A stretch of 58,903 nucleotides of DNA, filler included. It is 8 parts of 8 records of this genome, joined end to end, with 100 filler letters (N's around TTAATTAATTAA, not from the genome) between each part and the next. Parts side by side here need not be neighbours in the genome. Positions count along the whole stretch, not along the records: positions 34,232 to 44,232 come from SRR31147125_816; 7 more parts are not named here. One strand, 5' to 3'. The first letter of the stretch is position 1, and every line of letters begins with the position of its first letter. Made by a program: the position numbers and the translations under genes. The notes under the pieces were generated by a model that made no database searches, was not told where the DNA came from, and saw nothing but the letters and a program-made list of their open reading frames with translations. Below are positions 1 to 58,903 of the stretch, one piece after another.

Positions 1-2
1 GA

Positions 3-1034
3 TATCAAATTTCGTTTAGACAAGCTGCTCTAATATTCAATAAAGAGTTAGTTGACAAATATGATTTGAAAGATGAAATATTTGCAATTGAAAGCATAGA
101 TGACTTAACACCAATACTTGAAGTCATTAAAGAGAATGAACCAGACTACATCATGTCAGATCTTAATATGGAATACTTTATGTTCTATCCATTCACAGAA
201 GATACATATTTATCTAATGTACTTGGCGGAGATGCATGCATCTATCTTACATACGATGGTGAAGTTAAATCATCTCTTGACGATGAAGTATATCAGTTAG
301 ACTTAGCAAATTATCAACGTGCAGTTGAATGGTATAATGCTGGCTATTTTCACTCAGATGTTGGAATGGGACTACAAAGCGACTTTACTGAAGAAAGAGC
401 AGTTGGTAAATTCTTTGTTATTAATGACGTAAATAAACCAGGAATTGAAGCAGACATGCTTAACAGATACGGATATGAAGTATATTGCGTGCCAATGGGA
501 ATGAGCACAATATCAACAGGTTCTATTACATCAAATATGACAGTTGTAAGTGCTACATCTGAAAACCCAGAAAGAGCAGTTATGTTGTTAGAGCTTATGA
601 ACACAAATGTTGATCTATATAATACTATCGTATTTGGTCTTGAGGGAACACAATATGAGAAAGTTTCAGAAGATAGAATAGAAGTAATAGATGTTGATTC
701 ATATTCAGGATATGCATGGATGATGGGTAACCAATTTAATGCTTATAAAATTACTGGACAATCGGACGATGTATGGGAAGTAACAATACAGCTTAATGAA
801 GAAGCATTAGCAGCACCTGACTTAGGATTTTATTTTGAAGATGACAATGTTAGGACAGAGCTTGCAAATGTGAATGCGGTTTATACGGAATACAAAGATA
901 TACTATATTATGGATTAGTAGAAGATATAGAATCAGTTCTTATTGAGAGGAATGAGAAGCTTGAAAAAGCTGGTCTTCAAGAAGTTATTGATGAAATGCA
1001 AAGACAATACGACGAATGGATTAGTAATCAATAA
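3..1034 (+). CDS. Sugar ABC transporter substrate-binding protein (DUF3502-type C-terminus), 5'-truncated
   Basis: The frame is open back to the contig start (YQISFRQAALIFNKELVDKYDL...). Segments 'SENPERAVMLLELM', 'FGLEGTQY', 'LGFYF' and 'KAGLQEVIDEMQRQYDEW' are typical of Firmicutes LplA/DUF3502 binding proteins. Confidence 0.85.
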   Translation, partial: YQISFRQAALIFNKELVDKYDLKDEIFAIESIDDLTPILEVIKENEPDYIMSDLNMEYFMFYPFTEDTYLSNVLGGDACIYLTYDGEVKSSLDDEVYQLDLANYQRAVEWYNAGYFHSDVGMGLQSDFTEERAVGKFFVINDVNKPGIEADMLNRYGYEVYCVPMGMSTISTGSITSNMTVVSATSENPERAVMLLELMNTNVDLYNTIVFGLEGTQYEKVSEDRIEVIDVDSYSGYAWMMGNQFNAYKITGQSDDVWEVTIQLNEEALAAPDLGFYFEDDNVRTELANVNAVYTEYKDILYYGLVEDIESVLIERNEKLEKAGLQEVIDEMQRQYDEWISNQ

Positions 1035-1051
1035 AAAAGTAGATAATTATG

Positions 1052-1085
1052 ATATTAGAAAATGCCTTAGGGCATTTTCTAATAT
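1052..1085 (+). terminator. 15-bp perfect inverted repeat after the binding-protein gene (terminator or mRNA-stabilising hairpin)
   Basis: ATATTAGAAAATGCC-TTAG-GGCATTTTCTAATAT; no clear U-tract follows. Confidence 0.6.
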
Positions 1086-1135
1086 AACCATTAATTTAAT
1101 AATTACTGAATCAAATAAAATCACGGGAGAATGAA

Positions 1136-1987
1136 ATGGCTTTTGTTAGTTCCAAGGAAATTATAAATAAAGCATGGCAGCAAAATTATGCAGTGCCAGC
1201 GTTTAATGTCGAAAATATGGAGATGGCCATGGCGGTTATAAAATCTGCTAATGAGCTTAATTCACCGGTTATTATTCAAACTACATCATCGACTATTAAG
1301 TATGCAACCACGGGAATATATTCTGCACTGGTTAAGTCTATAGCTAAGAATGTTGAAATACCTGTTGCACTCCATTTGGATCATGGAGTTAGTTACGAAA
1401 TTGTAAAGAATGCTATTGAAAACGGATACACATCTGTAATGATAGATGGCTCGAAGCTTCCTTTTGAAGAAAACATTCAGGTAACAAAAAAAGTTGTTGA
1501 ATATGCTAGATACAATAATGTACCAGTTGAAGGTGAATTGGGAAAAGTAGGAGGAAAGGAAGATGAACTTGAATCTGAAATTACAGAAAGTTATACAGAC
1601 CCTGAAGAAGCTTTAGAATTCACAGATAAGACAGGAGTAGACTTTTTAGCTATTGCAATAGGAACAGCACATGGTGTATATAAGAAAACTCCAAATATAA
1701 ACATTGATAAAGTAGATGAGCTTAAAAGAAAGCTAAAAGTTCCTTTGGTTTTACATGGAACATCAGGTATAGATGGTGAAATTGTCAAGGAATGTGTAAA
1801 AGCAGGAATATGCAAGGTCAATTATGCCACGGAACTTAGAATAGCATATACAGATGGAGTAAAAGAAGCATTAGAATTAAATAAAGAGATATTGGACCCT
1901 AAAACATATGGCAAAAATGGCATGAAAAAAGTAGAAGAAATAGTAAAGAAGAATATCGGATATTGCTATAGCGAAGGAAAAGCATAG
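1136..1987 (+). CDS. Class II ketose-bisphosphate aldolase (fructose/tagatose-1,6-bisphosphate aldolase family)
   Basis: Motifs 'AVPAFN', 'LHLDH', 'SVMIDGS', 'VEGELG', 'GTAHG', 'PLVLHG' and 'KVN'. Confidence 0.93.
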   Translation: MAFVSSKEIINKAWQQNYAVPAFNVENMEMAMAVIKSANELNSPVIIQTTSSTIKYATTGIYSALVKSIAKNVEIPVALHLDHGVSYEIVKNAIENGYTSVMIDGSKLPFEENIQVTKKVVEYARYNNVPVEGELGKVGGKEDELESEITESYTDPEEALEFTDKTGVDFLAIAIGTAHGVYKKTPNINIDKVDELKRKLKVPLVLHGTSGIDGEIVKECVKAGICKVNYATELRIAYTDGVKEALELNKEILDPKTYGKNGMKKVEEIVKKNIGYCYSEGKA

Positions 1988-2013
1988 CAGAATTATTAAT
2001 ACTGGAGAATAAT

Positions 2014-3516
2014 ATGGATTTATTACTGGGAATAGATATAGGGACATCTGCGTGCAAAGCAGTAGTTTTTAATAAAAATGGCGAAGCTATAGCATCGGCA
2101 AAAAAAGAATATGATGTATATTATAAAAATGAGAATTGGGCGGAACAAAATCCCAATGAATGGTGGACCGCTGTTATAGAATGTATTAGAGAAATATTAT
2201 TCAATAGCTCAATAGAGCCGAATCATATCAAAGCTATAGGTGTTGATGGGCAATCTTGGTCGGCGATACCGATAGATAAAGAAGGAAACGTTCTATATAA
2301 TACTCCAATTTGGATGGATACACGTTCTGCTCAAATATGTGATGATATTAAAGAGAAAATTGATGAAAATCAAATATTTAATCTTTGTGGTAATCTTTTT
2401 GAGCCAACTTATACAACTCCTAAAATATTATGGATTGCAAAGAATAAACCGGAAATTTATAAAAAAACATATAAAATACTTCAGTCTAATTCATTTATAG
2501 TTTATAGACTAACAAACATTATTACACAGGATATTTCTCAAGGATATGGACTTCATTTTTTTGATATGAAAAACGGTATTTGGGATAGTGAAATGTGCAA
2601 AAAACTTGGAATCGATATTAACTTAATGCCAACAAAAATAAGTAAATGTCATGAAATAGTTGGCTGTGTTACGGATGGGGCAACAAAACTTACAGGACTT
2701 ACTATAGGGACACCTGTTGTAGCAGGTGGATTGGATGCAGCATGCAGCACGTTAGGAGCTGGTGTAATCCATGAAGGACAAACTCAGGAACAAGGTGGAC
2801 AGGCTGGAGGAATGAGTATATGCCTTAATGAATGTAAAACCCATAAAAAATTAATTATGAGTCATCATGTTGTTCCAAATAGATGGCTTCTGCAGGGAGG
2901 AACGGTAGGCGGCGGTGGTGTACTGAAGTGGCTTAAAAACGAATTTTATAAATACTCTAAGAAAGATACTATTAATATAGACGAAGATATTTTTAATAAA
3001 ATGAATAATGATGCTGAAGCCGTATCTAAAGGTTGCGACGGAGTAGTGTTTCTGCCGTATATGGCAGGTGAAAGATCTCCTATTTGGGACAAAGAAGCAA
3101 AGGGTGTTTTTTTTGGATTGACTTTAAAAACAAAAGCACACTTTACAAGAGCATGTTTTGAAGGTGTAGCATATGCATTAAAGCATAATTTAGATACAGC
3201 AGAAGATTCAGGAGTATCTGCTGAAAAATTGCATGCTACAGGAGGTTCAGTGAATTCAATTCTCTGGACACAAATAAAAGCCGATGTTACAGGTAGAGAA
3301 ATTCTAGTAACGTCATCCGATAATTCAACTGCACTTGGTGCTGCTATTTTAGCAGGTGTAGGGGTGGGCATTTACAATAATTTTGAAGATGCCGTAAAAA
3401 AATGTGTACGAATTGAAAGAGAACATATTCCGAATTTGAACAATAAAAAATATTTAAGTAATTATGCTACTTACTTAAGTCTATATGACAATTTAAAAGA
3501 ATTAATGCATAAATAG
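2014..3516 (+). CDS. FGGY-family carbohydrate kinase (xylulokinase-like)
   Basis: 'GIDIGTS', 'WMDTRS', 'FLPYMAGERSP', 'EGVAY' and 'ALGAAILAG'. Confidence 0.92.
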   Translation: MDLLLGIDIGTSACKAVVFNKNGEAIASAKKEYDVYYKNENWAEQNPNEWWTAVIECIREILFNSSIEPNHIKAIGVDGQSWSAIPIDKEGNVLYNTPIWMDTRSAQICDDIKEKIDENQIFNLCGNLFEPTYTTPKILWIAKNKPEIYKKTYKILQSNSFIVYRLTNIITQDISQGYGLHFFDMKNGIWDSEMCKKLGIDINLMPTKISKCHEIVGCVTDGATKLTGLTIGTPVVAGGLDAACSTLGAGVIHEGQTQEQGGQAGGMSICLNECKTHKKLIMSHHVVPNRWLLQGGTVGGGGVLKWLKNEFYKYSKKDTINIDEDIFNKMNNDAEAVSKGCDGVVFLPYMAGERSPIWDKEAKGVFFGLTLKTKAHFTRACFEGVAYALKHNLDTAEDSGVSAEKLHATGGSVNSILWTQIKADVTGREILVTSSDNSTALGAAILAGVGVGIYNNFEDAVKKCVRIEREHIPNLNNKKYLSNYATYLSLYDNLKELMHK

Positions 3517-3536
3517 AATAATTAGAGGGAAAAAGA

Positions 3537-4583
3537 ATGAAAGCAGCAGTATTAATTGAAAAAAATAGAATCGAGTACTCAGAATATGAAACTCCTGAAA
3601 TTAAACCTAATCATGTGAAAATAAAGGTAAAAGTTTGTGGGATATGCGGATCTGATATTCCTCGTGTTTTGGGAGATGAGTCGCATTATTATCCAAATGT
3701 TTTAGGACATGAATTTTCGGGAGATGTAGTGGAAATTGGTGAAGGTGTGACTAAAATTAAAATTGGAGATAAAGTATCTGGTGTTCCTCTAAAGCCATGT
3801 ATGAAATGCGAAGATTGTCAAAAAGGTAATTATTCATTATGTAACAATTACAGCTTTATTGGTTCAAGAGAACAGGGTGCTTTTGCAGAATATATAGTTA
3901 TACCAGAAGAAAATGCAGTAGTTTTTGATAAGAACATTAAATATGAACAAGGAGCTCTTTTTGAGCCATCGACAGTTGCATTGCATGGAGTTTTTAATAA
4001 TAACTTTAAAGGCGGGTTTGATGCTGTGATATTAGGCTTCGGTAACATAGGTATTTTTACTGCACAATGGGTAAAGATACTAGGAGCAAGGAACGTAGTA
4101 GTAATCGATATAGATAATAAAAGACTCGAACTTGCAAATAAAATCGGATTCGAACATGCATATAATTCATTAAACTTAGACTTTAAAGAAAAAATAGAAT
4201 CTGTTGTGAGTAAAAAAGGATTTGAATATGTTTTTGAAACAGCAGGTGCGGCTGCTACTATGAACTTATCATTTGAACTTGCATCAAAAAAAGCAAATGT
4301 ATGCTTTATAGGCACACCGCACAGTAGTATAACTTTTTCCCAAAAGCAATGGGAATTAATGAACAGAAAAGAGTTCTTGCTTACAGGCTCTTGGATGTCG
4401 TATTCTGCACCGTTTCCGGGCAAGGAATGGAAAATGACCGCATATTATTTTGGTATTGGCAAATTAAAGTATTGTGAAGAAATGATATTTATGAAGTTTC
4501 CAATGTATGAATGTGATAAGGCATTTGAAATGTACAAGACTCCTAACAACGTAAAAGGCAAAATAGTATTAGTAAATGAATAA
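3537..4583 (+). CDS. Zn-dependent polyol dehydrogenase (galactitol-1-phosphate 5-dehydrogenase/sorbitol dehydrogenase-like, MDR family)
   Basis: 'CGICGSD', 'LGHEFSG', structural Zn site 'CMKCEDCQKGNYSLC', and Rossmann motif 'GFGNIG'. Confidence 0.9.
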   Translation: MKAAVLIEKNRIEYSEYETPEIKPNHVKIKVKVCGICGSDIPRVLGDESHYYPNVLGHEFSGDVVEIGEGVTKIKIGDKVSGVPLKPCMKCEDCQKGNYSLCNNYSFIGSREQGAFAEYIVIPEENAVVFDKNIKYEQGALFEPSTVALHGVFNNNFKGGFDAVILGFGNIGIFTAQWVKILGARNVVVIDIDNKRLELANKIGFEHAYNSLNLDFKEKIESVVSKKGFEYVFETAGAAATMNLSFELASKKANVCFIGTPHSSITFSQKQWELMNRKEFLLTGSWMSYSAPFPGKEWKMTAYYFGIGKLKYCEEMIFMKFPMYECDKAFEMYKTPNNVKGKIVLVNE

Positions 4584-4617
4584 ATAAAAAAATCATTTAA
4601 AGAAAAAGGAGAATAAA

Positions 4618-5646
4618 ATGCATAAAGATATTTTAAATAATGTTAATCCTAAAAGTGTTCCAAATAGGCTTTTATCAAATGGACTTGAAATGCCATGCAT
4701 GGGAATGGGGACATTCGGCTCTGACAGATTTACTCCTGATCAAGTAGCATCTGCAGTAAAGGGAGCGATTGATGTTGGATACAGGATGTTTGACTGCGCA
4801 TCAGTATATGGTAATGAGCATCTTATAGGAAAAGTTTTTGAAGAGGTGTTTAATACCGGCAAGATAAAAAGAGATGAATTATTTATTACTTCTAAAGTAT
4901 GGAATGATATGCACGGTGATGGAGATGTACTTATATCCCTTGCAAAAACCTTGAAAGATTTAAAATCAGATTATATTGATGCATATTTTGTTCACTGGCC
5001 ATTTCCGAATTATCATGCACCGGGATGTGATGGAGATTCAAGAAACCCAGAGTCTGTTCCATTTTGCGCAGAAAGGTTTATGAGCACTTGGAAGCAGATG
5101 GAGAGAATATATGAGCTAGGGCTTGCAAAAAGTATAGGAATGTCATCTATGACTATACCTAAGCTTGATGCGGTATTGCCATTATGCAAAATTAAACCGC
5201 ATGTTATAGAGATGGAATTACATCCTACTTTTCAGCAAAAAGAATTGTATGAATACTGTAAAGAACACAATATTCAGGTAATTGGATTTTGCCCTATCGG
5301 ATCACCTACAAGACCAGACAGAGACAAAACTGAGACTGATTTAGTAGATATAACAGAGCCTGTTGTTGTAGAAATTGCAAAAAATCATAATATGCATCCT
5401 GCAGTAGTTTGCCTTAAATGGGCAGTGAAGCATGGGCATACACCAATACCCTTTTCAATAAATGAAAATGAGTATCTGAGTAATTTAAAAAGCACTGTAG
5501 AAGATCCTCTGACAGATGAAGAAATGGAAAAGCTAGAAACTGTAGATGCTAATTGCAGGCTGATAAAAGGACAATAGGTATTCTTATGGGAAGGTGCAAA
5601 GGATTGGCATGATTTATGGGATGAGGACGGAAGTATAACTAAATAG
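4618..5646 (+). CDS. Aldo/keto reductase; an in-frame TAG at 5575-5577 precedes a further 22 codons
   Basis: 'FDCASVYGNE', 'FITSKVWN', 'YFVHWP' and 'EMELHP'. After the TAG the frame continues VFLWEGAKDWHDLWDEDGSITK* to 5646. Confidence 0.85.
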
Positions 5647-5688
5647 GGTTACAACCGAAAAAAATATTATATTAATTTAAGGTGAGAT

Positions 5689-6124
5689 ATGCTGAAAAAA
5701 ATACCAAAAAACATTTCTCCTGAATTATTAAAAGTTCTTATGGAGATGGGACATGGAGATGAAATAGTAATTGCAGATGGAAATTTTCCTTGTAATAAAT
5801 TTGGGAATAAAGTTATAAGAATGGACGGGAATAATACTACTTACTTATTGGAGTCAATACTATATTTATTACCAATTGATTCATATGTGGAAAACCCAGT
5901 AATTTTAATGGAAGTAGTAAAAGGAGATTCTGTAAAAACACCCATTTGGAACTATTATAAAAAAACAATACAAAATAGCGAAGAGGCAAGTAAATTTGAA
6001 AAAGGATTTTTACATATAAGATAGATTTAATTTTTATGAACGGGCTAAAAATGCTTATGCAATAATTGCTACCAGTGAAACGGCACTTTATGCTAATATA
6101 ATTTTGAAAAAAGGTGTCATTTGA
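5689..6124 (+). CDS. fucU: RbsD/FucU-family mutarotase, with a +1 frameshift near 6018
   Basis: '[15 protein letters not shown]' at the N-terminus. The conserved C-terminus '[34 protein letters not shown]' lies in the shifted frame and ends at TGA 6122-6124. Confidence 0.85.
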
Positions 6125-6477
6125 TTAGGTATTAGCTTAATCGACTATTATATATTAAAGTTGATTTGATGATTTTAATTTTAATATTAGGAAGTTAAAT
6201 TAAATAAGATTTTTGCTAATATTTAATATGTGGATTGGATGCACTATTCTGGATAGTTTCCTTTAGGATTTCTCGCAAGAAAAATTTTATATAAAGTTAG
6301 CAGATGAACGATTGTTAAATCATTGCAAATGATATAAAAATATGATACTAATATTTAAGCTGAAATAATCAGTACAAAAACTGAATTTAAATGTTTTGTA
6401 TAACATTTGTATAACATGTACCTGTTGCGGAGGGTGACATTAACTGCGATAGTTGTGACAACTGCGACAAAATGGGT

Positions 6478-6577
6478 NNNNNNNNNNNNNNNNNNNNNNN
6501 NNNNNNNNNNNNNNNNNNNNNTTAATTAATTAANNNNNNNNNNNNNNNNNNNNNNNNNNNNNNNNNNNNNNNNNNNN
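6478..6577. other. Artificial contig spacer
   Basis: N-run + TTAATTAATTAA (stops in all six frames) + N-run, exactly 100 bp. Confidence 0.99.
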
Positions 6578-7065
6578 TGCCAAAACTCCACCTTGATAAT
6601 TATCGGAGCATACCGATGGGATGTTCGCTGAAATTACTCGGTCAATAGATATCACAAATGATTCAACGTTGATATTCTCGCTAAGGTTTTGTGTATGGCT
6701 TGCTATAATCACACCAGCTACTTTATTGGCGTTTAGCATGTCAAAATATTCGAGCTCTTTTGTATCTCGTGGTTTGAGTTGCATAAAAGAAGTTTATACT
6801 TATTTTTTGAAGCGTAGTGTTCAACACAGTTAATTATTTTACTAAAAAAAGGATTGTTTGCTGACGGAACAATCAAACCAATAACTTTGCTCCTTTTCAT
6901 GGATAATGAACGTGCAATTTCGTTTGGTTGATAGTTTAGCTCTTTCATTGCTTTTCTAATATTATTTTTTGTTTTTTCGCTAACATATCCACGTTCATTA
7001 AGCATTCTTGACACAGTGGTTACTGTCACGCCGCTCAATCTAGCTACATCTTTAATTGTTGCCAT
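6578..7065 (-). CDS. LacI-family transcriptional regulator, frameshifted near 6760 and 3'-truncated
   Basis: HTH 'MATIKDVARLSGVTVTTVSRMLN' and 'LNYQPNEIARSL'. The second frame gives 'VISIDR...VCSDNYQGG'. Confidence 0.92.
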
Positions 7066-7162
7066 ATTTATCTCCTAAGCTCAAATAGTATACACAATTC
7101 GAAATAAATTCCATAAGTAAGCCATATATGTTCATGTACAATTTAACATTCATTTTGACATG

Positions 7163-7178
7163 TGTCAACTGTTAACAT
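7163..7178 (-). promoter_or_regulatory. Candidate LacI operator overlapping the lacI -35 (autoregulation)
   Basis: Minus strand ATGTTAACAGTTGACA matches ATGTTAACCGTTTATA at 13/16 and contains TTGACA. Confidence 0.55.
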
Positions 7179-7322
7179 AATTATTATAAAATGAACACTA
7201 AAATATAGAGAAAAATACATAAATAAGGGCATATAACCATAAATATCGTCTATATAATTAGCGATACTTAAGGAATTTTATTAATAAACAATCATGCAAT
7301 TATATAATATAAAGCTATATTG

Positions 7323-7338
7323 TATAAACGGTTAATAT
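7323..7338 (-). promoter_or_regulatory. Candidate LacI operator
   Basis: Minus strand ATATTAACCGTTTATA, 15/16 identical to the site at 10049. Confidence 0.6.
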
Positions 7339-7459
7339 ATAATTTTTATTTAATATGATTGCCTGATAGATTGTTTTTATTAGATTAGGGAATGCTTTGA
7401 TATGAAATCATGTGATGAACGACAATATTAATAGTTATTTGTGTCCATATTAAAATGTA

Positions 7460-7508
7460 TTGACAGAAATATCTAATAGTAATATACTAAATATGTTAAG
7501 CGGTTATA
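7460..7508 (+). promoter_or_regulatory. Sigma70/SigA promoter plus operator upstream of esterase 1
   Basis: TTGACA(7460)-17 bp-TATACT(7483), followed by ATGTTAAGCGGTTATA at 7493-7508. Confidence 0.7.
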
Positions 7509-7545
7509 ATAAATATATAATGTTTGAAAATAGTGAGGTTTACAA

Positions 7546-8319
7546 ATGGCACAAATTCATTGCAATTTTAATTCGTATACGTTAATGCACGGTGTGGACA
7601 TTATGATTACGCTTCCCAGTATTGCGGCCAGTGATTTAGGACCGGATGCAAAGCCAAGCCATAAAATTGATGCAAAATATCCAATACTATATTTATTGCA
7701 TGGATATGGCAATGATTATTTATGTTGGCATCGTCATACCTCAATGGAACGATACGCTGAAGAACGCAGAATTGCGGTTGTTACTTGCTCTGTAGAAAAT
7801 AAAGCTTATATGAATATTGAAGCTTTAGGAGAAATGTATTTTGATTTTGTGAAAAAAGAATTACCTGAGTTTATCTGTTCTAACTTTCCAATCTCTGAAA
7901 GATGGGAAGATACATATATTGCAGGTTTATCCATGGGAGGATACGGTGCATTGGCGCATGGGTTGGAGCATTCAGAATCATATAGAGCAATAGGAGCATT
8001 TTCACCAGCGATTTTTAAAAAAGGTATTTTTAAGAATGATATAATTAAAGCTTATGATTTATATGAGCTCCTTGAAAAAAATGAAAAAGAAAAGCAAACC
8101 ATTCCGGATTTATATTTATGCTGCGGTAAAGATGATTTTGTTTTTGATCCGGTAGAGGAATTTCAAAAAACTTTGCAGTCGAAAAATATAAAGCATACTT
8201 ATGATTCAGTAGAAGGATATGAACATGAATGGGCTTTTTGGGATATGGAACTTCCGCTTTTTTTAGATTGGCTTCCGCGCACAGATGTATATGCATCTAT
8301 GGAGCGAAGAAAGATGTAA
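7546..8319 (+). CDS. Alpha/beta-hydrolase esterase (acetyl esterase/tributyrin esterase-like)
   Basis: 'YPILYLLHG', nucleophile elbow 'IAGLSMGGYGA', 'CGKDD' and 'HEWAFWD'. Confidence 0.9.
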   Translation: MAQIHCNFNSYTLMHGVDIMITLPSIAASDLGPDAKPSHKIDAKYPILYLLHGYGNDYLCWHRHTSMERYAEERRIAVVTCSVENKAYMNIEALGEMYFDFVKKELPEFICSNFPISERWEDTYIAGLSMGGYGALAHGLEHSESYRAIGAFSPAIFKKGIFKNDIIKAYDLYELLEKNEKEKQTIPDLYLCCGKDDFVFDPVEEFQKTLQSKNIKHTYDSVEGYEHEWAFWDMELPLFLDWLPRTDVYASMERRKM

Positions 8320-8369
8320 TAAGAAATATTACAAGTGATACATAATTTATTTTGTGACACGTACTTTTC

Positions 8370-8414
8370 TTACCTCTACGGTTTTTAAACGTCATATTAA
8401 AATCGTAGAGGTAA
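8370..8414. terminator. Hairpin between the convergent esterase genes (probable bidirectional terminator)
   Basis: TTACCTCTACG...CGTAGAGGTAA inverted repeat, extended by a further AT-rich stem. Confidence 0.6.
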
Positions 8415-8512
8415 TATATGATATGCTTTTAATAGATGCAAATCTGTCATTACTTTAAACAATTTCAGCAAGTTCGTATTATGTAATAGTATACTTTAGT
8501 ACGAGGACTTAT

Positions 8513-9670
8513 TTATTTTTTCCATAACAAGGGTAGGAAATCTCTAATACACTCTCTCCATACTTTCCATTCGTGTGCGCCAGAATATTCTTTGCGTATC
8601 ATGTTTTTACATGTTTCTGTTGATAGTCCCTTTTCTTTAAGAATTTCGTCATCTTCATAAAATATATTGACAAATTGATCTGTTAGCCCCATAGCTCTGA
8701 AAAAAACATTAAAACTTTTTTCAAATTCAGGCTTATTATCAAGGAAGTTCAAATGTGCATTGGATGTATCTTTACTCATAAGATTTCGCATGAAACCACT
8801 GAATAACCCGACGTATGAGAACATATCGGGATGGTCTAGGGTAATCATACTAGTTTGCATGGATCCCATTGAAAGTCCTGCCATTGCGCGGTTTTCTTTA
8901 CCGGGGGCTACACGAAAGCGACTTTCGATATAGGGTATGCAGTCATTCAGCAATAAATTTTCGAAAGCACCGGCATCCAAATAACGCTCTCCTTCTGCAT
9001 TGGGTAGCATTACCATGCCGTTGTTCATTACTATAATGCATGGTGCTGCTTGGTTTGCATTCAGCAGATTATCCATTATAAAATTCACTTTTCCCTGCCA
9101 CACCCAGCACTTTTCATTTTCTCCATGCCCGTGTTGAAGATATAAAACAGGATATTTTTTCTGTGGAAAATTATCATATTCCGGTGGTGTGTATACTACG
9201 CATGCCTCATATTTTTTCGTGGTCTCAGAATAGAAATATTCATGGCGGACACTACCGTGAGGCGTGTTTTTGATTTCAAAAAAACTATCACTTTTTGCTG
9301 GAACATCCACATAGTTAATAGGGTGGCAAGAGCCGAAACCGATTGGTGCCATTTCATTCAGAACTTTACTGCCATCAACATAGAAAGAAATTGTTAGGAA
9401 TCCGTCAGGAGCATCTTTAATGCTCTTTTCCCACAGACCATTTTCTTTTTTATTCAGTTCATATTCTTTGTCAGGTAGAATAAGCACCTTAACATTTTTC
9501 GCATTTGGGGCATACATTGAAAAGAATATTTCGCCGTCTGCATTGACTCGTGCACCACAGGGAATTATATCTTTTGCTTTGCTATTTGGAGGAGCTGTTG
9601 GATTCATATTAACAGATATCTGAGTTCCAAAAGCGGTACTTGACTGTGTATAAACTTGGTTTCGATTCAT
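8513..9670 (-). CDS. Esterase with N-terminal E-set/CBM48-like domain (CE1-like)
   Basis: 'FSMYAPNAKNV', 'PHGSV', 'VYTPPEY', 'YPVLYLQHG', 'AMAGLSMG' and 'HEWKVWR'. Confidence 0.88.
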   Translation of the reverse strand: MNRNQVYTQSSTAFGTQISVNMNPTAPPNSKAKDIIPCGARVNADGEIFFSMYAPNAKNVKVLILPDKEYELNKKENGLWEKSIKDAPDGFLTISFYVDGSKVLNEMAPIGFGSCHPINYVDVPAKSDSFFEIKNTPHGSVRHEYFYSETTKKYEACVVYTPPEYDNFPQKKYPVLYLQHGHGENEKCWVWQGKVNFIMDNLLNANQAAPCIIVMNNGMVMLPNAEGERYLDAGAFENLLLNDCIPYIESRFRVAPGKENRAMAGLSMGSMQTSMITLDHPDMFSYVGLFSGFMRNLMSKDTSNAHLNFLDNKPEFEKSFNVFFRAMGLTDQFVNIFYEDDEILKEKGLSTETCKNMIRKEYSGAHEWKVWRECIRDFLPLLWKK

Positions 9671-9874
9671 GTTTTTCTCCTTGTATAAAAATGGTTATTG
9701 CTGAATTGCGAATTAAACAGGTATGAATTGTTGCTTCTTATGGTTATAACAATAGGTTAAATTACGCAATTCTAATTAAGTAATTGTTAGGAAATTAGGT
9801 CAATATTTATCGTATAAAACGAAAATATATATTTAAATTAAAAAATAATATAAAAGATATTTATACTTACAGAA

Positions 9875-9912
9875 ATAGTATCATGAAAAAAAATAAATGT
9901 CAAACGATTACA
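9875..9912 (-). promoter_or_regulatory. Promoter for esterase 2 with an overlapping candidate operator
   Basis: Minus strand TTGACA(9903-9898)-17 bp-TACTAT with an extended -10 TG. ATGTCAAACGATTACA at 9897-9912 is a 12/16 match to the operator consensus. Confidence 0.55.
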
Positions 9913-10009
9913 TATATAATAAACTTAATAAATATGGAATCGCTGTGCATATATCAAATATCACAATCAATTTAAGTGTTTTTAGAGTAAATGAACAAAA
10001 GAAAAGGTG

Positions 10010-10064
10010 TTGACACATATTATGAATGTGTTGTATAATGTTGAAAACATGTTAACCGTTTATA
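10010..10064 (+). promoter_or_regulatory. Promoter plus LacI-type operator upstream of the ABC operon
   Basis: TTGACA(10010)-18 bp-TATAAT(10034), followed by ATGTTAACCGTTTATA at 10049-10064. Confidence 0.7.
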
Positions 10065-10116
10065 CTAAAATTGAACTTTGGGTATGAACATAACTTATAC
10101 GAAGGAGGAAAAGGAT

Positions 10117-11649
10117 ATGACGAAAAGAAAATTATTATCAATTTTGATAGTGGGAACACTTTTAATGACAATGGTATTTGGAGTCGTTGGTTGTAAAACA
10201 GCTGATACAGACTCAACGCAGCCGGAGACAGAAGATATTTCTGAAGAAGGAACTAGCGAGGAAATTCCTACAATTAAAATGACAACATTATGTTTTACGA
10301 CGCCTACCGACACGGAAATGGTGGCAGAGGCCATTAGTGAGATTACAAGGGAAAAGATTGGAGTCAATATTGAACTTATTCCAGTAGAAATCGGAAACTG
10401 GAGTTCTGTAATGAGTTTAATGCTGTCAAGTGGTGATAACCAAGTTGATGTATATATCGGTGGATATTGGTCAACTTTGGGTGCGATTGTTAGCAATGGA
10501 CAAGCAATTGCATTGGATGATTATATTGATGAATATGCACCAAATTTAGAGGAAGCATTGACTACGGAAGTATTTAATTGCGGCACAATAGATGGAGAGC
10601 ACTATGGTATTGCGCGCTATTTAGATTTTGGTACAGGTGTAGTTTATAATTTACGTAAGGATATCGCAGATGAATACGGAGTATCAAATGGCGATAGTAT
10701 GACTTTGGATGAATTAACTGAACTTTTTAGAACTATAAGCGCAGATTATCCAGATACTCCATTAGCTGGTTCAACAAGCACTGGTCTTAATGCAGGTGGA
10801 GGAGTACTTGAATCAAGTGTAGACAAATTAGGGGACTCAAATTATTTAGGAGTTTTGATTGGTGATAGCACTACAGTTGTTAACTATTATGAATCAGATG
10901 AATACTTACAAATGGTCGAATATTTCAAACAGTGGAGAGAAATCGGTGTTTATATGTCTGATCCGTTGAACAATACGGAGGCAGCTATGGATTATCTTGT
11001 AAGCGGTAAATGCCTTGGCAATTTTGCCAGCCATTTTGATGCTGAATTAAATGGTATCTGGGCAACCGAGAATTATGGAACAGAAATGATATCAATTTCT
11101 GTTATGGAAGCAGTTGCGCAGACTCCAGGCATGTATTTCTGTGTTGCACCTGACTGTCAGTATCCGGAAAAAGCTGTTGCATGGATAGATCTTATGGCTT
11201 CTGATTCAGAAATAGCTAATCTTCTTGCTAATGGTATTGAAGGTGTACACTATTCTGTTGATGATGAAGGCACAGCACACTATGCAGAAGGCGTGGATGC
11301 TTCAAATGCCGGATGGACCTTGGGACTTTCTTGGACGACGCTAAATTCAACTATTTCGTATCCCTTTGAATATCCTGCAACTTATTATGAAAAGATGGTA
11401 GCTAGCAATAATGACTCTGAAAAGTCAGCAGGCTTTGGATTTGAGTTTGATGCAACAAATGTTGCCAATGAACTTGCGGCATGTACAAATGTTTGCAGTC
11501 AATACAGAGCAGCGATTGAGTGTGCAGCTACAGATAACATGGATGACATGGTGGTAACATTCCAACAGGCGCTAAAAGACGCAGGCATAGATGCGATTAT
11601 TGCTGAAAAGCAAGCACAATTGGATGAGTTTATTGCATCAAACGAATAA
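10117..11649 (+). CDS. Carbohydrate ABC transporter substrate-binding lipoprotein (DUF3502-type)
   Basis: RBS AAGGAGG precedes ATG 10117. Signal peptide with lipobox VVGC; 'GIEGVHY', 'GFEFD' and 'LKDAGIDAIIAEKQAQLD'. Confidence 0.9.
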   Translation: MTKRKLLSILIVGTLLMTMVFGVVGCKTADTDSTQPETEDISEEGTSEEIPTIKMTTLCFTTPTDTEMVAEAISEITREKIGVNIELIPVEIGNWSSVMSLMLSSGDNQVDVYIGGYWSTLGAIVSNGQAIALDDYIDEYAPNLEEALTTEVFNCGTIDGEHYGIARYLDFGTGVVYNLRKDIADEYGVSNGDSMTLDELTELFRTISADYPDTPLAGSTSTGLNAGGGVLESSVDKLGDSNYLGVLIGDSTTVVNYYESDEYLQMVEYFKQWREIGVYMSDPLNNTEAAMDYLVSGKCLGNFASHFDAELNGIWATENYGTEMISISVMEAVAQTPGMYFCVAPDCQYPEKAVAWIDLMASDSEIANLLANGIEGVHYSVDDEGTAHYAEGVDASNAGWTLGLSWTTLNSTISYPFEYPATYYEKMVASNNDSEKSAGFGFEFDATNVANELAACTNVCSQYRAAIECAATDNMDDMVVTFQQALKDAGIDAIIAEKQAQLDEFIASNE

Positions 11650-11690
11650 AGATTAAATTGAGAAGATAGAACAAGGAGAAATAGCGAGTT

Positions 11691-12614
11691 ATGGTTAAGG
11701 GTAGTAAAAGAAAGAAAATAAATGTTAGAAACTTACCGCTATATTTAATGATGATACCGGGAATTGCATACATACTCATCAATAATTATATTCCGATGTT
11801 AGGTTTAGTCATTGCATTTAAAAAGGTTAATTATAGCCTTGGAATTTTAAATAGTCCATGGGTTGGATTTGATAACTTTGAGTTTTTATTCAAAACTAAA
11901 GATGCATTCATTATTTTCAGAAATACAGTAGGATATAACTTGCTATTTCTCATATTAGGTACATTTTTTTCTATTGTTATTGCCATTATGCTTAGTGAAA
12001 TTAGAATTAAGAGAAGACTTAGACTCTATCAAACAAGTATCTTGGTTCCGTTTCTATTATCAAGTGTATTACTTGCGTATGTGGTATTTGCATTTTTAAG
12101 TTCAGATAGTGGCTTGATTAACAACACTTTAGAAAAACTGGGTATTGAGCCGATTTCATGGTATTCAGAATCTGAGTATTGGCCGTATATTCTTACGTCA
12201 GTATATTTGTGGAAATCAATTGGCTATACCTCAATCATCTATTTTGCAACTATTATTGGAATAGATAAATCTTATTATGAAGCAGCTGTAGTGGATGGAG
12301 CAACGATATGGCAGCAAATTCGGTATATTACATTGGCTCATTTAAAACCTACAATCATTACATTAGTATTATTGCATATTGGACGAATGCTTTATTCAGA
12401 TTTTGGTCTGTTTTATCAAGTTCCAATGAATAATGGACTTTTATACAATGCTACAAATACGATTGATACTTATGTGTATCGTGGATTACTGCAATTGAAT
12501 GATATAGGTCGCTCTTCTGCAGCGGGATTTATACAATCTGTTTTAGGATTCGTTCTTGTATTAGGGGCTAATGCTCTTACCAGAAGAATAGATAGAAACA
12601 GTGCATTATTCTGA
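11691..12614 (+). CDS. Carbohydrate ABC transporter permease (LplB-like)
   Basis: 'SPWVGFDNF', EAA loop 'YYEAAVVDGA', 'TIDTYVYR', and multiple TM helices. Confidence 0.93.
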   Translation: MVKGSKRKKINVRNLPLYLMMIPGIAYILINNYIPMLGLVIAFKKVNYSLGILNSPWVGFDNFEFLFKTKDAFIIFRNTVGYNLLFLILGTFFSIVIAIMLSEIRIKRRLRLYQTSILVPFLLSSVLLAYVVFAFLSSDSGLINNTLEKLGIEPISWYSESEYWPYILTSVYLWKSIGYTSIIYFATIIGIDKSYYEAAVVDGATIWQQIRYITLAHLKPTIITLVLLHIGRMLYSDFGLFYQVPMNNGLLYNATNTIDTYVYRGLLQLNDIGRSSAAGFIQSVLGFVLVLGANALTRRIDRNSALF

Positions 12615-12748
12615 TTTATTATTTAATTTTTGCTTGTAGATGCAATAAGCTTACCAAATGATGTTGGTGAGCACAAATACTATATTTATAAGAGATACCA
12701 GCTTTGTCTGGGGAACAAACATTAAAACTGAGAGTGAGTAGTTACAAA

Positions 12749-13639
12749 ATGATCGTAAATAGCAAGAAATTTCGAATTATTATAAATTGTGTATTAGGAC
12801 TTATAACAATTGTTTGCATTTTTCCTGTGCTTCTTTTATTTGTGGCATCTTTTACAGATGAACAAGTTCTTTTAAAGTATGGATATTCAATTATTCCAAG
12901 GGAATTAAGCACATATGCATACGAATATATTTTTAAAGCAAGTAATACAATTTTTCGTTCTTATGGAATTACTATTTTTGTAACCGCAGTTGGTACTTTT
13001 TTAAATATTGTATTTACTGTTTTATTGTCGTATCCATTATCACGGAAAGAAGTAAAGGGAAGAAATATCATTTCTTTTATGATATTTTTCACGATGCTAT
13101 TTAATGGAGGATTAGTACCATCATATATGATGTGGACACAAGTATTTCATGTTCGAGATACCATTTGGGCACTAATATTTCCGAATCTTTTGCTGCAGCC
13201 ATTTTTTATAATTATGATGAGGAATTATTTTAGAGTAAATATACCGGAGGCTATAATAGAATCTGCTAGGATAGAAGGTGCCAGTGAGATGTTCTTGCTG
13301 CGTAAAATCGTAATCCCAATATCTACCCCTATTATTGCAACTGTTGGATTAATGGCTGGACTTGGTTATTGGAATGACTGGATGAATGGTTTATATTATT
13401 TAATAAAACGAACTGACTTATACAGCGTTCAAAATGTTCTTAACACTATGTTGAATAATGTGAATTTCTTAAAATCACAAGGTGCTATACAAGGCAGCAC
13501 ATTTACTGTAGGAACCATACCGAGTATTGGCATTCGTATGGCAATTGCAGTGATTGCGTTAGTTCCTATATTGATAATATATCCTTTTATACAAAAAGCA
13601 TTTGTTAAAGGTATTATAGTTGGTGGAGTGAAGGGTTAG
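12749..13639 (+). CDS. Carbohydrate ABC transporter permease (LplC-like)
   Basis: 'FNGGLVPSY', 'IESARIEGA', 'YWNDW' and C-terminal 'YPFIQKAFVKGIIVGGVKG'. The start is taken at ATG 12749. Confidence 0.93.
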   Translation: MIVNSKKFRIIINCVLGLITIVCIFPVLLLFVASFTDEQVLLKYGYSIIPRELSTYAYEYIFKASNTIFRSYGITIFVTAVGTFLNIVFTVLLSYPLSRKEVKGRNIISFMIFFTMLFNGGLVPSYMMWTQVFHVRDTIWALIFPNLLLQPFFIIMMRNYFRVNIPEAIIESARIEGASEMFLLRKIVIPISTPIIATVGLMAGLGYWNDWMNGLYYLIKRTDLYSVQNVLNTMLNNVNFLKSQGAIQGSTFTVGTIPSIGIRMAIAVIALVPILIIYPFIQKAFVKGIIVGGVKG

Positions 13640-13920
13640 GAAAGTGAATTCATTTGAATTGCTGTGTTAAAAGACAAAAGAGGTATTTACTATCCTTAGT
13701 GATTAGTGCTAGAAAGTTTCATTTAAATAATATTTCGCCGCTTAATTGCTATATACAATCTTTCCCCATTTATTAAAATTAGCTTATGAGAGTTTATTGT
13801 TTTAGATCGAATAATTTGTGGTTTTTTTGTGTTACATCCTTAATAGGATAATCGATATTGGGCTTTATCAGAAGAAAGGACAGATGACTCTTGGTATATG
13901 GTCATCAAAAATTACGGAAC

Positions 13921-14280
13921 ATGAAAAATATAGATATAAATAACTACGGAAATAAAAAGGTATTGAACACTTTAGCATCTTCTGCTGATGGATGGACACC
14001 TTCTGTAATTAATGATACCAGCATTATTCCCAAAGGTGATATGCCGGGTGATAAGATTGAAATAAATCAAGAGCATATTAAAAAAGCTAATATAATCTTT
14101 CCTGTATTGCTGAATAAACTTAGTCAGCTTATTGCTCAATCAACCTCTTCTAAAGCGGTAATATCTGTACATGGTGGTTCAGGTGTTGGTAAATCTGAAA
14201 TTGGGTCACTGCTGTCTTATTATCTTAACGAATTGGGTATTGGCAGTTATGTTATATCCGGAGATAATTATCCCAGAAGG
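13921..14280 (+). CDS. P-loop kinase-like protein (uridine/adenylylsulfate kinase-like fold), 3'-truncated
   Basis: Walker A 'GGSGVGKS' followed by 'ISGDNY'; runs into the gap. Confidence 0.6.
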
Positions 14281-14380
14281 NNNNNNNNNNNNNNNNNNNN
14301 NNNNNNNNNNNNNNNNNNNNNNNNTTAATTAATTAANNNNNNNNNNNNNNNNNNNNNNNNNNNNNNNNNNNNNNNNNNNN
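14281..14380. other. Artificial contig spacer
   Basis: N-run + TTAATTAATTAA + N-run. Confidence 0.99.
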
Positions 14381-14977
14381 TTTTATAAAGTCAATATCAA
14401 AATCGATATTGGATTCATTTTTAAGGTTCATTTTCAGGTAAAACTTATTATCCCGGACATAAATTTTATCCATATAAAAATTCACTTTAGCCTTTGAAAA
14501 TCCGGCAATAGGAAAATCCATTTTCATTTCGTAAAGCTCTTTACAGGTCTCCTCGATGGAAGCCGTCTTAATAGTTGGTTCTTTTTTTACCGGTTCAGAT
14601 ACCGGGATAACAGGAGCTCTTGGTTCTGAATCATCAACTGCCGTAAAACGTCTTAAGGCTTCGTAATCTTCAGGGAAAAAATACAACTGTTCAGGATTGT
14701 CTTTATAATCCAACATAAAAGCATAAATACCGGTCTTTGTTGTAACGGTTAAGTTTGTCTGGTAATCGGCTTGCTGCCGGATGGCAGTAACCTTCACATA
14801 ATTTTTTTCATAGCTTACATCATATGCCTGATCCATTCCCAAATTTGTTGAAACCACGGGTGAATCAAAATAGATGAACGAAGATTTAAAAATTGAAACT
14901 GAAATTTTTTCAATCTCTCCTGCTTTGGAAAAAAGACAGGAAAGCATAAGGATACTTACAATGATAAAATTTTTCAT
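14381..14977 (-). CDS. traN: Conjugative transposon TraN/DUF4138-like protein (VirB9 analogue), 3'-truncated
   Basis: Signal peptide, 'TNLTVTT' and 'LKNESNIDFDIDFI'; lies after traM. Confidence 0.72.
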
Positions 14978-14990
14978 AATGGTTCTGTAT

Positions 14991-15953
14991 TTATTTAATT
15001 AAAAAAAGTTTGTGTTCGTCAAGGATGGTACAGCCCTTTTTGCGTGACCATTTTTTTACTTCCTGCCCCACATTTTGTATGACACTCATAGAACTTAAGC
15101 CAATTGCCTGTTCTGTTAAAGTACTACTTGTTTTGTCTGCCACATCATTAACCGCACCGCCCCCTATATAAATTCCGGGCAGACCATCGTTGGCATCGCA
15201 CACGGTAAACTTTACAGGATAAATTTTATTCCTGTAAGCAATGGTTTTGATAGTAACATTTACCCGTTCATTGGAAATACGGGCTACACCGGAAACAAAT
15301 GTATTTCGGGGGATAACAATCCCATTATCGAGAGTTAAAGGAGCAAGCAAACGTATTTTCAACAGGGTATTATCATATAATTTTTGCTGGCCGTAAACAG
15401 AAGCTTTCAGTGTATTATCAATGGATTGAGAACCGGATTTTACAGAAAACCGCTGTTTGGTAACCATTGGTTTTGCCGGCTCTGGTTCCGGCATAGGTTC
15501 TAACTGTTGTGTTTCCTTATTACCTGCTTCAATTTCTATTTCGCCGGCGGCCTGTTGCCTTTTGGGTTTTACCTTAACATATTTAGAAGCTCTCACGGGT
15601 TTTCTCTTCACCGGTGTTTGTGTAACAGGTTCCTGTTCTAACCGGGCAGGCTCAGAAAGAACAGGTTCAGTTTCTACAGAAACAGAATCCTTTTCCTGTT
15701 CCAAATCTTCCGTTTCAAAAGGATTTAATAAAACAGGATCTTTGGGTTTTTCCGGCTCTGTGCGTAAAACCTTACGAACCCTTTTATTGTAATCATCTTT
15801 CAGGTCATTTTTCACAATTTCAGGAGCTTCAAATTTTTCCCGGTGGTTTGTTTCTTTATCACCGCCAAAGGCTGATACGCCATAAACGATGATAAAAATA
15901 AAGACAAGCCCTATCACCCCGATAACAGCGATTTGTTGTTTATCCATTTTCAT
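14991..15953 (-). CDS. traM: Conjugative transposon TraM-like protein (VirB10 analogue)
   Basis: N-terminal TM, Pro/charged linker, and C-domain 'KIRLL...IPRNTFVSG...RVNVTI...DGLPGIYI'. Confidence 0.8.
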   Translation of the reverse strand: MKMDKQQIAVIGVIGLVFIFIIVYGVSAFGGDKETNHREKFEAPEIVKNDLKDDYNKRVRKVLRTEPEKPKDPVLLNPFETEDLEQEKDSVSVETEPVLSEPARLEQEPVTQTPVKRKPVRASKYVKVKPKRQQAAGEIEIEAGNKETQQLEPMPEPEPAKPMVTKQRFSVKSGSQSIDNTLKASVYGQQKLYDNTLLKIRLLAPLTLDNGIVIPRNTFVSGVARISNERVNVTIKTIAYRNKIYPVKFTVCDANDGLPGIYIGGGAVNDVADKTSSTLTEQAIGLSSMSVIQNVGQEVKKWSRKKGCTILDEHKLFLIK

Positions 15954-15956
15954 AAT

Positions 15957-16582
15957 TTACTCTGTTAATTGTTGTCTTGAATTTTCGATAAAATTTGAAA
16001 TCAGTAAGCCGTGCGGGTTCAAAGGATAGTTCCGGCCAACAAGAACAATATTGCCCGAAGTTTCGAACGAATAAGAATTTTTCTTTCCTCCCTGTTGGAT
16101 AACAAGGGTAGCAGAAACATGAAATGTATACGGCTCTTTGTCACCGCTAACAGTAATATCTTCCGGATTAAGGAATAAATCCTGCCGGATTTGGTATTGC
16201 CTCACCTTGTCATACCACAGGTCATTCTGCCGGGAAATGTATAAATCCTCCACAGATTTGTCCCCAAACCAGAGTGCGTGTTGTTCTATACGTTCTTTGT
16301 AGTTGTACGCATCATACTGGTAAAAATACCGGTGGAAAGTTTCAAGGTGGTTTTTAATCTCTATTTTAATGTTCTCGTCCCGTTCAACCCATTCCAAAGG
16401 GATAACATCACCGTTTTTGTCAAAGGTAAGTACATTGTTCATCTGCATAAAGTAGATATTGAACAATACCGCGGCATTTACAATGATGCTGACCATAACA
16501 AAAACAATACGCCCCATACCACAAGGTTGTTGCGGCGCAGCATACGGTAAATGTCAATTTCAGGTCTTTTTTTTGCGTCCAT
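15957..16582 (-). CDS. traK: Conjugative transposon TraK-like protein (VirB8 analogue), frameshifted near 16500-16510
   Basis: N-terminus MDAKKRPEIDIYRMLRRN (ATG 16582) joins a frame containing 'HLETFHRYFY' and C-terminal 'RNYPLNPHGLLISNF'. Confidence 0.78.
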
Positions 16583-16592
16583 AGTTTTAATA

Positions 16593-18994
16593 TTAATATC
16601 CGAGATAATTTTTAATTGCTGTTTCCATGTTTCCGGTCTGTTTGTAAAGCTTATCAAGGGCTGAATATTCGTCTCCATCTGTTGAATAAGCCAGTAATGC
16701 TTCACGGGGAAGTTCAAGCCGGACAACGTTAAAATAAGAGCCAATCATCAGCCCTATTTCTGAGTACTTTACCTGGCCCGAAAAATTACTTTTAAGGCTG
16801 TTCAGTTGGGTTTGTATATGGGGTGGATATTCGAAACGTTTTATAATCTCTGAATATCCTTTTGTGTTCTGGATGATATAACAAACCTGTGTGTTTTCAA
16901 TCATTGCCTTGGCAACATCATTTGTTAGTAGCTGTGCCGGTGATTGAAGCACAATTCCCACAGCACCGTTATATTTTCGTATTGCCTGGAAGAAATATTC
17001 AGTGCTTGTAAGGATAGAAGGGAATTTCAGCATCTTGGCGAATTCGTCAAAAAAGATAACTGAGCGCTTCCCCCGGTCACTCCATACGTTGGCTTCAATT
17101 GCCGTAGATGCAATCTGAGTGAAAATTGATAAAAGCAGTGAATTGTCTTTTACTTCGTCGAACTCAAAAATCACCCATTTTTTCCCTTTGATACGGGCAA
17201 TGTTTTCTGAGGGCCGGAAAACAAAACTATAAATCCCGTTTTCCCTGAACTCGCTCCACAGGTGCAGGAACTCATTAATATCAAAAAGTCCGGTAAGTTC
17301 AAGCTGTTTCAGTAAATCATCTTTATACTGTTCTGTGAAAGCCAGGAACGAATAAAAATCATGCCCTTTCCCCACATTTTTGTAATACGTGGCAATGATT
17401 TTCTTAAGGGCAACCATCAGCTTTAAAGTGTCCTTTTCAGCTGCCTCAGCTTCCACATAAGGGATGTATAAAAACTGTGAAAGGGATTCAATAAAAGCAC
17501 TGTCAGGTTCAGCCCCGTATAAATCGAAAGGATTTATTCCAAGGGGATTTCCTTTTTGATAACGGACTTGTACGGTATCATCAGGATATAAGCGGCCAAT
17601 GTTCCCGTAACTATTGCCCAGGTCAAAGATTACAATTGAAACATCCTGCTCGTAATACTGTCTTAAGATATGGTTGGCCAGTACCGATTTTCCCTCACCG
17701 GTTGGTGCCATAACAAAGAAATTTCTTGCTTTGATACGCTTTTTTGCTTTGTCCCATACATCACGAAACACTGGCGTATTAAAAAGCCGGTCATTAAACT
17801 GTATCCCGGATGGGTCACTCTGGTAGTTTGTGGTATTGATAAAAAAGCAAAGCATGGCCTTTAAATCAATCGGGGAAATGATATTATCCAGGTCAATATT
17901 TTTCACAAAGCCCGGAAAGGAATTTGCAAACAAATTTTTCCGGTTAAGTCCTGTCGGGAAATAAGGCAGTATATCAAGGTTTTTAAAAGCCGAAGAAATT
18001 CTGTCCTGTTGACGCTTATAACCGGCTTTGTCAGTGGCAAAGAAAACCACGTTTACATGACCTCCGCATAAGCGTATACTTTCATCATCTGCAAGCTCAT
18101 TCAGGTAATCGGTCAACTTTTCTGCTCCCCGTTCATATTCCTTATTAAATTTACGTGAGCCAAACATAGACTTTTTCTGACTCTCTATTTTCTTTTTCTC
18201 GCCGGCATGGTCTTTTACAAAGACAAGTGTATTTACAATATGGTCACAGTCAAGTTGCAGTCCGAGGCCATCCAAAAAACCTTGATGGAACTGGTTTACA
18301 GAACTTGACATTTGGCTGTCAACAACAGAAGTTTTTACGCTTTCCCCGAGGTTGGCAGCTTCCGGTATGGCAAACACACCGATATGCTTTTCACCAACGG
18401 TCATTTCAGCAAAATCAATATCAGTTTTACGGTCCGGGTAAAAGCCGTTAAAATAGGCAAACTCAATAAAGCGCATTTCGTTGTCACTCATGGCCTGTGC
18501 CTGAATAATACGCTGGCTGTTCAGGTATTCAACAGCCCTTTCAATTTCATTGATATGCGTGTCGTTTTCAAGGGATTTGGAAACCACCTCTTTTTCCTGA
18601 CCGGTTTGTGGAAAGGGTTTTTAATTTTCCCCGGTGTGGGCAATGCAGGGTTGGGCAAAGTAAAGAATAAAAAAGGGTGGTGATGCAGGTATTTCTTGCC
18701 GTTAAAATGCCGTTTTGCAGCAGATTGCAAAAAGGTATCTGTGGGCATTACATCATCGTTGTACTGTGTTTGTGAATAAATATCCATGCGGTGAACTATT
18801 GTTCCCGCCGGTAAGGTTTTTAAAGCAGAAAACCATTTGTCGTGAATATTTTCAAACCCCTGCCGGTCGAGGGAAAATACTTCCGGCAAAACAAGGTTAA
18901 AACCTAAAATAACACTCCCGTTATTGGTATAAGCCTTGTTGTTTTCAACGTAGATAAATGGTTGTATATCCTTTAGTAAAATTTTATCCATCAA
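16593..18994 (-). CDS. traG: TraG-family conjugation ATPase (VirB4), frameshifted in an A5 run near 18593; about 800 aa when joined
   Basis: N-terminal 'LPEVFSL...LPAGTIVHRMD', Walker A 'APTGEGKS', 'DLGNSY', Walker B 'FFDEFAK' and 'IRKYNGA'. Confidence 0.88.
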
Positions 18995-19271
18995 GATTAT
19001 TTTTTAGAGAGCCGGGGTACCTGTCCGAGAACAATAAGCGGAAAACATTAAACCGGGACAATACCAGGCAGACAACATAAGAAAGTGTCGTTATCAATAA
19101 TGACACAAGAATTTTTTTAAAGCTTATTCCTGCTATTAATGTTGTTGCAGTAATGGCAACAACAGCCAGGAAAGCCCCGAAAAGGGGAAGTTTAAGCCCC
19201 CAAATCAATGGGGACCTATTCAGGTTTTTGTTAATCTTAAATGTCGCCATACCAAGGAGATTAGATTGCAA
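18984..19271 (-). CDS. Small membrane protein, TraF/VirB3-like
   Basis: 'FKINKNLNRSPLIWGLK' followed by two TM helices; directly upstream of the VirB4 gene. Confidence 0.6.
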   Translation of the reverse strand: MQSNLLGMATFKINKNLNRSPLIWGLKLPLFGAFLAVVAITATTLIAGISFKKILVSLLITTLSYVVCLVLSRFNVFRLLFSDRYPGSLKNNLDG

Positions 19272-19560
19272 TTGCTGAAATTGCTTCGTAAACTCCTACA
19301 ATGGTCAGTACAGCGCCTAAATAAATAAGGATATTTACAGCACCTTGTTTAATGTCGCGGTTTTCACCAAAAAACTTTCCGAGGTTCATAAATGCACCTA
19401 CAAGAAAAACCACTCCTGCAACAATTGGATAAGCCGGGCGAATCCAGTTATCCCTTAAATCAGTCATTGCATCTACAAATGCATTGGCATGTGCTGCCAT
19501 TACAAACAATGAGAACATGAACATCATGGTTACTTTTTTCATTTTGTTTTTCATCTTCAA
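19261..19560 (-). CDS. Pilin-like protein, TraE/VirB2-like
   Basis: Signal peptide ending AHA, then two hydrophobic helices separated by 'GKFFGENRDIKQG'; precedes the VirB3/VirB4 genes. Confidence 0.6.
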   Translation of the reverse strand: MKMKNKMKKVTMMFMFSLFVMAAHANAFVDAMTDLRDNWIRPAYPIVAGVVFLVGAFMNLGKFFGENRDIKQGAVNILIYLGAVLTIVGVYEAISAIAI

Positions 19561-19613
19561 AAATTTTTGTTTTTCCTTGTACCTGTTAGTACAAATTATT
19601 TATTATAAGAACA

Positions 19614-20003
19614 TCAGGCAGCCTCCCGACTACCTGAAAAAATGCGTCTAATGCGTTTATTTGAGTATGATTTTTTTGTCTTCCTGAAATTTAGACTTAC
19701 ACCACCCCGGTGCTGTGCAAGGACAAATATTAAAGCAAAAAGCGTTTGCTGTAAAAAGGTTTTTCCCTGTTCAAGATGCTTTAATTGCTGATACCTAACC
19801 TTAAGACCGGTCAACTGTTCGGTTTCTTTAATTGCCCTGTATTTCCATTTGGGACCGAATAAATCGACAAAAGAATCTATAATTTGTTGATTTACTTCAA
19901 TACTTGTCTGGTGCATATCCAAAGGAAGATCCCTTGTCAAGGGCTTAACTTTATCGGTGCTTTTGAGTACAAGGGGAGTATCTAAATAAAATGTTTTTTT
20001 CAT
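19614..20003 (-). CDS. Hypothetical basic protein within the tra cluster
   Basis: ORF is co-oriented with the tra genes. The start is uncertain (ATG 20003 or 20072). Confidence 0.45.
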   Translation of the reverse strand: MKKTFYLDTPLVLKSTDKVKPLTRDLPLDMHQTSIEVNQQIIDSFVDLFGPKWKYRAIKETEQLTGLKVRYQQLKHLEQGKTFLQQTLFALIFVLAQHRGGVSLNFRKTKKSYSNKRIRRIFSGSREAA

Positions 20004-20084
20004 CGTTAAATCAAATAATAAGTTCATCTGTAAGTGCAGTAAAATCGATTGTGCCGTTTGATTTAGAAGCATAACCCAAAAATA

Positions 20085-20909
20085 CTACGGCCACAAAGAC
20101 TTTACAATCTCAGAAGATTGACGGAAAAGTTTAATTTTCAACCATATTAAACCAAGCACTGCAACTGCCCGAATGGTTTCCCCTGCTATTAGCATTGTAC
20201 CTATTTTTGTTGCGCTGTCTGTCATATATTCCATAAATCGCACATAAAATTCATTGGCAAAAACATTCACCAGTAAAAGCGGAATGATGGTTATAAAAGT
20301 GCGCACGTAAACCTTTACGATATTATAAATCAGTTCACGATAGTTGGGGAATACGGCAAAAGCCACAAACAGAGGAGAAAGTATTTTTATCACGCCCAGG
20401 ACAAAAAAACGTTTACCAAGGAACATCAGGAAGATTAAAATATCCACATAATAGGCAATACCTATTATTCCTTTGGTAAGCCATCCCATTGGCGAGATAT
20501 AAGACTTGATTTCCAACAGGGTTTGTAAAACAGAGTTTAATACCGAATCCTCTTCAGTACTGAGTGCGACGGGTATATCATCCATTTTCTGAATAGTTAA
20601 CTCTGTACCCATATCATCAAGGAACAGGGAAAACACACCGTTCAAAACATCATCCATCAGTTGCAGGATTTCAGGAATAAATGCAATCAAAATAAGTATT
20701 CCCAAAATCCGTAATATATCATAAGGCCCGAAACCGGATTCCTGACCTGTTTTTGAGCTACCGCTTGTGGCGTAATTTTTCATTATTTTTTGTGCCGAGG
20801 CAACAAGAAAAACAAGGGCAGCCACAATCTTTGATGCATAAACCAAAACAGTTGCATGGCCTGAAAAAACCTCCTTGCTTAAATCGGATATAAAATCAAT
20901 ATCAAACAT
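20085..20909 (-). CDS. Polytopic membrane protein, TraJ/VirB6-like
   Basis: Multiple TM helices; 'FVLGVIKILSPLFVAFAVFP' resembles the VirB6/TraJ core; tra context. Confidence 0.65.
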   Translation of the reverse strand: MFDIDFISDLSKEVFSGHATVLVYASKIVAALVFLVASAQKIMKNYATSGSSKTGQESGFGPYDILRILGILILIAFIPEILQLMDDVLNGVFSLFLDDMGTELTIQKMDDIPVALSTEEDSVLNSVLQTLLEIKSYISPMGWLTKGIIGIAYYVDILIFLMFLGKRFFVLGVIKILSPLFVAFAVFPNYRELIYNIVKVYVRTFITIIPLLLVNVFANEFYVRFMEYMTDSATKIGTMLIAGETIRAVAVLGLIWLKIKLFRQSSEIVKSLWP

Positions 20910-20913
20910 GGTT

Positions 20914-21513
20914 TTATTCTTTAGCGTGGATAGTTTGAAGTGTCTGGTTCACCATACGCTGGTTACGTATGCGGGTATACTGCCAGATGGTCTTGTCCAT
21001 TATCGCCTGGCGTTCTTTAAATTCCTTTTCCATTTCGCGCAATAAGGATAACCTTTCAGCATCGCTCATTTTGCTTTTTGGTTTCAGGATAATATCCAAC
21101 ATCGAAACAATACTATTTGTCCCGGTAATCATTTTTGTCAGCGAGCTGTGAAGTGCGTTAACTTCTGTCAAAGTGTACAAATCAGAAGTTTCCAATTCCT
21201 CAATAATTTCTGTTGTTGTGGATATTAAACCTTGTTGTTTTTCAATCATATAATCAAGCCGGGAAAGATTTGAAATAAAGGTATTGACCGTTGTAAGCCG
21301 GTCATAATTCTTTTGTAGAAAATCAGTTGACTTGCTTAGCTCCTGGGTATGTTTATAAGCTTCGCTAAGTTGCTTAACCGTGTTGCTTGTCATCGCTGTA
21401 CGCTCCGCGGCTTCTTTTGCTGCGTAAGTTGCCAAAACAGGGTCATTAACAACCATCTGGCAAAAACATAACAAGGGAAAAAACAGGATTGCTGTAAGGA
21501 TGATTTTTTTCAT
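20914..21513 (-). CDS. Secreted helical conjugation protein (DUF4141/VirB5-like)
   Basis: Signal peptide, 'QMVVNDP' and 'KMSDAERL', as seen in Bacteroidota DUF4141/TraI-like proteins. Confidence 0.62.
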   Translation of the reverse strand: MKKIILTAILFFPLLCFCQMVVNDPVLATYAAKEAAERTAMTSNTVKQLSEAYKHTQELSKSTDFLQKNYDRLTTVNTFISNLSRLDYMIEKQQGLISTTTEIIEELETSDLYTLTEVNALHSSLTKMITGTNSIVSMLDIILKPKSKMSDAERLSLLREMEKEFKERQAIMDKTIWQYTRIRNQRMVNQTLQTIHAKE

Positions 21514-22457
21514 AGCGATGATAGGTTTTGGTCATGGTCAATAAGTTGTAACACCTGGTCAACAGATAGTTTTTTGCCTATGATATTTTTATCCCGGTCA
21601 AGTAAATAAAGGGTAGGTGTCATTTGCACCCCGTAAAGGGTGTGGTAATTGGAACTGTCGTGAATATCCATTACATGTGTCCAGTCAGATATTGAATTTT
21701 CCCCGATATAACTTTTCCATTTATCCTCTTCCTTTTCCGTATTCAGTGCCACAATATCAACGCCTTTCAGAAAAAGTTCCGTTGATTTTTCGGCAATGCT
21801 CCAGACCATTTCTTTACAGCTGGAGCAGGAAATATCATAAAACAAAAGCAGGGTATAATCACCGCTTTGTTCATACAGGTTAAAAGGTGTACCGTCAAGC
21901 TTTGTCAATTCAAGGTTATGCCCTTTTTCTCCCACAAGGCAGTATTTATTCAACAGGTATTGTTCCCGGATGGTCTTTTTTGTTTCCGCATCGATCCACG
22001 GTGTGGATTGGTCAACAAAATAGTTTTCAGCAAGCCAGACAAAAGCTTTTTCCATGCCCATTACTTTATTTTCAAAAGTGTAAGGCAGCAAAAACGAAAG
22101 TGCAGCATGTTTCACCGTATCGGCCATCGGTCTTGTCATAAACTCAGTTATGGCACGAATAACCGTATCCGGCTGTTGAACAAACATGCGCTTAAAATAG
22201 TACTGCATTTTTCCAGTTACCAACGGACTGTTCAGCATTTCCGGAAGGGTTAAATCCGTGTTGTCCCAAAAATGGCGACGGGAATAATAAAATGTTGTTG
22301 TATCATTTTTCAGGTGGCTCGCATCAATCGGTTTTAGGGCCTGCATGTAAGCTCTGAAAAACGGGTCTTTTACCTGTGAAAGTTTTTCTGTCAAAAAAGC
22401 CTGTTTTTGTTCCGGGCTTTTTAATAACAGGTAATTTTGAAACAGGAATTGTCTGTA
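21510..22457 (-). CDS. DUF5106-like + TlpA/AhpC-TSA thioredoxin-fold protein, 5'-truncated
   Basis: 'HFWDN', CxxC motif 'CSSC' and 'YGVQMTPTLYLLD'; the frame is open to the contig edge. Confidence 0.78.
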   Translation of the reverse strand, partial: YRQFLFQNYLLLKSPEQKQAFLTEKLSQVKDPFFRAYMQALKPIDASHLKNDTTTFYYSRRHFWDNTDLTLPEMLNSPLVTGKMQYYFKRMFVQQPDTVIRAITEFMTRPMADTVKHAALSFLLPYTFENKVMGMEKAFVWLAENYFVDQSTPWIDAETKKTIREQYLLNKYCLVGEKGHNLELTKLDGTPFNLYEQSGDYTLLLFYDISCSSCKEMVWSIAEKSTELFLKGVDIVALNTEKEEDKWKSYIGENSISDWTHVMDIHDSSNYHTLYGVQMTPTLYLLDRDKNIIGKKLSVDQVLQLIDHDQNLSSL

Positions 22458-22459
22458 CT

Positions 22460-22559
22460 NNNNNNNNNNNNNNNNNNNNNNNNNNNNNNNNNNNNNNNNN
22501 NNNTTAATTAATTAANNNNNNNNNNNNNNNNNNNNNNNNNNNNNNNNNNNNNNNNNNNN
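22460..22559. other. Artificial contig spacer
   Basis: N-run + TTAATTAATTAA + N-run. Confidence 0.99.
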
Positions 22560-22627
22560 ATTTATTTCCCGCACCGGGAGGATTCCCGGCGCGATCAGTG
22601 CGAGGAAATCCAGTGGGCAATGAAAAA

Positions 22628-22791
22628 AACCTTTCGGAGGTCTCTTGAATTGGAGAAATTTTTAAAATTGTCGTCTTGTCTGGATTAGGAGACTATTATT
22701 TTGGCTGACCTCCGGGAGGTTGCTGCTGTTTTTGTCCTGAGGGGATAAATATTGCACTTTATTTTACGTTCGGTATGGATTGCAGGATGAT
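22628..22791 (+). repeat. Composite dispersed repeat: family B (22628-22721) + family A (22741-22791)
   Basis: AACCTTTCGGAGGTC...GACCTCCGGGAGGTT, then GGGGATAAATAT...TTATTTTACGTTCGGTATGGAT. Homologous to the copies at 24702, 25872 and 26211. Confidence 0.85.
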
Positions 22792-22819
22792 CAGAATTTA
22801 TAAAAATCCTCCTTTTTTT

Positions 22820-24367
22820 TCACTCGTTTGGATTTGATAATCTGCCGAGAAAAAGAATTGAATCTGTCCGTCTGTCCCGGATCAAAAAGATGAATGACCG
22901 GTCAGCATTAAATGTGGGCACAAATGGCATGGTTGGCTGCAGACTCGCGGTTGCAGCCATGCTTATAGCGGTAGCCGCAGCCGCTTCAGTACCTTTTTCA
23001 TTGACTTCGACAAAAGCCTTATGCAGTACCTGATTGATGTACAGTTGTTGCATGGGGTCGAACATAGTCGTCATGCCGGAGAATCGGGCACCCTTTGGCT
23101 TGAGCGGGTCTACAAAAGGTCGCACCATGCCCATTGCTTGTAGCGTTTTTTTCATCTGGTAATAGGTGTTTAGTTTAAACTTTGGCAAGTAGACGTTAAC
23201 TTTGCGTTTTTCTGACTTTTTCAGCCAATAATCGATGTTTTGAGAGGTTAATTTTTGTTCAATGTTTGGGAGGCCATCATACCTGTTCGGTGCGATAACC
23301 ACCATTACCAGCTCATTGCCTTTATAGGGCAGTTCTACAATGGCAAAGCCGTCTTTGTCAGGATATAGATCCTTTTTTTGGTCGACACGGATCATGTGAG
23401 GTGTTTTATAAAAGGAACCGTCAGCATTAAACGCTGCGTATCGGGTTGAATTGCCGGATCGGCAGAACATGAGTGATGCATTGACTGTGGAGCCACTATT
23501 GAGAAAGAACTCTCTTTCCCGGGTGTCTGTTTCATCAAATGGAGTGTCCCATTCGCCCTTGAAATAAATGGCATTTGTTAAAATTAAGCGGGTAGCGTCA
23601 TCAACGGCATATTTGGGAATCAGATTTGTGATTCTCTTTTTGGTTTGATCTTTAACCCAGTTATTTATTCGCTGGCGCTCTACCTCATAGTTATGTTTAA
23701 AATCGACCGGAAATAAACCGCCGGTTTTATAATACTTGTTGATTGTATCCAAATAGGACTGTTTGAGTGGATAGGATTTCTCCGCCCACAATGCGTTGGC
23801 GATATGAATTTCATATTGGTCAAGTTGCCCTAAAAGTTCTTCCAACTTTGTTCTAACTTTATTCTTTTCATTTTGCAGTGTCTGGTATTCTTTTATCTTT
23901 TCTGAACGTCGCACTTTAAGTTGCTGTTGCAAAGCCTTATTTTTTGCACGCAATGTGGCGACATTTGAGCGAATTTCATCGGTTTCCTGCCGGGATCTCC
24001 CCGATAGTTTTTTATTGATGGCTGCCATGGAATTGTGGATAAGCGAGAGGTTCCATGGATTCAATTGACCGTTCTGATCACTCTGACGTGTAGACCGGGG
24101 GAATCGCAGGACGTTTCCCATTTCAAGTGAGGTTTCACCACGGGCTCCATCAGCGGCCATGACGAGTGCCGTGGTGATGGAATATGGTGAAAAGAACATA
24201 TTGCCGTCATTTTCAGAAGCTAACTGATTGTAGAGATCCAATGAAAAAGCTGTATTTGCAGCAACAACATCTTTTGCCGGAGTTCCTTTTTGTTCTTCGG
24301 CACCAATACCAGAGGTCAAAAGCAGTATAGCTATTGCGATAAAAGATACTCGAATAGAAATTTTCAT
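22820..24367 (-). CDS. Secreted serpin (serine protease inhibitor family) with internal insertions
   Basis: Signal peptide; 'NMFFSPYSI', 'IANALW', 'INNWV..QT', 'LILTNAIYFKGEW', 'ELPYKG', 'LPKF', hinge 'EKGTEAAAAT' and 'FNADRSFIFLIRD..T.SILFLG'. Confidence 0.95.
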   Translation of the reverse strand: MKISIRVSFIAIAILLLTSGIGAEEQKGTPAKDVVAANTAFSLDLYNQLASENDGNMFFSPYSITTALVMAADGARGETSLEMGNVLRFPRSTRQSDQNGQLNPWNLSLIHNSMAAINKKLSGRSRQETDEIRSNVATLRAKNKALQQQLKVRRSEKIKEYQTLQNEKNKVRTKLEELLGQLDQYEIHIANALWAEKSYPLKQSYLDTINKYYKTGGLFPVDFKHNYEVERQRINNWVKDQTKKRITNLIPKYAVDDATRLILTNAIYFKGEWDTPFDETDTREREFFLNSGSTVNASLMFCRSGNSTRYAAFNADGSFYKTPHMIRVDQKKDLYPDKDGFAIVELPYKGNELVMVVIAPNRYDGLPNIEQKLTSQNIDYWLKKSEKRKVNVYLPKFKLNTYYQMKKTLQAMGMVRPFVDPLKPKGARFSGMTTMFDPMQQLYINQVLHKAFVEVNEKGTEAAAATAISMAATASLQPTMPFVPTFNADRSFIFLIRDRRTDSILFLGRLSNPNE

Positions 24368-24525
24368 TTTTCACTCCAATAGCATTTTATTAAAATCGTT
24401 GACCTTTGTTATCTAAAATCCATCCTATTGTAAACACATAAAAGTTTACAGGTTGATTTGGTGGTTAATTGGATTCTTATACTTATGTTTGTCCTGAATA
24501 TACAATAATCACGGGTATTAACAAA

Positions 24526-24570
24526 AATGGCACACCACAGTCTTTAATTGAAAAACTCTGGTGTGCCATT
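24526..24570 (-). terminator. Terminator-like hairpin about 160 bp upstream of the serpin start
   Basis: AATGGCACACCA...TGGTGTGCCATT 12-bp stem, followed by a T-run on the minus strand. Confidence 0.5.
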
Positions 24571-24701
24571 AAAAAAACATTTTCATGAGGTATCCCATAA
24601 CCGAACCTCAATTTAAATTGTGAATACTTTATGTTAAAAAAAGGAGTATTAAATCGCAAGACATATTTTAGATATAGTGAAAATAACGATAACCAGGCAA
24701 G

Positions 24702-24832
24702 TCCTCCCGGCGGTCTTTTGCCTGGGCTGACCTACGGAGGTTTGGTGCTGTTTATTAAAGTTCGGAGGGGATAAATATCCGAATTTATTTAGCGTCCGGC
24801 ATGGATATACCGGTCGATCGGCTTAACGCAGG
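24702..24832 (+). repeat. Composite dispersed repeat: shortened family B + family A (24767-24818)
   Basis: CCTCCCGGCGGTC...GACCTACGGAGGTTT, then GGGGATAAATATCCGAATTTATTTAGCGTCCGGCATGGATATACCGGTCGAT. Confidence 0.85.
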
Positions 24833-24840
24833 TTAATAGT

Positions 24841-24902
24841 TGTAAAAAATTTTTTACATTATGTAAAAAATACTTTACAAGTGTAATGTTATTTTGTATA
24901 TT
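24841..24902 (+). promoter_or_regulatory. Two tandem palindromic operators overlapping a promoter
   Basis: TGTAAAAAATTTTTTACA (24841) and TGTAAAAAATACTTTACA (24862); TTTACA-17 bp-TATATT. Confidence 0.6.
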
Positions 24903-24949
24903 TGTAACATATCATTTATATCAGTGCCTAAAGGGAATATTATATAAAA

Positions 24950-25150
24950 CCTGGCAACAATAAACGACGACGTCGTTTTGATAATAATGAAATGTCACAT
25001 CAACATCTCGCTGATGCATTTGGTGTGACAGGATAGACCATTTTATTCTATTGAAATAAGTAAATTTGTACAATCAAGTTTTAAAATTAGAATAGCTAAA
25101 TATTTCAATAAAATTGTCAAGATATTTTTTACTTGATTGAAAATGAGTAA
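24950..25150 (+). pseudogene. Degraded XRE/Cro-family HTH regulator
   Basis: Translated remnants 'NNKRRRRFDNNEMSHQHLADAFGVTG*TIL', 'SIEISKFV', 'IRIAKYFNK' and 'DIFYLIENE*' with a stop and several frameshifts; no intact start. Confidence 0.65.
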
Positions 25151-25197
25151 TCTTTTAAAACTTAAATTACCTAAAATAGTAAACCAGGGAGGAAAAA

Positions 25198-25695
25198 ATG
25201 CAAACTTTATATCATAATTTTATCGGCCCTTTTATTTTATTTTCCTTACTTGTTTCAATTGTATTGGCTTTTATTTTGCCCAAGACAAAACTATCAAAAT
25301 ATTTTAAAATAGGTCAAACATATTTTTTAATTACAAATATCTGCGGAATTATAGTTGGTGCAATGGGAATTATCGCCATATTTTTATTAGCACCAGATAT
25401 GGTAAAAAACTATTTATGGAAAATATTAATTATGCCGTATGTTTATTTACAGATATATACGCTATATGTTATGATTGCAAAAAATACATCAAATATATAC
25501 GACGAGAAACAAGATTTTAATATGACAACGGGTGCGGCAATCGCTTTTGGTGCTATGATCGTTATAATGGGATTTATAATTACGCCGCTTGTTCAAAATC
25601 AAATATTAGAAATAAAACTATTATTTCCCTTTTTTGTAAATGCATCAATTTTAGTATATTCAATTACAACTCTATTTTTGTTTAAAAAAGTATAA
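25198..25695 (+). CDS. Membrane protein (DUF2178/DUF3796-like), the usual partner of small XRE regulators
   Basis: RBS GGAGG, about five hydrophobic helices and the 'IYDEKQ' motif. Confidence 0.6.
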   Translation: MQTLYHNFIGPFILFSLLVSIVLAFILPKTKLSKYFKIGQTYFLITNICGIIVGAMGIIAIFLLAPDMVKNYLWKILIMPYVYLQIYTLYVMIAKNTSNIYDEKQDFNMTTGAAIAFGAMIVIMGFIITPLVQNQILEIKLLFPFFVNASILVYSITTLFLFKKV

Positions 25696-25871
25696 ACATG
25701 GGTTTTATAAAAACACTCATGACGATCCTGACATTTAGGATTTGATCCTTAATGGATCGCATGAATAGTGCAGACCTATAGCAGGAAAAGCCTGTTACAA
25801 ATTTTAACAAAACCTGCCTCTTTCAAGTTCCATTGCGAATAAAATCCCGATTGGACGAAGCCGCTGGGAAA

Positions 25872-26028
25872 AACCTTCTGCAGGTCTCTCGTTTTGAAGA
25901 TATTTAAAAAAGTGTAGTCTTGCCTGAATGCAGGAGGTTGTTGTTTTGACTGACCTCCGGTGGGGATAAATATCCCAATTCATTTAGCGTCCGGCATGGA
26001 TATACCGGACGATCGGGTTAAACGCAGG
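25872..26028 (+). repeat. Composite dispersed repeat: family B (25872-25960, right end clipped) + family A (25962-26013)
   Basis: AACCTTCTGCAGGTC...GACCTCCGG, then GGGGATAAATATCCCAATTCATTTAGCGTCCGGCATGGATATACCGGACGAT. Confidence 0.85.
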
Positions 26029-26210
26029 TCCGTGGTTGTATTTAATCCGGTTGGGGCAGGGGCCTTGTTTCAACTTGAGCCCCGGGTTGAAAACCCATGG
26101 CGCGCGGAGTTTTTCGGTTTTGGCGCTTCGACTGCGCTCAGCGTGACTTTTTTGTTTGGCTTGTTAATGTGATGATTTGTCATTCCGTGGGGACAGTATG
26201 CAGTCGGTAT

Positions 26211-26373
26211 GGGGATAAATATTCGAATTTATTTTACGTTCGGCATAGATATACCGGGCGATATTGGTGATTAGATAAAACCTCCCGGAGGTCTATTGTT
26301 TTGGAGATGTTTTAAAATAGCTCGTTTTGTCTGGATTTAAGAAATTGTAATTTTGCTCGACCTCCGGGAGGTT
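26211..26373 (+). repeat. Composite dispersed repeat: family A (26211-26262) + family B (26279-26373)
   Basis: GGGGATAAATATTCGAATTTATTTTACGTTCGGCATAGATATACCGGGCGAT, then AACCTCCCGGAGGTC...GACCTCCGGGAGGTT (perfect 15-bp terminal inverted repeats). Confidence 0.88.
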
Positions 26374-26388
26374 GCTGCCAATAAAATT

Positions 26389-27312
26389 TTACTCTATTGC
26401 AAAATGTTTCGATACTCTTAACGCTCTTAGTGTGTTCCAGCGACTCGGTTCCCCTGGTTTTTCCATATCAAAATGCGTTTGGCCCGGATGTTTTGCCTGA
26501 AGTGGCCATTTTTCATTCCTGCGTTTTTTTAGCAGAACATTTATGGCATCATCCATTCTGTTGTCATAGTCCATGCCTGCAAAGTGGAAATAATCCAGGG
26601 CTCTAAGGATATCATATCGCCAGCGGGAGGGGTAGGAGAGTTTTAACATTTTTTTATCTATGATTTTTCCTGTTTTATCGGATTTAAATAATTTGTGTTG
26701 CAGGATAAATTCCCTGGAATCCTGTTCCGCTTTTTGCAGTTCACTCGATCTGTATTGATAGCCGTTTTTTGAGTATTCCAGGATACCTTCGGCAACAGAA
26801 AGCGTTGTATGCAGTGAGCTATGTATGGCTCCTTTTGTGTTGGAAAAACAATTAAATCCGCCATCCTTCATTTGCTGTGAAAGTAGAAAGTCAACCAGTG
26901 ATTTTAATTCCGTCTCATTTACTCTAAAATATGACGCGTAATTAAGAACCATTCCATTAACACATACGTCACTTTCTTTAATGGTCTTGGCTGGATTTAT
27001 ACCACCATCCTGTTCCTTTTGATTCCTAAAAATCAGAGATAATGTGTGTTTTATCTTTGGATTGTCTGGTGAAATACCCAGGTTTTTCAAATCCAGTAGT
27101 GTATAATGTGTCGATGTCCACTTTGGCTGATAAAATGAGCGTCCCCAATGTCCATTTTCCAATCTACGGGAAAGAAAATCTGCGCCCCATCCCTCGGTTT
27201 CAATTCTTTGTTTAAGATGATGTTGGTCGGAATCCAGCAAATCACGATGGACCTGATACTGGATGGAGACATCCCCTTGTAAAAGCCATTTTATTATGTC
27301 ATTGTCTATCAT
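26389..27312 (-). CDS. Conserved hypothetical protein, prenyltransferase/squalene-cyclase-like alpha/alpha fold
   Basis: 'WLLQGD.SI.YQV.RDLL', 'Y.PKWTSTHYTL', QW-like 'QMKDGGFNC', 'RWRYDILRALD' and 'SRWNTLRALR'. Confidence 0.7.
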   Translation of the reverse strand: MIDNDIIKWLLQGDVSIQYQVHRDLLDSDQHHLKQRIETEGWGADFLSRRLENGHWGRSFYQPKWTSTHYTLLDLKNLGISPDNPKIKHTLSLIFRNQKEQDGGINPAKTIKESDVCVNGMVLNYASYFRVNETELKSLVDFLLSQQMKDGGFNCFSNTKGAIHSSLHTTLSVAEGILEYSKNGYQYRSSELQKAEQDSREFILQHKLFKSDKTGKIIDKKMLKLSYPSRWRYDILRALDYFHFAGMDYDNRMDDAINVLLKKRRNEKWPLQAKHPGQTHFDMEKPGEPSRWNTLRALRVSKHFAIE

Positions 27313-27429
27313 TTTGAGACAAACCGGATTGGTTATATTGGTTTTTGTATAATATGGTAAAAAAAGATGATTTAAATCGCAAGCTGTTTGTTTGTAAAGT
27401 GCACGTTGGCATGGAGGATTTTATCTTAC

Positions 27430-27494
27430 CACGAAAGGCACGAAAAGCACGAAAAGAACAAAGAAACCACGGAAGACACAGAAAACACGGAAAA
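27430..27494 (+). repeat. Two triplets of a 9-bp tandem unit (CACRRAARR)
   Basis: CACGAAAGG CACGAAAAG CACGAAAAG ... CACGGAAGA CACAGAAAA CACGGAAAA. Confidence 0.8.
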
Positions 27495-27521
27495 AACTTT
27501 TATGGGATTGAAACCATATCA

Positions 27522-27649
27522 GGGGAATAGATATCCTAATTTATTTTGTGCCCGGCATGGAAGATCCAGTCGGCAGTTGGCAGTAGGCAGTGTGAATGGG
27601 GATAAATATCCCATATTATTATTCGCCCGGCATGAGTATACCGGGCGAT
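27522..27649 (+). repeat. Two family A copies (27522, 27598) separated by a CAGTNGG heptamer array (27567-27591)
   Basis: GGGGAATAGATATCCTAATTTATTTTGTGCCCGGCATGG; CAGTCGG CAGTTGG CAGTAGG CAGT; GGGGATAAATATCCCATATTATTATTCGCCCGGCATGAGTATACCGGGCGAT. Confidence 0.82.
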
Positions 27650-27721
27650 TAGTTGGTGGTTTGTTGTGTTGTTGACGAAGCATAGCTTCTGTTGCCAGTT
27701 TCGTCCCAAATTTCAATTTGG

Positions 27722-27821
27722 NNNNNNNNNNNNNNNNNNNNNNNNNNNNNNNNNNNNNNNNNNNNTTAATTAATTAANNNNNNNNNNNNNNNNNNNNNNN
27801 NNNNNNNNNNNNNNNNNNNNN
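27722..27821. other. Artificial contig spacer
   Basis: N-run + TTAATTAATTAA + N-run. Confidence 0.99.
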
Positions 27822-27837
27822 AAAAATCCGAGATAAA

Positions 27838-28998
27838 ATGACAGATACTGTAATTACCCTCGCCCAAAAGCTAATAAAAATCAATTCTATCACCACTTCA
27901 GGTAACTCTGAATGGGCCGCCCAGGGTGGTGAAGAAAAACTGGCAAAATGGCTGGTCAGCTATTTATCCTCTTATGAATTTCAATGCGAACTCATGCCAA
28001 TTGAACCGGGAAGGCCGAACCTGATATGCCGCCACAAACAGTTTGACAGCTCATTGCCTACGGTCGCCTTTGAAGCCCATTTGGACACAGTAGACGTTGA
28101 TAGTATGACAATAGATCCATTTGCAGCTGATATTCATGACAATAAATTGTGGGGACGTGGTGCATGCGATGTCAAAGGCACGATGGCTGCGATGATACGT
28201 TCTTTGTTAAACTGGTACCAATCGAAAAAAACGCACAATTTTAATCTTATTTTTATTGCTTCAGCAGCGGAGGAAAACGGAACTCTTGGCTCAAAAATTT
28301 TAGCCGATAAAAATCTCGCCATGGACATGATTATTATCGGCGAACCGACATTATTAAATCCTGTTATTGGTCATAATGGCGTGTGGCGTTTTTCCATTGA
28401 AACAATGGGCCGCGCCTGCCACTCTTCCAGGCCTCAAAAAGGTTTAAATGCCATTGACGGGATGATTTCCGTTCTTCAGGTTATGCGGGATATCATTAAA
28501 CCTGAATTCGAAAGCTTTGACGGAAATTTCATGAGCATAACCACTCTTCATGGTGGTCAGTCAGTTAATATTATACCGGATAACTGCAAACTGGAAATAG
28601 ACGCGCGATTTAATGAAAAGATGGATATTGCCTCGTTCAGGTCCAGGATGTTGGAGGAACTTGAAAACCTGGGCAATATTGATGAAATTCAAAAGCCTAA
28701 ATTCACGGAAATCCAGAATTATCCGGCTTTTTGTACAATGAATAACTCACAACTATTAATCTTAATCGAATCGGCTCTCAGGGAATTAGATCAAAATTTT
28801 AACCACCTGGTAGAACCATGGTATTCAGATGCCGGATTTTTCTCAAAAGCCGGATATGATACTATTATCTGGGGTGCAGGTGATATTCAAAATGCCCATA
28901 CGGCTGATGAACATATTGAACTGGATCAGTTGGTCACTGCTGAAAAAGCACTGAATCAATTCCTCCTGGCTTGCGAGGATCATTATGAACCCAAATAA
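27838..28998 (+). CDS. argE: M20 metallopeptidase, ArgE/DapE family (probable acetylornithine deacetylase)
   Basis: 'HLDTV', 'GRGACDVKG', 'AEE', 'IGEPT', 'GRACHSS', 'NIIPD' and 'AHTADE'; clustered with argA. Confidence 0.75.
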   Translation: MTDTVITLAQKLIKINSITTSGNSEWAAQGGEEKLAKWLVSYLSSYEFQCELMPIEPGRPNLICRHKQFDSSLPTVAFEAHLDTVDVDSMTIDPFAADIHDNKLWGRGACDVKGTMAAMIRSLLNWYQSKKTHNFNLIFIASAAEENGTLGSKILADKNLAMDMIIIGEPTLLNPVIGHNGVWRFSIETMGRACHSSRPQKGLNAIDGMISVLQVMRDIIKPEFESFDGNFMSITTLHGGQSVNIIPDNCKLEIDARFNEKMDIASFRSRMLEELENLGNIDEIQKPKFTEIQNYPAFCTMNNSQLLILIESALRELDQNFNHLVEPWYSDAGFFSKAGYDTIIWGAGDIQNAHTADEHIELDQLVTAEKALNQFLLACEDHYEPK

Positions 28999-30249
28999 AA
29001 CAAAACAAAAGAAACCACTTAATTCCGTACTCATAAAACCGGCTGGACCGGATTGTAATTTACATTGCGCCTACTGCTTTTATTTCGAAAAAGCAGCTCT
29101 GTTCCCGGATCAAAAAACACATCGTATGACAGACGAGATCCTGAAAGAAACGGTCAGGCAGGTCATGCAGCAGGGTGGCCCAAATGTCAGTTTTGGCTGG
29201 CAAGGCGGGGAGCCAACACTCATGGGCAGAACTTTTTTCGAAAAAGCGGTTCAGTTTCAGAATAGATATGGCAGGAACGGACAGGTCGTCGGCAATGGTT
29301 TACAAACAAATGGAATATTAATCGATGACAATTTCGCTAAATTCATAGCGGATGCCAAATTTCTCGTAGGCCTCTCATTGGACGGGCCGGAACATGTGCA
29401 TAATAAATATCGCCGATTTATAGGTGGACAGCCATCATGGGAAAAAGTTGTAAAATCCAGAGACCGGTTATTAAATGCCGGCGCAGAAGTGAATGCGCTG
29501 GTCGTTGTTAATGATTATTCCGTATTACACTTGCGGGATATTTACGATTATCATAAAAAAAGTGGTATCAATTTCATGCAATTTATCCCGTGCGTGGAAC
29601 CGGATCCAACGCAACCATCAAAAGCAGCCCCCTTTTCGGTATCAGCTGAAGCGTATGGTCAGTTTTTATGTGATTTATTTGATCTATGGATTCAGGACTT
29701 TCGCTACGGTCAACCAACCACCTCGGTACGATTTTTCGATTCTGTTTTTCACACCTATGTTGGATTAAGGGCCCCGGAATGTACTTTATTGGACGAGTGC
29801 GGCATCTATGTCGTTATTGAACATAATGGTGATGTTTATTCATGTGACTTTTTCGTCGATCCGGAATGGCGTTTGGGAAATATTCAACAAGACAAGCTGG
29901 TGGATTTGCTGAATTCACCGCTGCAGAATAAATTTAGTGCCGTCAAAAAAATATGCCCGAGGAATGTTATGACTGTAAATGGCTTCCCTACTGTTATGGT
30001 GGTTGCCCCAAAGACCGTCAGGGAGATAAACGGGATAAAGGATCCAATCATTTTTGTATATCTTATAAAAAGTTTTTTGAACATGCCGATAGTCGTTTAC
30101 AAAAATTGGCTAAGGACTGGAAACATCAAAATGGCATGATTCAGCCCGAAGAAAAAAAGGACGATTACGAGGCAATAGAAATTGGCCGCAACGATCCCTG
30201 CCCTTGTGGCAGCGGTAAAAAATTTAAAAATTGTTGCGGATCTAGTTAA
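28985..30249 (+). CDS. Anaerobic sulfatase maturase-like radical SAM/SPASM protein with C-terminal SEC-C motif; frameshift in the A7 run at 29946-29952
   Basis: 'CNLHCAYC', 'WQGGEPTL', 'QTNG', 'SLDGP' and 'YSCDFFV'. The shifted frame gives 'CYDC...CYGGCPKDR...FC' and '[19 protein letters not shown]'. Confidence 0.88.
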
Positions 30250-30278
30250 TCTATTACATACTAAATGTGGATACATCA

Positions 30279-31595
30279 ATGTCAGCAAACAAAGAAATGT
30301 CAAACGGCTTTAGTAAATTCATCCAAAATTTACGTGCAGCACTACCCTATCTGGAAAAATTTTACAATGAGACGTTTATAATAAAATTAAGTGGCTATAC
30401 GCTTCAACAGGAAAATCTGACAACAATTTTGGACGATCTTATTCTTTTGCGTCGTGTCGGCATAAAAATCATTCTCATTCATGGAGCCGCTCCTCAGGTT
30501 AATGAACAGATTTTAGAGAATGGTAAAAAGGGCGGCTATACAAATAATCAATTATATATTGATGATACAACCTTCCCTATCGCACAGCGTGCCATTGCTG
30601 CCGCCAATTGGGATCTGGTCACCAAACTAAGCAATTATGGCAGCGATTTTTTACCGCTTACCGGCCATTTTATCCAGGCACAAAGAAAATCATCGCCAAA
30701 CAGTGTATCCTCTAAATATATAGGTGATGTTACAGATGTGAATATTCGCGCACTGGAACAAGCCACTGCACAACATTATATACCCATTATTACGCCATTA
30801 GGAATTGGCTCACGTGGTAAACTGTTTATATTGGATCCCAACCGAATCGCCCTTGAGGTATCTGCGAGAATGCGGGCGAGTAAATGTATTATTCTAACAT
30901 CTGAAAATGGCGACCTGGAAAAGGAACTCGGCAATAAAAAACAGGCATCCACAAAGGATATGCACGAGTGGTTACAAACCCATCCGGACATGAATTACTT
31001 TACCAAAAGGCAACTCTCTGCTTTAACTGAAGCGTGTGAACGCGGTGTTGAACGATGTCACCTGCTGGATAGTACTGTGGACGGTATTCTACTGGGTGAG
31101 ATTCTGACGTCTGCAGGAATAGGTATCATGATAACCAATAGCTCCTATCAACAGATACGAAGTGCAAAGTTTGCTGACATACACTCGATTGCTGAAATAC
31201 TGGAAAAACCCATCAGGGAGTCAGTTGTGGTCAATAAGAGCATCCACTATCTGGAACAACATATTGAAAACTTTATCGTATTTTGTGTTGACGAGGAAGT
31301 TGTTGGCTGCTGTGAACTGGTACCATATGATGATAGCTGGGCTGTTGAAGTGGCCAGCCTTGCTGTAAAAGAAGCACACCGCAATAGAGGTATTGGTAAA
31401 AGCCTGGTAGAAGCCGCGATTGATCAGGCAAAAAAAGAGAACAGAAAAGTGCTCTTTTCTTTGACAACAAAGGTTGGTTATCTGTTTACCGGTTTGGGAT
31501 TTAAAAAAATGAGCCCGAATCAATTACCTTTAAAAAAACGGAAAAACTATGATTTTCACGATTCTCTTATATATGGCATAGCTCTGCTGGACTAG
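30279..31595 (+). CDS. argA: Amino-acid N-acetyltransferase (N-acetylglutamate synthase; AAK + GNAT domains)
   Basis: 'ALPYL', 'ILIHGAAPQ', 'GVERCHLL...DG.LL.E..T..G.G.M' and GNAT motif 'EVASLAV..AHRNRGIG'. Confidence 0.85.
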   Translation: MSANKEMSNGFSKFIQNLRAALPYLEKFYNETFIIKLSGYTLQQENLTTILDDLILLRRVGIKIILIHGAAPQVNEQILENGKKGGYTNNQLYIDDTTFPIAQRAIAAANWDLVTKLSNYGSDFLPLTGHFIQAQRKSSPNSVSSKYIGDVTDVNIRALEQATAQHYIPIITPLGIGSRGKLFILDPNRIALEVSARMRASKCIILTSENGDLEKELGNKKQASTKDMHEWLQTHPDMNYFTKRQLSALTEACERGVERCHLLDSTVDGILLGEILTSAGIGIMITNSSYQQIRSAKFADIHSIAEILEKPIRESVVVNKSIHYLEQHIENFIVFCVDEEVVGCCELVPYDDSWAVEVASLAVKEAHRNRGIGKSLVEAAIDQAKKENRKVLFSLTTKVGYLFTGLGFKKMSPNQLPLKKRKNYDFHDSLIYGIALLD

Positions 31596-31639
31596 TATAG
31601 CCAATTTAGGGCTGAATCACCAAATTTAATGGATAAAAA

Positions 31640-32404
31640 ATGTTATCCCGGCGTCTTTTTTTTGAAAATAATCAAGGCATTAAATTAGCGGCCTACCTGG
31701 ATATACCCCAGGATCGGGAACCGATAGCCTACGCCTTGTATGCTCATTGTTTTACCTGCTCTAAAAACCTGAAAACGATTATTAAAATGGTTCATGCTCT
31801 TCGTGATTTGGGTATCGCTATTCTGAGGTTTGATTTTACAGGTATCGGAGAAAGTCAGGGCGATTTTACCAATACAAATTTATCATCAAATGTGCAGGAT
31901 ATTTTAGCTGCAGCAGAGTTTTTGCGCGAAAACAACTCTGCTCCTGAAATCCTTATCGGTCATTCATTGGGTGGTTCCGCTATCCTGCAGGCAGCACATC
32001 ACCTGCCCTCAGCTAAAGCTGTTGTGACCATTGCGGCGCCCCATGATCCATCCCATTTGGGAATGTTGTTGAATCATACCAAAGAACAGGCTGGTGAAAA
32101 GGGATTCGCAGAAGTGACCATAGGAGGCAGCAGATTCCGGTTGAGCAAAGAATTTTTCGAGGATCTTGAACAATCACGCATGTCTGAAACAATTAGAAAC
32201 CTGAACAAGCCACTTTTAATTCTTCATTCTCCAGATGATGCAACCGTACCGGTTGAGCACGCTTTAAAAATTTTGCAGGATGCCAATTATCCCAAAAGTT
32301 TTATCTCACTGCCATCAACCGACCATTTATTATCCCGCGAATCCGATGCCATCTATGTCAGCAGACTTGTTGCGGCGTGGATCAGCACATATATTCATGA
32401 ATAA
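31640..32404 (+). CDS. Alpha/beta hydrolase (OsmC-associated esterase domain)
   Basis: 'AHCFTCSK', 'LRFDFTGIGES.GDF', 'GHSLGG', 'HSPDD' and 'DHLLS'. Confidence 0.85.
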   Translation: MLSRRLFFENNQGIKLAAYLDIPQDREPIAYALYAHCFTCSKNLKTIIKMVHALRDLGIAILRFDFTGIGESQGDFTNTNLSSNVQDILAAAEFLRENNSAPEILIGHSLGGSAILQAAHHLPSAKAVVTIAAPHDPSHLGMLLNHTKEQAGEKGFAEVTIGGSRFRLSKEFFEDLEQSRMSETIRNLNKPLLILHSPDDATVPVEHALKILQDANYPKSFISLPSTDHLLSRESDAIYVSRLVAAWISTYIHE

Positions 32405-32474
32405 ATCCGCCTCTTCTGAATAACGTATTTTAAAATCGTAAACTCTTTAAAAAAAACAGTGTAATATAGGCTCC

Positions 32475-33527
32475 ATGACAATAGATAAAAATAAAAACCA
32501 ACAACGAGGAACTGCACATCCCCTAAGCATTGCACCGATGATGGAATGGACAGATCGTCATTTTCGATACTTTTTACGGCTCATTACAAAACGAACATTG
32601 TTATATTCTGAAATGGTGACGACGTCGGCCATACTTTATGGAGATCGTGAAAAATTACTGGGTTTTTCACCTGAAGAAAAACCGATCTCTTTGCAACTGG
32701 GTGGTGATGATCCTGCACAACTGGCTGAATGCGCCCGTATTGGTCAGGATATGGGCTATGATGAAATCAATCTGAATGTTGGTTGTCCAAGTGATCGGGT
32801 ACAAAGTGGACAATTTGGTGCCTGCCTCATGGCGAAACCGGATATTGTTGCAACTTGTGTGGAAGCTATGCGCTCAGCAACATCGATTCCTGTCACTGTG
32901 AAACATCGTATCGGCATCGACAATCTGGATCGTTATGATGATTTGAAAAATTTTGTTTCCATAGTATCCGGATCCGGTTGCGACAGATTTATCGCTCATG
33001 CCAGGATTGCTATTCTAAACGGCCTTAGTCCAAAAGAAAATCGCTCGATACCTCCTCTACGATATGAGGACGTTTATCAATTAAAAAATGACTTTCCTTT
33101 TCTGAAAATAGAACTAAACGGTGGAGTCAAAACAATTAATGAAGTCAGGCATCACCTGAATCATATAGATGGAGTCATGTTAGGCCGCATTGCCTATGAC
33201 GATCCCTATATTTTGGCGTCCGCTGACAGTGTTATATACCAGGAAAATTGGACACCACCTTCAAGAAGAGAAATAATGAATGCCCTTATTCCCTACCTGG
33301 ATGAATGTAAAAGCAAAGGTATTCGGCTTCAATATATAACACGGCATATCCTGGGGCTCTTTAGTGGGCAACCCATGGCAAGAAGCTGGCGACGATTTAT
33401 GACAGAAAACCTGAAAAATGAAAATGCTGACACGAAAAGCGTGAGTAACTCCCTGCGTATATTCGCTGATGAAATATTAGATGATCGCCCGGCGTTATTG
33501 GAATTAGATGGCTATGATGAAAAATAG
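32475..33527 (+). CDS. dusA: tRNA-dihydrouridine(20/20a) synthase
   Basis: 'APMMEWTDRHFR', 'QLGG', 'INLNVGCPSDRVQ.G.FGACLM', 'VTVKHRIG' and 'GLSPKENR.IPPL'. Confidence 0.93.
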   Translation: MTIDKNKNQQRGTAHPLSIAPMMEWTDRHFRYFLRLITKRTLLYSEMVTTSAILYGDREKLLGFSPEEKPISLQLGGDDPAQLAECARIGQDMGYDEINLNVGCPSDRVQSGQFGACLMAKPDIVATCVEAMRSATSIPVTVKHRIGIDNLDRYDDLKNFVSIVSGSGCDRFIAHARIAILNGLSPKENRSIPPLRYEDVYQLKNDFPFLKIELNGGVKTINEVRHHLNHIDGVMLGRIAYDDPYILASADSVIYQENWTPPSRREIMNALIPYLDECKSKGIRLQYITRHILGLFSGQPMARSWRRFMTENLKNENADTKSVSNSLRIFADEILDDRPALLELDGYDEK

Positions 33528-33765
33528 ATACATTAAGGAATTAATACCGCTATAATATATTTATTCGTTACGATTGTGTAATAGCGTAAAAACGGAATAA
33601 AGTTAAGATTTCAAGAATATCTACTTGATACTTGTTATTTCATTTTGTATCATATATTGGTGATAATGAATTACAAATTTGGAAATAACAAAATACGTTT
33701 TAAATCATAAAAGATAATTTCGTAATTGATAAAAATGTTTTTTTACACTTTATAGATTGTTTATT

Positions 33766-34131
33766 ATGAGTTTAATTGCAAACGACAATATAGCCAAAGA
33801 ACTAAAAGATCTTGATATCAACCATGTTCATTCACTAGATAGTGAATTGACAAATGGTGAATCCCTCGAATATTATGACAACTCTCAGATAACAAAAGCA
33901 GCTGTTTACCGTACACATTTATCCGGAATTGTAGGTAACTTTTTAGAAAGCTTTGAGGTGCAGTTATCCGTTCATGGACAGGAAATAAGCGGTAAATGTT
34001 CGTGCAATGACTCGGAGAGTATTTGTATGCATATGGTCGCATTGCTTTATGCCTGGGTAAATGATGGCAAAGATTTTTTAAACGTCAAGCTTGTTTTGGA
34101 TAAAATTAAAGATATGGATAAGGATAGACTT
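33766..34131 (+). CDS. SWIM zinc-finger protein, 3'-truncated
   Basis: 'CSC......CMHMVALL' fits the CxC..CxH SWIM motif. Confidence 0.75.
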
Positions 34132-34231
34132 NNNNNNNNNNNNNNNNNNNNNNNNNNNNNNNNNNNNNNNNNNNNTTAATTAATTAANNNNNNNNNNNNN
34201 NNNNNNNNNNNNNNNNNNNNNNNNNNNNNNN
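34132..34231. other. Artificial contig spacer
   Basis: N-run + TTAATTAATTAA + N-run. Confidence 0.99.
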
Positions 34232-35394
34232 GGCATAAAAACCTGAATTGTCCCTGCAAATCCACCCCCATGTACACGAAAAGCGGCATGATCCTTATTC
34301 CGCAGAAAGAACTCTGTAAGTGCCAGAGCCACACTTATGCCCTGCTCAGTTGTATTTTTTGTCGTGTAGCTGTTTTGCAACCATTTGAAGGAGGAAGAAC
34401 CAGATGCATTAACCAGATTGAGAAATTGAGTAAAGTCATTCTTTTCCAGAGCAGCAACCTGTTCAACAACCCGTTCATTTTCCTGCAGAAAATGCATGGC
34501 GCGCAACACAGCCCTGTCGCCAACGTTGCCACGTAATTCACCCATCCTGGAGATAACCTGCTCTATATTCAGATCCCGGCACACCTCTCCATTAAAAAAC
34601 CGGGCCACTTTTTTCATTTCCATCGGAATAGAAGCATAATCATCCGTGAGATCAGCGTGATTTCCTCCGGTATCCACGATCACCAGATTATAATCCGTTG
34701 CTTCAAAATCAAAATCAACCTTTTTTATCACAGGTTTTTCTGTATTCTCAAAATCAATCGTCACAATGCCGCCATATGCACAGGCAACCTGGTCCATGAG
34801 TCCGCTAGGCTTACCAAAGTACACATTCTCACTATATTTCCCGATAATGGCAATTCGTTCAGCAGTGACCTTGCCCTCATTATAGAGATAATTTAAAATA
34901 GTCCCTATAAGCACTTCAACTGACGCGGATGAGCTCAGACCGGAACCTGGTAATACATCACTGCACATATACGCATTGAATCCACCGATTTGTAATCCCA
35001 GTTGTTTGAACCGGGAAGCGATACCTCGAATCAGGGAAGAGGTCGTCTCTTTTTCACTTTCAATAGCCTCAAGTTCGGTCAACGACACAACAAAGGGCTC
35101 AGGATAACCTTCAGAAAACATCTTTATAGTATTCGAATCATTTTTAGCAGCTACAGCAATGGAATCGATATTGACGCTGCCAGCCAGAACACGCCCATGA
35201 TTATGATCCGTATGATTTCCACCAATCTCGGTTCTGCCGGGTGTGCTAAAAAAATGGCAGTCTGTTTCCTCAAACTGTTCGCTAAATAAGGTATAAAGCC
35301 TCTCATAACGTTTTATTTGATGTTGCATCACATTCTCATCGCTGCCATATACTTTTGCTAAAACAGAATGTAAATTTTGAATTATTTCAACCAT
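34232..35394 (-). CDS. galK: Galactokinase, 3'-truncated
   Basis: 'PGRTEIGGNHTDH', 'GSGLSSSAS', 'SGLMDQ' and 'RVHGGGFAG'. Confidence 0.92.
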
Positions 35395-35583
35395 ACCTTC
35401 CCTCGTTTCAAACTGTTATCTCATTCCAGGACACGAGACTTTCGAAAATCATCAAACATAATACCCTGAAAATGTACCACTGGAACATCAGATTATTTAT
35501 TATAATTTACAAAAACAAGATGTCAAATGGAATGTCTTTTTAACCTAATATAGCTCTGTTATAAAAACAAAAATCAATCAAAT

Positions 35584-35623
35584 CCCAAAAATCCCCATTG
35601 ATCAACAAATGGGGATTTTTGGG
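35584..35623. terminator. 16-bp inverted repeat downstream of the GH97 gene
   Basis: CCCAAAAATCCCCATT-GATCAACA-AATGGGGATTTTTGGG. Confidence 0.65.
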
Positions 35624-35719
35624 GTGTTACAGAACTCGAAATAATTATTCAAACTCAAATCAGGTGCATACACTTTGTATAGAGTATCATTATTTCCAGA
35701 CAATATATCGAAAATCAAT

Positions 35720-37692
35720 CTACTTGTGAATCCGCGCCACCCATCCCCCACCTGGCGCCAGATGAATATTCAAACTTTTATTTTTTGAAACGGTTTGCAC
35801 GGATTTTTTATAGTCACTGGCATATCGATCGGCATTGATGCCATCCTTAAAAATTTCTGCCGTGTAATTACCATCGCCGAGAAAGGAAAGATCTATCTGA
35901 AAATCACGCTCAGACCAGTCTGTCATGGCACCCACATACCATTCATCTCCATGTCTCCGAGCCATCACGATATAATCTCCGACTTTGGCCTGCAATGCCT
36001 TTGATTCATCCCAGACAGAGGGTACCGGAGAGAGAAACTCCATACACTCTTTTTCGCGGTAATAATTGGATGGATTATCACACAACATCTGCAAAGGACT
36101 TTCAAAGACAACATACATGGCCAGCTGGTGACATCGCGTTCCCATACTCATGGGGCGATTAAAAATATCGCGAAAATTATCCTTCTGCGCGTTTATCATG
36201 GCACCTGGTGTAAAATCCATAGGCCCGGCCACCATTCGGATAAAAGGTATTGTCACATTATGCTCAGGCGTGATTAAATCACTCCATTTACTATTTTCCA
36301 GTCCTTTCAGGCCTTCTCTGGTCAGGGCATTGGGATAGGTTCGTCTCAATCCACATGGCTTATAGGAACCGTGAAAATCGACTAACAAGTGATGTTTTGC
36401 CGCTTCCCGCGCTATTTTGTGATAGTAATTGACCATCCACTGGTCATCCCGCTGCATAAAATCTACTTTAATACCTTTAATGCCCCACTTTTCATACAGA
36501 TCCAGGGCTGCATCCAGCTGCTGATCAAGCGGGTTCCATAATACCCACAGAATAACACCGACATTCTTCTCGTTGCCATAACGGACCAACTCTTCTATAT
36601 CGATATCAGCAACAGGATGTAACACGTCTGTGGTTTTGGACCAGCCTTCATCCAAAATGATATAATCCAGATTGTATTCCGAGGCAAAATCGATATAGTA
36701 TCTATAGGTTTCAGTATTAATGCCGGCGCGAAAATCCACGCCATAAATATTATTATAATTCCACCAATCCCATGCCACTTTACCGGGTTTGATCCATGAG
36801 GTATCTTTTATCTGACAGGATTGAGCCAGCTTGAAGACCATCTCACTGTTAACAAGGTCCGCATCCTGACCGGCGATCACGAGAACACGCCATGGAAAAG
36901 ATCTCTTACCTGTTGTTTGAGCAATGTAAGACTCTCGTTCTTCTATCACTTCATTTCGGTCTGCCTGCTCGCCGGGTTTGACGACACGCGGTACAGCCGG
37001 GAATGTAGCCTGTAAAGAGTTTGTGTTATTGCCGATGAGGAACATGCCCGGATAATCCTGCAAATCCGCTTCGGTTATCAGGACTTTGGGTCCATCCGAA
37101 ATATCCACCAATGCCGGTAAACTCGCCATTTTATTGGACGGGATGTCACTCAGCTTGATATATTCATAAATACGTTCGAAATGTGAAACAAAGCCTTCCT
37201 CTGTTGGATAGTAAATAGAATTATCCTCACTGAAATTAATTGTCGATTTTTCGTTGACAACTATGATATCACCCTTTATGGAGGTAACAAATCGCCAGGC
37301 AACACCATCATCATAAGCACGGAAAACCAGCTTGAAGTTATTTTTGAATGACAGGGTCAACTGGTTATAAACATCATAAACAACACTGTTTTTGTGGGCA
37401 ACAACAGGAAGAATTTTTTCATTAACACTGGATTTTTCCTGTTTAACAGCCCGGGATTTTTCCCCAGGATCACACCATCCTCAAGTTCCATAGAAATCGG
37501 GGAGGGCTGGATTATTTCCTTTTCACCATATTGAACAGAATAGGTGATATCCTGTTCGACAGAGATATTCACCTTTATTTTTTTATCCGGGGATTGAATA
37601 CTATAATCATTGGCAAACAGGTTTGTGTTTACCATGCCAATACAGAACACCATTATACAGCATATGATCCCTGTTGTTTTTATAAAGTCCAT
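35720..37692 (-). CDS. Glycoside hydrolase family 97, secreted; frameshift near 37452
   Basis: Signal peptide and 'SPD' N-terminus in the 111-aa frame. Then 'FRAYDDGVA', 'SWIKPGKVAWDWW', 'LDEGW', 'GIKVDF', 'DFHG', 'REG..GLE' and 'GPMDFTPG'. Confidence 0.92.
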
Positions 37693-38569
37693 CCTATTCT
37701 CCCTTTTTTGAGTTCAACTTGCTAAAATAAATTTCAAGGATATTATTTTTTCAGAAAATGAAAACCCCGGACAAAGGAATCGGGTAAAATTGTCCCAAAT
37801 TCATTTGTCTCATTTGAAAATATAAATAATTTGCAAACAAAATGCATGGATTTTTATAAAAGGTTTGTGGATTTTTGGGAGTAGGTAATAATAGGATGAA
37901 ATATTATAATTGTTATCTCTCCCGGCTTTCAGTGTGGGGCCCAATCAGAAAAACGGCCTGTCGCCTATCAGACCCGTTGTCGGTACGCTTTTAAGTAAAA
38001 GGCAAATTCTTTGGAGTGAATTGACTGTGTCAATTCCTTCTCGCACGCTCTTTGCTGGAAAAGTTTTTTCAAACAAAAGGTGCAACAGCAACGGGTCGAT
38101 ATTTTGCGTTATTTTTGTGAAAGTTTAATTCACTCAATTTTATGCAGGTTCACTGCAGCAAAATGACTTTTCGGCATCCTTTCCAATCTTTAACGGATAT
38201 TTCCGACAGTGCATCTCCCCGACATGCGAAACTATCCTATTTTTTAGCCAATCCATCATCTACCAAGCCAAACCACTCATCAAGTATCACCTTTTATAAA
38301 AGTCTACCTATTCCTGAAAGTTGCTAAAAACTTTACGCCGAAAAACAAGTACGCAAAAGATTCGCTATGCGGGTATTAAACATATAATTTCAAACCTGTT
38401 TTGTGATACCATCAATTTTAAATACCAACCAAAAAGAAACGAGAACCGGACCACAACACTAGAATTCACTCGCCCTCGTTGTTTCTACAAAACATCTCTC
38501 AGATATGTTTCGTAGTTGTAAACCGGAAAGGTATCCTGCACAAGGATTATATGATTTACAGAGGACCAT

Positions 38570-40949
38570 ATGAAGTATAAGAACAAAAAGTATATTGTTT
38601 TCCCATTTGTATTTGGGGTCATTTACTGGATATTGGAATCCATTCTTGATTATTTTTACTCAGGTACAGCCACACTCGATAATAATTTATTCTCTACTAT
38701 ATCAGACTATCATTTTTATGCACGCACCACTGTGATATTATGTATTTTTATATTTGGAGTCATTCTATCAAAAGTACTAAAGAAATATGAGGTTGCGGAA
38801 CAGGAATTGAGAGAACAAAAACAACGGTATACTCTGGCCACTGAGACAGGAAAAGTTAGTGTTTGGGACTATAATATAAAAACGAAGGATCTCTATCTCG
38901 ATCCAAACTTAAAATCATCACTCGGTTATGCAGATCATGAAATTCAAAACAACCTGGATGCCTGGATGAAGCTGGTGCATCCTGAGGATCATCAAAAAAT
39001 ACAAAAAGATATCAGAGAACATATAGACGGAAAAATATCAAAGTTTGAAACGATCCACAGAATGGTGCATAAAAATGGCAGTACACGCCGATTTTTTGTA
39101 CGTGGGCAGGCTTTACATGATGATAACGGTCAGCCATATCGCCTGATAGGAACGGACACAGATATTACTCAGTACCATATAATGGCTCAAAAATTACGCG
39201 CGAGTGAGGAAAAATTTCGTGCCTTGACCGAACATTCTCAAGACATTATCATGCGATTTGACCGACAACACAGACACCTGTATGTAAATTCAGCTATTTC
39301 GATACTTTTTGATCTTGAGCCAAAGGATTTTATTGGTAAAACGCATGAGGAATTAGGATTTTCAGCTGACATGTGCCATTATTGGAAACAAAATCTACAA
39401 AAAGTTTTTGATACAGGTCTCCCTGTTGAAGAAGAATTTGAAATTGAAGGTAAAAACGGACCGATTGTCTTTGATTGGAGGCTAGTTCCCGAATTCAACG
39501 CTAACAACATAGTTGAAACAGTTATGACCACGGCACGTGATATCACCTTGCGTAAAAAAGCCGAAAAAAACTTAAAGAGCGTAATAAATACATTCAGACA
39601 ATCCTGGACAACCTGCCTATTGGCCTGGCTGTATATAGAATCAACGACAAAAAGGTGGCGTATCTTAATAATAAATTTGAAGATATATGTGGTTGGCCTC
39701 ACAATAGTTTTTTGACCAGGGATGATTTCTACAATAAAGTCTTTCAGGATGTTCATTATCGGAAAAAAGTAAGAGATAGAATAGTCGCTGATCTCAACAA
39801 TCCTGATTCTGCAAATTTGAAATGGGGAAATATAACAATTAGAACAAAAACCGGAAAAAGAAAATCATTACTATTAGTAATATTCCTCTCCTGGAGCAAA
39901 ATTTAATGATATCAACCATCAGGAATGTCACTAAAAAAAGAAAAATTGAAAATGCCCTGAAAGATAGTGAGCAAAAATTCAGAACCATAGCAGAACAAAG
40001 CTTCGACATCATCTTTGCATTTGATGTAGATGGTAATCTATCCTTTGTGTCTTCTTCAGCCGAGAGAGTTCTAAGTTACAGCGTAGATGAACTAATAGTT
40101 CATAATGTTCTCGATTACGCTATCAAGCATTCTTCTCAAAAAATCACTCATTCTTTCAACGATATCATCAATGGTAACACGGTTGAGAATCTGGAGGTAC
40201 CTCTAGTTACGAATAAAGGCATTGTTGTCAGCATGGACGTCAATGCCAGTCCTCTTTATAGAAACGGGAAAATTGTCGGTGCCCTGGCTATCGCTAGAGA
40301 CGTGACTGATCGTAGACGAACCGAAAAACAACTCAAACAATCTCTTCTTGAAAAAGAGGTACTTTTAAAAGAGATTCACCATCGGGTTAAAAATAATCTT
40401 CAAGTCATAACCAGTCTGATAAACCTTCAATCAAATCTCATCCACGACAAGCAGGCGTTGAACGCCTTCAAGGAAACTAAAGTTCGTGTCAAATCGATGG
40501 CACTTGTTCACGAAAAATTATATCAGTCCAACGATTATACTCAAATTGATTTTAATGACTATATCCACTCGCTTGTGGGTAATTTGTTTCAAATATATGC
40601 AATTACAGGCAATATATCCCTGGAAGTGAATGCCCAAAATACCTCTTTCAATATCAATAAAGCTGTGCCATGTGGACTTTTAATCAATGAACTCTTATCT
40701 AATGCTATCAAGCACGCATTTCCTAATGGCCAACAGGGTAAAATAACTATAAATCTGCATTTGATAAATAACAAATTTGAATTAATCGTAAAAGACAATG
40801 GTGTTGGGCTGCCGGAACACATTGATATAAAGAACAATGATTCATTAGGATTACAACTGGTTAGTATTCTTACGGAACAATTGGAAGGGCAAATAGAACT
40901 TTCAAGAAAAACCGGCACAACTTTTAAAATCCAGTTCGATAATTTTTAG
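38570..40949 (+). CDS. Membrane-anchored multi-PAS sensor histidine kinase (HisKA_2 type); two homopolymer frameshifts (~39567, ~39860); about 793 aa when joined
   Basis: Two N-terminal TM helices; PAS/PAC motifs ('VHPEDH', 'DIT', 'ARDVTDR'); H-box 'EIHHRVKNNLQ'; 'NELLSNAIKHAF', 'DNGVG' and 'SLGL'. Confidence 0.9.
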
Positions 40950-41340
40950 ATATAATTGTTATCAACGCTTCCAATACTCCTTAAATCAAGTATACTGTTA
41001 ATCAAGGTTCATCATTTTACCCCTTTTTGCTATAGATACACCATTTGAAGTAACGCCCCTCCCCTGAATTCCCGAAACGAGCACTCGGCATGACACCCTC
41101 TTTTTTCGAAGGCAATATGACATTTACACAAATGTAATTAGTTCAAACACCTAAATCGTTCGCAAAAAAAACGAGTGTCACTCACTCAAGCAATTCTCTC
41201 TGTCTAATTCATGCTTTCATAATTCCCTCTCATTTTTCATAAAACTTTTGACACGACCATCTCAGCCGAAACAACTCATCCTTTAGCTGTTTTCACAATG
41301 TAACAATTTTCAAATAGTATAAAAGGCTATGCAATCTAAT

Positions 41341-41370
41341 AAAAAAAGCCCTATCCTCTGACAGGGCTTT
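41341..41370 (-). terminator. Intrinsic terminator of the sigma54 transcript
   Basis: Minus strand AAAGCCCTGTC-AGAG-GATAGGGCTTTTTTT. One pair is G-U on the minus strand but an A-C mismatch on the plus strand, which favours the minus orientation. Confidence 0.75.
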
Positions 41371-41417
41371 CTTTGTTGCTTCACAAGGTGCTATGCTCTG
41401 GCTGCAAACAATGAGTG

Positions 41418-41456
41418 CTAATCACTAAATAGAATTGGGGGAAAGGATTTATACAT
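41418..41456 (-). CDS. Possible micropeptide MYKSFPPILFSD
   Basis: AAAGGGGG (SD-like) lies 9 nt upstream of ATG 41456; stop TAG at 41420-41418. Confidence 0.3.
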   Translation of the reverse strand: MYKSFPPILFSD

Positions 41457-41485
41457 GTTACGATGCCCCCTTTGTTCAGATTTTA

Positions 41486-41501
41486 TGCAAACCATATGCC
41501 A
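41486..41501 (-). promoter_or_regulatory. Sigma54 (RpoN) -24/-12 promoter
   Basis: Minus strand TGGCATATGGTTTGCA; the GG and GC dinucleotides have the canonical 12-bp offset. Confidence 0.75.
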
Positions 41502-41682
41502 CAGAGATATCAACGACCAAATATATGTTTATATTTCATTTGCACTACCAACAAAAAAGCATTTTTTACAACATTTAACCACCAATTTGAAACGGCAGTA
41601 ACAAATTTGTCAACCTGCTAAAAATAAAAATAATCTCACTTGGTAATTTTAAATAAACTTTAAAAATAATTTGTTAACTGTA

Positions 41683-41711
41683 TTGACATTCAAAATTTTA
41701 TTTTTTAGATT
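41683..41711 (+). promoter_or_regulatory. Sigma70-type promoter for the peptide operon
   Basis: TTGACA(41683)-17 bp-TAGATT(41706). Confidence 0.6.
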
Positions 41712-41942
41712 ATCAAACTAAAAAAATAGTACTGCACCAGGAACTTTACGCATTTAGTCGCTAACAATAAAGCGGGGAGGAAATCAACGACTTTACATCT
41801 ATGACAACAATTTGTCAGGCAACTTTTTAGGATCTGCTAAACTTCCTGGGATCAGTGCATTAAAGCAGCAGCCAGCATCCCTCTGTAATCTGGCCACCTC
41901 GAATACGGATCATGTCAACTCTTCATTATAAAGGAGTATGAC

Positions 41943-42185
41943 ATGAAAAAAGCAATCGTATTTATTTTGATGGGTGGTATTTACATCCTGTTGGCTATTG
42001 GAGCATCATGGGCTAACAATTCTGGAACAGTCGATGATTTCGTTAATTTTTTAGGATTACAATCTAATTCAGTACTATCTGATAATTCAGGTGGTGATCA
42101 GGGACCTTTAAAAGGGACGGCACCTTCAAATTTACCGATTCCGTCACCCCCGACACCACCACCAAATGTAATTGTCTCGGAATAA
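41943..42185 (+). CDS. Small secreted protein/prepeptide (80 aa) with Pro-rich C-terminus
   Basis: RBS AAGGAG 6 nt upstream; Sec-type signal MKKAIVFILMGGIYILLAIGASWA; tail 'PSNLPIPSPPTPPPNVIVSE'. Confidence 0.75.
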   Translation: MKKAIVFILMGGIYILLAIGASWANNSGTVDDFVNFLGLQSNSVLSDNSGGDQGPLKGTAPSNLPIPSPPTPPPNVIVSE

Positions 42186-42272
42186 TTTTCACACATATGT
42201 TTTTATTGTTGATGTTATCAAGTACAAGTTTTAAATATTTTATAGTAGGCATGGTCTGCTATTCGAGGTGAT

Positions 42273-43355
42273 ATGAAGATGGGCAGATATAATTTTGCGA
42301 TTCTTAAAAAAATCGCTAACCTGTGGTTGCTTTTCAATGTAGTCATGATTATTGTATCATATCTACCTCATTGGCCTATGCCCTATATCAGCTGGATGAA
42401 TTTATCACTTTATTTTCTCGCGTTCATAAGTACGATCTTTATTGCAAAGGCGGAAAAATATAATAGAGATACATTAATTCCGCTCGCAATTCTTTTCTTT
42501 CTTTACGCGGTTCCATCCGTATTTCTTATTCTAATAGGAAAAAACTTTAGCTTTGGTAGCGATACCTTATCCTGGTTAACTTTCCGCTACTATTATCTGA
42601 TTATACTTTTTTTCTTTGCATATAGTATTTTATATTATGCTGCAAAAAATGCACTTCAACCTGGCATACCCATTTTGCTCAACGCGGCAACATTTATCTT
42701 TGTTGCCGCTGTCTTTTTTGTTCATTTTCATGTGCTTATCTTTAATCCCTCTGTACCGCATTATAATGAAATTTTTATTTCTAAAAAATTTACATACTAT
42801 ATCTTACCGCTTTTTTCTGTTTTTCTTTACGGAGTCCTGAATCCATTTTTAAAACCGAAACACGGTGAATATACCCATGCCATTATGGCTATTTTAGCTT
42901 TTTTAAGCCTGAGAGAATTTGCCATCACTCTGTCAGAAATGAAAAATGTTTTTTTCTTTGGAACGGATCAATACTTTTTAGCATTCACTTTAATCATTCT
43001 AAACTTTTTCCTGTTTAAAAAACTTAATTTTGTTTATTCTACAGCCGGACAAATCTACACGAAAATTCTTTATAATGATCTTCAAATTCCCAACCTAAAA
43101 TTAGAAAGCAGAGAAAAAGGACGCTTGTCTAAATTTGCGTTGTTTGTCTATTTTATCTATTTAAAACGAGCTCTGTTAATCCCGTTATCTTTTATAATGT
43201 TATTTTTTATTAAATATATGGAACCCCCATTAATTGTAAGTCTCAATTTAATTTTTATTGGATTGATGCTTTTTATAATCATCCTGTTCATGATTTATAC
43301 TTTTAATCGAAAACAAAAAAAAGATGGTTATATAATTTCCAATTTTGATCATTAA
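42273..43355 (+). CDS. Polytopic membrane protein of unknown function (about 10 hydrophobic segments)
   Basis: RBS GAGGTG; a 360-aa ORF dominated by hydrophobic helices with no recognisable catalytic motif. Confidence 0.75.
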   Translation: MKMGRYNFAILKKIANLWLLFNVVMIIVSYLPHWPMPYISWMNLSLYFLAFISTIFIAKAEKYNRDTLIPLAILFFLYAVPSVFLILIGKNFSFGSDTLSWLTFRYYYLIILFFFAYSILYYAAKNALQPGIPILLNAATFIFVAAVFFVHFHVLIFNPSVPHYNEIFISKKFTYYILPLFSVFLYGVLNPFLKPKHGEYTHAIMAILAFLSLREFAITLSEMKNVFFFGTDQYFLAFTLIILNFFLFKKLNFVYSTAGQIYTKILYNDLQIPNLKLESREKGRLSKFALFVYFIYLKRALLIPLSFIMLFFIKYMEPPLIVSLNLIFIGLMLFIIILFMIYTFNRKQKKDGYIISNFDH

Positions 43356-43383
43356 TTTAAGGGATATGTTGAGGTGAGGTGTT

Positions 43384-44232
43384 ATGGTCAGTTTATCATT
43401 AAATGAGTCAAAATTATTAGGCAACAGCCCGGAAATTGAACGAGTTCGTAAATCCATTCGAGCTTTTTCAAAAATCAGGGATAATGTGCTTATACTAGGT
43501 GATGTCGGTAGCGGTCGCACCTTTACCGCTACAAGTATCCATCGTTTGGGAAATACCCAAAATCTTCCTTTTATTACCATTCCTTGTGGTGCCATCGGTG
43601 ATACTATTGACAAGGAACACATTTTAGGGGGCTCAGATAAAGAGCAACAAAAAAACGCGGAACTCTTTAAAGCGGGAAAAGGTACGATCTATCTTCAGGA
43701 TGTGGATCGCTTACACCCGGATCTGCAGGATAGGCTCTATAATTTGATTACAACCTATTCTCCTGATCATGGAAACGGTAATAAAATGCTGGCTTCCCGA
43801 ATAATTGCTTCTGCTGAACCCTCTTTGGAAGAAATGGCACGAAAAAGAAAATATAATTTCGCACTTTACCAGGAACTATCCAAAGCCCGGATTAACGTAC
43901 CCTCTATTCAGAACAGACGACAGGATATCATTATCATTTTCACCCATTTTATTGAATCCTATTGCGAAGAATTTGGCAAAAGCATTCCAACCATATCCTA
44001 TGAGATTTTTGAAGAGATCATTGATTACGATTGGCCTGGAAATGTGGAAGAAATAAAAAATTGTGTCCGAAATATGATTATCCTCTCTCCTGAGGGTGAA
44101 TTATCCGCCGAATTTCTACCATTCCATGTCCAGCGAAATCCTTTGGAAGCTCTCACAGTAAAGGACCTGCCTTCCGCTATATCTGAAGTAGAACGTTTTC
44201 TTATTCGTCATGCTCTGGCTCGTTTTGAGGGG
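43384..44232 (+). CDS. Sigma54-interaction-domain (bEBP-like) AAA+ regulator with degenerate motifs, 3'-truncated
   Basis: 'LLGNSPEI', 'VLILGDVGSGRT', 'PFITIPC', 'GTIYLQDV', 'RIIASA', 'DWPGNVEE' and the start of a Fis-HTH 'ERFLIRHALARFEG'. There is no GAFTGA and no receiver domain. Confidence 0.85.
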
Positions 44233-44332
44233 NNNNNNNNNNNNNNNNNNNNNNNNNNNNNNNNNNNNNNNNNNNNTTAATTAATTAANNNNNNNNNNNN
44301 NNNNNNNNNNNNNNNNNNNNNNNNNNNNNNNN
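44233..44332. other. Artificial contig spacer
   Basis: N-run + TTAATTAATTAA + N-run. Confidence 0.99.
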
Positions 44333-45671
44333 AAAAACCTTTAACAACGTTTTTATCGTTCATGTCCAAACGGAGTGGTTTCATGTAGAGCATATCTTTG
44401 GCTATATTGAAATAACCGCTACTTAAAAGATGAAGTTTATTGTTGTTAAGTTTTCCGAAAATGCCACTACCGTCAACTTTTTCGACAGGGGCTTTGAGGT
44501 AGATTTTAAAATTATTAAGGTCTGTACTTTCTACAGATAAAATAATTGGAATTTCCACCTTGAAGTTATCTTCTCCCTGCTTTCCGTAAACTTCATAATC
44601 TCCCGGTTTTTGAAGTGCAAATTCCACCACTGCGTTTGTTTTATCACCATAAGAACCAGAAACTTTCAAATAAGTTCCATTAATCCTATAATAGTCTTTT
44701 CCAACAAAGGCTGCAAATTTTGAGATAGATAAGGTTGATTTAGCGTGACTTGTTCCTCTTTTATTTGCTCTTCCAGATGTGGTTGTTTTTAATTTATCAA
44801 CAGTCAATTTTGTATTTTCAACATCGACATTTAGCCTATCTAGCAAAATATCGGTTTCTCCTTTAATGGAATACTGATTTGCCTGAAAATTCCTGAATTT
44901 TACAATCAAGTCTTTGGCGAGAATCTTTGATTTATCGACATTGACATCTGCTTTTTCAAGTGTGATTTTTGCAGCCCCATCAATTTTGGTGTTTATTGTG
45001 GCAACGTTGCTTGCTGCAAGTGACAGGTTTTCGGCTTCGATTGTATCTCCATCAAGTAAAACAGAGGCATCTATATCTTTAACTACAATACTGCGAGTCA
45101 CGATTGGGAGCTTGCTTATTGAGATGACAAGTTCTTTTAGGGCTTTTTTCAGTTCTTCTGTGTATTGCTTGCTGAGATTTTCAGGTTTTTCCTGTGTTTT
45201 TTCAAGGTTTTCACCTTCTTGTGTGGCTAGTGCCATTTCAGGCTCATCAATGAATTTTCCGATAATAAGCTCAAGAAATGCTGTGATGTTATCCGGTGCT
45301 TTTTTCTTTGTCTCGTATGTAGCATCAATATTGGTGAGCAGAATTCGATCAACCCAGATTTCATCATCAAGGACATATGAAAGAGGAGTGTATTCAAGTA
45401 GTACATGATCTACTGATAAAATTGGCTTTGTGTATCCTGGAATCTTGCCGATATACAATTTGTTAAGCTCTATACCTGAAAGAAGACGAAGTTTTGAAAC
45501 CTCGACTCTGGCGTTGATTTCATTATCTTCCAGCCAGCTATTGACTATTGGATTGACGACAACTTCATATGGAAAAGCAATGGCAAAAAGTGCCAGAATT
45601 ATCAAATTACCGATAAATACTCTGATAACCAGAAAGAATTTACAGAGGACTTTTTTGTGTTTTTCTTGCAT
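44333..45671 (-). CDS. Large membrane-anchored beta-rich protein (AsmA/TamB-like architecture), 3'-truncated
   Basis: N-terminal TM followed by a long run of alternating beta-strand-like segments; the family assignment is by architecture only. Confidence 0.5.
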
Positions 45672-45843
45672 GTAACCACCGATTTCTAGTGTTTTGTTTT
45701 AACCCTATCACAAGGCGTATGAATCCAACAATAGGCTTTTGAATGATTATGTCAATTTATGATGTGTGATACTCTTGACTATCTATATACATCTGCTACA
45801 TTTATCGAGTATTTTTATCTTTGTTTACAAAAGGTGTATTTGG

Positions 45844-46631
45844 ATGCTGAAAAGTGACCCACTATCAAGAAAAGGATTGGCTACTCTTGAGGAACTTGAA
45901 GATGCCATTGAAAAGCTGAAAGTTTCTTATGAGCAGTTTTTCTCAGGAATCGACAACATTGATCCATCTGACAAAAAAATGAAAATCAGAAGGTTGATTT
46001 CCAAGCTTACGCAAATGAGAATAAACAATCCGAGAATTAGATTTAGATTTCAATCATCAGTAGGACGTTTTGTTTCCTTGGATCAATACTGGACAAGGAC
46101 TATGAAAGCCATCAACGATGGAAGAATGGAGAGAAAGCTTTTTCGTCAGCCGGTTATCGGGATGGGTTCTACGAAAGGTTACTACGGCAAAACACCGCCC
46201 AAAATAGACAAAAACAAAGATCGAATAAAAGAAGAATTAAAAGCACACGCTTCGGCAGCTTCTGGAAAGACAAAGTCAGAGAAAAGACAAGATATTGAAA
46301 GCGTAGAATTGACCGAGAATGACATAAGAAAAGCTCCAAAGCCGACACTGAATGGTCATGATGAACCAAAAGCTGCCCCCAAAACCGAGGCTAAGCCGGA
46401 AGCTAATGGTAATGGCGTAAACATTAACAGTATTTATGCAAAATATGTGAACGTGCAGAAAAAAGTCGATCCAACATCGCCGACAGTAAAAAAAGATAAA
46501 TTATCCAATCAGATAAGCAATCAGGTTGATAGATTAAAAGCAAAATACGGAGATGCCGATATCGATTTCAAGGTTGTCGAAAAAGACAACAAAGTGCTTT
46601 TAAAGCCCGTTATCAAAAAGAAAAAGGATAA
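45844..46631 (+). CDS. MXAN_5187 C-terminal-domain-like protein; its stop was probably lost through a homopolymer error
   Basis: 'LKVSYEQFFSG...RFRFQS...RF...YWTR' and 'IYAKYV...LKAKYG...DFKVVEKDNKVLLKPV'. One extra A in the 46615-46625 A-runs gives TAA at 46629-46631. Confidence 0.65.
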
Positions 46632-46635
46632 CAAC

Positions 46636-48095
46636 ATGAAATTTCAACTAAAAACGATTCTTTTCCTGCTATCGATGCTCTGTTTGCTGGCGATTGCGGC
46701 TTGTTCATCAGATTCGGGAGATGGTGATGTCGATGGCGATAATGATTCGGATATCGAACAAACCGAAAGCCAGAAATGCACAGAAGGCGACAAAAGCTGC
46801 GATGGCACAAAAGCAAGAGTCTGCAAGTATTGGTCTTGGGTAGTTTTGGCTGATTGCGTAACAGACAATAAAATTTGCGAGAAGGGTGAGTGTACCATTC
46901 CTTTTAGCGATGGCGACGAAGAAGAAAAGGCGGAAATCGAGGCTATTGATAATGAAAAAGGATTCGCAGTTATTAGCACTTCACCCAAAGACGGTGCTAC
47001 CGGAATCGATCCTTTAACAGCCAAAGTGCTCATTAACTTTAATATGGCAATTGATCCGGATTCTTATACTCCATTTATGTTAATAGACTATGTCGGCGGA
47101 ACTCAGTCTGTAATGTTTAAAGGCACCCTGCAAGATCAAAATCGACAGGTGGAAATAAGTTTGGTCAGCCAACTTGAACAAGGACAAACATACAAAGTCA
47201 CAATCAAGCCTGATATGCTAAAGAGCATTAATGGTGATGTGTTCGAGGGAATGTCTCTTTCCTTTACAACATCGGGGATAACTGATGGCGATGCTGAAAC
47301 TGAGCCGGAAGGACCTAATCCACTTGGTGTCAAAAGAACTATACCCGCAAACGAGCAGAATTCTGTCGATACGGATATTAACGGAATTCAGGTATGGTTC
47401 GATGCTGATGTAGATTACTTCAACTGGAGAGTTGTCGATAAAGTTACAATAACTTCCGAAGCGGCAAGAGGGCAGGTTTCTTTGTAGGAGAATGGAAAAG
47501 TAAAACCATGTTTTACCTGATTCTTAAAGAGGATCTGAAAGACAACATGAAATACACTGTCGAGCTGCAAGAAGGATTGAAAACGCTAAGTGGTGGTGAA
47601 TTGGGCGCATATTCCTTCTGGTTTAGCACCAAAGAAGTGCTTGATGGTGATGTCGAAACGTCAGTGGATGGTGATGTGAATGATATTGATGTTACAGAGA
47701 TTCAGGAAATCGAGGCGGAGCAGGAAGAAGAAACAATAATAAATTCAGGCGAGTTTGACGATCAATCAATAAATTTCGGTTCATGTCTGGTTGATCCCAA
47801 AGTCTATAATTCTTCTACCAATACTCCTTCTGTTGAAGCCGAATGGATTGGTGGAGCCGAACGGGTCGTTAAAGTGACACATAAAAACGCTGAATATCTT
47901 AGCTGCGTAACCAAAGTTTCGGTGGAATTCGATCAAAAAGGTACAGATTTGATACTGACCGAGTCATCGACAACCGGAACTTGCAGTGATCCATGTCCGT
48001 ATAAGGTGACATACAATATCAAATGGTTGGCTCCGGCAACCTATAATGTAAAGATCCTTCCGGACAATGTAACGACATCGGTTTTGGTGAAATAA
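46636..48095 (+). CDS. Lipoprotein with DGD-rich linkers, a Cys-rich module and two Ig-like (Big_5/SbsA-type) domains; frameshift near 47482
   Basis: Own signal peptide MKFQLKTILFLLSMLCLLAIAAC; 'VISTSPKDGATGI...INFN', 'LEQGQTYKVTI' and 'RTIPANEQ'. The shifted frame continues 'LKDNMKYTVEL...YSFWFST'. Confidence 0.7.
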
Positions 48096-48230
48096 GTCAA
48101 TTATTTGATGTATATTCAGATATTTACACCAGATAATTGACAAATCATAACACGATGTGTTAGAGGCCTATTAGTGTATTGAATATCATATTAATGTATT
48201 GAAGTGGTATTTTTATAGGGTTTATATAAA

Positions 48231-48839
48231 ATGAGTGAACAAGAACCTGTTATTATCAAGCGTTACGCAAACCGAAAGCTGTATAACACCAATCAAAGTT
48301 GTTACATAACTCTCGAACAAATTGCTGACATGATTAAAGATGGTATCGACGTGCGTATCGTTGATTACAAATCTCACAAAGATATCACTTCTGTCACTAT
48401 GGCTCAGATTATTTTTGAAAAAGAGAAAAGACAGCGACTTTTGCCATCGCAGACATTGAAATACATCATTCAGAGTGGTGGCGAAGCTATAAGTGACTTT
48501 TTTCTAAAAAAAGTCAATTTGGGTCAATTGAAGGAAGAGGCGGAAAAAACTGTCGAAGTATTTGAGAAACTTTTTTCAAAAGGTGTTTTTACCAAAGAAG
48601 ATAGTGCAAAAGTAATTGGTGAATTGGTTAGGACATCACAAAACAACCTGGAAGATTTACAAAAGAGAATCGACGACAGAATCAAGACGATAGTAGGGCC
48701 AGTGGCACACCTTAATCTTATCAGAAAAGAGGTGGATTCGTTGCAGGCTCAGGTAGAACTTCTGGAAGAAAAACTTAAAAATTTTGAGGATTTAGCTGGC
48801 GTTCAGTCGGAAGAAATGGATAATTCCAACACTCAATAA
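48231..48839 (+). CDS. PHA/PHB accumulation regulator PhaR-like DNA-binding protein with coiled-coil C-terminus
   Basis: 'IIKRYANRKLYNT..SCYITL', 'DIT..T.AQII.E.E' (PHB_acc_N signature). Confidence 0.82.
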   Translation: MSEQEPVIIKRYANRKLYNTNQSCYITLEQIADMIKDGIDVRIVDYKSHKDITSVTMAQIIFEKEKRQRLLPSQTLKYIIQSGGEAISDFFLKKVNLGQLKEEAEKTVEVFEKLFSKGVFTKEDSAKVIGELVRTSQNNLEDLQKRIDDRIKTIVGPVAHLNLIRKEVDSLQAQVELLEEKLKNFEDLAGVQSEEMDNSNTQ

Positions 48840-48938
48840 ACAAAATTGCTATATTAAATTGCGTTTTTTTTGTGTTTTAGGTATAACCAACGACGATCTG
48901 TAATGACTTAAACTGGCTAGCGCGGGAGAGGAAAAACC

Positions 48939-50662
48939 ATGATTCAGTGGAGGAAAGGTATTTGGTTTCAACCACTTGCCGTAACTGTATTAGTAGCGTT
49001 TTTTATGTTCTATGGAATCGATATCATTGCTTATGGTACAATTGCCAAAGCGCAAGCAGAGAGTATCGATGATCTTCTGGACGAGGATGATTCAGATCTT
49101 TTAGGCGATTCGCCTCCTCCGGCACCAAAGGCAAAACCAAAGCCTCCGAAGAAAAGCCGGAACCCAAAAAAGAAAAACCCAAGCCAAAACCAAAGCCCAA
49201 GCCTGCTCCTGTAGATGATGACGACGACGATGAAGACGAAGAGGACGAAGAAGAGGCTGACGACGAAGAGGATGAGGCTGAAGACGAAGAAGATGACGAA
49301 TTCCTCGATGACGAAGACGAAGAGGACGATGAAGACCTCGACGATGAAGACGAAGAGGACGATGAAGATCTCGACGATGAAGACGAAGAGGAAGAAGTAA
49401 AAAAACCAGTCAAAAAAGTTCGATATCCTGTTGAAAAAACAGTTGCTGGTCCTAAATTTGATGGTGATACAAACGTTTCAGCTTTGGTTTTTGAAAAAGA
49501 TTCCAAAAATGCTCGTCGTACCTTAGAAGTATCTGATATTACCGAATTGTATTTCCGCAGTTCTGATAAATTTGCTTATGTACCTCTTGCAAAGGCACTG
49601 AAGGATCCTTCTGCGCTTAAAGAAGATGCTAAGGTTGTAAAGGCCAAAAGTGCATTTAAAGCTGGTCTAAAAGCATTCTCATCTGAGGATTACGAAACCG
49701 CGATTGAAAAATTCGAGGATTCATTAACAAGCTTCAATTATGTTTTGGAATACAACGAGTACGTTAAACAAGCTCAGGAAGCTTTAATGTACATGGCAGT
49801 TGCCAATTTCATGGAAGAGGAAGAGGATACAGCCGAAGAGTTGTTCTTCAAACTCCTGAAATGGAATCCTGATGCTAAATTGAAAGATGATTTCTCAAAG
49901 GAGGTTGTAGAAGTATTTGATACCGTAAAAGAAGAGATGGAAGACTTTGAAGTTTCTTCAATTAGCGTCAAATCAACTCCTTCCGGTTTGCCTATCTATC
50001 TAAACGGTGAGTTCAGAGGATTGACTCCTACATCAATAAAGGGGTTGGCTGTTGGTTCTCATTTCCTGAAGGTAAAAGCTTCCGGATATTCCGATTATAC
50101 TTCGCAGGTAACTTTGTATGAAGGTGTCAGCAAAAAACTAAACGTAAAACCTAAGCAAACAAGTGGTTACTTCAACTACAAGGCAGAAGCTGATAAAATC
50201 AAGAGCAAATTCGATCATGAAGGACAGTGGAAAGCAGTTCAGAGCCTTTCTGATGTTCTTGAAAAAGATTACCTGTACTTCTGCACTGTCTCTGAAGAGG
50301 GTGGCGAAGTTGAACTTTCCGCTTTCTATTATGATATGGAAGAAGAGCAGTACAAGGAATATTCAGCTCCTCTCGATATGAGCAACAATCTTCAACTTGC
50401 CGTTTTCGCTTTCATGGACGAAATGTTCTCGAAAAATGTTGAGTGGAACGATACTTACATCGCTCCCAAAAAAGTCGAAAAAGAAGATGAAGATGACGGC
50501 GAAGCTTTCTACACAACATGGTGGTTCTGGACTATTATCGGTGTTGTGGTAGCAGGTGGAGTTGCTGCTGGTGTCGCTATTCCATTAACAATGAGTGATG
50601 ATGGCGGTAGCGATGGTGGTAAAGAATTTGATAATCCCAATAAAGTTCTTATCAAGTTCTAA
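48939..50662 (+). CDS. Secreted, membrane-anchored PEGA-domain protein with Pro/Lys and Asp/Glu low-complexity tracts and TPR-like helices; frameshift near 49150
   Basis: Signal peptide ending AQA. The acidic tract is in frame with the 49484 ORF. PEGA motif 'VKSTPSGLPIYLNG..RGLTP...G.H.L' and C-terminal anchor 'FYTTWWFWTIIGVVVAG'. Confidence 0.78.
49304..49396 (+). repeat. 33-bp coding tandem repeat, about 3 units (LDDEDEEDDED)
   Basis: Units start at 49304, 49337 and 49370. Confidence 0.85.
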
Positions 50663-50686
50663 TGAAGTAAAATGGTTAAGTATATT

Positions 50687-50717
50687 ACGGTCGGGTTTTT
50701 GCCCGACCGTTTCTTTT
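50687..50717 (+). terminator. Intrinsic terminator
   Basis: ACGGTCGGG-TTTTTG-CCCGACCGT followed by TTCTTTT. Confidence 0.8.
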
Positions 50718-50814
50718 GTTGTAAATGGTTCTTACTGTTGACATAAATCTATGAGTTTGAGATACTAACGCCACTTATTATTGATGTTCTAGCTATTGCA
50801 GGTAATTGTTATGT

Positions 50815-50914
50815 NNNNNNNNNNNNNNNNNNNNNNNNNNNNNNNNNNNNNNNNNNNNTTAATTAATTAANNNNNNNNNNNNNNNNNNNNNNNNNNNNNN
50901 NNNNNNNNNNNNNN
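50815..50914. other. Artificial contig spacer
   Basis: N-run + TTAATTAATTAA + N-run. Confidence 0.99.
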
Positions 50915-50949
50915 AAAGAATGAAAATTCATGTTCGTTTCATAGCTTGT

Positions 50950-52359
50950 TTATTTATCCAAAGAATTTGGTCCTACAAAAGTAGAACTTAGTTCTTCAAT
51001 GGCTTCTCCATCAGCATAAATGCCAATATTAATGTGCGTATTTGAGCTTTTCAGAAGATCTTTATTCAATATGATTAACAAATTTCTTTTAGCAACTTCA
51101 CCAACATTTACATTTAATTCATCACCTAATATTTTTATTTCTCCTTCGTGAGAAAGTAATTTTAATTGAAGTGAGATTACTTCGTTTGTTTTATTAATCA
51201 TCTGCAGGTTATATAAGTTGCTATATGCCTCAGTTCCGTATTCTTGAAACATAGTTCCTTGTGTGCGAATGATTGTTGTTTCTACATCGCCCCGGTTGAT
51301 GAATGACACTGTAACTACTCCAATGAGCAAAAACAAAACAATGGAGTAGGCAATTGCCCTTGCATTTAGGAGCTTTTTCTTTGGATTGGATATTGAGCGT
51401 TCGGAGGCGTAACGAATTAGGCCTTTGGGTTTTCTTATGGCATTCATTACTGAATTGCAAGAATCAATGCAAGCGGTACAATTTATACATTCTAATTGTG
51501 TTCCGTTTCGAATGTCAATTCCAGTCGGACAAACATCAACACACTTATGACAATCAATACAATCTCCTTTGTCTTCATTCTTACCTCTTCCTCTTGGTTC
51601 GCCACGAATATAATCATACGCAACTACAATTGAATTTGTATCGAGCATTACGCCTTGTAGCCTTCCGTATGGACAAACAAGAGAGCACACTTGTTCCCGA
51701 AATGAAGCAAAGATGAAGTAGTGAATGCCAGTAAATGCAAGCACACCGAGCAATGTAGAGAATTTACTCCCTGGCCAACCATTCATGATTGATTGTACTT
51801 CGGGATAGCCTTTAATATATGCAAAAAAAGTAATGATAGTCCAAAACGAAACTGTGAAAAACAGCGAATGTTTGATAATTCGTTTAATCAATTTTACACC
51901 ATTCATTTCTTGTTGATCAAGCTCTCTTTGTTTTTTGCGGTCGCCATCAATAATATATTCAATTGGACGATAAATAAATTCCATAAATACTGTTTGTGGA
52001 CAAACCCAACCACAAAAAATACGACCGTAAACAACAGTAAATAGAATAATAAATACCAATAACGTAATAAATGAAAGCACTAGAAGATGAAAGTCTTGAG
52101 GGTAAAATGTGCTGCCAAAGAAGCTAAATTCACGTTCAGTAAAATTAAGTAAAATTAGAGCTTGCCCATTTAACTTGAGGTGAGGAGCCAAATAAAAAAA
52201 TAGAAGTAATGAATATGCTACAATTCTTCGGAAGGTATATAGTTTCCCTTTGGGCATTTTAGGAAAAATCCAAATGCGCTTTCCTTCTTTGTCAACAGTC
52301 GCTATTCTATCACGAAAAGTTGCCTTCTGGTAGTCCGTAGTTTTTTCTTCAGCTTCCAT
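50950..52359 (-). CDS. ccoG: cbb3 oxidase accessory 4Fe-4S membrane protein (FixG)
   Basis: 'GRIFCGWVCPQTVF', 'REQVC..VCPYGRLQ' and 'CIDCHKCVDVCPTGIDIR.G.QLECINCTACIDSC'. The start is taken at ATG 52359. Confidence 0.93.
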   Translation of the reverse strand: MEAEEKTTDYQKATFRDRIATVDKEGKRIWIFPKMPKGKLYTFRRIVAYSLLLFFYLAPHLKLNGQALILLNFTEREFSFFGSTFYPQDFHLLVLSFITLLVFIILFTVVYGRIFCGWVCPQTVFMEFIYRPIEYIIDGDRKKQRELDQQEMNGVKLIKRIIKHSLFFTVSFWTIITFFAYIKGYPEVQSIMNGWPGSKFSTLLGVLAFTGIHYFIFASFREQVCSLVCPYGRLQGVMLDTNSIVVAYDYIRGEPRGRGKNEDKGDCIDCHKCVDVCPTGIDIRNGTQLECINCTACIDSCNSVMNAIRKPKGLIRYASERSISNPKKKLLNARAIAYSIVLFLLIGVVTVSFINRGDVETTIIRTQGTMFQEYGTEAYSNLYNLQMINKTNEVISLQLKLLSHEGEIKILGDELNVNVGEVAKRNLLIILNKDLLKSSNTHINIGIYADGEAIEELSSTFVGPNSLDK

Positions 52360-52384
52360 TTTTGGTTTTTTCAGGTAGTAACTT

Positions 52385-53041
52385 CTAGCTTGCAGCCTCT
52401 CCAACTACTTCCTTTTCCTTTGGTACATACTTCTCACCTTCAGCTGCCTTTTGGTTCGGAGGATTAGTTCCTTGAAGGCTAATTATATAAGTGATTACAT
52501 CCTGAATTTGATTTTCGCTCAATTGGTTTTTATATGAAATCATTCCCTTTTCAATAATTCCATTAATGATTACCTGATATTGATCTTCTCTTGAACCACC
52601 ATGGATCCAAAATTCATCTGTAAAATTTGGACCAACCAAACCTTCGCCAAATTTTCCATGACAAACGGAACATATTTTTGTATAAGTTTGCTGTCCACTG
52701 GCAAGAATATCAGCTTCAGTTCGAACAACAACAACTGCTTCTTCTCCATCTTTTCCCTCTTCAGGAGCTTCTTCTAATTCAGCTCTGGCCTCTGCCATTT
52801 CATTTTGGTATTCCAAGTCCTGAATAATACTGTCGTCTTTAAATACAAAAAGCAAAATAAGGTAAGCCGCAGAAAACACGATACTTGCATAAAATAAGTA
52901 TTTTAGCCAAGGTGGAAGTGGGTTTTCCAGTTCCCTAATTCCATCAAATTCATGACCACCAATTAGTTTAACATTGGTAACCTCATCAATTTCAACTTCG
53001 GCTTGGTTTTTATCGTTTTGTTTTTCTTCTAGTGTACTCAT
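52385..53041 (-). CDS. ccoP: cbb3-type cytochrome c oxidase subunit III (single heme)
   Basis: 'HEFDGIRELENPLPPW', 'CSVCH' and 'GPNFTDEFWIHGG'. Confidence 0.92.
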   Translation of the reverse strand: MSTLEEKQNDKNQAEVEIDEVTNVKLIGGHEFDGIRELENPLPPWLKYLFYASIVFSAAYLILLFVFKDDSIIQDLEYQNEMAEARAELEEAPEEGKDGEEAVVVVRTEADILASGQQTYTKICSVCHGKFGEGLVGPNFTDEFWIHGGSREDQYQVIINGIIEKGMISYKNQLSENQIQDVITYIISLQGTNPPNQKAAEGEKYVPKEKEVVGEAAS

Positions 53042-53060
53042 GTTTATTCAATTTGCTTGG

Positions 53061-53240
53061 CTAGTCCAATTGGTTTTTAAACTCGTCTTCAAGAGGAATT
53101 TGTTTGTATTTTTCAACTTCATCCTTTTTCATTTTTAAGGCATGAATCGTAACCATAATGAAAAAGACAAAGAAGATGAGAAATCCCACAATGGCGTAAA
53201 TCTCAACACCAGTAATATTTTGTAAATGCTCTTTAATCAT
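53061..53240 (-). CDS. ccoQ: cbb3-type cytochrome c oxidase subunit IV (59 aa; absent from the ORF track)
   Basis: MIKEHLQNITGVEIYAIVGFLIFFVFFIMVTIHALKMKKDEVEKYKQIPLEDEFKNQLD*, located between ccoNO and ccoP. Confidence 0.85.
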   Translation of the reverse strand: MIKEHLQNITGVEIYAIVGFLIFFVFFIMVTIHALKMKKDEVEKYKQIPLEDEFKNQLD

Positions 53241-55386
53241 GATGTTCTGGTTCTTCTGCAGGTTTCATAATATCTGTTCCTAAACGTTGCATGTATGCAA
53301 TTAGGGCAATAATTTCTTTGGTACTTTCAGTTTCAATTCCAGCTTCCCTTAGATTTTCCGCAATCTCATCAGCTTGCTTTTTAAGATCTTCATTTGCTTT
53401 GTGCTCATAATTTTCGGGGTAGGGTACTCCCAGTTTAATCATTGCACGGATTCGAGGTGCTGTAGATTTTAGATCGATATCTTTTTTTGCCAACCATGGA
53501 TAAGGTGGCATAATTGATCCCTCGTTCATTTTTTGAGGGTCAATGAAGTGGTTGTAATGCCAAGCATTTGGTTTGTATAGTGGCCCGGTTTTCACACCTT
53601 CACGGGCAAGGTCAGGTCCTGTTCGTTTAGAACCAAATTGGAAGGGATGATCGTAAACAAATTCGCCTGCTTTTGAATATTCTCCATAGCGCTCGGTTTC
53701 TGAACGGAAAGGACGGATCATTTGAGAATGACAATTGTAACAACCTTCCTTTACATAAATGTCGCGTCCATGTAATTCAAGAGGCGTATAAGGTTTTACG
53801 CTGGAAATTGTAGGGATATTTGTTTTGATTAAATAGGTTGGTACAATTTCAATAATTCCACCAATAAGAATAGCAATAGTAGCCCATACTAAGAAACGGA
53901 TTGGTTTACGTTCGAGGAAACTGTGCCAACTTTCTGAACTTGTCTTTTCAATAGGTTGAGGTTTCAGTGCCGGGGCTTCTACTTCCTCTTCTGCTACGAA
54001 GCTACCAGACTTAACTGTTTTAATTACATTGAAAATCAGAAGTAACATTCCAATTACATATAATCCTCCACCAAATGCACGGATTGCATACATAGGGATT
54101 AATTGGTTAACTGTTTCCAGAAAGTTTGGATACATCAAGAAGCCTTCAGGTGTAAACTGTTTCCACATTAATGCCTGTGTTATTCCTCCAATGTATAGTG
54201 GTACTGCATAAAAAATGATTGCAAGCGTGGAAATCCAAAAATGAGCATTTGCCAACTTTATAGAATAGAGCTTGGTGTTGTACATTCTTGGAATTAACCA
54301 ATAAACCATACCAAAAGTTAGTAAGCCATTCCAGCCTAAAGCACCAATGTGTGCATGTCCAACTGTCCAATCGGTAAAGTGACTGATTGCATTTACTGTT
54401 TTAAATGAAAGCAGAGGACCCTCGAAAGTAGACATCCCATAGGCAGTTAAACCAACTACGAACATTTTAAGGATCGGATCCTTCCTGACTTTGTCCCAGG
54501 CGCCACGCAGTGTCAGTAATCCATTGATCATTCCACCCCAGCTTGGAGCGAGGAGCATAACCGAGAAAGTTGTGCCCAGAGCCTGAAGCCAGTCTGGCAA
54601 TGAGTTATACAGCAGGTGATGAGGCCCTGCCCATATGTATATGAAAATTAGAGACCAAAAGTGAACGATTGAAAGCTTATATGAATATACAGGGCGGTTA
54701 GCTGCTTTTGGTACAAAGTAGTACATCAGACCAAGGAACGGGGTAGTCAGGAAAAATGCCACCGCATTATGTCCATACCACCACTGAACCAATGCATCCT
54801 GAATCCCGGCATAAACCGGATAACTTTTTAAAGCACTAAACGGGAGCTCAATGGAATTAACAATGTGAAGTACAGCAACTGTTACCCATGTTGCAATATA
54901 GAACCAAATTGCCACATAAATATGCGTGGTGCGCCTTTGCAAAATAGTGCCAAACATATTTATACCGAACACAACCCATATAAGTGTAATGGCAATATCA
55001 ATTGGCCATTCAAGCTCAGCATATTCTTTGCCCGAAGTAAACCCAGCTAACAAGGTTACAGCAGCGGAGATAATGATTAATTGCCATCCCCAGAAATGTA
55101 TTTTCCCAAGCAAATCACTAAACATGCGTGTTTTAAGTAGACGTTGCATTGAGTAGTAAACCGCTGTGAATATTGCGTTTCCAACAAAAGCAAAAATAAC
55201 TGCGTTGGTATGTACTGGGCGGGTTCTTCCAAATGTGGTGAACTCAAGATTAAAATTCATTGCTGGAATAAAAATCTGTAAAGCGATTAGCAAGCCAACA
55301 AGTAACCCTACAACTCCCCATACCATTGTTGCAACAGCAAAATTTCGAGTAATTTTGTTGTCGTAGGTAAACTTCTGTAATTCCAT
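53233..55386 (-). CDS. ccoN: Fused cbb3-type cytochrome c oxidase subunits I/II (CcoNO)
   Basis: 'RPVHTN', 'QWWYGHNAV', 'GPHHL' and 'GHAHIGALGW'; CcoO part has 'EGCYNCHSQMIRP' and 'GSKRTGPDLAR'. Confidence 0.96.
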   Translation of the reverse strand: MELQKFTYDNKITRNFAVATMVWGVVGLLVGLLIALQIFIPAMNFNLEFTTFGRTRPVHTNAVIFAFVGNAIFTAVYYSMQRLLKTRMFSDLLGKIHFWGWQLIIISAAVTLLAGFTSGKEYAELEWPIDIAITLIWVVFGINMFGTILQRRTTHIYVAIWFYIATWVTVAVLHIVNSIELPFSALKSYPVYAGIQDALVQWWYGHNAVAFFLTTPFLGLMYYFVPKAANRPVYSYKLSIVHFWSLIFIYIWAGPHHLLYNSLPDWLQALGTTFSVMLLAPSWGGMINGLLTLRGAWDKVRKDPILKMFVVGLTAYGMSTFEGPLLSFKTVNAISHFTDWTVGHAHIGALGWNGLLTFGMVYWLIPRMYNTKLYSIKLANAHFWISTLAIIFYAVPLYIGGITQALMWKQFTPEGFLMYPNFLETVNQLIPMYAIRAFGGGLYVIGMLLLIFNVIKTVKSGSFVAEEEVEAPALKPQPIEKTSSESWHSFLERKPIRFLVWATIAILIGGIIEIVPTYLIKTNIPTISSVKPYTPLELHGRDIYVKEGCYNCHSQMIRPFRSETERYGEYSKAGEFVYDHPFQFGSKRTGPDLAREGVKTGPLYKPNAWHYNHFIDPQKMNEGSIMPPYPWLAKKDIDLKSTAPRIRAMIKLGVPYPENYEHKANEDLKKQADEIAENLREAGIETESTKEIIALIAYMQRLGTDIMKPAEEPEHHD

Positions 55387-55389
55387 ATA

Positions 55390-55599
55390 TTAAAATTTAT
55401 TTGATTTTTCTTCAAGCGTCATATCAATCGTTTCTTCTTTATCTTTTTCAGATGAAGATATATTATCGTCGAATAAAATACGTACGGAAGGAGTGTAAGA
55501 ATCATCAAACTGACCCGTTCTAACAGCCCATATAAAGGCAATAAGAAAAACGGATGCTACCAATATCCCAATAATAATAAGTAGAAATACTACTGACAT
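55390..55599 (-). CDS. ccoS: cbb3 oxidase maturation protein (FixS)
   Basis: TM helix followed by 'FIWAVRTGQFDD..TPSVRILFDD'. Confidence 0.92.
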   Translation of the reverse strand: MSVVFLLIIIGILVASVFLIAFIWAVRTGQFDDSYTPSVRILFDDNISSSEKDKEETIDMTLEEKSNKF

Positions 55600-55740
55600 A
55601 ATTGTAGTTTAAGTTTAATGGTCATTGAAAATGGTTTTTTTGTGTGAAAACATCACACCATAAATCAATTTGAAACAACAAGATTCACCAAACTTTGTTT
55701 TACAATTTAGTTATTTTTTTTAAAGTTTTTCAGACTTCAA

Positions 55741-58140
55741 TTAAAGCTTTGACCTTTTTGCCATGAAATTTACTGAGAATGTAGCAAATGCTACAACTGT
55801 AACTGAACTAAGAGGCATTAATATAGCAGCAATGATTGGAGATAGGCTTCCTTGAACAGCAAAATAAATACCAACAAAATTGTACAAGAATGAAAGCAAA
55901 AAACCTAACCAAACAATACGAATGCTGGTTTTACTGAATTTAATAAACCGATGTAATGATGCAAATTTATCAGATTGAAGAATGGCGTCGCAAGCAGGTG
56001 TGAAATTGTAAATGTTATCAGCGATAACCATTCCCACTTTACTTTCATTTAAGGCTCCGGCATCATTTAATCCATCACCAATCATTAATGAAGCATCTCC
56101 TTTTTGTTGCAGTGTTTTAATGTATTTTAATTTGTCGGTTGGTGATTGGTTGAAGTTTAGTTGAGCCTGATTTTTAAATAAGGGAGTCAGGTTCTCCCTT
56201 TCCGATTCATTGTCGCCACTTATTAAATGTAAGTCATAATTGGGTTGAAGTTTGGCAATGGTTTTTTCAAGCCCTTGGCGATAATTATTTTCAAATTGGA
56301 AGTACCCAAGTACCTTTTTATTCATATAAATCCAAACCTGGGTTTTCAAATTTTCGGTTGAATGATTTTCTCCAGTAACAAAATACTTCGAGCCAATATT
56401 AATTGTTTCCCCATCAACTATTGCCGAAATACCGAGCGATGGAATTTCCTTAAAGTCATAAATTCCAATTAGATCTTTTTCTTTTATAGATTGAAAAATA
56501 ATTTTGCTTAGCGGATGGGTTGATTGAAAAACCAGAGATTTAATTATTTTAAGTTGAAGCGGATTTAGCTGTTCTCCAATAAACTCTGTTTTAGAAGATT
56601 GAGCATGAGTGATGGTGCCTGTTTTATCAAAAACAATAGATTTTATTTTTGAAAGTCGTTCAATTACATCTGAGTTTTTAAGGTATAACCCCTTTCGTCC
56701 AAATTGTCGTAAGGTGCTGCCAAATGTAAAAGGAATAGTGAGGGCTAATGCACAAGGACAGGCAATGATTAATACTGATGTAAATGCGAAAACTGCTTTC
56801 TCTATATCTTTAAAATACAAAAAAGTGCCTGCAATCGCAGCTATAGAAATAATAATAATTGTAAAATACTGACTGACTTTGTTGATTAGCAAAGACATTG
56901 CAGGAGTATCTTTCTCCGATTGATTGTCCTGATTCCAAAGTTGTGTCAAATAACTTTGTTCAACCTCTTTTTGAACCAGTAATTCAATAGCAGTGCCAGT
57001 TTGTCGTCCTCCTGCAAAAATAAAATCGCCTTCATTTTTCGAAACAGGCATCGATTCACCTGTTACAAAGCTATAATCAATATTGGCTTGCCCTTTCATA
57101 ATGGTGGAATCAGCAGGAATTAACTCTTGGTTTCTAACAAGAATTCGATCTCCTGATTTCAGCTTATCAAGAGGAATGGTTTCATTTTCAGTACCGTGAA
57201 TTTTTGTTACTGCTACCGGAAAATAGGATTTGTAATTCCGCTCAAAGGTAAGTGCAGCATATGTTTTACTCTGATACCATTTCCCAATTAATAGAAAGAA
57301 TACCAATCCGGTAAGCGAATCAAAATAACCTATTCCATGACCACCAATAATCTCAATGGTGCTTTGTACGAAAAGAGTTATTAAGCCCAGGGAGATAGGC
57401 AAGTCTATGCTAATAATTTTTTTCAGAAGGCTTTTGTATGCAGCTGAAAAATAGTCGTTCGCACAGTAAATAAGCACAGGTAAACTTAAAGCAAAACTTA
57501 ACCAGGCAAAAACAAGCCTAAAGTCAGTTTCCAGATTTTCACTTCCTGGCAGATATTGTGGAAAGTGATAGAGCATAGCATTCATAAAACTGAATCCTGC
57601 AATTCCAATTTTTATTAATAAACTATGAGATGATTTAGCCTTGTTCGGTTTTTCCAGACTTTGCTGATTAATTTCTGGGACATAATGGATTGAAGCAAGT
57701 AATTCTACTAATCTTCGCAAAGTAATTTCAGAATCGTTAAAGGTGATACTAACTTCCTTCTTAGGGAAATTTACTGATGACTGAATAATTCCACTGTTTA
57801 AGGTGTGAAGATTTTCAAGTAGCCAAATGCAAGATGCACAATGTATGCCAGGGATAAAAAATCGAACTTTAGAAATTCCGGAATCAGAAAAATCCAGTAA
57901 GCGTTCTTTTATTTCATCCAATTCAAGAAAAGAATACTTCTCATCACTTGCAATTTGTTCAGTATTAACTCTGATTCCTGGAGAGTTCTCAAGCTCATAA
58001 TACTTTTCCATTTGGTTTTCATTCAATAACTGATAAACGGTTTGGCAGCCATGACAACAAAATGGTTTTTCATTCCAGATAATTGGTGCTGATCCGCAGT
58101 CGTCACCACAATGAATACAAGTGTGATTATCTTTTTCCAA
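55741..58140 (-). CDS. ccoI: P1B-type heavy-metal (Cu) ATPase (FixI)
   Basis: 'CIHC...CCHGC', 'HCASC', 'TGES', 'CPCAL', 'DKTGT' and 'GDGLND'. Confidence 0.92.
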   Translation of the reverse strand: MEKDNHTCIHCGDDCGSAPIIWNEKPFCCHGCQTVYQLLNENQMEKYYELENSPGIRVNTEQIASDEKYSFLELDEIKERLLDFSDSGISKVRFFIPGIHCASCIWLLENLHTLNSGIIQSSVNFPKKEVSITFNDSEITLRRLVELLASIHYVPEINQQSLEKPNKAKSSHSLLIKIGIAGFSFMNAMLYHFPQYLPGSENLETDFRLVFAWLSFALSLPVLIYCANDYFSAAYKSLLKKIISIDLPISLGLITLFVQSTIEIIGGHGIGYFDSLTGLVFFLLIGKWYQSKTYAALTFERNYKSYFPVAVTKIHGTENETIPLDKLKSGDRILVRNQELIPADSTIMKGQANIDYSFVTGESMPVSKNEGDFIFAGGRQTGTAIELLVQKEVEQSYLTQLWNQDNQSEKDTPAMSLLINKVSQYFTIIIISIAAIAGTFLYFKDIEKAVFAFTSVLIIACPCALALTIPFTFGSTLRQFGRKGLYLKNSDVIERLSKIKSIVFDKTGTITHAQSSKTEFIGEQLNPLQLKIIKSLVFQSTHPLSKIIFQSIKEKDLIGIYDFKEIPSLGISAIVDGETINIGSKYFVTGENHSTENLKTQVWIYMNKKVLGYFQFENNYRQGLEKTIAKLQPNYDLHLISGDNESERENLTPLFKNQAQLNFNQSPTDKLKYIKTLQQKGDASLMIGDGLNDAGALNESKVGMVIADNIYNFTPACDAILQSDKFASLHRFIKFSKTSIRIVWLGFLLSFLYNFVGIYFAVQGSLSPIIAAILMPLSSVTVVAFATFSVNFMAKRSKL

Positions 58141-58429
58141 ACAGATTTTTTTATAGTAGTTTTTAGTTTTTCAGTTTAAACATATTTTAATGTTAAAGGT
58201 TGCAAAAAAATATTTCATTATAATAGAAGAGCATTTTTTTTAATGATAATTATTCTCTTTATTTCATTCTGAAAAATTCTAATTTTATTGAATTCAGGAA
58301 CTTGCATTTATGAGATAAAAAGGTGTGATTTTCGATTAATATTATATTATTAAAAAGGGTCAACAAAGCGAACATTAGCTTGTTTTTTATTTTGTTACTT
58401 TACACACAACTGAATTTACGAATTGTACA

Positions 58430-58657
58430 ATGAGGAAACGAAACTTTTTATCACGGGCCTGGGATTTGTATTACGATGGTTTTAGAAATATGAGCAGATG
58501 GGGGAAGCAGGTATGGATTGTTATTCTTGTGAAACTTTTTGTGATGTTTGTAATTTTAAAACTGTTCTTTTTTCCTAATTTTCTTAAAAGTAATTTTGAA
58601 ACTGATGAGCAAAGGGGCAATCATGTACTTGAAAATTTAACAGAACCAAAAAAATAA
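58430..58657 (+). CDS. DUF4492-like small membrane protein preceding cydA
   Basis: 'LYYDGFRNM..WGK..W..ILVKLFVMF.ILKLFFFPNFL'. Confidence 0.82.
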   Translation: MRKRNFLSRAWDLYYDGFRNMSRWGKQVWIVILVKLFVMFVILKLFFFPNFLKSNFETDEQRGNHVLENLTEPKK

Positions 58658-58663
58658 AAATCA

Positions 58664-58903
58664 ATGTTAGAATCAATCGACTTATCCTTAGTTAACTGGT
58701 CAAGGGCACAGTTTGCCCTTACGGCCATGTATCACTGGATATTTGTTCCGCTAACACTGGGGCTAACTGTAATTATTGCTATTATGGAAAGCCTGTATGT
58801 GAGAACGGGTAATCTGGAGTGGAAAAAAATTACCAAATTCTGGATGACTTTGTTTGGAATTAATTTTGCAATTGGAGTAGCTACCGGAATTATTCTTGAA
58901 TTT
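58664..58903 (+). CDS. cydA: Cytochrome bd ubiquinol oxidase subunit I, 3'-truncated (absent from the ORF track)
   Basis: [33 protein letters not shown]...[22 protein letters not shown]. Confidence 0.93.

Follow-up and report, generated by a model that had tools for sequence, protein, structure and literature searches.

Small RNAs driven by sigma-54 are well known in Proteobacteria. The Qrr RNAs are about 100 nt long, act by base pairing and need Hfq, while the proteobacterial CrcZ/CrcY (CbrB-RpoN), GlmY (GlrR-RpoN) and NrsZ (NtrC-RpoN) are encoded beside the two-component systems that control them. The sRNA biology of Bacteroidota works without Hfq and is poorly charted. GibS of Bacteroides thetaiotaomicron is a stand-alone intergenic sRNA with narrow conservation. 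A full-text search found no paper on a sigma-54-dependent sRNA in Bacteroidota or Bacteroides; supplements may list such promoters.

We analysed a stretch of 58,903 nt (the window) with a G+C content of 36.6%, which encodes a fused CcoN-CcoO oxidase, a GH97 glycosidase and a TraG-like protein. Since the oxidase shares 83% identity with its counterpart in an uncultured Prolixibacteraceae genome and about 70% with those of other Bacteroidales, the organism was assigned to Bacteroidota. Seven pairs of 44-base N blocks occur in the window, the blocks of a pair lying 12 bases apart (e.g. 44233-44276 and 44289-44332). The minus strand of a 993-nt gene-free gap carries a candidate sRNA gene, a promoter-to-terminator unit of about 135 bases, whose parts are as follows:

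41486-41501, minus strand: sigma-54-type -24/-12 promoter motif TGGCATATGGTTTGCA, the only exact TGGCA-N6-TTGCW match in the window
41341-41475, minus strand: predicted transcript of about 135 nt, its start placed near 41475 from the position of the -12 element
41437-41470, minus strand: 5' stem of GGGGG (41470-41466) and CCCCC (41441-41437), enclosing a 24-nt loop
41437-41448, minus strand: C/U-rich stretch AUCCUUUCCCCC, as read from the sequence
41418-41456, minus strand: 12-codon ORF MYKSFPPILFSD plus stop, with the ATG at 41456 and the stop at 41420-41418
41406-41428, minus strand: variable linker (RNA nt 48-70), 13 nt shorter in the relative described below
41385-41395, minus strand: CAUAGCACCUU, the best local complement to the ribosome-binding site (RBS) and start codon of gene 43384 (not significant)
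41341-41374, minus strand: intrinsic terminator, with an extended stem at 41374-41341, a G+C core at 41367-41348 and U7 at 41347-41341

The promoter motif, GGGGG, CCCCC, the C/U-rich stretch, the ATG ORF and the hairpin with its U7 tail were each found on the minus strand where an earlier sequence-only reading of this DNA had placed them. The terminator core consists of GCCCTGTC/AGAG/GATAGGGC at 41367-41348, followed by T7 at 41347-41341, and the 24-nt loop of the 5' stem contains AUG and AAAUCCUUU.

The gap is bounded on one side by a convergent PAS/HisKA_2 histidine-kinase gene, which ends at 40949, and on the other side by a divergent module of three genes:

Gene 41943, divergent module: 80-residue secreted protein
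Gene 42273, divergent module: multi-pass membrane protein with no Pfam family
Gene 43384, divergent module: protein with a sigma-54-interaction AAA+ domain

No minus-strand gene lies downstream of the terminator, where the next gene is the convergent kinase gene. This excludes a leader or riboswitch and makes a stand-alone small transcript the simplest reading. The kinase gene itself is split in the window. A near-identical contig from run X1 has one extra A after 39563 and another after 39854, both in A runs, and with both of these the ORFs 38570-39715, 39655-39906 and 39906-40949 become one frame of about 794 codons with no linking stops. The split is, therefore, probably a homopolymer assembly error, or else a variable homopolymer.

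From this layout, we infer that RNA polymerase would start near 41475, most likely at the sigma-54-type motif at 41501-41486 and under the control of an enhancer-binding activator encoded elsewhere, and would stop at the hairpin and U7 of 41374-41341, yielding an RNA of about 135 nt. This RNA would be composed of a conserved 5' domain (nt 1-47) carrying the GGGGG/CCCCC stem and the C/U-rich stretch, then a variable linker at nt 48-70, and lastly a conserved 3' domain with the terminator, and it would act by base pairing with at least one mRNA through its pyrimidine-rich single-stranded parts. The chances that 41341-41501 is an independent minus-strand sRNA gene with a promoter of the sigma-54 type appear about even. 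That it encodes an independent small RNA, a SigA-driven variant included, we consider fairly probable.

The unit was found in a single relative, a syntenic contig from one public sample (runs X2-X4) that spans 38503-43400 and whose flanking genes are 88-94% identical to those of the window. Its aligned pieces, in window coordinates, are:

38503-40007: 174 differences
40327-40962: 59 differences over 636 nt
41333-41504: 16 substitutions and 14 gap letters over 172 nt (the conserved island)
41643-43400: 113 differences over 1758 nt

Within the 993-nt gap, the relative aligns solely at 41333-41504 and 41643-41942. The 370 nt at 40963-41332 are replaced by 301 unalignable letters, and the 138 nt at 41505-41642 by 141. 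The ends of the island, approximate as those of a local alignment are, agree within 8 and 3 nt with the limits of the unit as set a priori (41341-41501). The block reaches 41504 and so spans the -24/-12 motif, as a whole block rather than at the level of its individual GG and GC. With 16 substitutions in about 159 aligned columns, the block has changed to a degree similar to the coding flanks (59/636 and 113/1758). The promoter-to-terminator unit delimited by the sequence-only reading is, thus, a discrete conserved element, coinciding with the block and with both flanks replaced. In this one relative, it is a stand-alone intergenic unit with diverged flanks and no conserved ORF, a pattern expected of a functional unit bounded by a promoter and a terminator. 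Since the unit was kept while its flanks drifted, it probably represents a genuine small regulatory RNA gene of narrow distribution, and, judging from the alignment, 41333-41504 is very likely a conserved functional element.

The contig from run X1, near-identical to the window and perhaps its source, was not counted as independent evidence; it shows no differences in the island and so confirms its letters. Substitutions in the kinase gene were considered as a gauge of the neutral rate and found unusable: among the 40 of 350 differences listed, the 35 in the kinase gene fell 17/6/12 at codon positions 1/2/3. A second contig from run X1, equal in depth (34.5) to the contig that matches the window, aligns to 52 nt of the gap (41203-41254) with seven differences, which points to a short repeat at another place in this genome; the window itself contains no further copy of the stretch.

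The terminator is the part of the unit with the clearest fold. On the minus strand, a G+C-rich stem-loop directly precedes the U7 tract and folds at -20.6 kcal/mol (z -5.3), an energy that none of 200 shuffles equalled. A scan for terminator-like sites returned 14 on both strands of the window, among which the 41341-41374 site ranked second by energy; a separate consensus terminator scan omitted the 41367-41341 hairpin despite its strong fold. The observation that the G-U pair forms on the minus strand only was borne out, as the G-U becomes an A-C mismatch on the plus strand, where the hairpin is weaker (-16.1 kcal/mol, z -4.6). No structure other than the terminator exceeded the shuffles when the whole RNA and the 5' stem were folded. 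The 135-nt RNA reached -34.7 kcal/mol (z -1.84), with 11 of 200 shuffles as low. The pairing of GGGGG with CCCCC claimed in the sequence-only reading stands as far as its probability is concerned (0.94-0.97), but its energy (-7.8, z -0.15) was equalled or bettered by 83 of 200 shuffles. The minus strand has another hairpin at 41188-41172, which was rejected as a part of the unit because its fold is weak (-5.7 to -7 kcal/mol, z -0.15) and the DNA around it lacks conservation in the relative.

Because the hairpin folds on both strands, bidirectional termination is possible, though the strand asymmetry is real. The island could, then, be a bidirectional terminator serving the convergent kinase gene, joined to conserved protein-binding DNA, with a promoter match that arose by chance. 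The plus-strand fold with its T-rich tail is good enough for that role, the interval from the kinase stop at 40949 to the hairpin showed no further plus-strand terminator, and the -24/-12 motif taken alone is at chance level. However, the conservation runs 130 nt past the hairpin in the plus-strand downstream direction and ends at the promoter motif, the 370 nt that separate the hairpin from the kinase gene lack conservation, and the perfect U7 tail and the G-U pair belong to the minus strand only. We regard this explanation as unlikely, while placing it ahead of the others considered below.

An independent small RNA gene also requires a promoter. The sigma-54 consensus is TGGCAC-N5-TTGCW, and TGGCATATGGTTTGCA agrees with it at 10 of the 11 specified positions, with its GG and GC 10 nt apart, as sigma-54 demands. 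By itself, the motif is within chance level: the window contains one exact TGGCA-N6-TTGCW where 0.47 would be expected, at least one turns up in 36 of 100 shuffles, and tolerating one mismatch yields 12 matches for an expectation of 10.2. The 3.6-Mb genome of the closest reference contains a stricter -24/-12 pattern seven times, against three times for a reversed control. As five of the seven exact matches in that genome fall inside ORFs, the motif alone is a poor predictor. The combination of parts is less expected, with an estimated 0.013 chance motifs per window lying 60-300 nt upstream of any of the 14 terminator-like sites. An inverted-repeat search near the motif revealed no convincing upstream repeats that could serve as activator sites.

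The clade itself appears equipped for such promoters. RpoN (PF04552) scored above the cut-off in five of five related genomes, and TGGCAY-N6-TG was present upstream of groES in all five relatives, with the same spacing as in TGGCATATGGTTTGCA (in the closest relative it reads TGGCATAGTATCTGCT). In Flavobacterium psychrophilum, a typical -24/-12 motif has been mapped upstream of groES-groEL, lon and dnaK (PMC9723704). Taken together, these observations indicate that the clade uses promoters of this type, and sigma-54 dependence of the predicted RNA is plausible.

No activator bearing GAFTGA was found in the window, where the only protein with a sigma-54-interaction domain, the product of gene 43384, lacks this motif. 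This protein (43384-44232; 4140-5069 in L092, a metagenome locus with an orthologous module) has lost the GAFTGA loop and has no receiver domain. Its Walker A motif reads GSGRT, with lysine replaced by arginine, and its Walker B motif reads QD, without the DE. Lacking GAFTGA and with degenerate Walker motifs, it cannot be the activator, which may be encoded elsewhere. The degenerate features are common to the 56%-identical L092 ortholog, which has kept a Fis-type HTH; the HTH is readable only there because a pair of N blocks hides the 3' end of the activator-like gene in the window. VpsR, an atypical member of the family that works with sigma-70, was the second-best match of the protein among solved structures.

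The degenerate activator-like gene always lies behind the genes for the secreted small protein and the multi-pass membrane protein, and this three-gene module is portable, occurring in differing genomic contexts. A sigma-70-type promoter precedes it both in the window (TTGACA-17-TAGATT, 41684-41712, plus strand) and in L092 (TTGACA-17-TATATT, 2385-2413, plus strand). Such sequences are unusual for Bacteroidota, whose housekeeping promoters use TAnnTTTG, and the module may be foreign in origin or read by another sigma factor. An inverted repeat, UCAUGUCA ... UGACAUGA, with an 8-bp stem, spans the start of the secreted-protein gene in four of four loci, so that the start codon is part of the stem while the loop holds the GGAG site:

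41909-41950 in the window: start-site inverted repeat
about 400-448 in L091: start-site inverted repeat
about 2641-2687 in L092: start-site inverted repeat
about 321-375 in L093: start-site inverted repeat

This repeat is invariant, though the orthologs of the next gene are only 47-52% identical, and it could act as a hairpin that controls translation or as an operator bound by the HTH protein of the module.

The same sRNA might instead be made by the housekeeping SigA of Bacteroidota, the sigma-54 match being coincidental and the start lying a few bases upstream, at about 41481. The -33 element of SigA promoters is TTTG, with a spacing of 19-21 nt, and an arrangement of this kind overlaps the -12 element: TTTG at 41521-41518, then 21 nt, then TATGGTTTG at 41496-41488. 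These elements are read upstream of the predicted start, there is no functional activator nearby, and TAnnTTTG is the consensus of the -7 box in flavobacteria according to PMC9723704. On the other hand, the -7 box exceeds the consensus by one base (TAnnnTTTG), the putative -33 element falls outside the conserved block ending at 41504, and the sigma-54 motif matches at 10 of 11 positions with exact spacing. The two promoters predict nearly identical 5' ends, and transcription by SigA seems to us somewhat less likely than the terminator explanation.

The candidate small RNA gene, whichever promoter would drive it, has a narrow distribution. Searches with the island DNA in the five closest named relatives gave only short matches, mostly to the terminator, and did not find the unit. 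Across 151 genomes related to the closest reference, the matches were of 22-50 nt only and again mostly in the terminator part; in one locus (L081), a 22-nt match lacked the TGGCA element. The island had no paralogue in the window or in the recovered loci examined, and no match in plasmids or phages. Nor did any Rfam 15 family reach its gathering score anywhere in the window, the outcome that the sequence-only reading had named as support for novelty, and no tRNA or tmRNA was detected there.

Homologous operons were recovered through the membrane protein of the module. As a single query, it retrieved no relatives from genome contigs, metagenome contigs or 101 genomes related to one reference genome. 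Twelve homologues were present in a protein collection, one of them 94% identical and the rest 28-58%, and an alignment of these 12 recovered four metagenome loci (L091-L094). The gap upstream of the module is complete in L092 alone: L091 and L093 break off about 430 and 360 nt before the small gene, and L094 contains no upstream DNA. The comparison of sequences upstream of homologous operons, proposed in the sequence-only reading, could accordingly be made at L092, where the unit is absent: upstream of the orthologous module there is neither a -24/-12 motif nor a minus-strand terminator. The motif was not found upstream of the module in L091-L093 either, with the gap complete only in L092. 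The flanks of the L092 module, with Memo, PAP2 and Lon-like genes, differ from those in the window. The absence of the unit at L092 shows that it is not part of the portable module and is specific to the lineage of the window, and we regard it as a probable lineage-restricted small RNA.

A more ambitious reading assigns targets to the RNA. Its two anti-Shine-Dalgarno-like stretches, UCCUUUCCCCC and CACCUU, would selectively silence genes that bear Shine-Dalgarno (SD) sites, such as those of the adjacent three-gene module with its GAGGTG and AAGGAG sites, and the RNA would be the first sigma-54-dependent trans-acting sRNA described in Bacteroidota, to our knowledge a phylum without Hfq. We scored windowed duplexes against 41 translation-start regions of the window and, for the three genes of the operon, compared them with 250 dinucleotide shuffles of the RNA; full-length duplex folding was discarded, as it produced unrealistically long duplexes. 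The pairing of CAUAGCACCUU with GAGGUGUUAUG at gene 43384 reached -20.1 kcal/mol, with 20 of 250 shuffles as good, and the best of the three neighbouring translation-start regions was matched by 36 of 250. The possible match suggested in the sequence-only reading, between UCCUUU and the AAAGGAG of the divergent gene 41943, was at chance level, 140 of 250 shuffles pairing at least as well. None of the three neighbouring starts surpassed the shuffles, and no complementarity beyond chance was found among the 41 local translation-start regions. We consider this silencing scheme doubtful, more so than transcription by SigA.

The sequence-only reading had offered a base-pairing sRNA, a micropeptide mRNA or both; the discrete sRNA-like unit is conserved, while the micropeptide and the proposed local pairing were not upheld. 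In the relative, 3 nt are deleted at 41406, 1 at 41413, 5 at 41415, 2 at 41422 and 1 each at 41425 and 41427, so that the 23-nt stretch 41406-41428 is 13 nt shorter. Four of the deleted nucleotides lie within codons 10-12 of the MYKSFPPILFSD ORF and others in its stop codon, so neither the C-terminus nor the length is kept, and a conserved micropeptide at 41418-41456 is unlikely. The indels at the end of the ORF fit a non-coding RNA with a variable linker. The GGGGG lies 9 nt ahead of the ATG at 41456, and by a loose criterion 18 of the 41 gene starts in the window are preceded by SD-like motifs, so SD-led translation is possible and the peptide reading is weakened rather than excluded. Strong GGAG-type sites precede many genes (window 1136-12614 and others) and cluster in a sugar-kinase/ABC-transporter region, with ccoNO among the genes that have none; SD usage is mixed inside this one Bacteroidota window. 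A role of the unit as mRNA of the 12-residue peptide MYKSFPPILFSD, or as an RNA of dual function, with a GGGGG RBS masked by the CCCCC inside the ORF, is very unlikely: the RBS spacing, the use of SD-led initiation and the pair probability of the masking stem (0.94-0.97) speak for it, but the relative, in which codons 10-12 are short of 4 nt and the stop is partly deleted, has kept neither frame nor C-terminus, and a 12-codon ORF from a single sequence is indistinguishable from chance.

How does the predicted small RNA compare with described ones? Among Rfam families, the best sub-threshold match was MicC (RF00121), in which only the terminator hairpin and U tail of the unit align; this assignment was rejected, with 27.9 bits against a gathering score of 90 and a nearly equal match on the opposite strand (25.7 bits). 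Rfp18 of Flavobacterium psychrophilum (PMC9723704) belongs to the same phylum and, like the unit, is stand-alone, intergenic and narrowly conserved. No similarity of the unit to Rfp18 or GibS was found, and the accessible part of PMC9723704 does not link these RNAs to the sigma-54 motif.

The closest parallels in design are the sigma-54-driven RNAs of Proteobacteria. The Qrr sRNAs of Vibrio resemble the unit in being short RNAs, each with a -24/-12 promoter of its own and an intrinsic terminator, encoded between genes and close to signalling genes, and Qrr1-5 are described as dependent on LuxO and sigma-54. They differ in several respects: the Qrr genes adjoin the gene of a functional activator, whereas the activator-like neighbour of the unit lacks GAFTGA; the Qrr RNAs depend on Hfq, which the phylum of the unit is not known to have; and the unit matches no Rfam family in sequence or structure at gathering score. 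CrcZ/CrcY, GlmY and NrsZ share with it the proximity to signalling genes, here a PAS histidine-kinase gene directly downstream and convergent. However, they are larger, and for the most part they work by sequestering proteins as decoys with the help of repeated motifs, which the unit does not contain, and they lie beside their own control system, whereas no cognate activator was found in the window. The immediate value of the unit is modest, as it is confined to two close relatives. If confirmed, it would provide a tightly signal-gated riboregulator in Bacteroidota and, if real, would be a further example of the design seen in Qrr, GlmY, CrcZ and NrsZ, a small RNA driven by sigma-54 and encoded near signalling genes.

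Follow-up and report, generated by a model that had tools for sequence, protein, structure and literature searches.

The locus described here appears to hold two separate things, a three-gene regulatory module of candidate division KSB1/Zhuqueibacterota and, beside it, a lineage-specific, divergent sigma54-dependent sRNA gene; we give this reading about an even chance. The trio of genes is a real conserved unit in an uncultured phylum and looks like an undescribed signaling module, for which control of a sigma70-type regulator from the membrane is the best reading. The window, meaning the whole stretch of DNA analyzed, is 58,903 nt long and consists of eight contigs with N spacers between them, of which the contig bearing the locus spans 34232-44232. 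The phylum of the source organism was inferred from homologues at 94-42% identity. The features of the locus are as follows.

41338-41476, minus strand: candidate sigma54-dependent sRNA of ~135 nt, predicted start ~41474-41476
41377-41338, minus strand: intrinsic terminator, a two-way hairpin with a 15-bp stem and then a U run (inverted repeat I1)
41501-41486, minus strand: sigma54-type promoter TGGCATATGGTTTGCA (-24 TGGCAT, -12 TTGCA), a strict and intergenic match
41683-41711, plus strand: sigma70-type operon promoter TTGACA-17-TAGATT, from a motif scan
41894-41916, plus strand: 5' arm of a predicted long-range helix, with core CACCTCGAATA at 41895-41905, plus GATCATGTC
41910-41946, plus strand: predicted local hairpin TCATGTCAA / (A)TGACATGA, holding the small gene's Shine-Dalgarno (41931-41936) and start codon
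41943-42185, plus strand: small-protein ORF, 80 aa, C-terminal end PIPSPPTPPPNVIVSE
42248-42270, plus strand: 3' arm of the long-range helix, including the membrane gene's Shine-Dalgarno GAGGTG (42265-42270)
42273-43355, plus strand: membrane-protein ORF, 360 aa, polytopic, of an unannotated family; residues 30-262 form a 7TM bundle in the structural model
43384-44232, plus strand: receiver-less atypical enhancer-binding protein (EBP), AAA+ with lid by Pfam matches, truncated by the N spacer at 44233

The operon promoter and the three ORFs had been placed in the same way by the initial annotation, which had also recognized that the locus is cut at the contig end. Its proposal that the three genes form an operon of an unrecognized kind is borne out by the neighborhoods of the homologues. 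The membrane-protein family, represented by 49 sequences at 50% identity among 1.84 billion proteins, is present in 70 of the 167 genomes of the phylum of G005 (a candidate division KSB1/Zhuqueibacterota MAG), and at least 13 genomes carry two copies, each on its own contig. The gene for the small Pro-tailed protein lies upstream of the membrane gene in 26 of 27 loci, in the same direction in all 26 that possess it, and the AAA+ gene follows directly in every one of the 26 loci having downstream DNA. Because this conservation extends over 27 loci, the operon is more than a chance arrangement. The flanking genes differ among loci (DnaG, S41 peptidase, U5-methyltransferase, receiver, HAD, PALP), the upstream neighbor being a dnaG, S41 peptidase, methyltransferase or receiver gene on the same strand as the trio. 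As for the promoter, sites of the TTGACA-17-TAGATT type numbered 13 against 12.7 expected from shuffles, so that this match alone is at chance level; a TTGACA(T/A)T ... TA-ATT pattern recurs 150-260 nt 5' of the small gene in nine of ten loci of the window's clade, the tenth having TATAAT only upstream of the small gene, and a distant subgroup of loci has a TCGCAA-N6-7-TRCG repeat adjoining the -35 element. Among the papers listed in literature searches on KSB1/Zhuqueibacterota and on EBPs with seven-transmembrane proteins, none describing the trio came up, and the terms 'sigma' and 'two-component' do not occur in a text on Zhuqueibacterota (PMC11683472).

Divergent from the operon, and 182 bp from the TTGACA of its promoter, TGGCATATGGTTTGCA is the sole strict TGGCAY-N5-TTGCW match in the 58,903 nt, where 0.28 were expected. 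The 15-bp hairpin and U run downstream of it bound a transcript of ~135 nt, so that the sigma54 promoter and terminator described initially are where they were said to be, and together they probably constitute a real sRNA gene. The hairpin was not among the matches of a simple terminator scan. rpoN is present in all five related genomes examined for it. The predicted fold reaches -35.2 kcal/mol, no Rfam family was matched (the best hit scored 27.9 bits, where the gathering score is 90; Qrr was not matched), and the region contains no tRNA or tmRNA. It is possible, if on the unlikely side, that no gene exists here and that a sigma54-like motif arose by chance near a two-way terminator serving the neighboring genes. 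At least one strict match occurs in 23 of 100 shuffled windows, the z-score of the fold is only -1.88, RNA-derived contigs and reads do not cover the region, and a BLAST search with the sRNA block in five related genomes (43-57% protein identity, hence of low power) returned chance-level matches, mostly to the terminator, which also gave the best one (E 0.007). Against this reading, only ~0.005 strict matches would be expected in the 1-kb spacer itself, the distance from promoter to terminator fits an sRNA, and the end of the histidine-kinase gene is 390 nt away. Further, in a ~93%-identical relative from run X3, positions 41333-41504 (the terminator through the -24 element) align as a conserved island, in terms of alignment extents rather than of the letters of the -24/-12 elements, with unlike DNA taking the place of 40963-41332 and 41505-41642. 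Absence cannot be read from the stretches that runs X2, X6 and X7 leave uncovered.

Further candidates were discarded. A 12-codon ORF with a Shine-Dalgarno within the sRNA is not taken as coding, small indels of the X3 relative (41406-41427) falling inside it; sigma54-like near-matches at 57850 and 55873 lie within a 799-aa ORF and are thus attributed to chance; and a global duplex between the sRNA and the operon leader was rejected, as 221 of 500 random segments pair equally well.

Across 26 related loci (105,127 nt, both strands), the sigma54 motif at a threshold of at least 14/15 gave no intergenic hit and a single one within a coding region. The initial annotation had named such non-conservation beforehand as speaking against a link between sRNA and trio, and the link is not upheld: the predicted sRNA gene is a local, lineage-specific neighbor outside the conserved trio.

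The third protein of the trio matches Sigma54_activat (PF00158; E 2.2e-19, residues 11-170) and AAA_lid_14 (E 3.2e-18) in Pfam. With the AAA+ domain beginning at residue 11, the regulator has no receiver domain, as had been noticed from the sequence. Its ORF ends ~20-30 aa short at the contig edge, and the window therefore lacks most of the Fis-type HTH that full-length homologues have. None of 20 family regulators has GAFTGA or the Walker B Asp-Glu, and their Walker A position carries Lys in nine and Arg in 11, the window's clade having exchanged Lys for Arg. In the window's own regulator, Walker A reads GDVGSGRT, Walker B reads IYLQD and, in an alignment to ZraR, GGSDKEQQKNA occupies the position of GAFTGA. 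Judged by its sequence, then, the regulator is an atypical EBP, with EBP homology and with GAFTGA and the hydrolysis residues lost, and one that cannot drive sigma54; the suspicion that it could not activate sigma54 itself is thereby strengthened. VpsR is the regulator's second-best PDB match (E 2.7e-29). In NCBIfam the best model is PrdR, with 189 bits where the cut-off is 795; the E values of PspF models run from 1e-41 to 1e-57, yet their scores, like those of all 28 NCBIfam models among the matches listed, stay below the cut-offs. In PADLOC, the regulator is matched by RtcR/PspF-type AAA+ models only, and the other two proteins by none. VpsR and other atypical EBPs are described as using sigma70 and as being without GAFTGA and Walker B residues (PMC6158489).

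The 360-aa protein, described initially as polytopic and without a kinase domain, has no Pfam or NCBIfam match, HisKA and HATPase domains being absent in the Pfam search. Nor does it belong to a known transporter or enzyme family by the same two collections: 40 members of the family gave no catalytic-family match and only isolated weak hits, led by Acyl_transf_3 (E 0.004) in one of the 40. Over these 40 sequences, W18, W41, N43, Y186 and S256 are near-invariant, and there is no invariant polar triad. The protein has ~10 TM helices, and its AF2 model (pLDDT 87.9, pTM 0.87) contains a 7TM core resembling a receptor, which is weak as evidence of fold. The best 50 structural matches of the model are all GPCR-type 7TM bundles over residues ~30-262, at Z 14.3-11.1, and helical bundles can attain Z 11-14 through their arrangement alone. 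A Foldseek search against the PDB returned nothing at E <= 0.001, and an ESM Atlas search was uninformative (top score 0.84, unnamed clusters). Co-folding the membrane and small proteins gave a score of 0.00 in a run without controls, which speaks neither for nor against contact.

These data also bear on whether the two envelope proteins are an enzyme and its substrate, the membrane protein, for example a glycosyl or acyl transferase or an intramembrane protease, modifying or cleaving the Pro-rich tail while the AAA+ protein merely regulates the operon. We consider this unlikely. The family is unannotated, the P-x-P motifs are repeated, and in seven loci (L026, L027, L028, L030, L031, L035 and L037, the assignment being Pfam-checked for L026) a same-strand gene upstream encodes an S41 tail-specific peptidase. 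However, neither a catalytic-family match nor an invariant polar triad emerged from the 40 members, and the structural matches are receptor-type bundles rather than GT-C or protease folds.

The 80-aa protein, which matches nothing in Pfam or NCBIfam, consists of an N-terminal hydrophobic helix, a conserved segment after ASWAN, a variable linker and a P-[IVLM]-P-x-P tail. M1, Y14, P67 and P69 are invariant in 20 sequences. Of the external parts, the Pro motif is conserved best, and it stands in tandem repeats in five loci (L024, L026, L034, L036 and L039). A metatranscriptome contig spans 41896-42119; it comes from an RNA library and is not proof of transcription. Tyr14, kept in 20 of 20 sequences, lies within the N-terminal helix, which would be unusual for a discarded signal peptide, and suggests that the helix is a retained anchor. 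No processing or export genes belong to the three-gene unit. Of the secreted, Pro-rich pheromone first proposed, the Pro-rich tail thus stands and its secretion as a pheromone is weakened.

That pheromone had been placed at the head of a LuxO/Qrr-like circuit in which it would be perceived by the membrane sensor and relayed through the AAA+ regulator to the divergent sigma54-driven sRNA. In its favor are the back-to-back placement of sRNA gene and operon in the window, the conservation of the Pro motif and its repetition in some homologues, which recalls the core peptides of some precursors, and the predicted pairing of the sRNA with the membrane and AAA+ gene ribosome-binding sites, third and fifth of 60 ORF starts, a ranking (~1.8 sd) too weak to use. 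Against it are the unrelated, same-direction upstream genes of related loci, the likely anchor, the unit's want of a peptidase or exporter, the failure of Rfam to find Qrr, and a regulator with neither GAFTGA, Walker B glutamate, receiver nor, in the window, Walker A lysine. With no intergenic sigma54 motif in the related loci and a regulator apparently unable to drive sigma54, the circuit is unsupported, and we regard it as very improbable.

Within the trio, the operon leader is linked to the membrane-gene ribosome-binding site by a predicted long-range helix that encloses the small ORF. A GACCCGAACAG-type motif is found 30-55 nt 5' of the small ORF in 23 loci, over which the 13 pairs of the helix are formed in 90% of 299 cells, compared with 30-52% in slid controls. 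Seven pairs are changed on both sides. Compensatory cells number 41, where shuffles give 16.8 +/- 3.1 and none of 500 reaches the observed value; the significance is exaggerated by such counts, the sequences being related. In five of five genomes tested, the small ORF is flanked by the exact 11-mer as a forward/reverse pair, and both the MFE and the centroid fold of the window contain the helix (z -2.55). The local hairpin, with nine pairs and 95.6% of cells paired in ten loci, is likewise in the MFE fold; it is invariant, hence without covariation, and competes with the long-range helix for part of the 5' arm. Another leader helix (helix 1), which covaries in other loci and is unpaired in the window's own row, was dropped as a part. 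Rfam at E <= 1 over 40900-42300 gave no leader match, only three weak terminator matches. The covarying long-range helix, as predicted, is a new element here.

It is highly improbable that the inverted repeats around the small ORF are instead the DNA sites of an inverton, even though the 330-700 bp between their arms, themselves 11-28 nt long, would suit an inverton in size, and covariation alone cannot separate DNA repeats from RNA pairing: none of 26 loci is flipped, the small gene always sharing the membrane gene's direction; four runs compared, source run X1 not among them, have no strand-changing joints; an unsystematic look at the flank ORFs noticed no recombinase; mismatches lean to the G-U type on the sense strand (12 against 4 of the A-C type; p = 0.077, rows not independent); in the window, the second segment of the helix, GAUCAUGUC/GGCAUGGUC, requires two G-U pairs in order to form; and the 3' arm always overlaps the membrane gene's ribosome-binding site.

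For the membrane-controlled module, whose conservation, domain make-up and motif losses are observed, we infer the following mechanism. The small protein, exported or membrane-anchored, would present at least one P-[IVLM]-P-x-P-P motif to the cell exterior. The regulator, a PspF-sized AAA+ and Fis-HTH protein, would be a sigma54-independent DNA-binding factor at sigma70-type promoters, probably including that of its own operon. Since it has no sensory domain, its control would fall in trans to the membrane pair, conceivably by membrane capture and release, modeled on PspF, which is held by PspA under PspBC control. The long-range helix may set the ratio or order of small-protein and receptor synthesis, by occluding the ribosome-binding site or by offering a double-strand processing site; in the clade of the window, the start region of the small gene may be an alternative partner for part of the 5' arm. 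The sRNA promoter would need another activator, one bearing GAFTGA.

Several known systems resemble parts of this arrangement. Atypical EBPs (VpsR, TyrR, PhhR, HupR, HsfA, NtrX) share with the regulator an EBP-type AAA+ domain and a C-terminal HTH, and, for the class as defined in PMC6158489, the lack of GAFTGA and a degenerate Walker B. Unlike them, the window's regulator opens with the AAA+ domain, and its gene invariably follows those of two dedicated envelope proteins. To our knowledge, atypical EBPs are few and each has its own sensor domain, all the named ones bearing an N-terminal regulatory domain (receiver or ACT/PAS). The Psp system likewise has a receiver-less AAA+ and HTH regulator of ~300-330 aa, controlled in trans, with small membrane proteins in its regulon; however, PspF is an ATP-hydrolysing activator of a sigma54 promoter and retains GAFTGA, whereas the window's regulator is without that motif, the trio operon is not preceded by a sigma54 promoter, and the PspA, PspB and PspC families match neither envelope protein in Pfam or NCBIfam. 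The likeness to Vibrio LuxO/qrr1 is confined to the window, where a gene of the EBP family has a divergent sigma54-driven small RNA close by; the Vibrio pair differs in having a receiver and GAFTGA in its regulator, and the arrangement is absent from the 26 related loci. GlmY, CrcZ and Pxr are other sigma54-dependent sRNAs, stand-alone and with a -24/-12 promoter and an intrinsic terminator; the candidate sRNA follows the same plan and has no sequence or Rfam likeness to them. Long-range stems that bracket a cistron are known from the RNase III processing of rRNA and of phage early mRNAs. Like them, the trio helix would close an ORF into a loop by outside 5' and 3' arms, but its 3' arm is the next gene's ribosome-binding site and, in one clade, its 5' arm has an alternative partner at the start of the enclosed gene. 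In contrast to Agr/Com-type peptide quorum sensing, the putative receptor has no kinase output, and the three-gene unit has no processing or export gene and varies in its flanks. Bacterial 7TM families such as 7TMR-DISM were not matched by any of the 40 members in Pfam, and the likeness to GPCR-type bundles is of an order that arrangement alone can give.

A more ambitious reading, which we consider a rather doubtful prospect, would join all parts. The 7TM receptor-like protein would sense the operon's own polyproline ligand, tethered or released and sometimes in several tandem copies, and would hold or release an ATPase-dead, receiver-less EBP-like factor; the leader-to-RBS helix would set the stoichiometry of ligand to receptor; and in this lineage the neighboring sRNA may act at the receptor and regulator ribosome-binding sites. 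If true, this would be signaling without phosphorylation and without sigma54.

As a receiver-less EBP with two envelope proteins for constant partners, the regulator would exemplify a distinct route by which envelope and transcription are coupled, and would do so in a phylum that has no cultured members. The membrane protein founds a family that had no annotation, and the predicted leader-to-RBS helix would offer a compact, testable case of RNA-level control of subunit ratio inside an operon.

The three ORFs, the promoter, the sigma54 match and the terminator described in the initial annotation are all present in ORF, Pfam, motif and fold scans. The window joins eight contigs with N spacers, and the ORFs lie on the contig that fills positions 34232-44232:

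41943-42185, same strand as the other two ORFs: small protein, 80 aa
42273-43355, same strand as the other two ORFs: membrane protein, 360 aa
from 43384, truncated by the spacer at 44233, same strand as the other two ORFs: AAA+ regulator

A Pfam scan gave no match for the 80-aa and 360-aa proteins; the regulator matched Sigma54_activat (E 2.2e-19, residues 11-170) plus an AAA+ lid, with no Pfam domain N-terminal to Sigma54_activat. The 360-aa protein had only 12 relatives in a search of 5.8 billion clusters, and its family comprises 49 representatives at 50% identity among 1.84 billion proteins. This family has no Pfam domain, the 40 members scanned yielding only four single weak matches. Public contigs supplied nine related loci. 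The title of one assigns it to candidate division KSB1; the present name of this phylum is Zhuqueibacterota (PMC11683472). By profile search, the membrane family occurs in 70 of 167 genomes of this phylum. At least 13 genomes carry two membrane-gene copies on separate contigs (e.g., G052, G069, G026, G057, G064, G063 and G062).

We compared 27 distinct loci (the window and, from other contigs and genomes, L006, L007 and L018-L041). Directly upstream of the membrane gene, 26 of them encode a small protein that starts with a hydrophobic helix and has a Pro-rich tail (24 found by script, plus L023, read separately, and L034, partly N-masked with Pro repeats visible); none was found in this position in L041. 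An AAA+ gene directly follows the membrane gene in all 26 loci having downstream DNA, that of L038 being split and truncated at the contig end. Flanking genes vary between loci (DnaG, S41 peptidase, U5-methyltransferase, receiver domain, HAD hydrolase, PLP enzyme), and the conserved unit is therefore exactly three genes. These counts bear out the unfamiliar operon suspected from the window, a real module not described before. An S41 C-terminal processing peptidase gene lies upstream on the same strand in seven loci (L026, L027, L028, L030, L031, L035 and L037; Pfam-confirmed in L026 alone), and its product could act on the Pro-rich tail of the small protein.

Residues M1, Y14, P67 and P69 of the small protein are invariant in 20 sequences. 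Given the conserved Tyr within it, the hydrophobic helix is more likely to be kept in the membrane than to be removed as a signal peptide; in the window's clade, Asn25 follows an AxA-like site, at which cleavage may occur. In several homologues the tail contains a tandemly repeated motif:

Tandem copies of P-[IVLM]-P-x-P-P in small proteins
L024:711-1379: five to six copies, of NIPVPPPPYPEP...
L034, upstream of its membrane gene: three copies, of WDPCPNPPPPPPLP
L036:2684-2986 (-): three copies, of DPGDPPPPFA.IPN
L026:1071-1430 and L039:1207-1437: two copies each

Such repetition marks P-[IVLM]-P-x-P-P as the functional external motif of the small protein.

The AF2 model of the membrane protein is confident (pLDDT 87.9, pTM 0.87) and has 13 helices. 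Foldseek returned nothing for this model at E <= 0.001, and an exhaustive structural aligner gave GPCR-type 7TM bundles in all top 50 rows, with Z of 14.3-11.1, which by the aligner's own warning helical bundles attain from arrangement alone. These alignments span about 190-225 residues (model residues about 30-262) at an rmsd of about 3.4-4.8 A. Because helical bundles reach such values by arrangement, we read the protein only as a 7TM receptor-like core that has one further helix on its N-terminal side and two or three on its C-terminal side. From the positive-inside rule, applied to sequence and model, both ends and the segments KPKHGEY-H and YST-GQIY...IPNLKLE-R would be cytoplasmic, and the PHWP-P--SW-N loop would face outward.

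Full-length homologues of the regulator are 301-327 aa long and end in a Fis-type HTH; the window's copy stops some 20-30 residues before that end. Every NCBIfam EBP model matches it, but far under the model's cut-off (top, 189 bits vs 795). Its alignment with ZraR shows changes in three motifs:

Walker A: GDSGTGKE in ZraR, GDVGSGRT in the window's regulator
sigma54-contact loop: GAFTGA loop (HEKGAFTGADK) in ZraR, GGSDKEQQKNA in the window's regulator
Walker B: FLDE in ZraR, YLQD in the window's regulator

Neither GAFTGA nor the Walker B Asp-Glu was found in any of 20 family members (0/20 for each), and the Walker A residue is Lys in 9 of them and Arg in the other 11, a count that omits six loci missed by the pattern search. 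Four of these six (L026, L031, L035 and L037) had the same motif losses on reading their sequences. The second-best solved relative is VpsR (E 2.7e-29). VpsR and five other 'atypical EBPs' are without GAFTGA and Walker B residues and act with sigma70 (PMC6158489). Further reported cases are Caulobacter NtrC and Myxococcus PexR. As GAFTGA and the Walker B Asp-Glu are lost across the family, the initial caveat that the regulator looks unable to activate sigma54 is correct and extends to all its members. Judged by these motifs, the whole family is predicted to be unable to remodel sigma54 polymerase, and the regulator to be an atypical, sigma54-independent EBP.

The candidate sigma54-driven small RNA (sRNA; 41476-41338 (-)), divergent from the operon, had been proposed as part of a Qrr/LuxO-like circuit. 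The window has a single strict sigma54 match, TGGCATATGGTTTGCA at 41501-41486 (-); 0.28 are expected, and at least one arose in 23 of 100 shuffles. It is followed by a 15-bp hairpin and U run at 41377-41338, a structure absent from the list of a simple terminator scan. Since rpoN is present in all five related genomes (5/5), sigma54 promoters are plausible in KSB1/Zhuqueibacterota. Two other sigma54-like near-matches in the window fall within the coding sequence of a 799-aa ORF and were taken as chance; inspection of this ORF (55741-58140 (-)) by eye showed a stretch, IPGIHCASC, of the heavy-metal-binding type.

The best evidence for the sRNA is a conserved island in a relative about 93% identical, found in the public sequencing run X3. 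Its 7412-nt contig aligns across the operon (41643-44232, 179 differences) and again over 41333-41504 (16 differences, 14 gap letters), while unlike DNA of similar length replaces the spacers 40963-41332 and 41505-41642; the comparison comprises alignment extents and difference counts, rather than the contig letters at the -24/-12 elements. The island reaches 5 nt beyond the end of the terminator (41338) and, at its other edge, 3 nt beyond the -24 element (41501). Indels of 1-5 nt at 41406-41427, inside the sRNA, fit a non-coding RNA. They break a 12-codon ORF (MYKSFPPILFSD, 41418-41456 (-), with a Shine-Dalgarno-like AAAGGGGG), which is probably not coding. A 2621-nt contig of another run, X6, matches the window only at 41215-41258 (44 nt, 5 differences), in the spacer between the sRNA and a kinase gene, and may reflect a short shared element or chance. 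That gene encodes a histidine kinase (multi-PAS, HisKA_2/HATPase; Pfam) over three frames at 38570-40949 (+) (ORFs 38570-39715, 39655-39906 and 39906-40949), which represents either two frameshifts or assembly errors.

The sRNA belongs to no Rfam family and is no tRNA or tmRNA, and nothing related to its sequence was found in five related genomes. It shows no special complementarity to the operon leader, and its pairing with the ribosome-binding sites of the membrane and AAA+ genes ranks only weakly. Across 26 related loci (105,127 nt), no sigma54 motif of at least 14 of 15 positions was found save one within a coding region. The motif's absence, the lack of homologues and the lack of leader complementarity speak against a link between sRNA and operon. 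With no such intergenic motif in the relatives and an atypical regulator, the Qrr/LuxO-like wiring is not upheld; what stands of the overall interpretation is the conserved operon module.

The operon promoter, TTGACA-17-TAGATT at 41683-41711, belongs to a class with 13 matches vs 12.7 expected, a chance level in this AT-rich DNA. TTGACA(T/A)T ... TA-ATT lies 150-260 nt 5' of the small gene in 9 of 10 window-clade loci, and this conservation supports the initially proposed promoter better than the scan does. In L025-L038, a conserved near-palindrome, TCG(C/T)AA-N6-7-T(A/G)CG, adjoins the -35 of a TTGACA-N17-TATATT promoter, 20-45 nt upstream (in L027 a perfect palindrome, GTCGCA-N6-TGCGAC), and is a putative operator for the regulator. 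The window has a near-palindrome, TAACAAATTTGTCAAC, at 41598-41614; the predicted sRNA start lies about 130 nt downstream of it in one direction and the operon -35 about 75 nt downstream in the other, and AATTTGT(C/T)AAC is repeated at 41668-41678. This near-palindrome may be an upstream site that sRNA and operon share; its region is AT-rich and lies within 41505-41642, where the X3 relative has unlike DNA.

A long-range RNA helix around the small ORF is a well-supported feature of the module. A GACCCGAACAG-type motif lies 30-55 nt 5' of this ORF in all subgroups. In five genomes the exact 11-mer flanks the ORF as a forward/reverse pair; the five remaining single matches do not exceed background, as a control with the reversed pattern likewise had 15 hits. 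The second membrane-gene copy of genome G057 (contig C338) carries the inverted pair too. The reverse copy lies just 5' of the membrane gene and includes its Shine-Dalgarno. In the distant subgroup a second TTGACA-N17-TATATT lies directly 5' of the 5' arm, and it is the -35 of this promoter that the near-palindrome of L025-L038 adjoins. The pairing in the window is:

CACCTCGAATA 41895-41905 with TATTCGAGGTG 42260-42270: helix core
GATCATGTC 41908-41916 with GGCATGGTC 42248-42256: second segment, two G-U pairs

In a 23-locus alignment, 90% of the 299 cells of the 13-pair core are paired (30-52% in slid controls) and 7 pairs changed on both sides. Compensatory cells number 41 vs 16.8 +/- 3.1 in shuffles, 0 of 500 of which attain 41, a count that overstates significance since the 23 rows are related. 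An inverted repeat could also be a DNA inversion site. Mismatches lean to the G-U type (12, vs 4 of the A-C type; p = 0.077, rows not independent) and a flipped small gene was never found among the compared loci, which together favour an RNA helix. When 41885-42285 is folded (z -2.55), the MFE structure contains the core, and the centroid contains the helix over all its 22 bp. Within the window's clade, TCATGTCAA has an alternative partner in TGACATGA, where the small gene itself starts; this local hairpin, also in the MFE structure, has 95.6% of cells paired in 10 loci but is invariant. Given these alternatives, the mRNA can hide either ribosome-binding site. By occlusion or double-strand cleavage, the RNA helix would set the ratio in which the two envelope proteins are made, or which of them is made first. 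In a sediment metatranscriptome run, one contig of 224 nt spans 41896-42119 and so begins at the 5' arm, only a hint, contig ends being no proof.

We read the module as an atypical EBP whose partners, two envelope proteins, act in trans. By its architecture and by analogy with PspF, the membrane pair would communicate with the regulator and control it. The unannotated membrane family and the RNA helix make this module directly testable.
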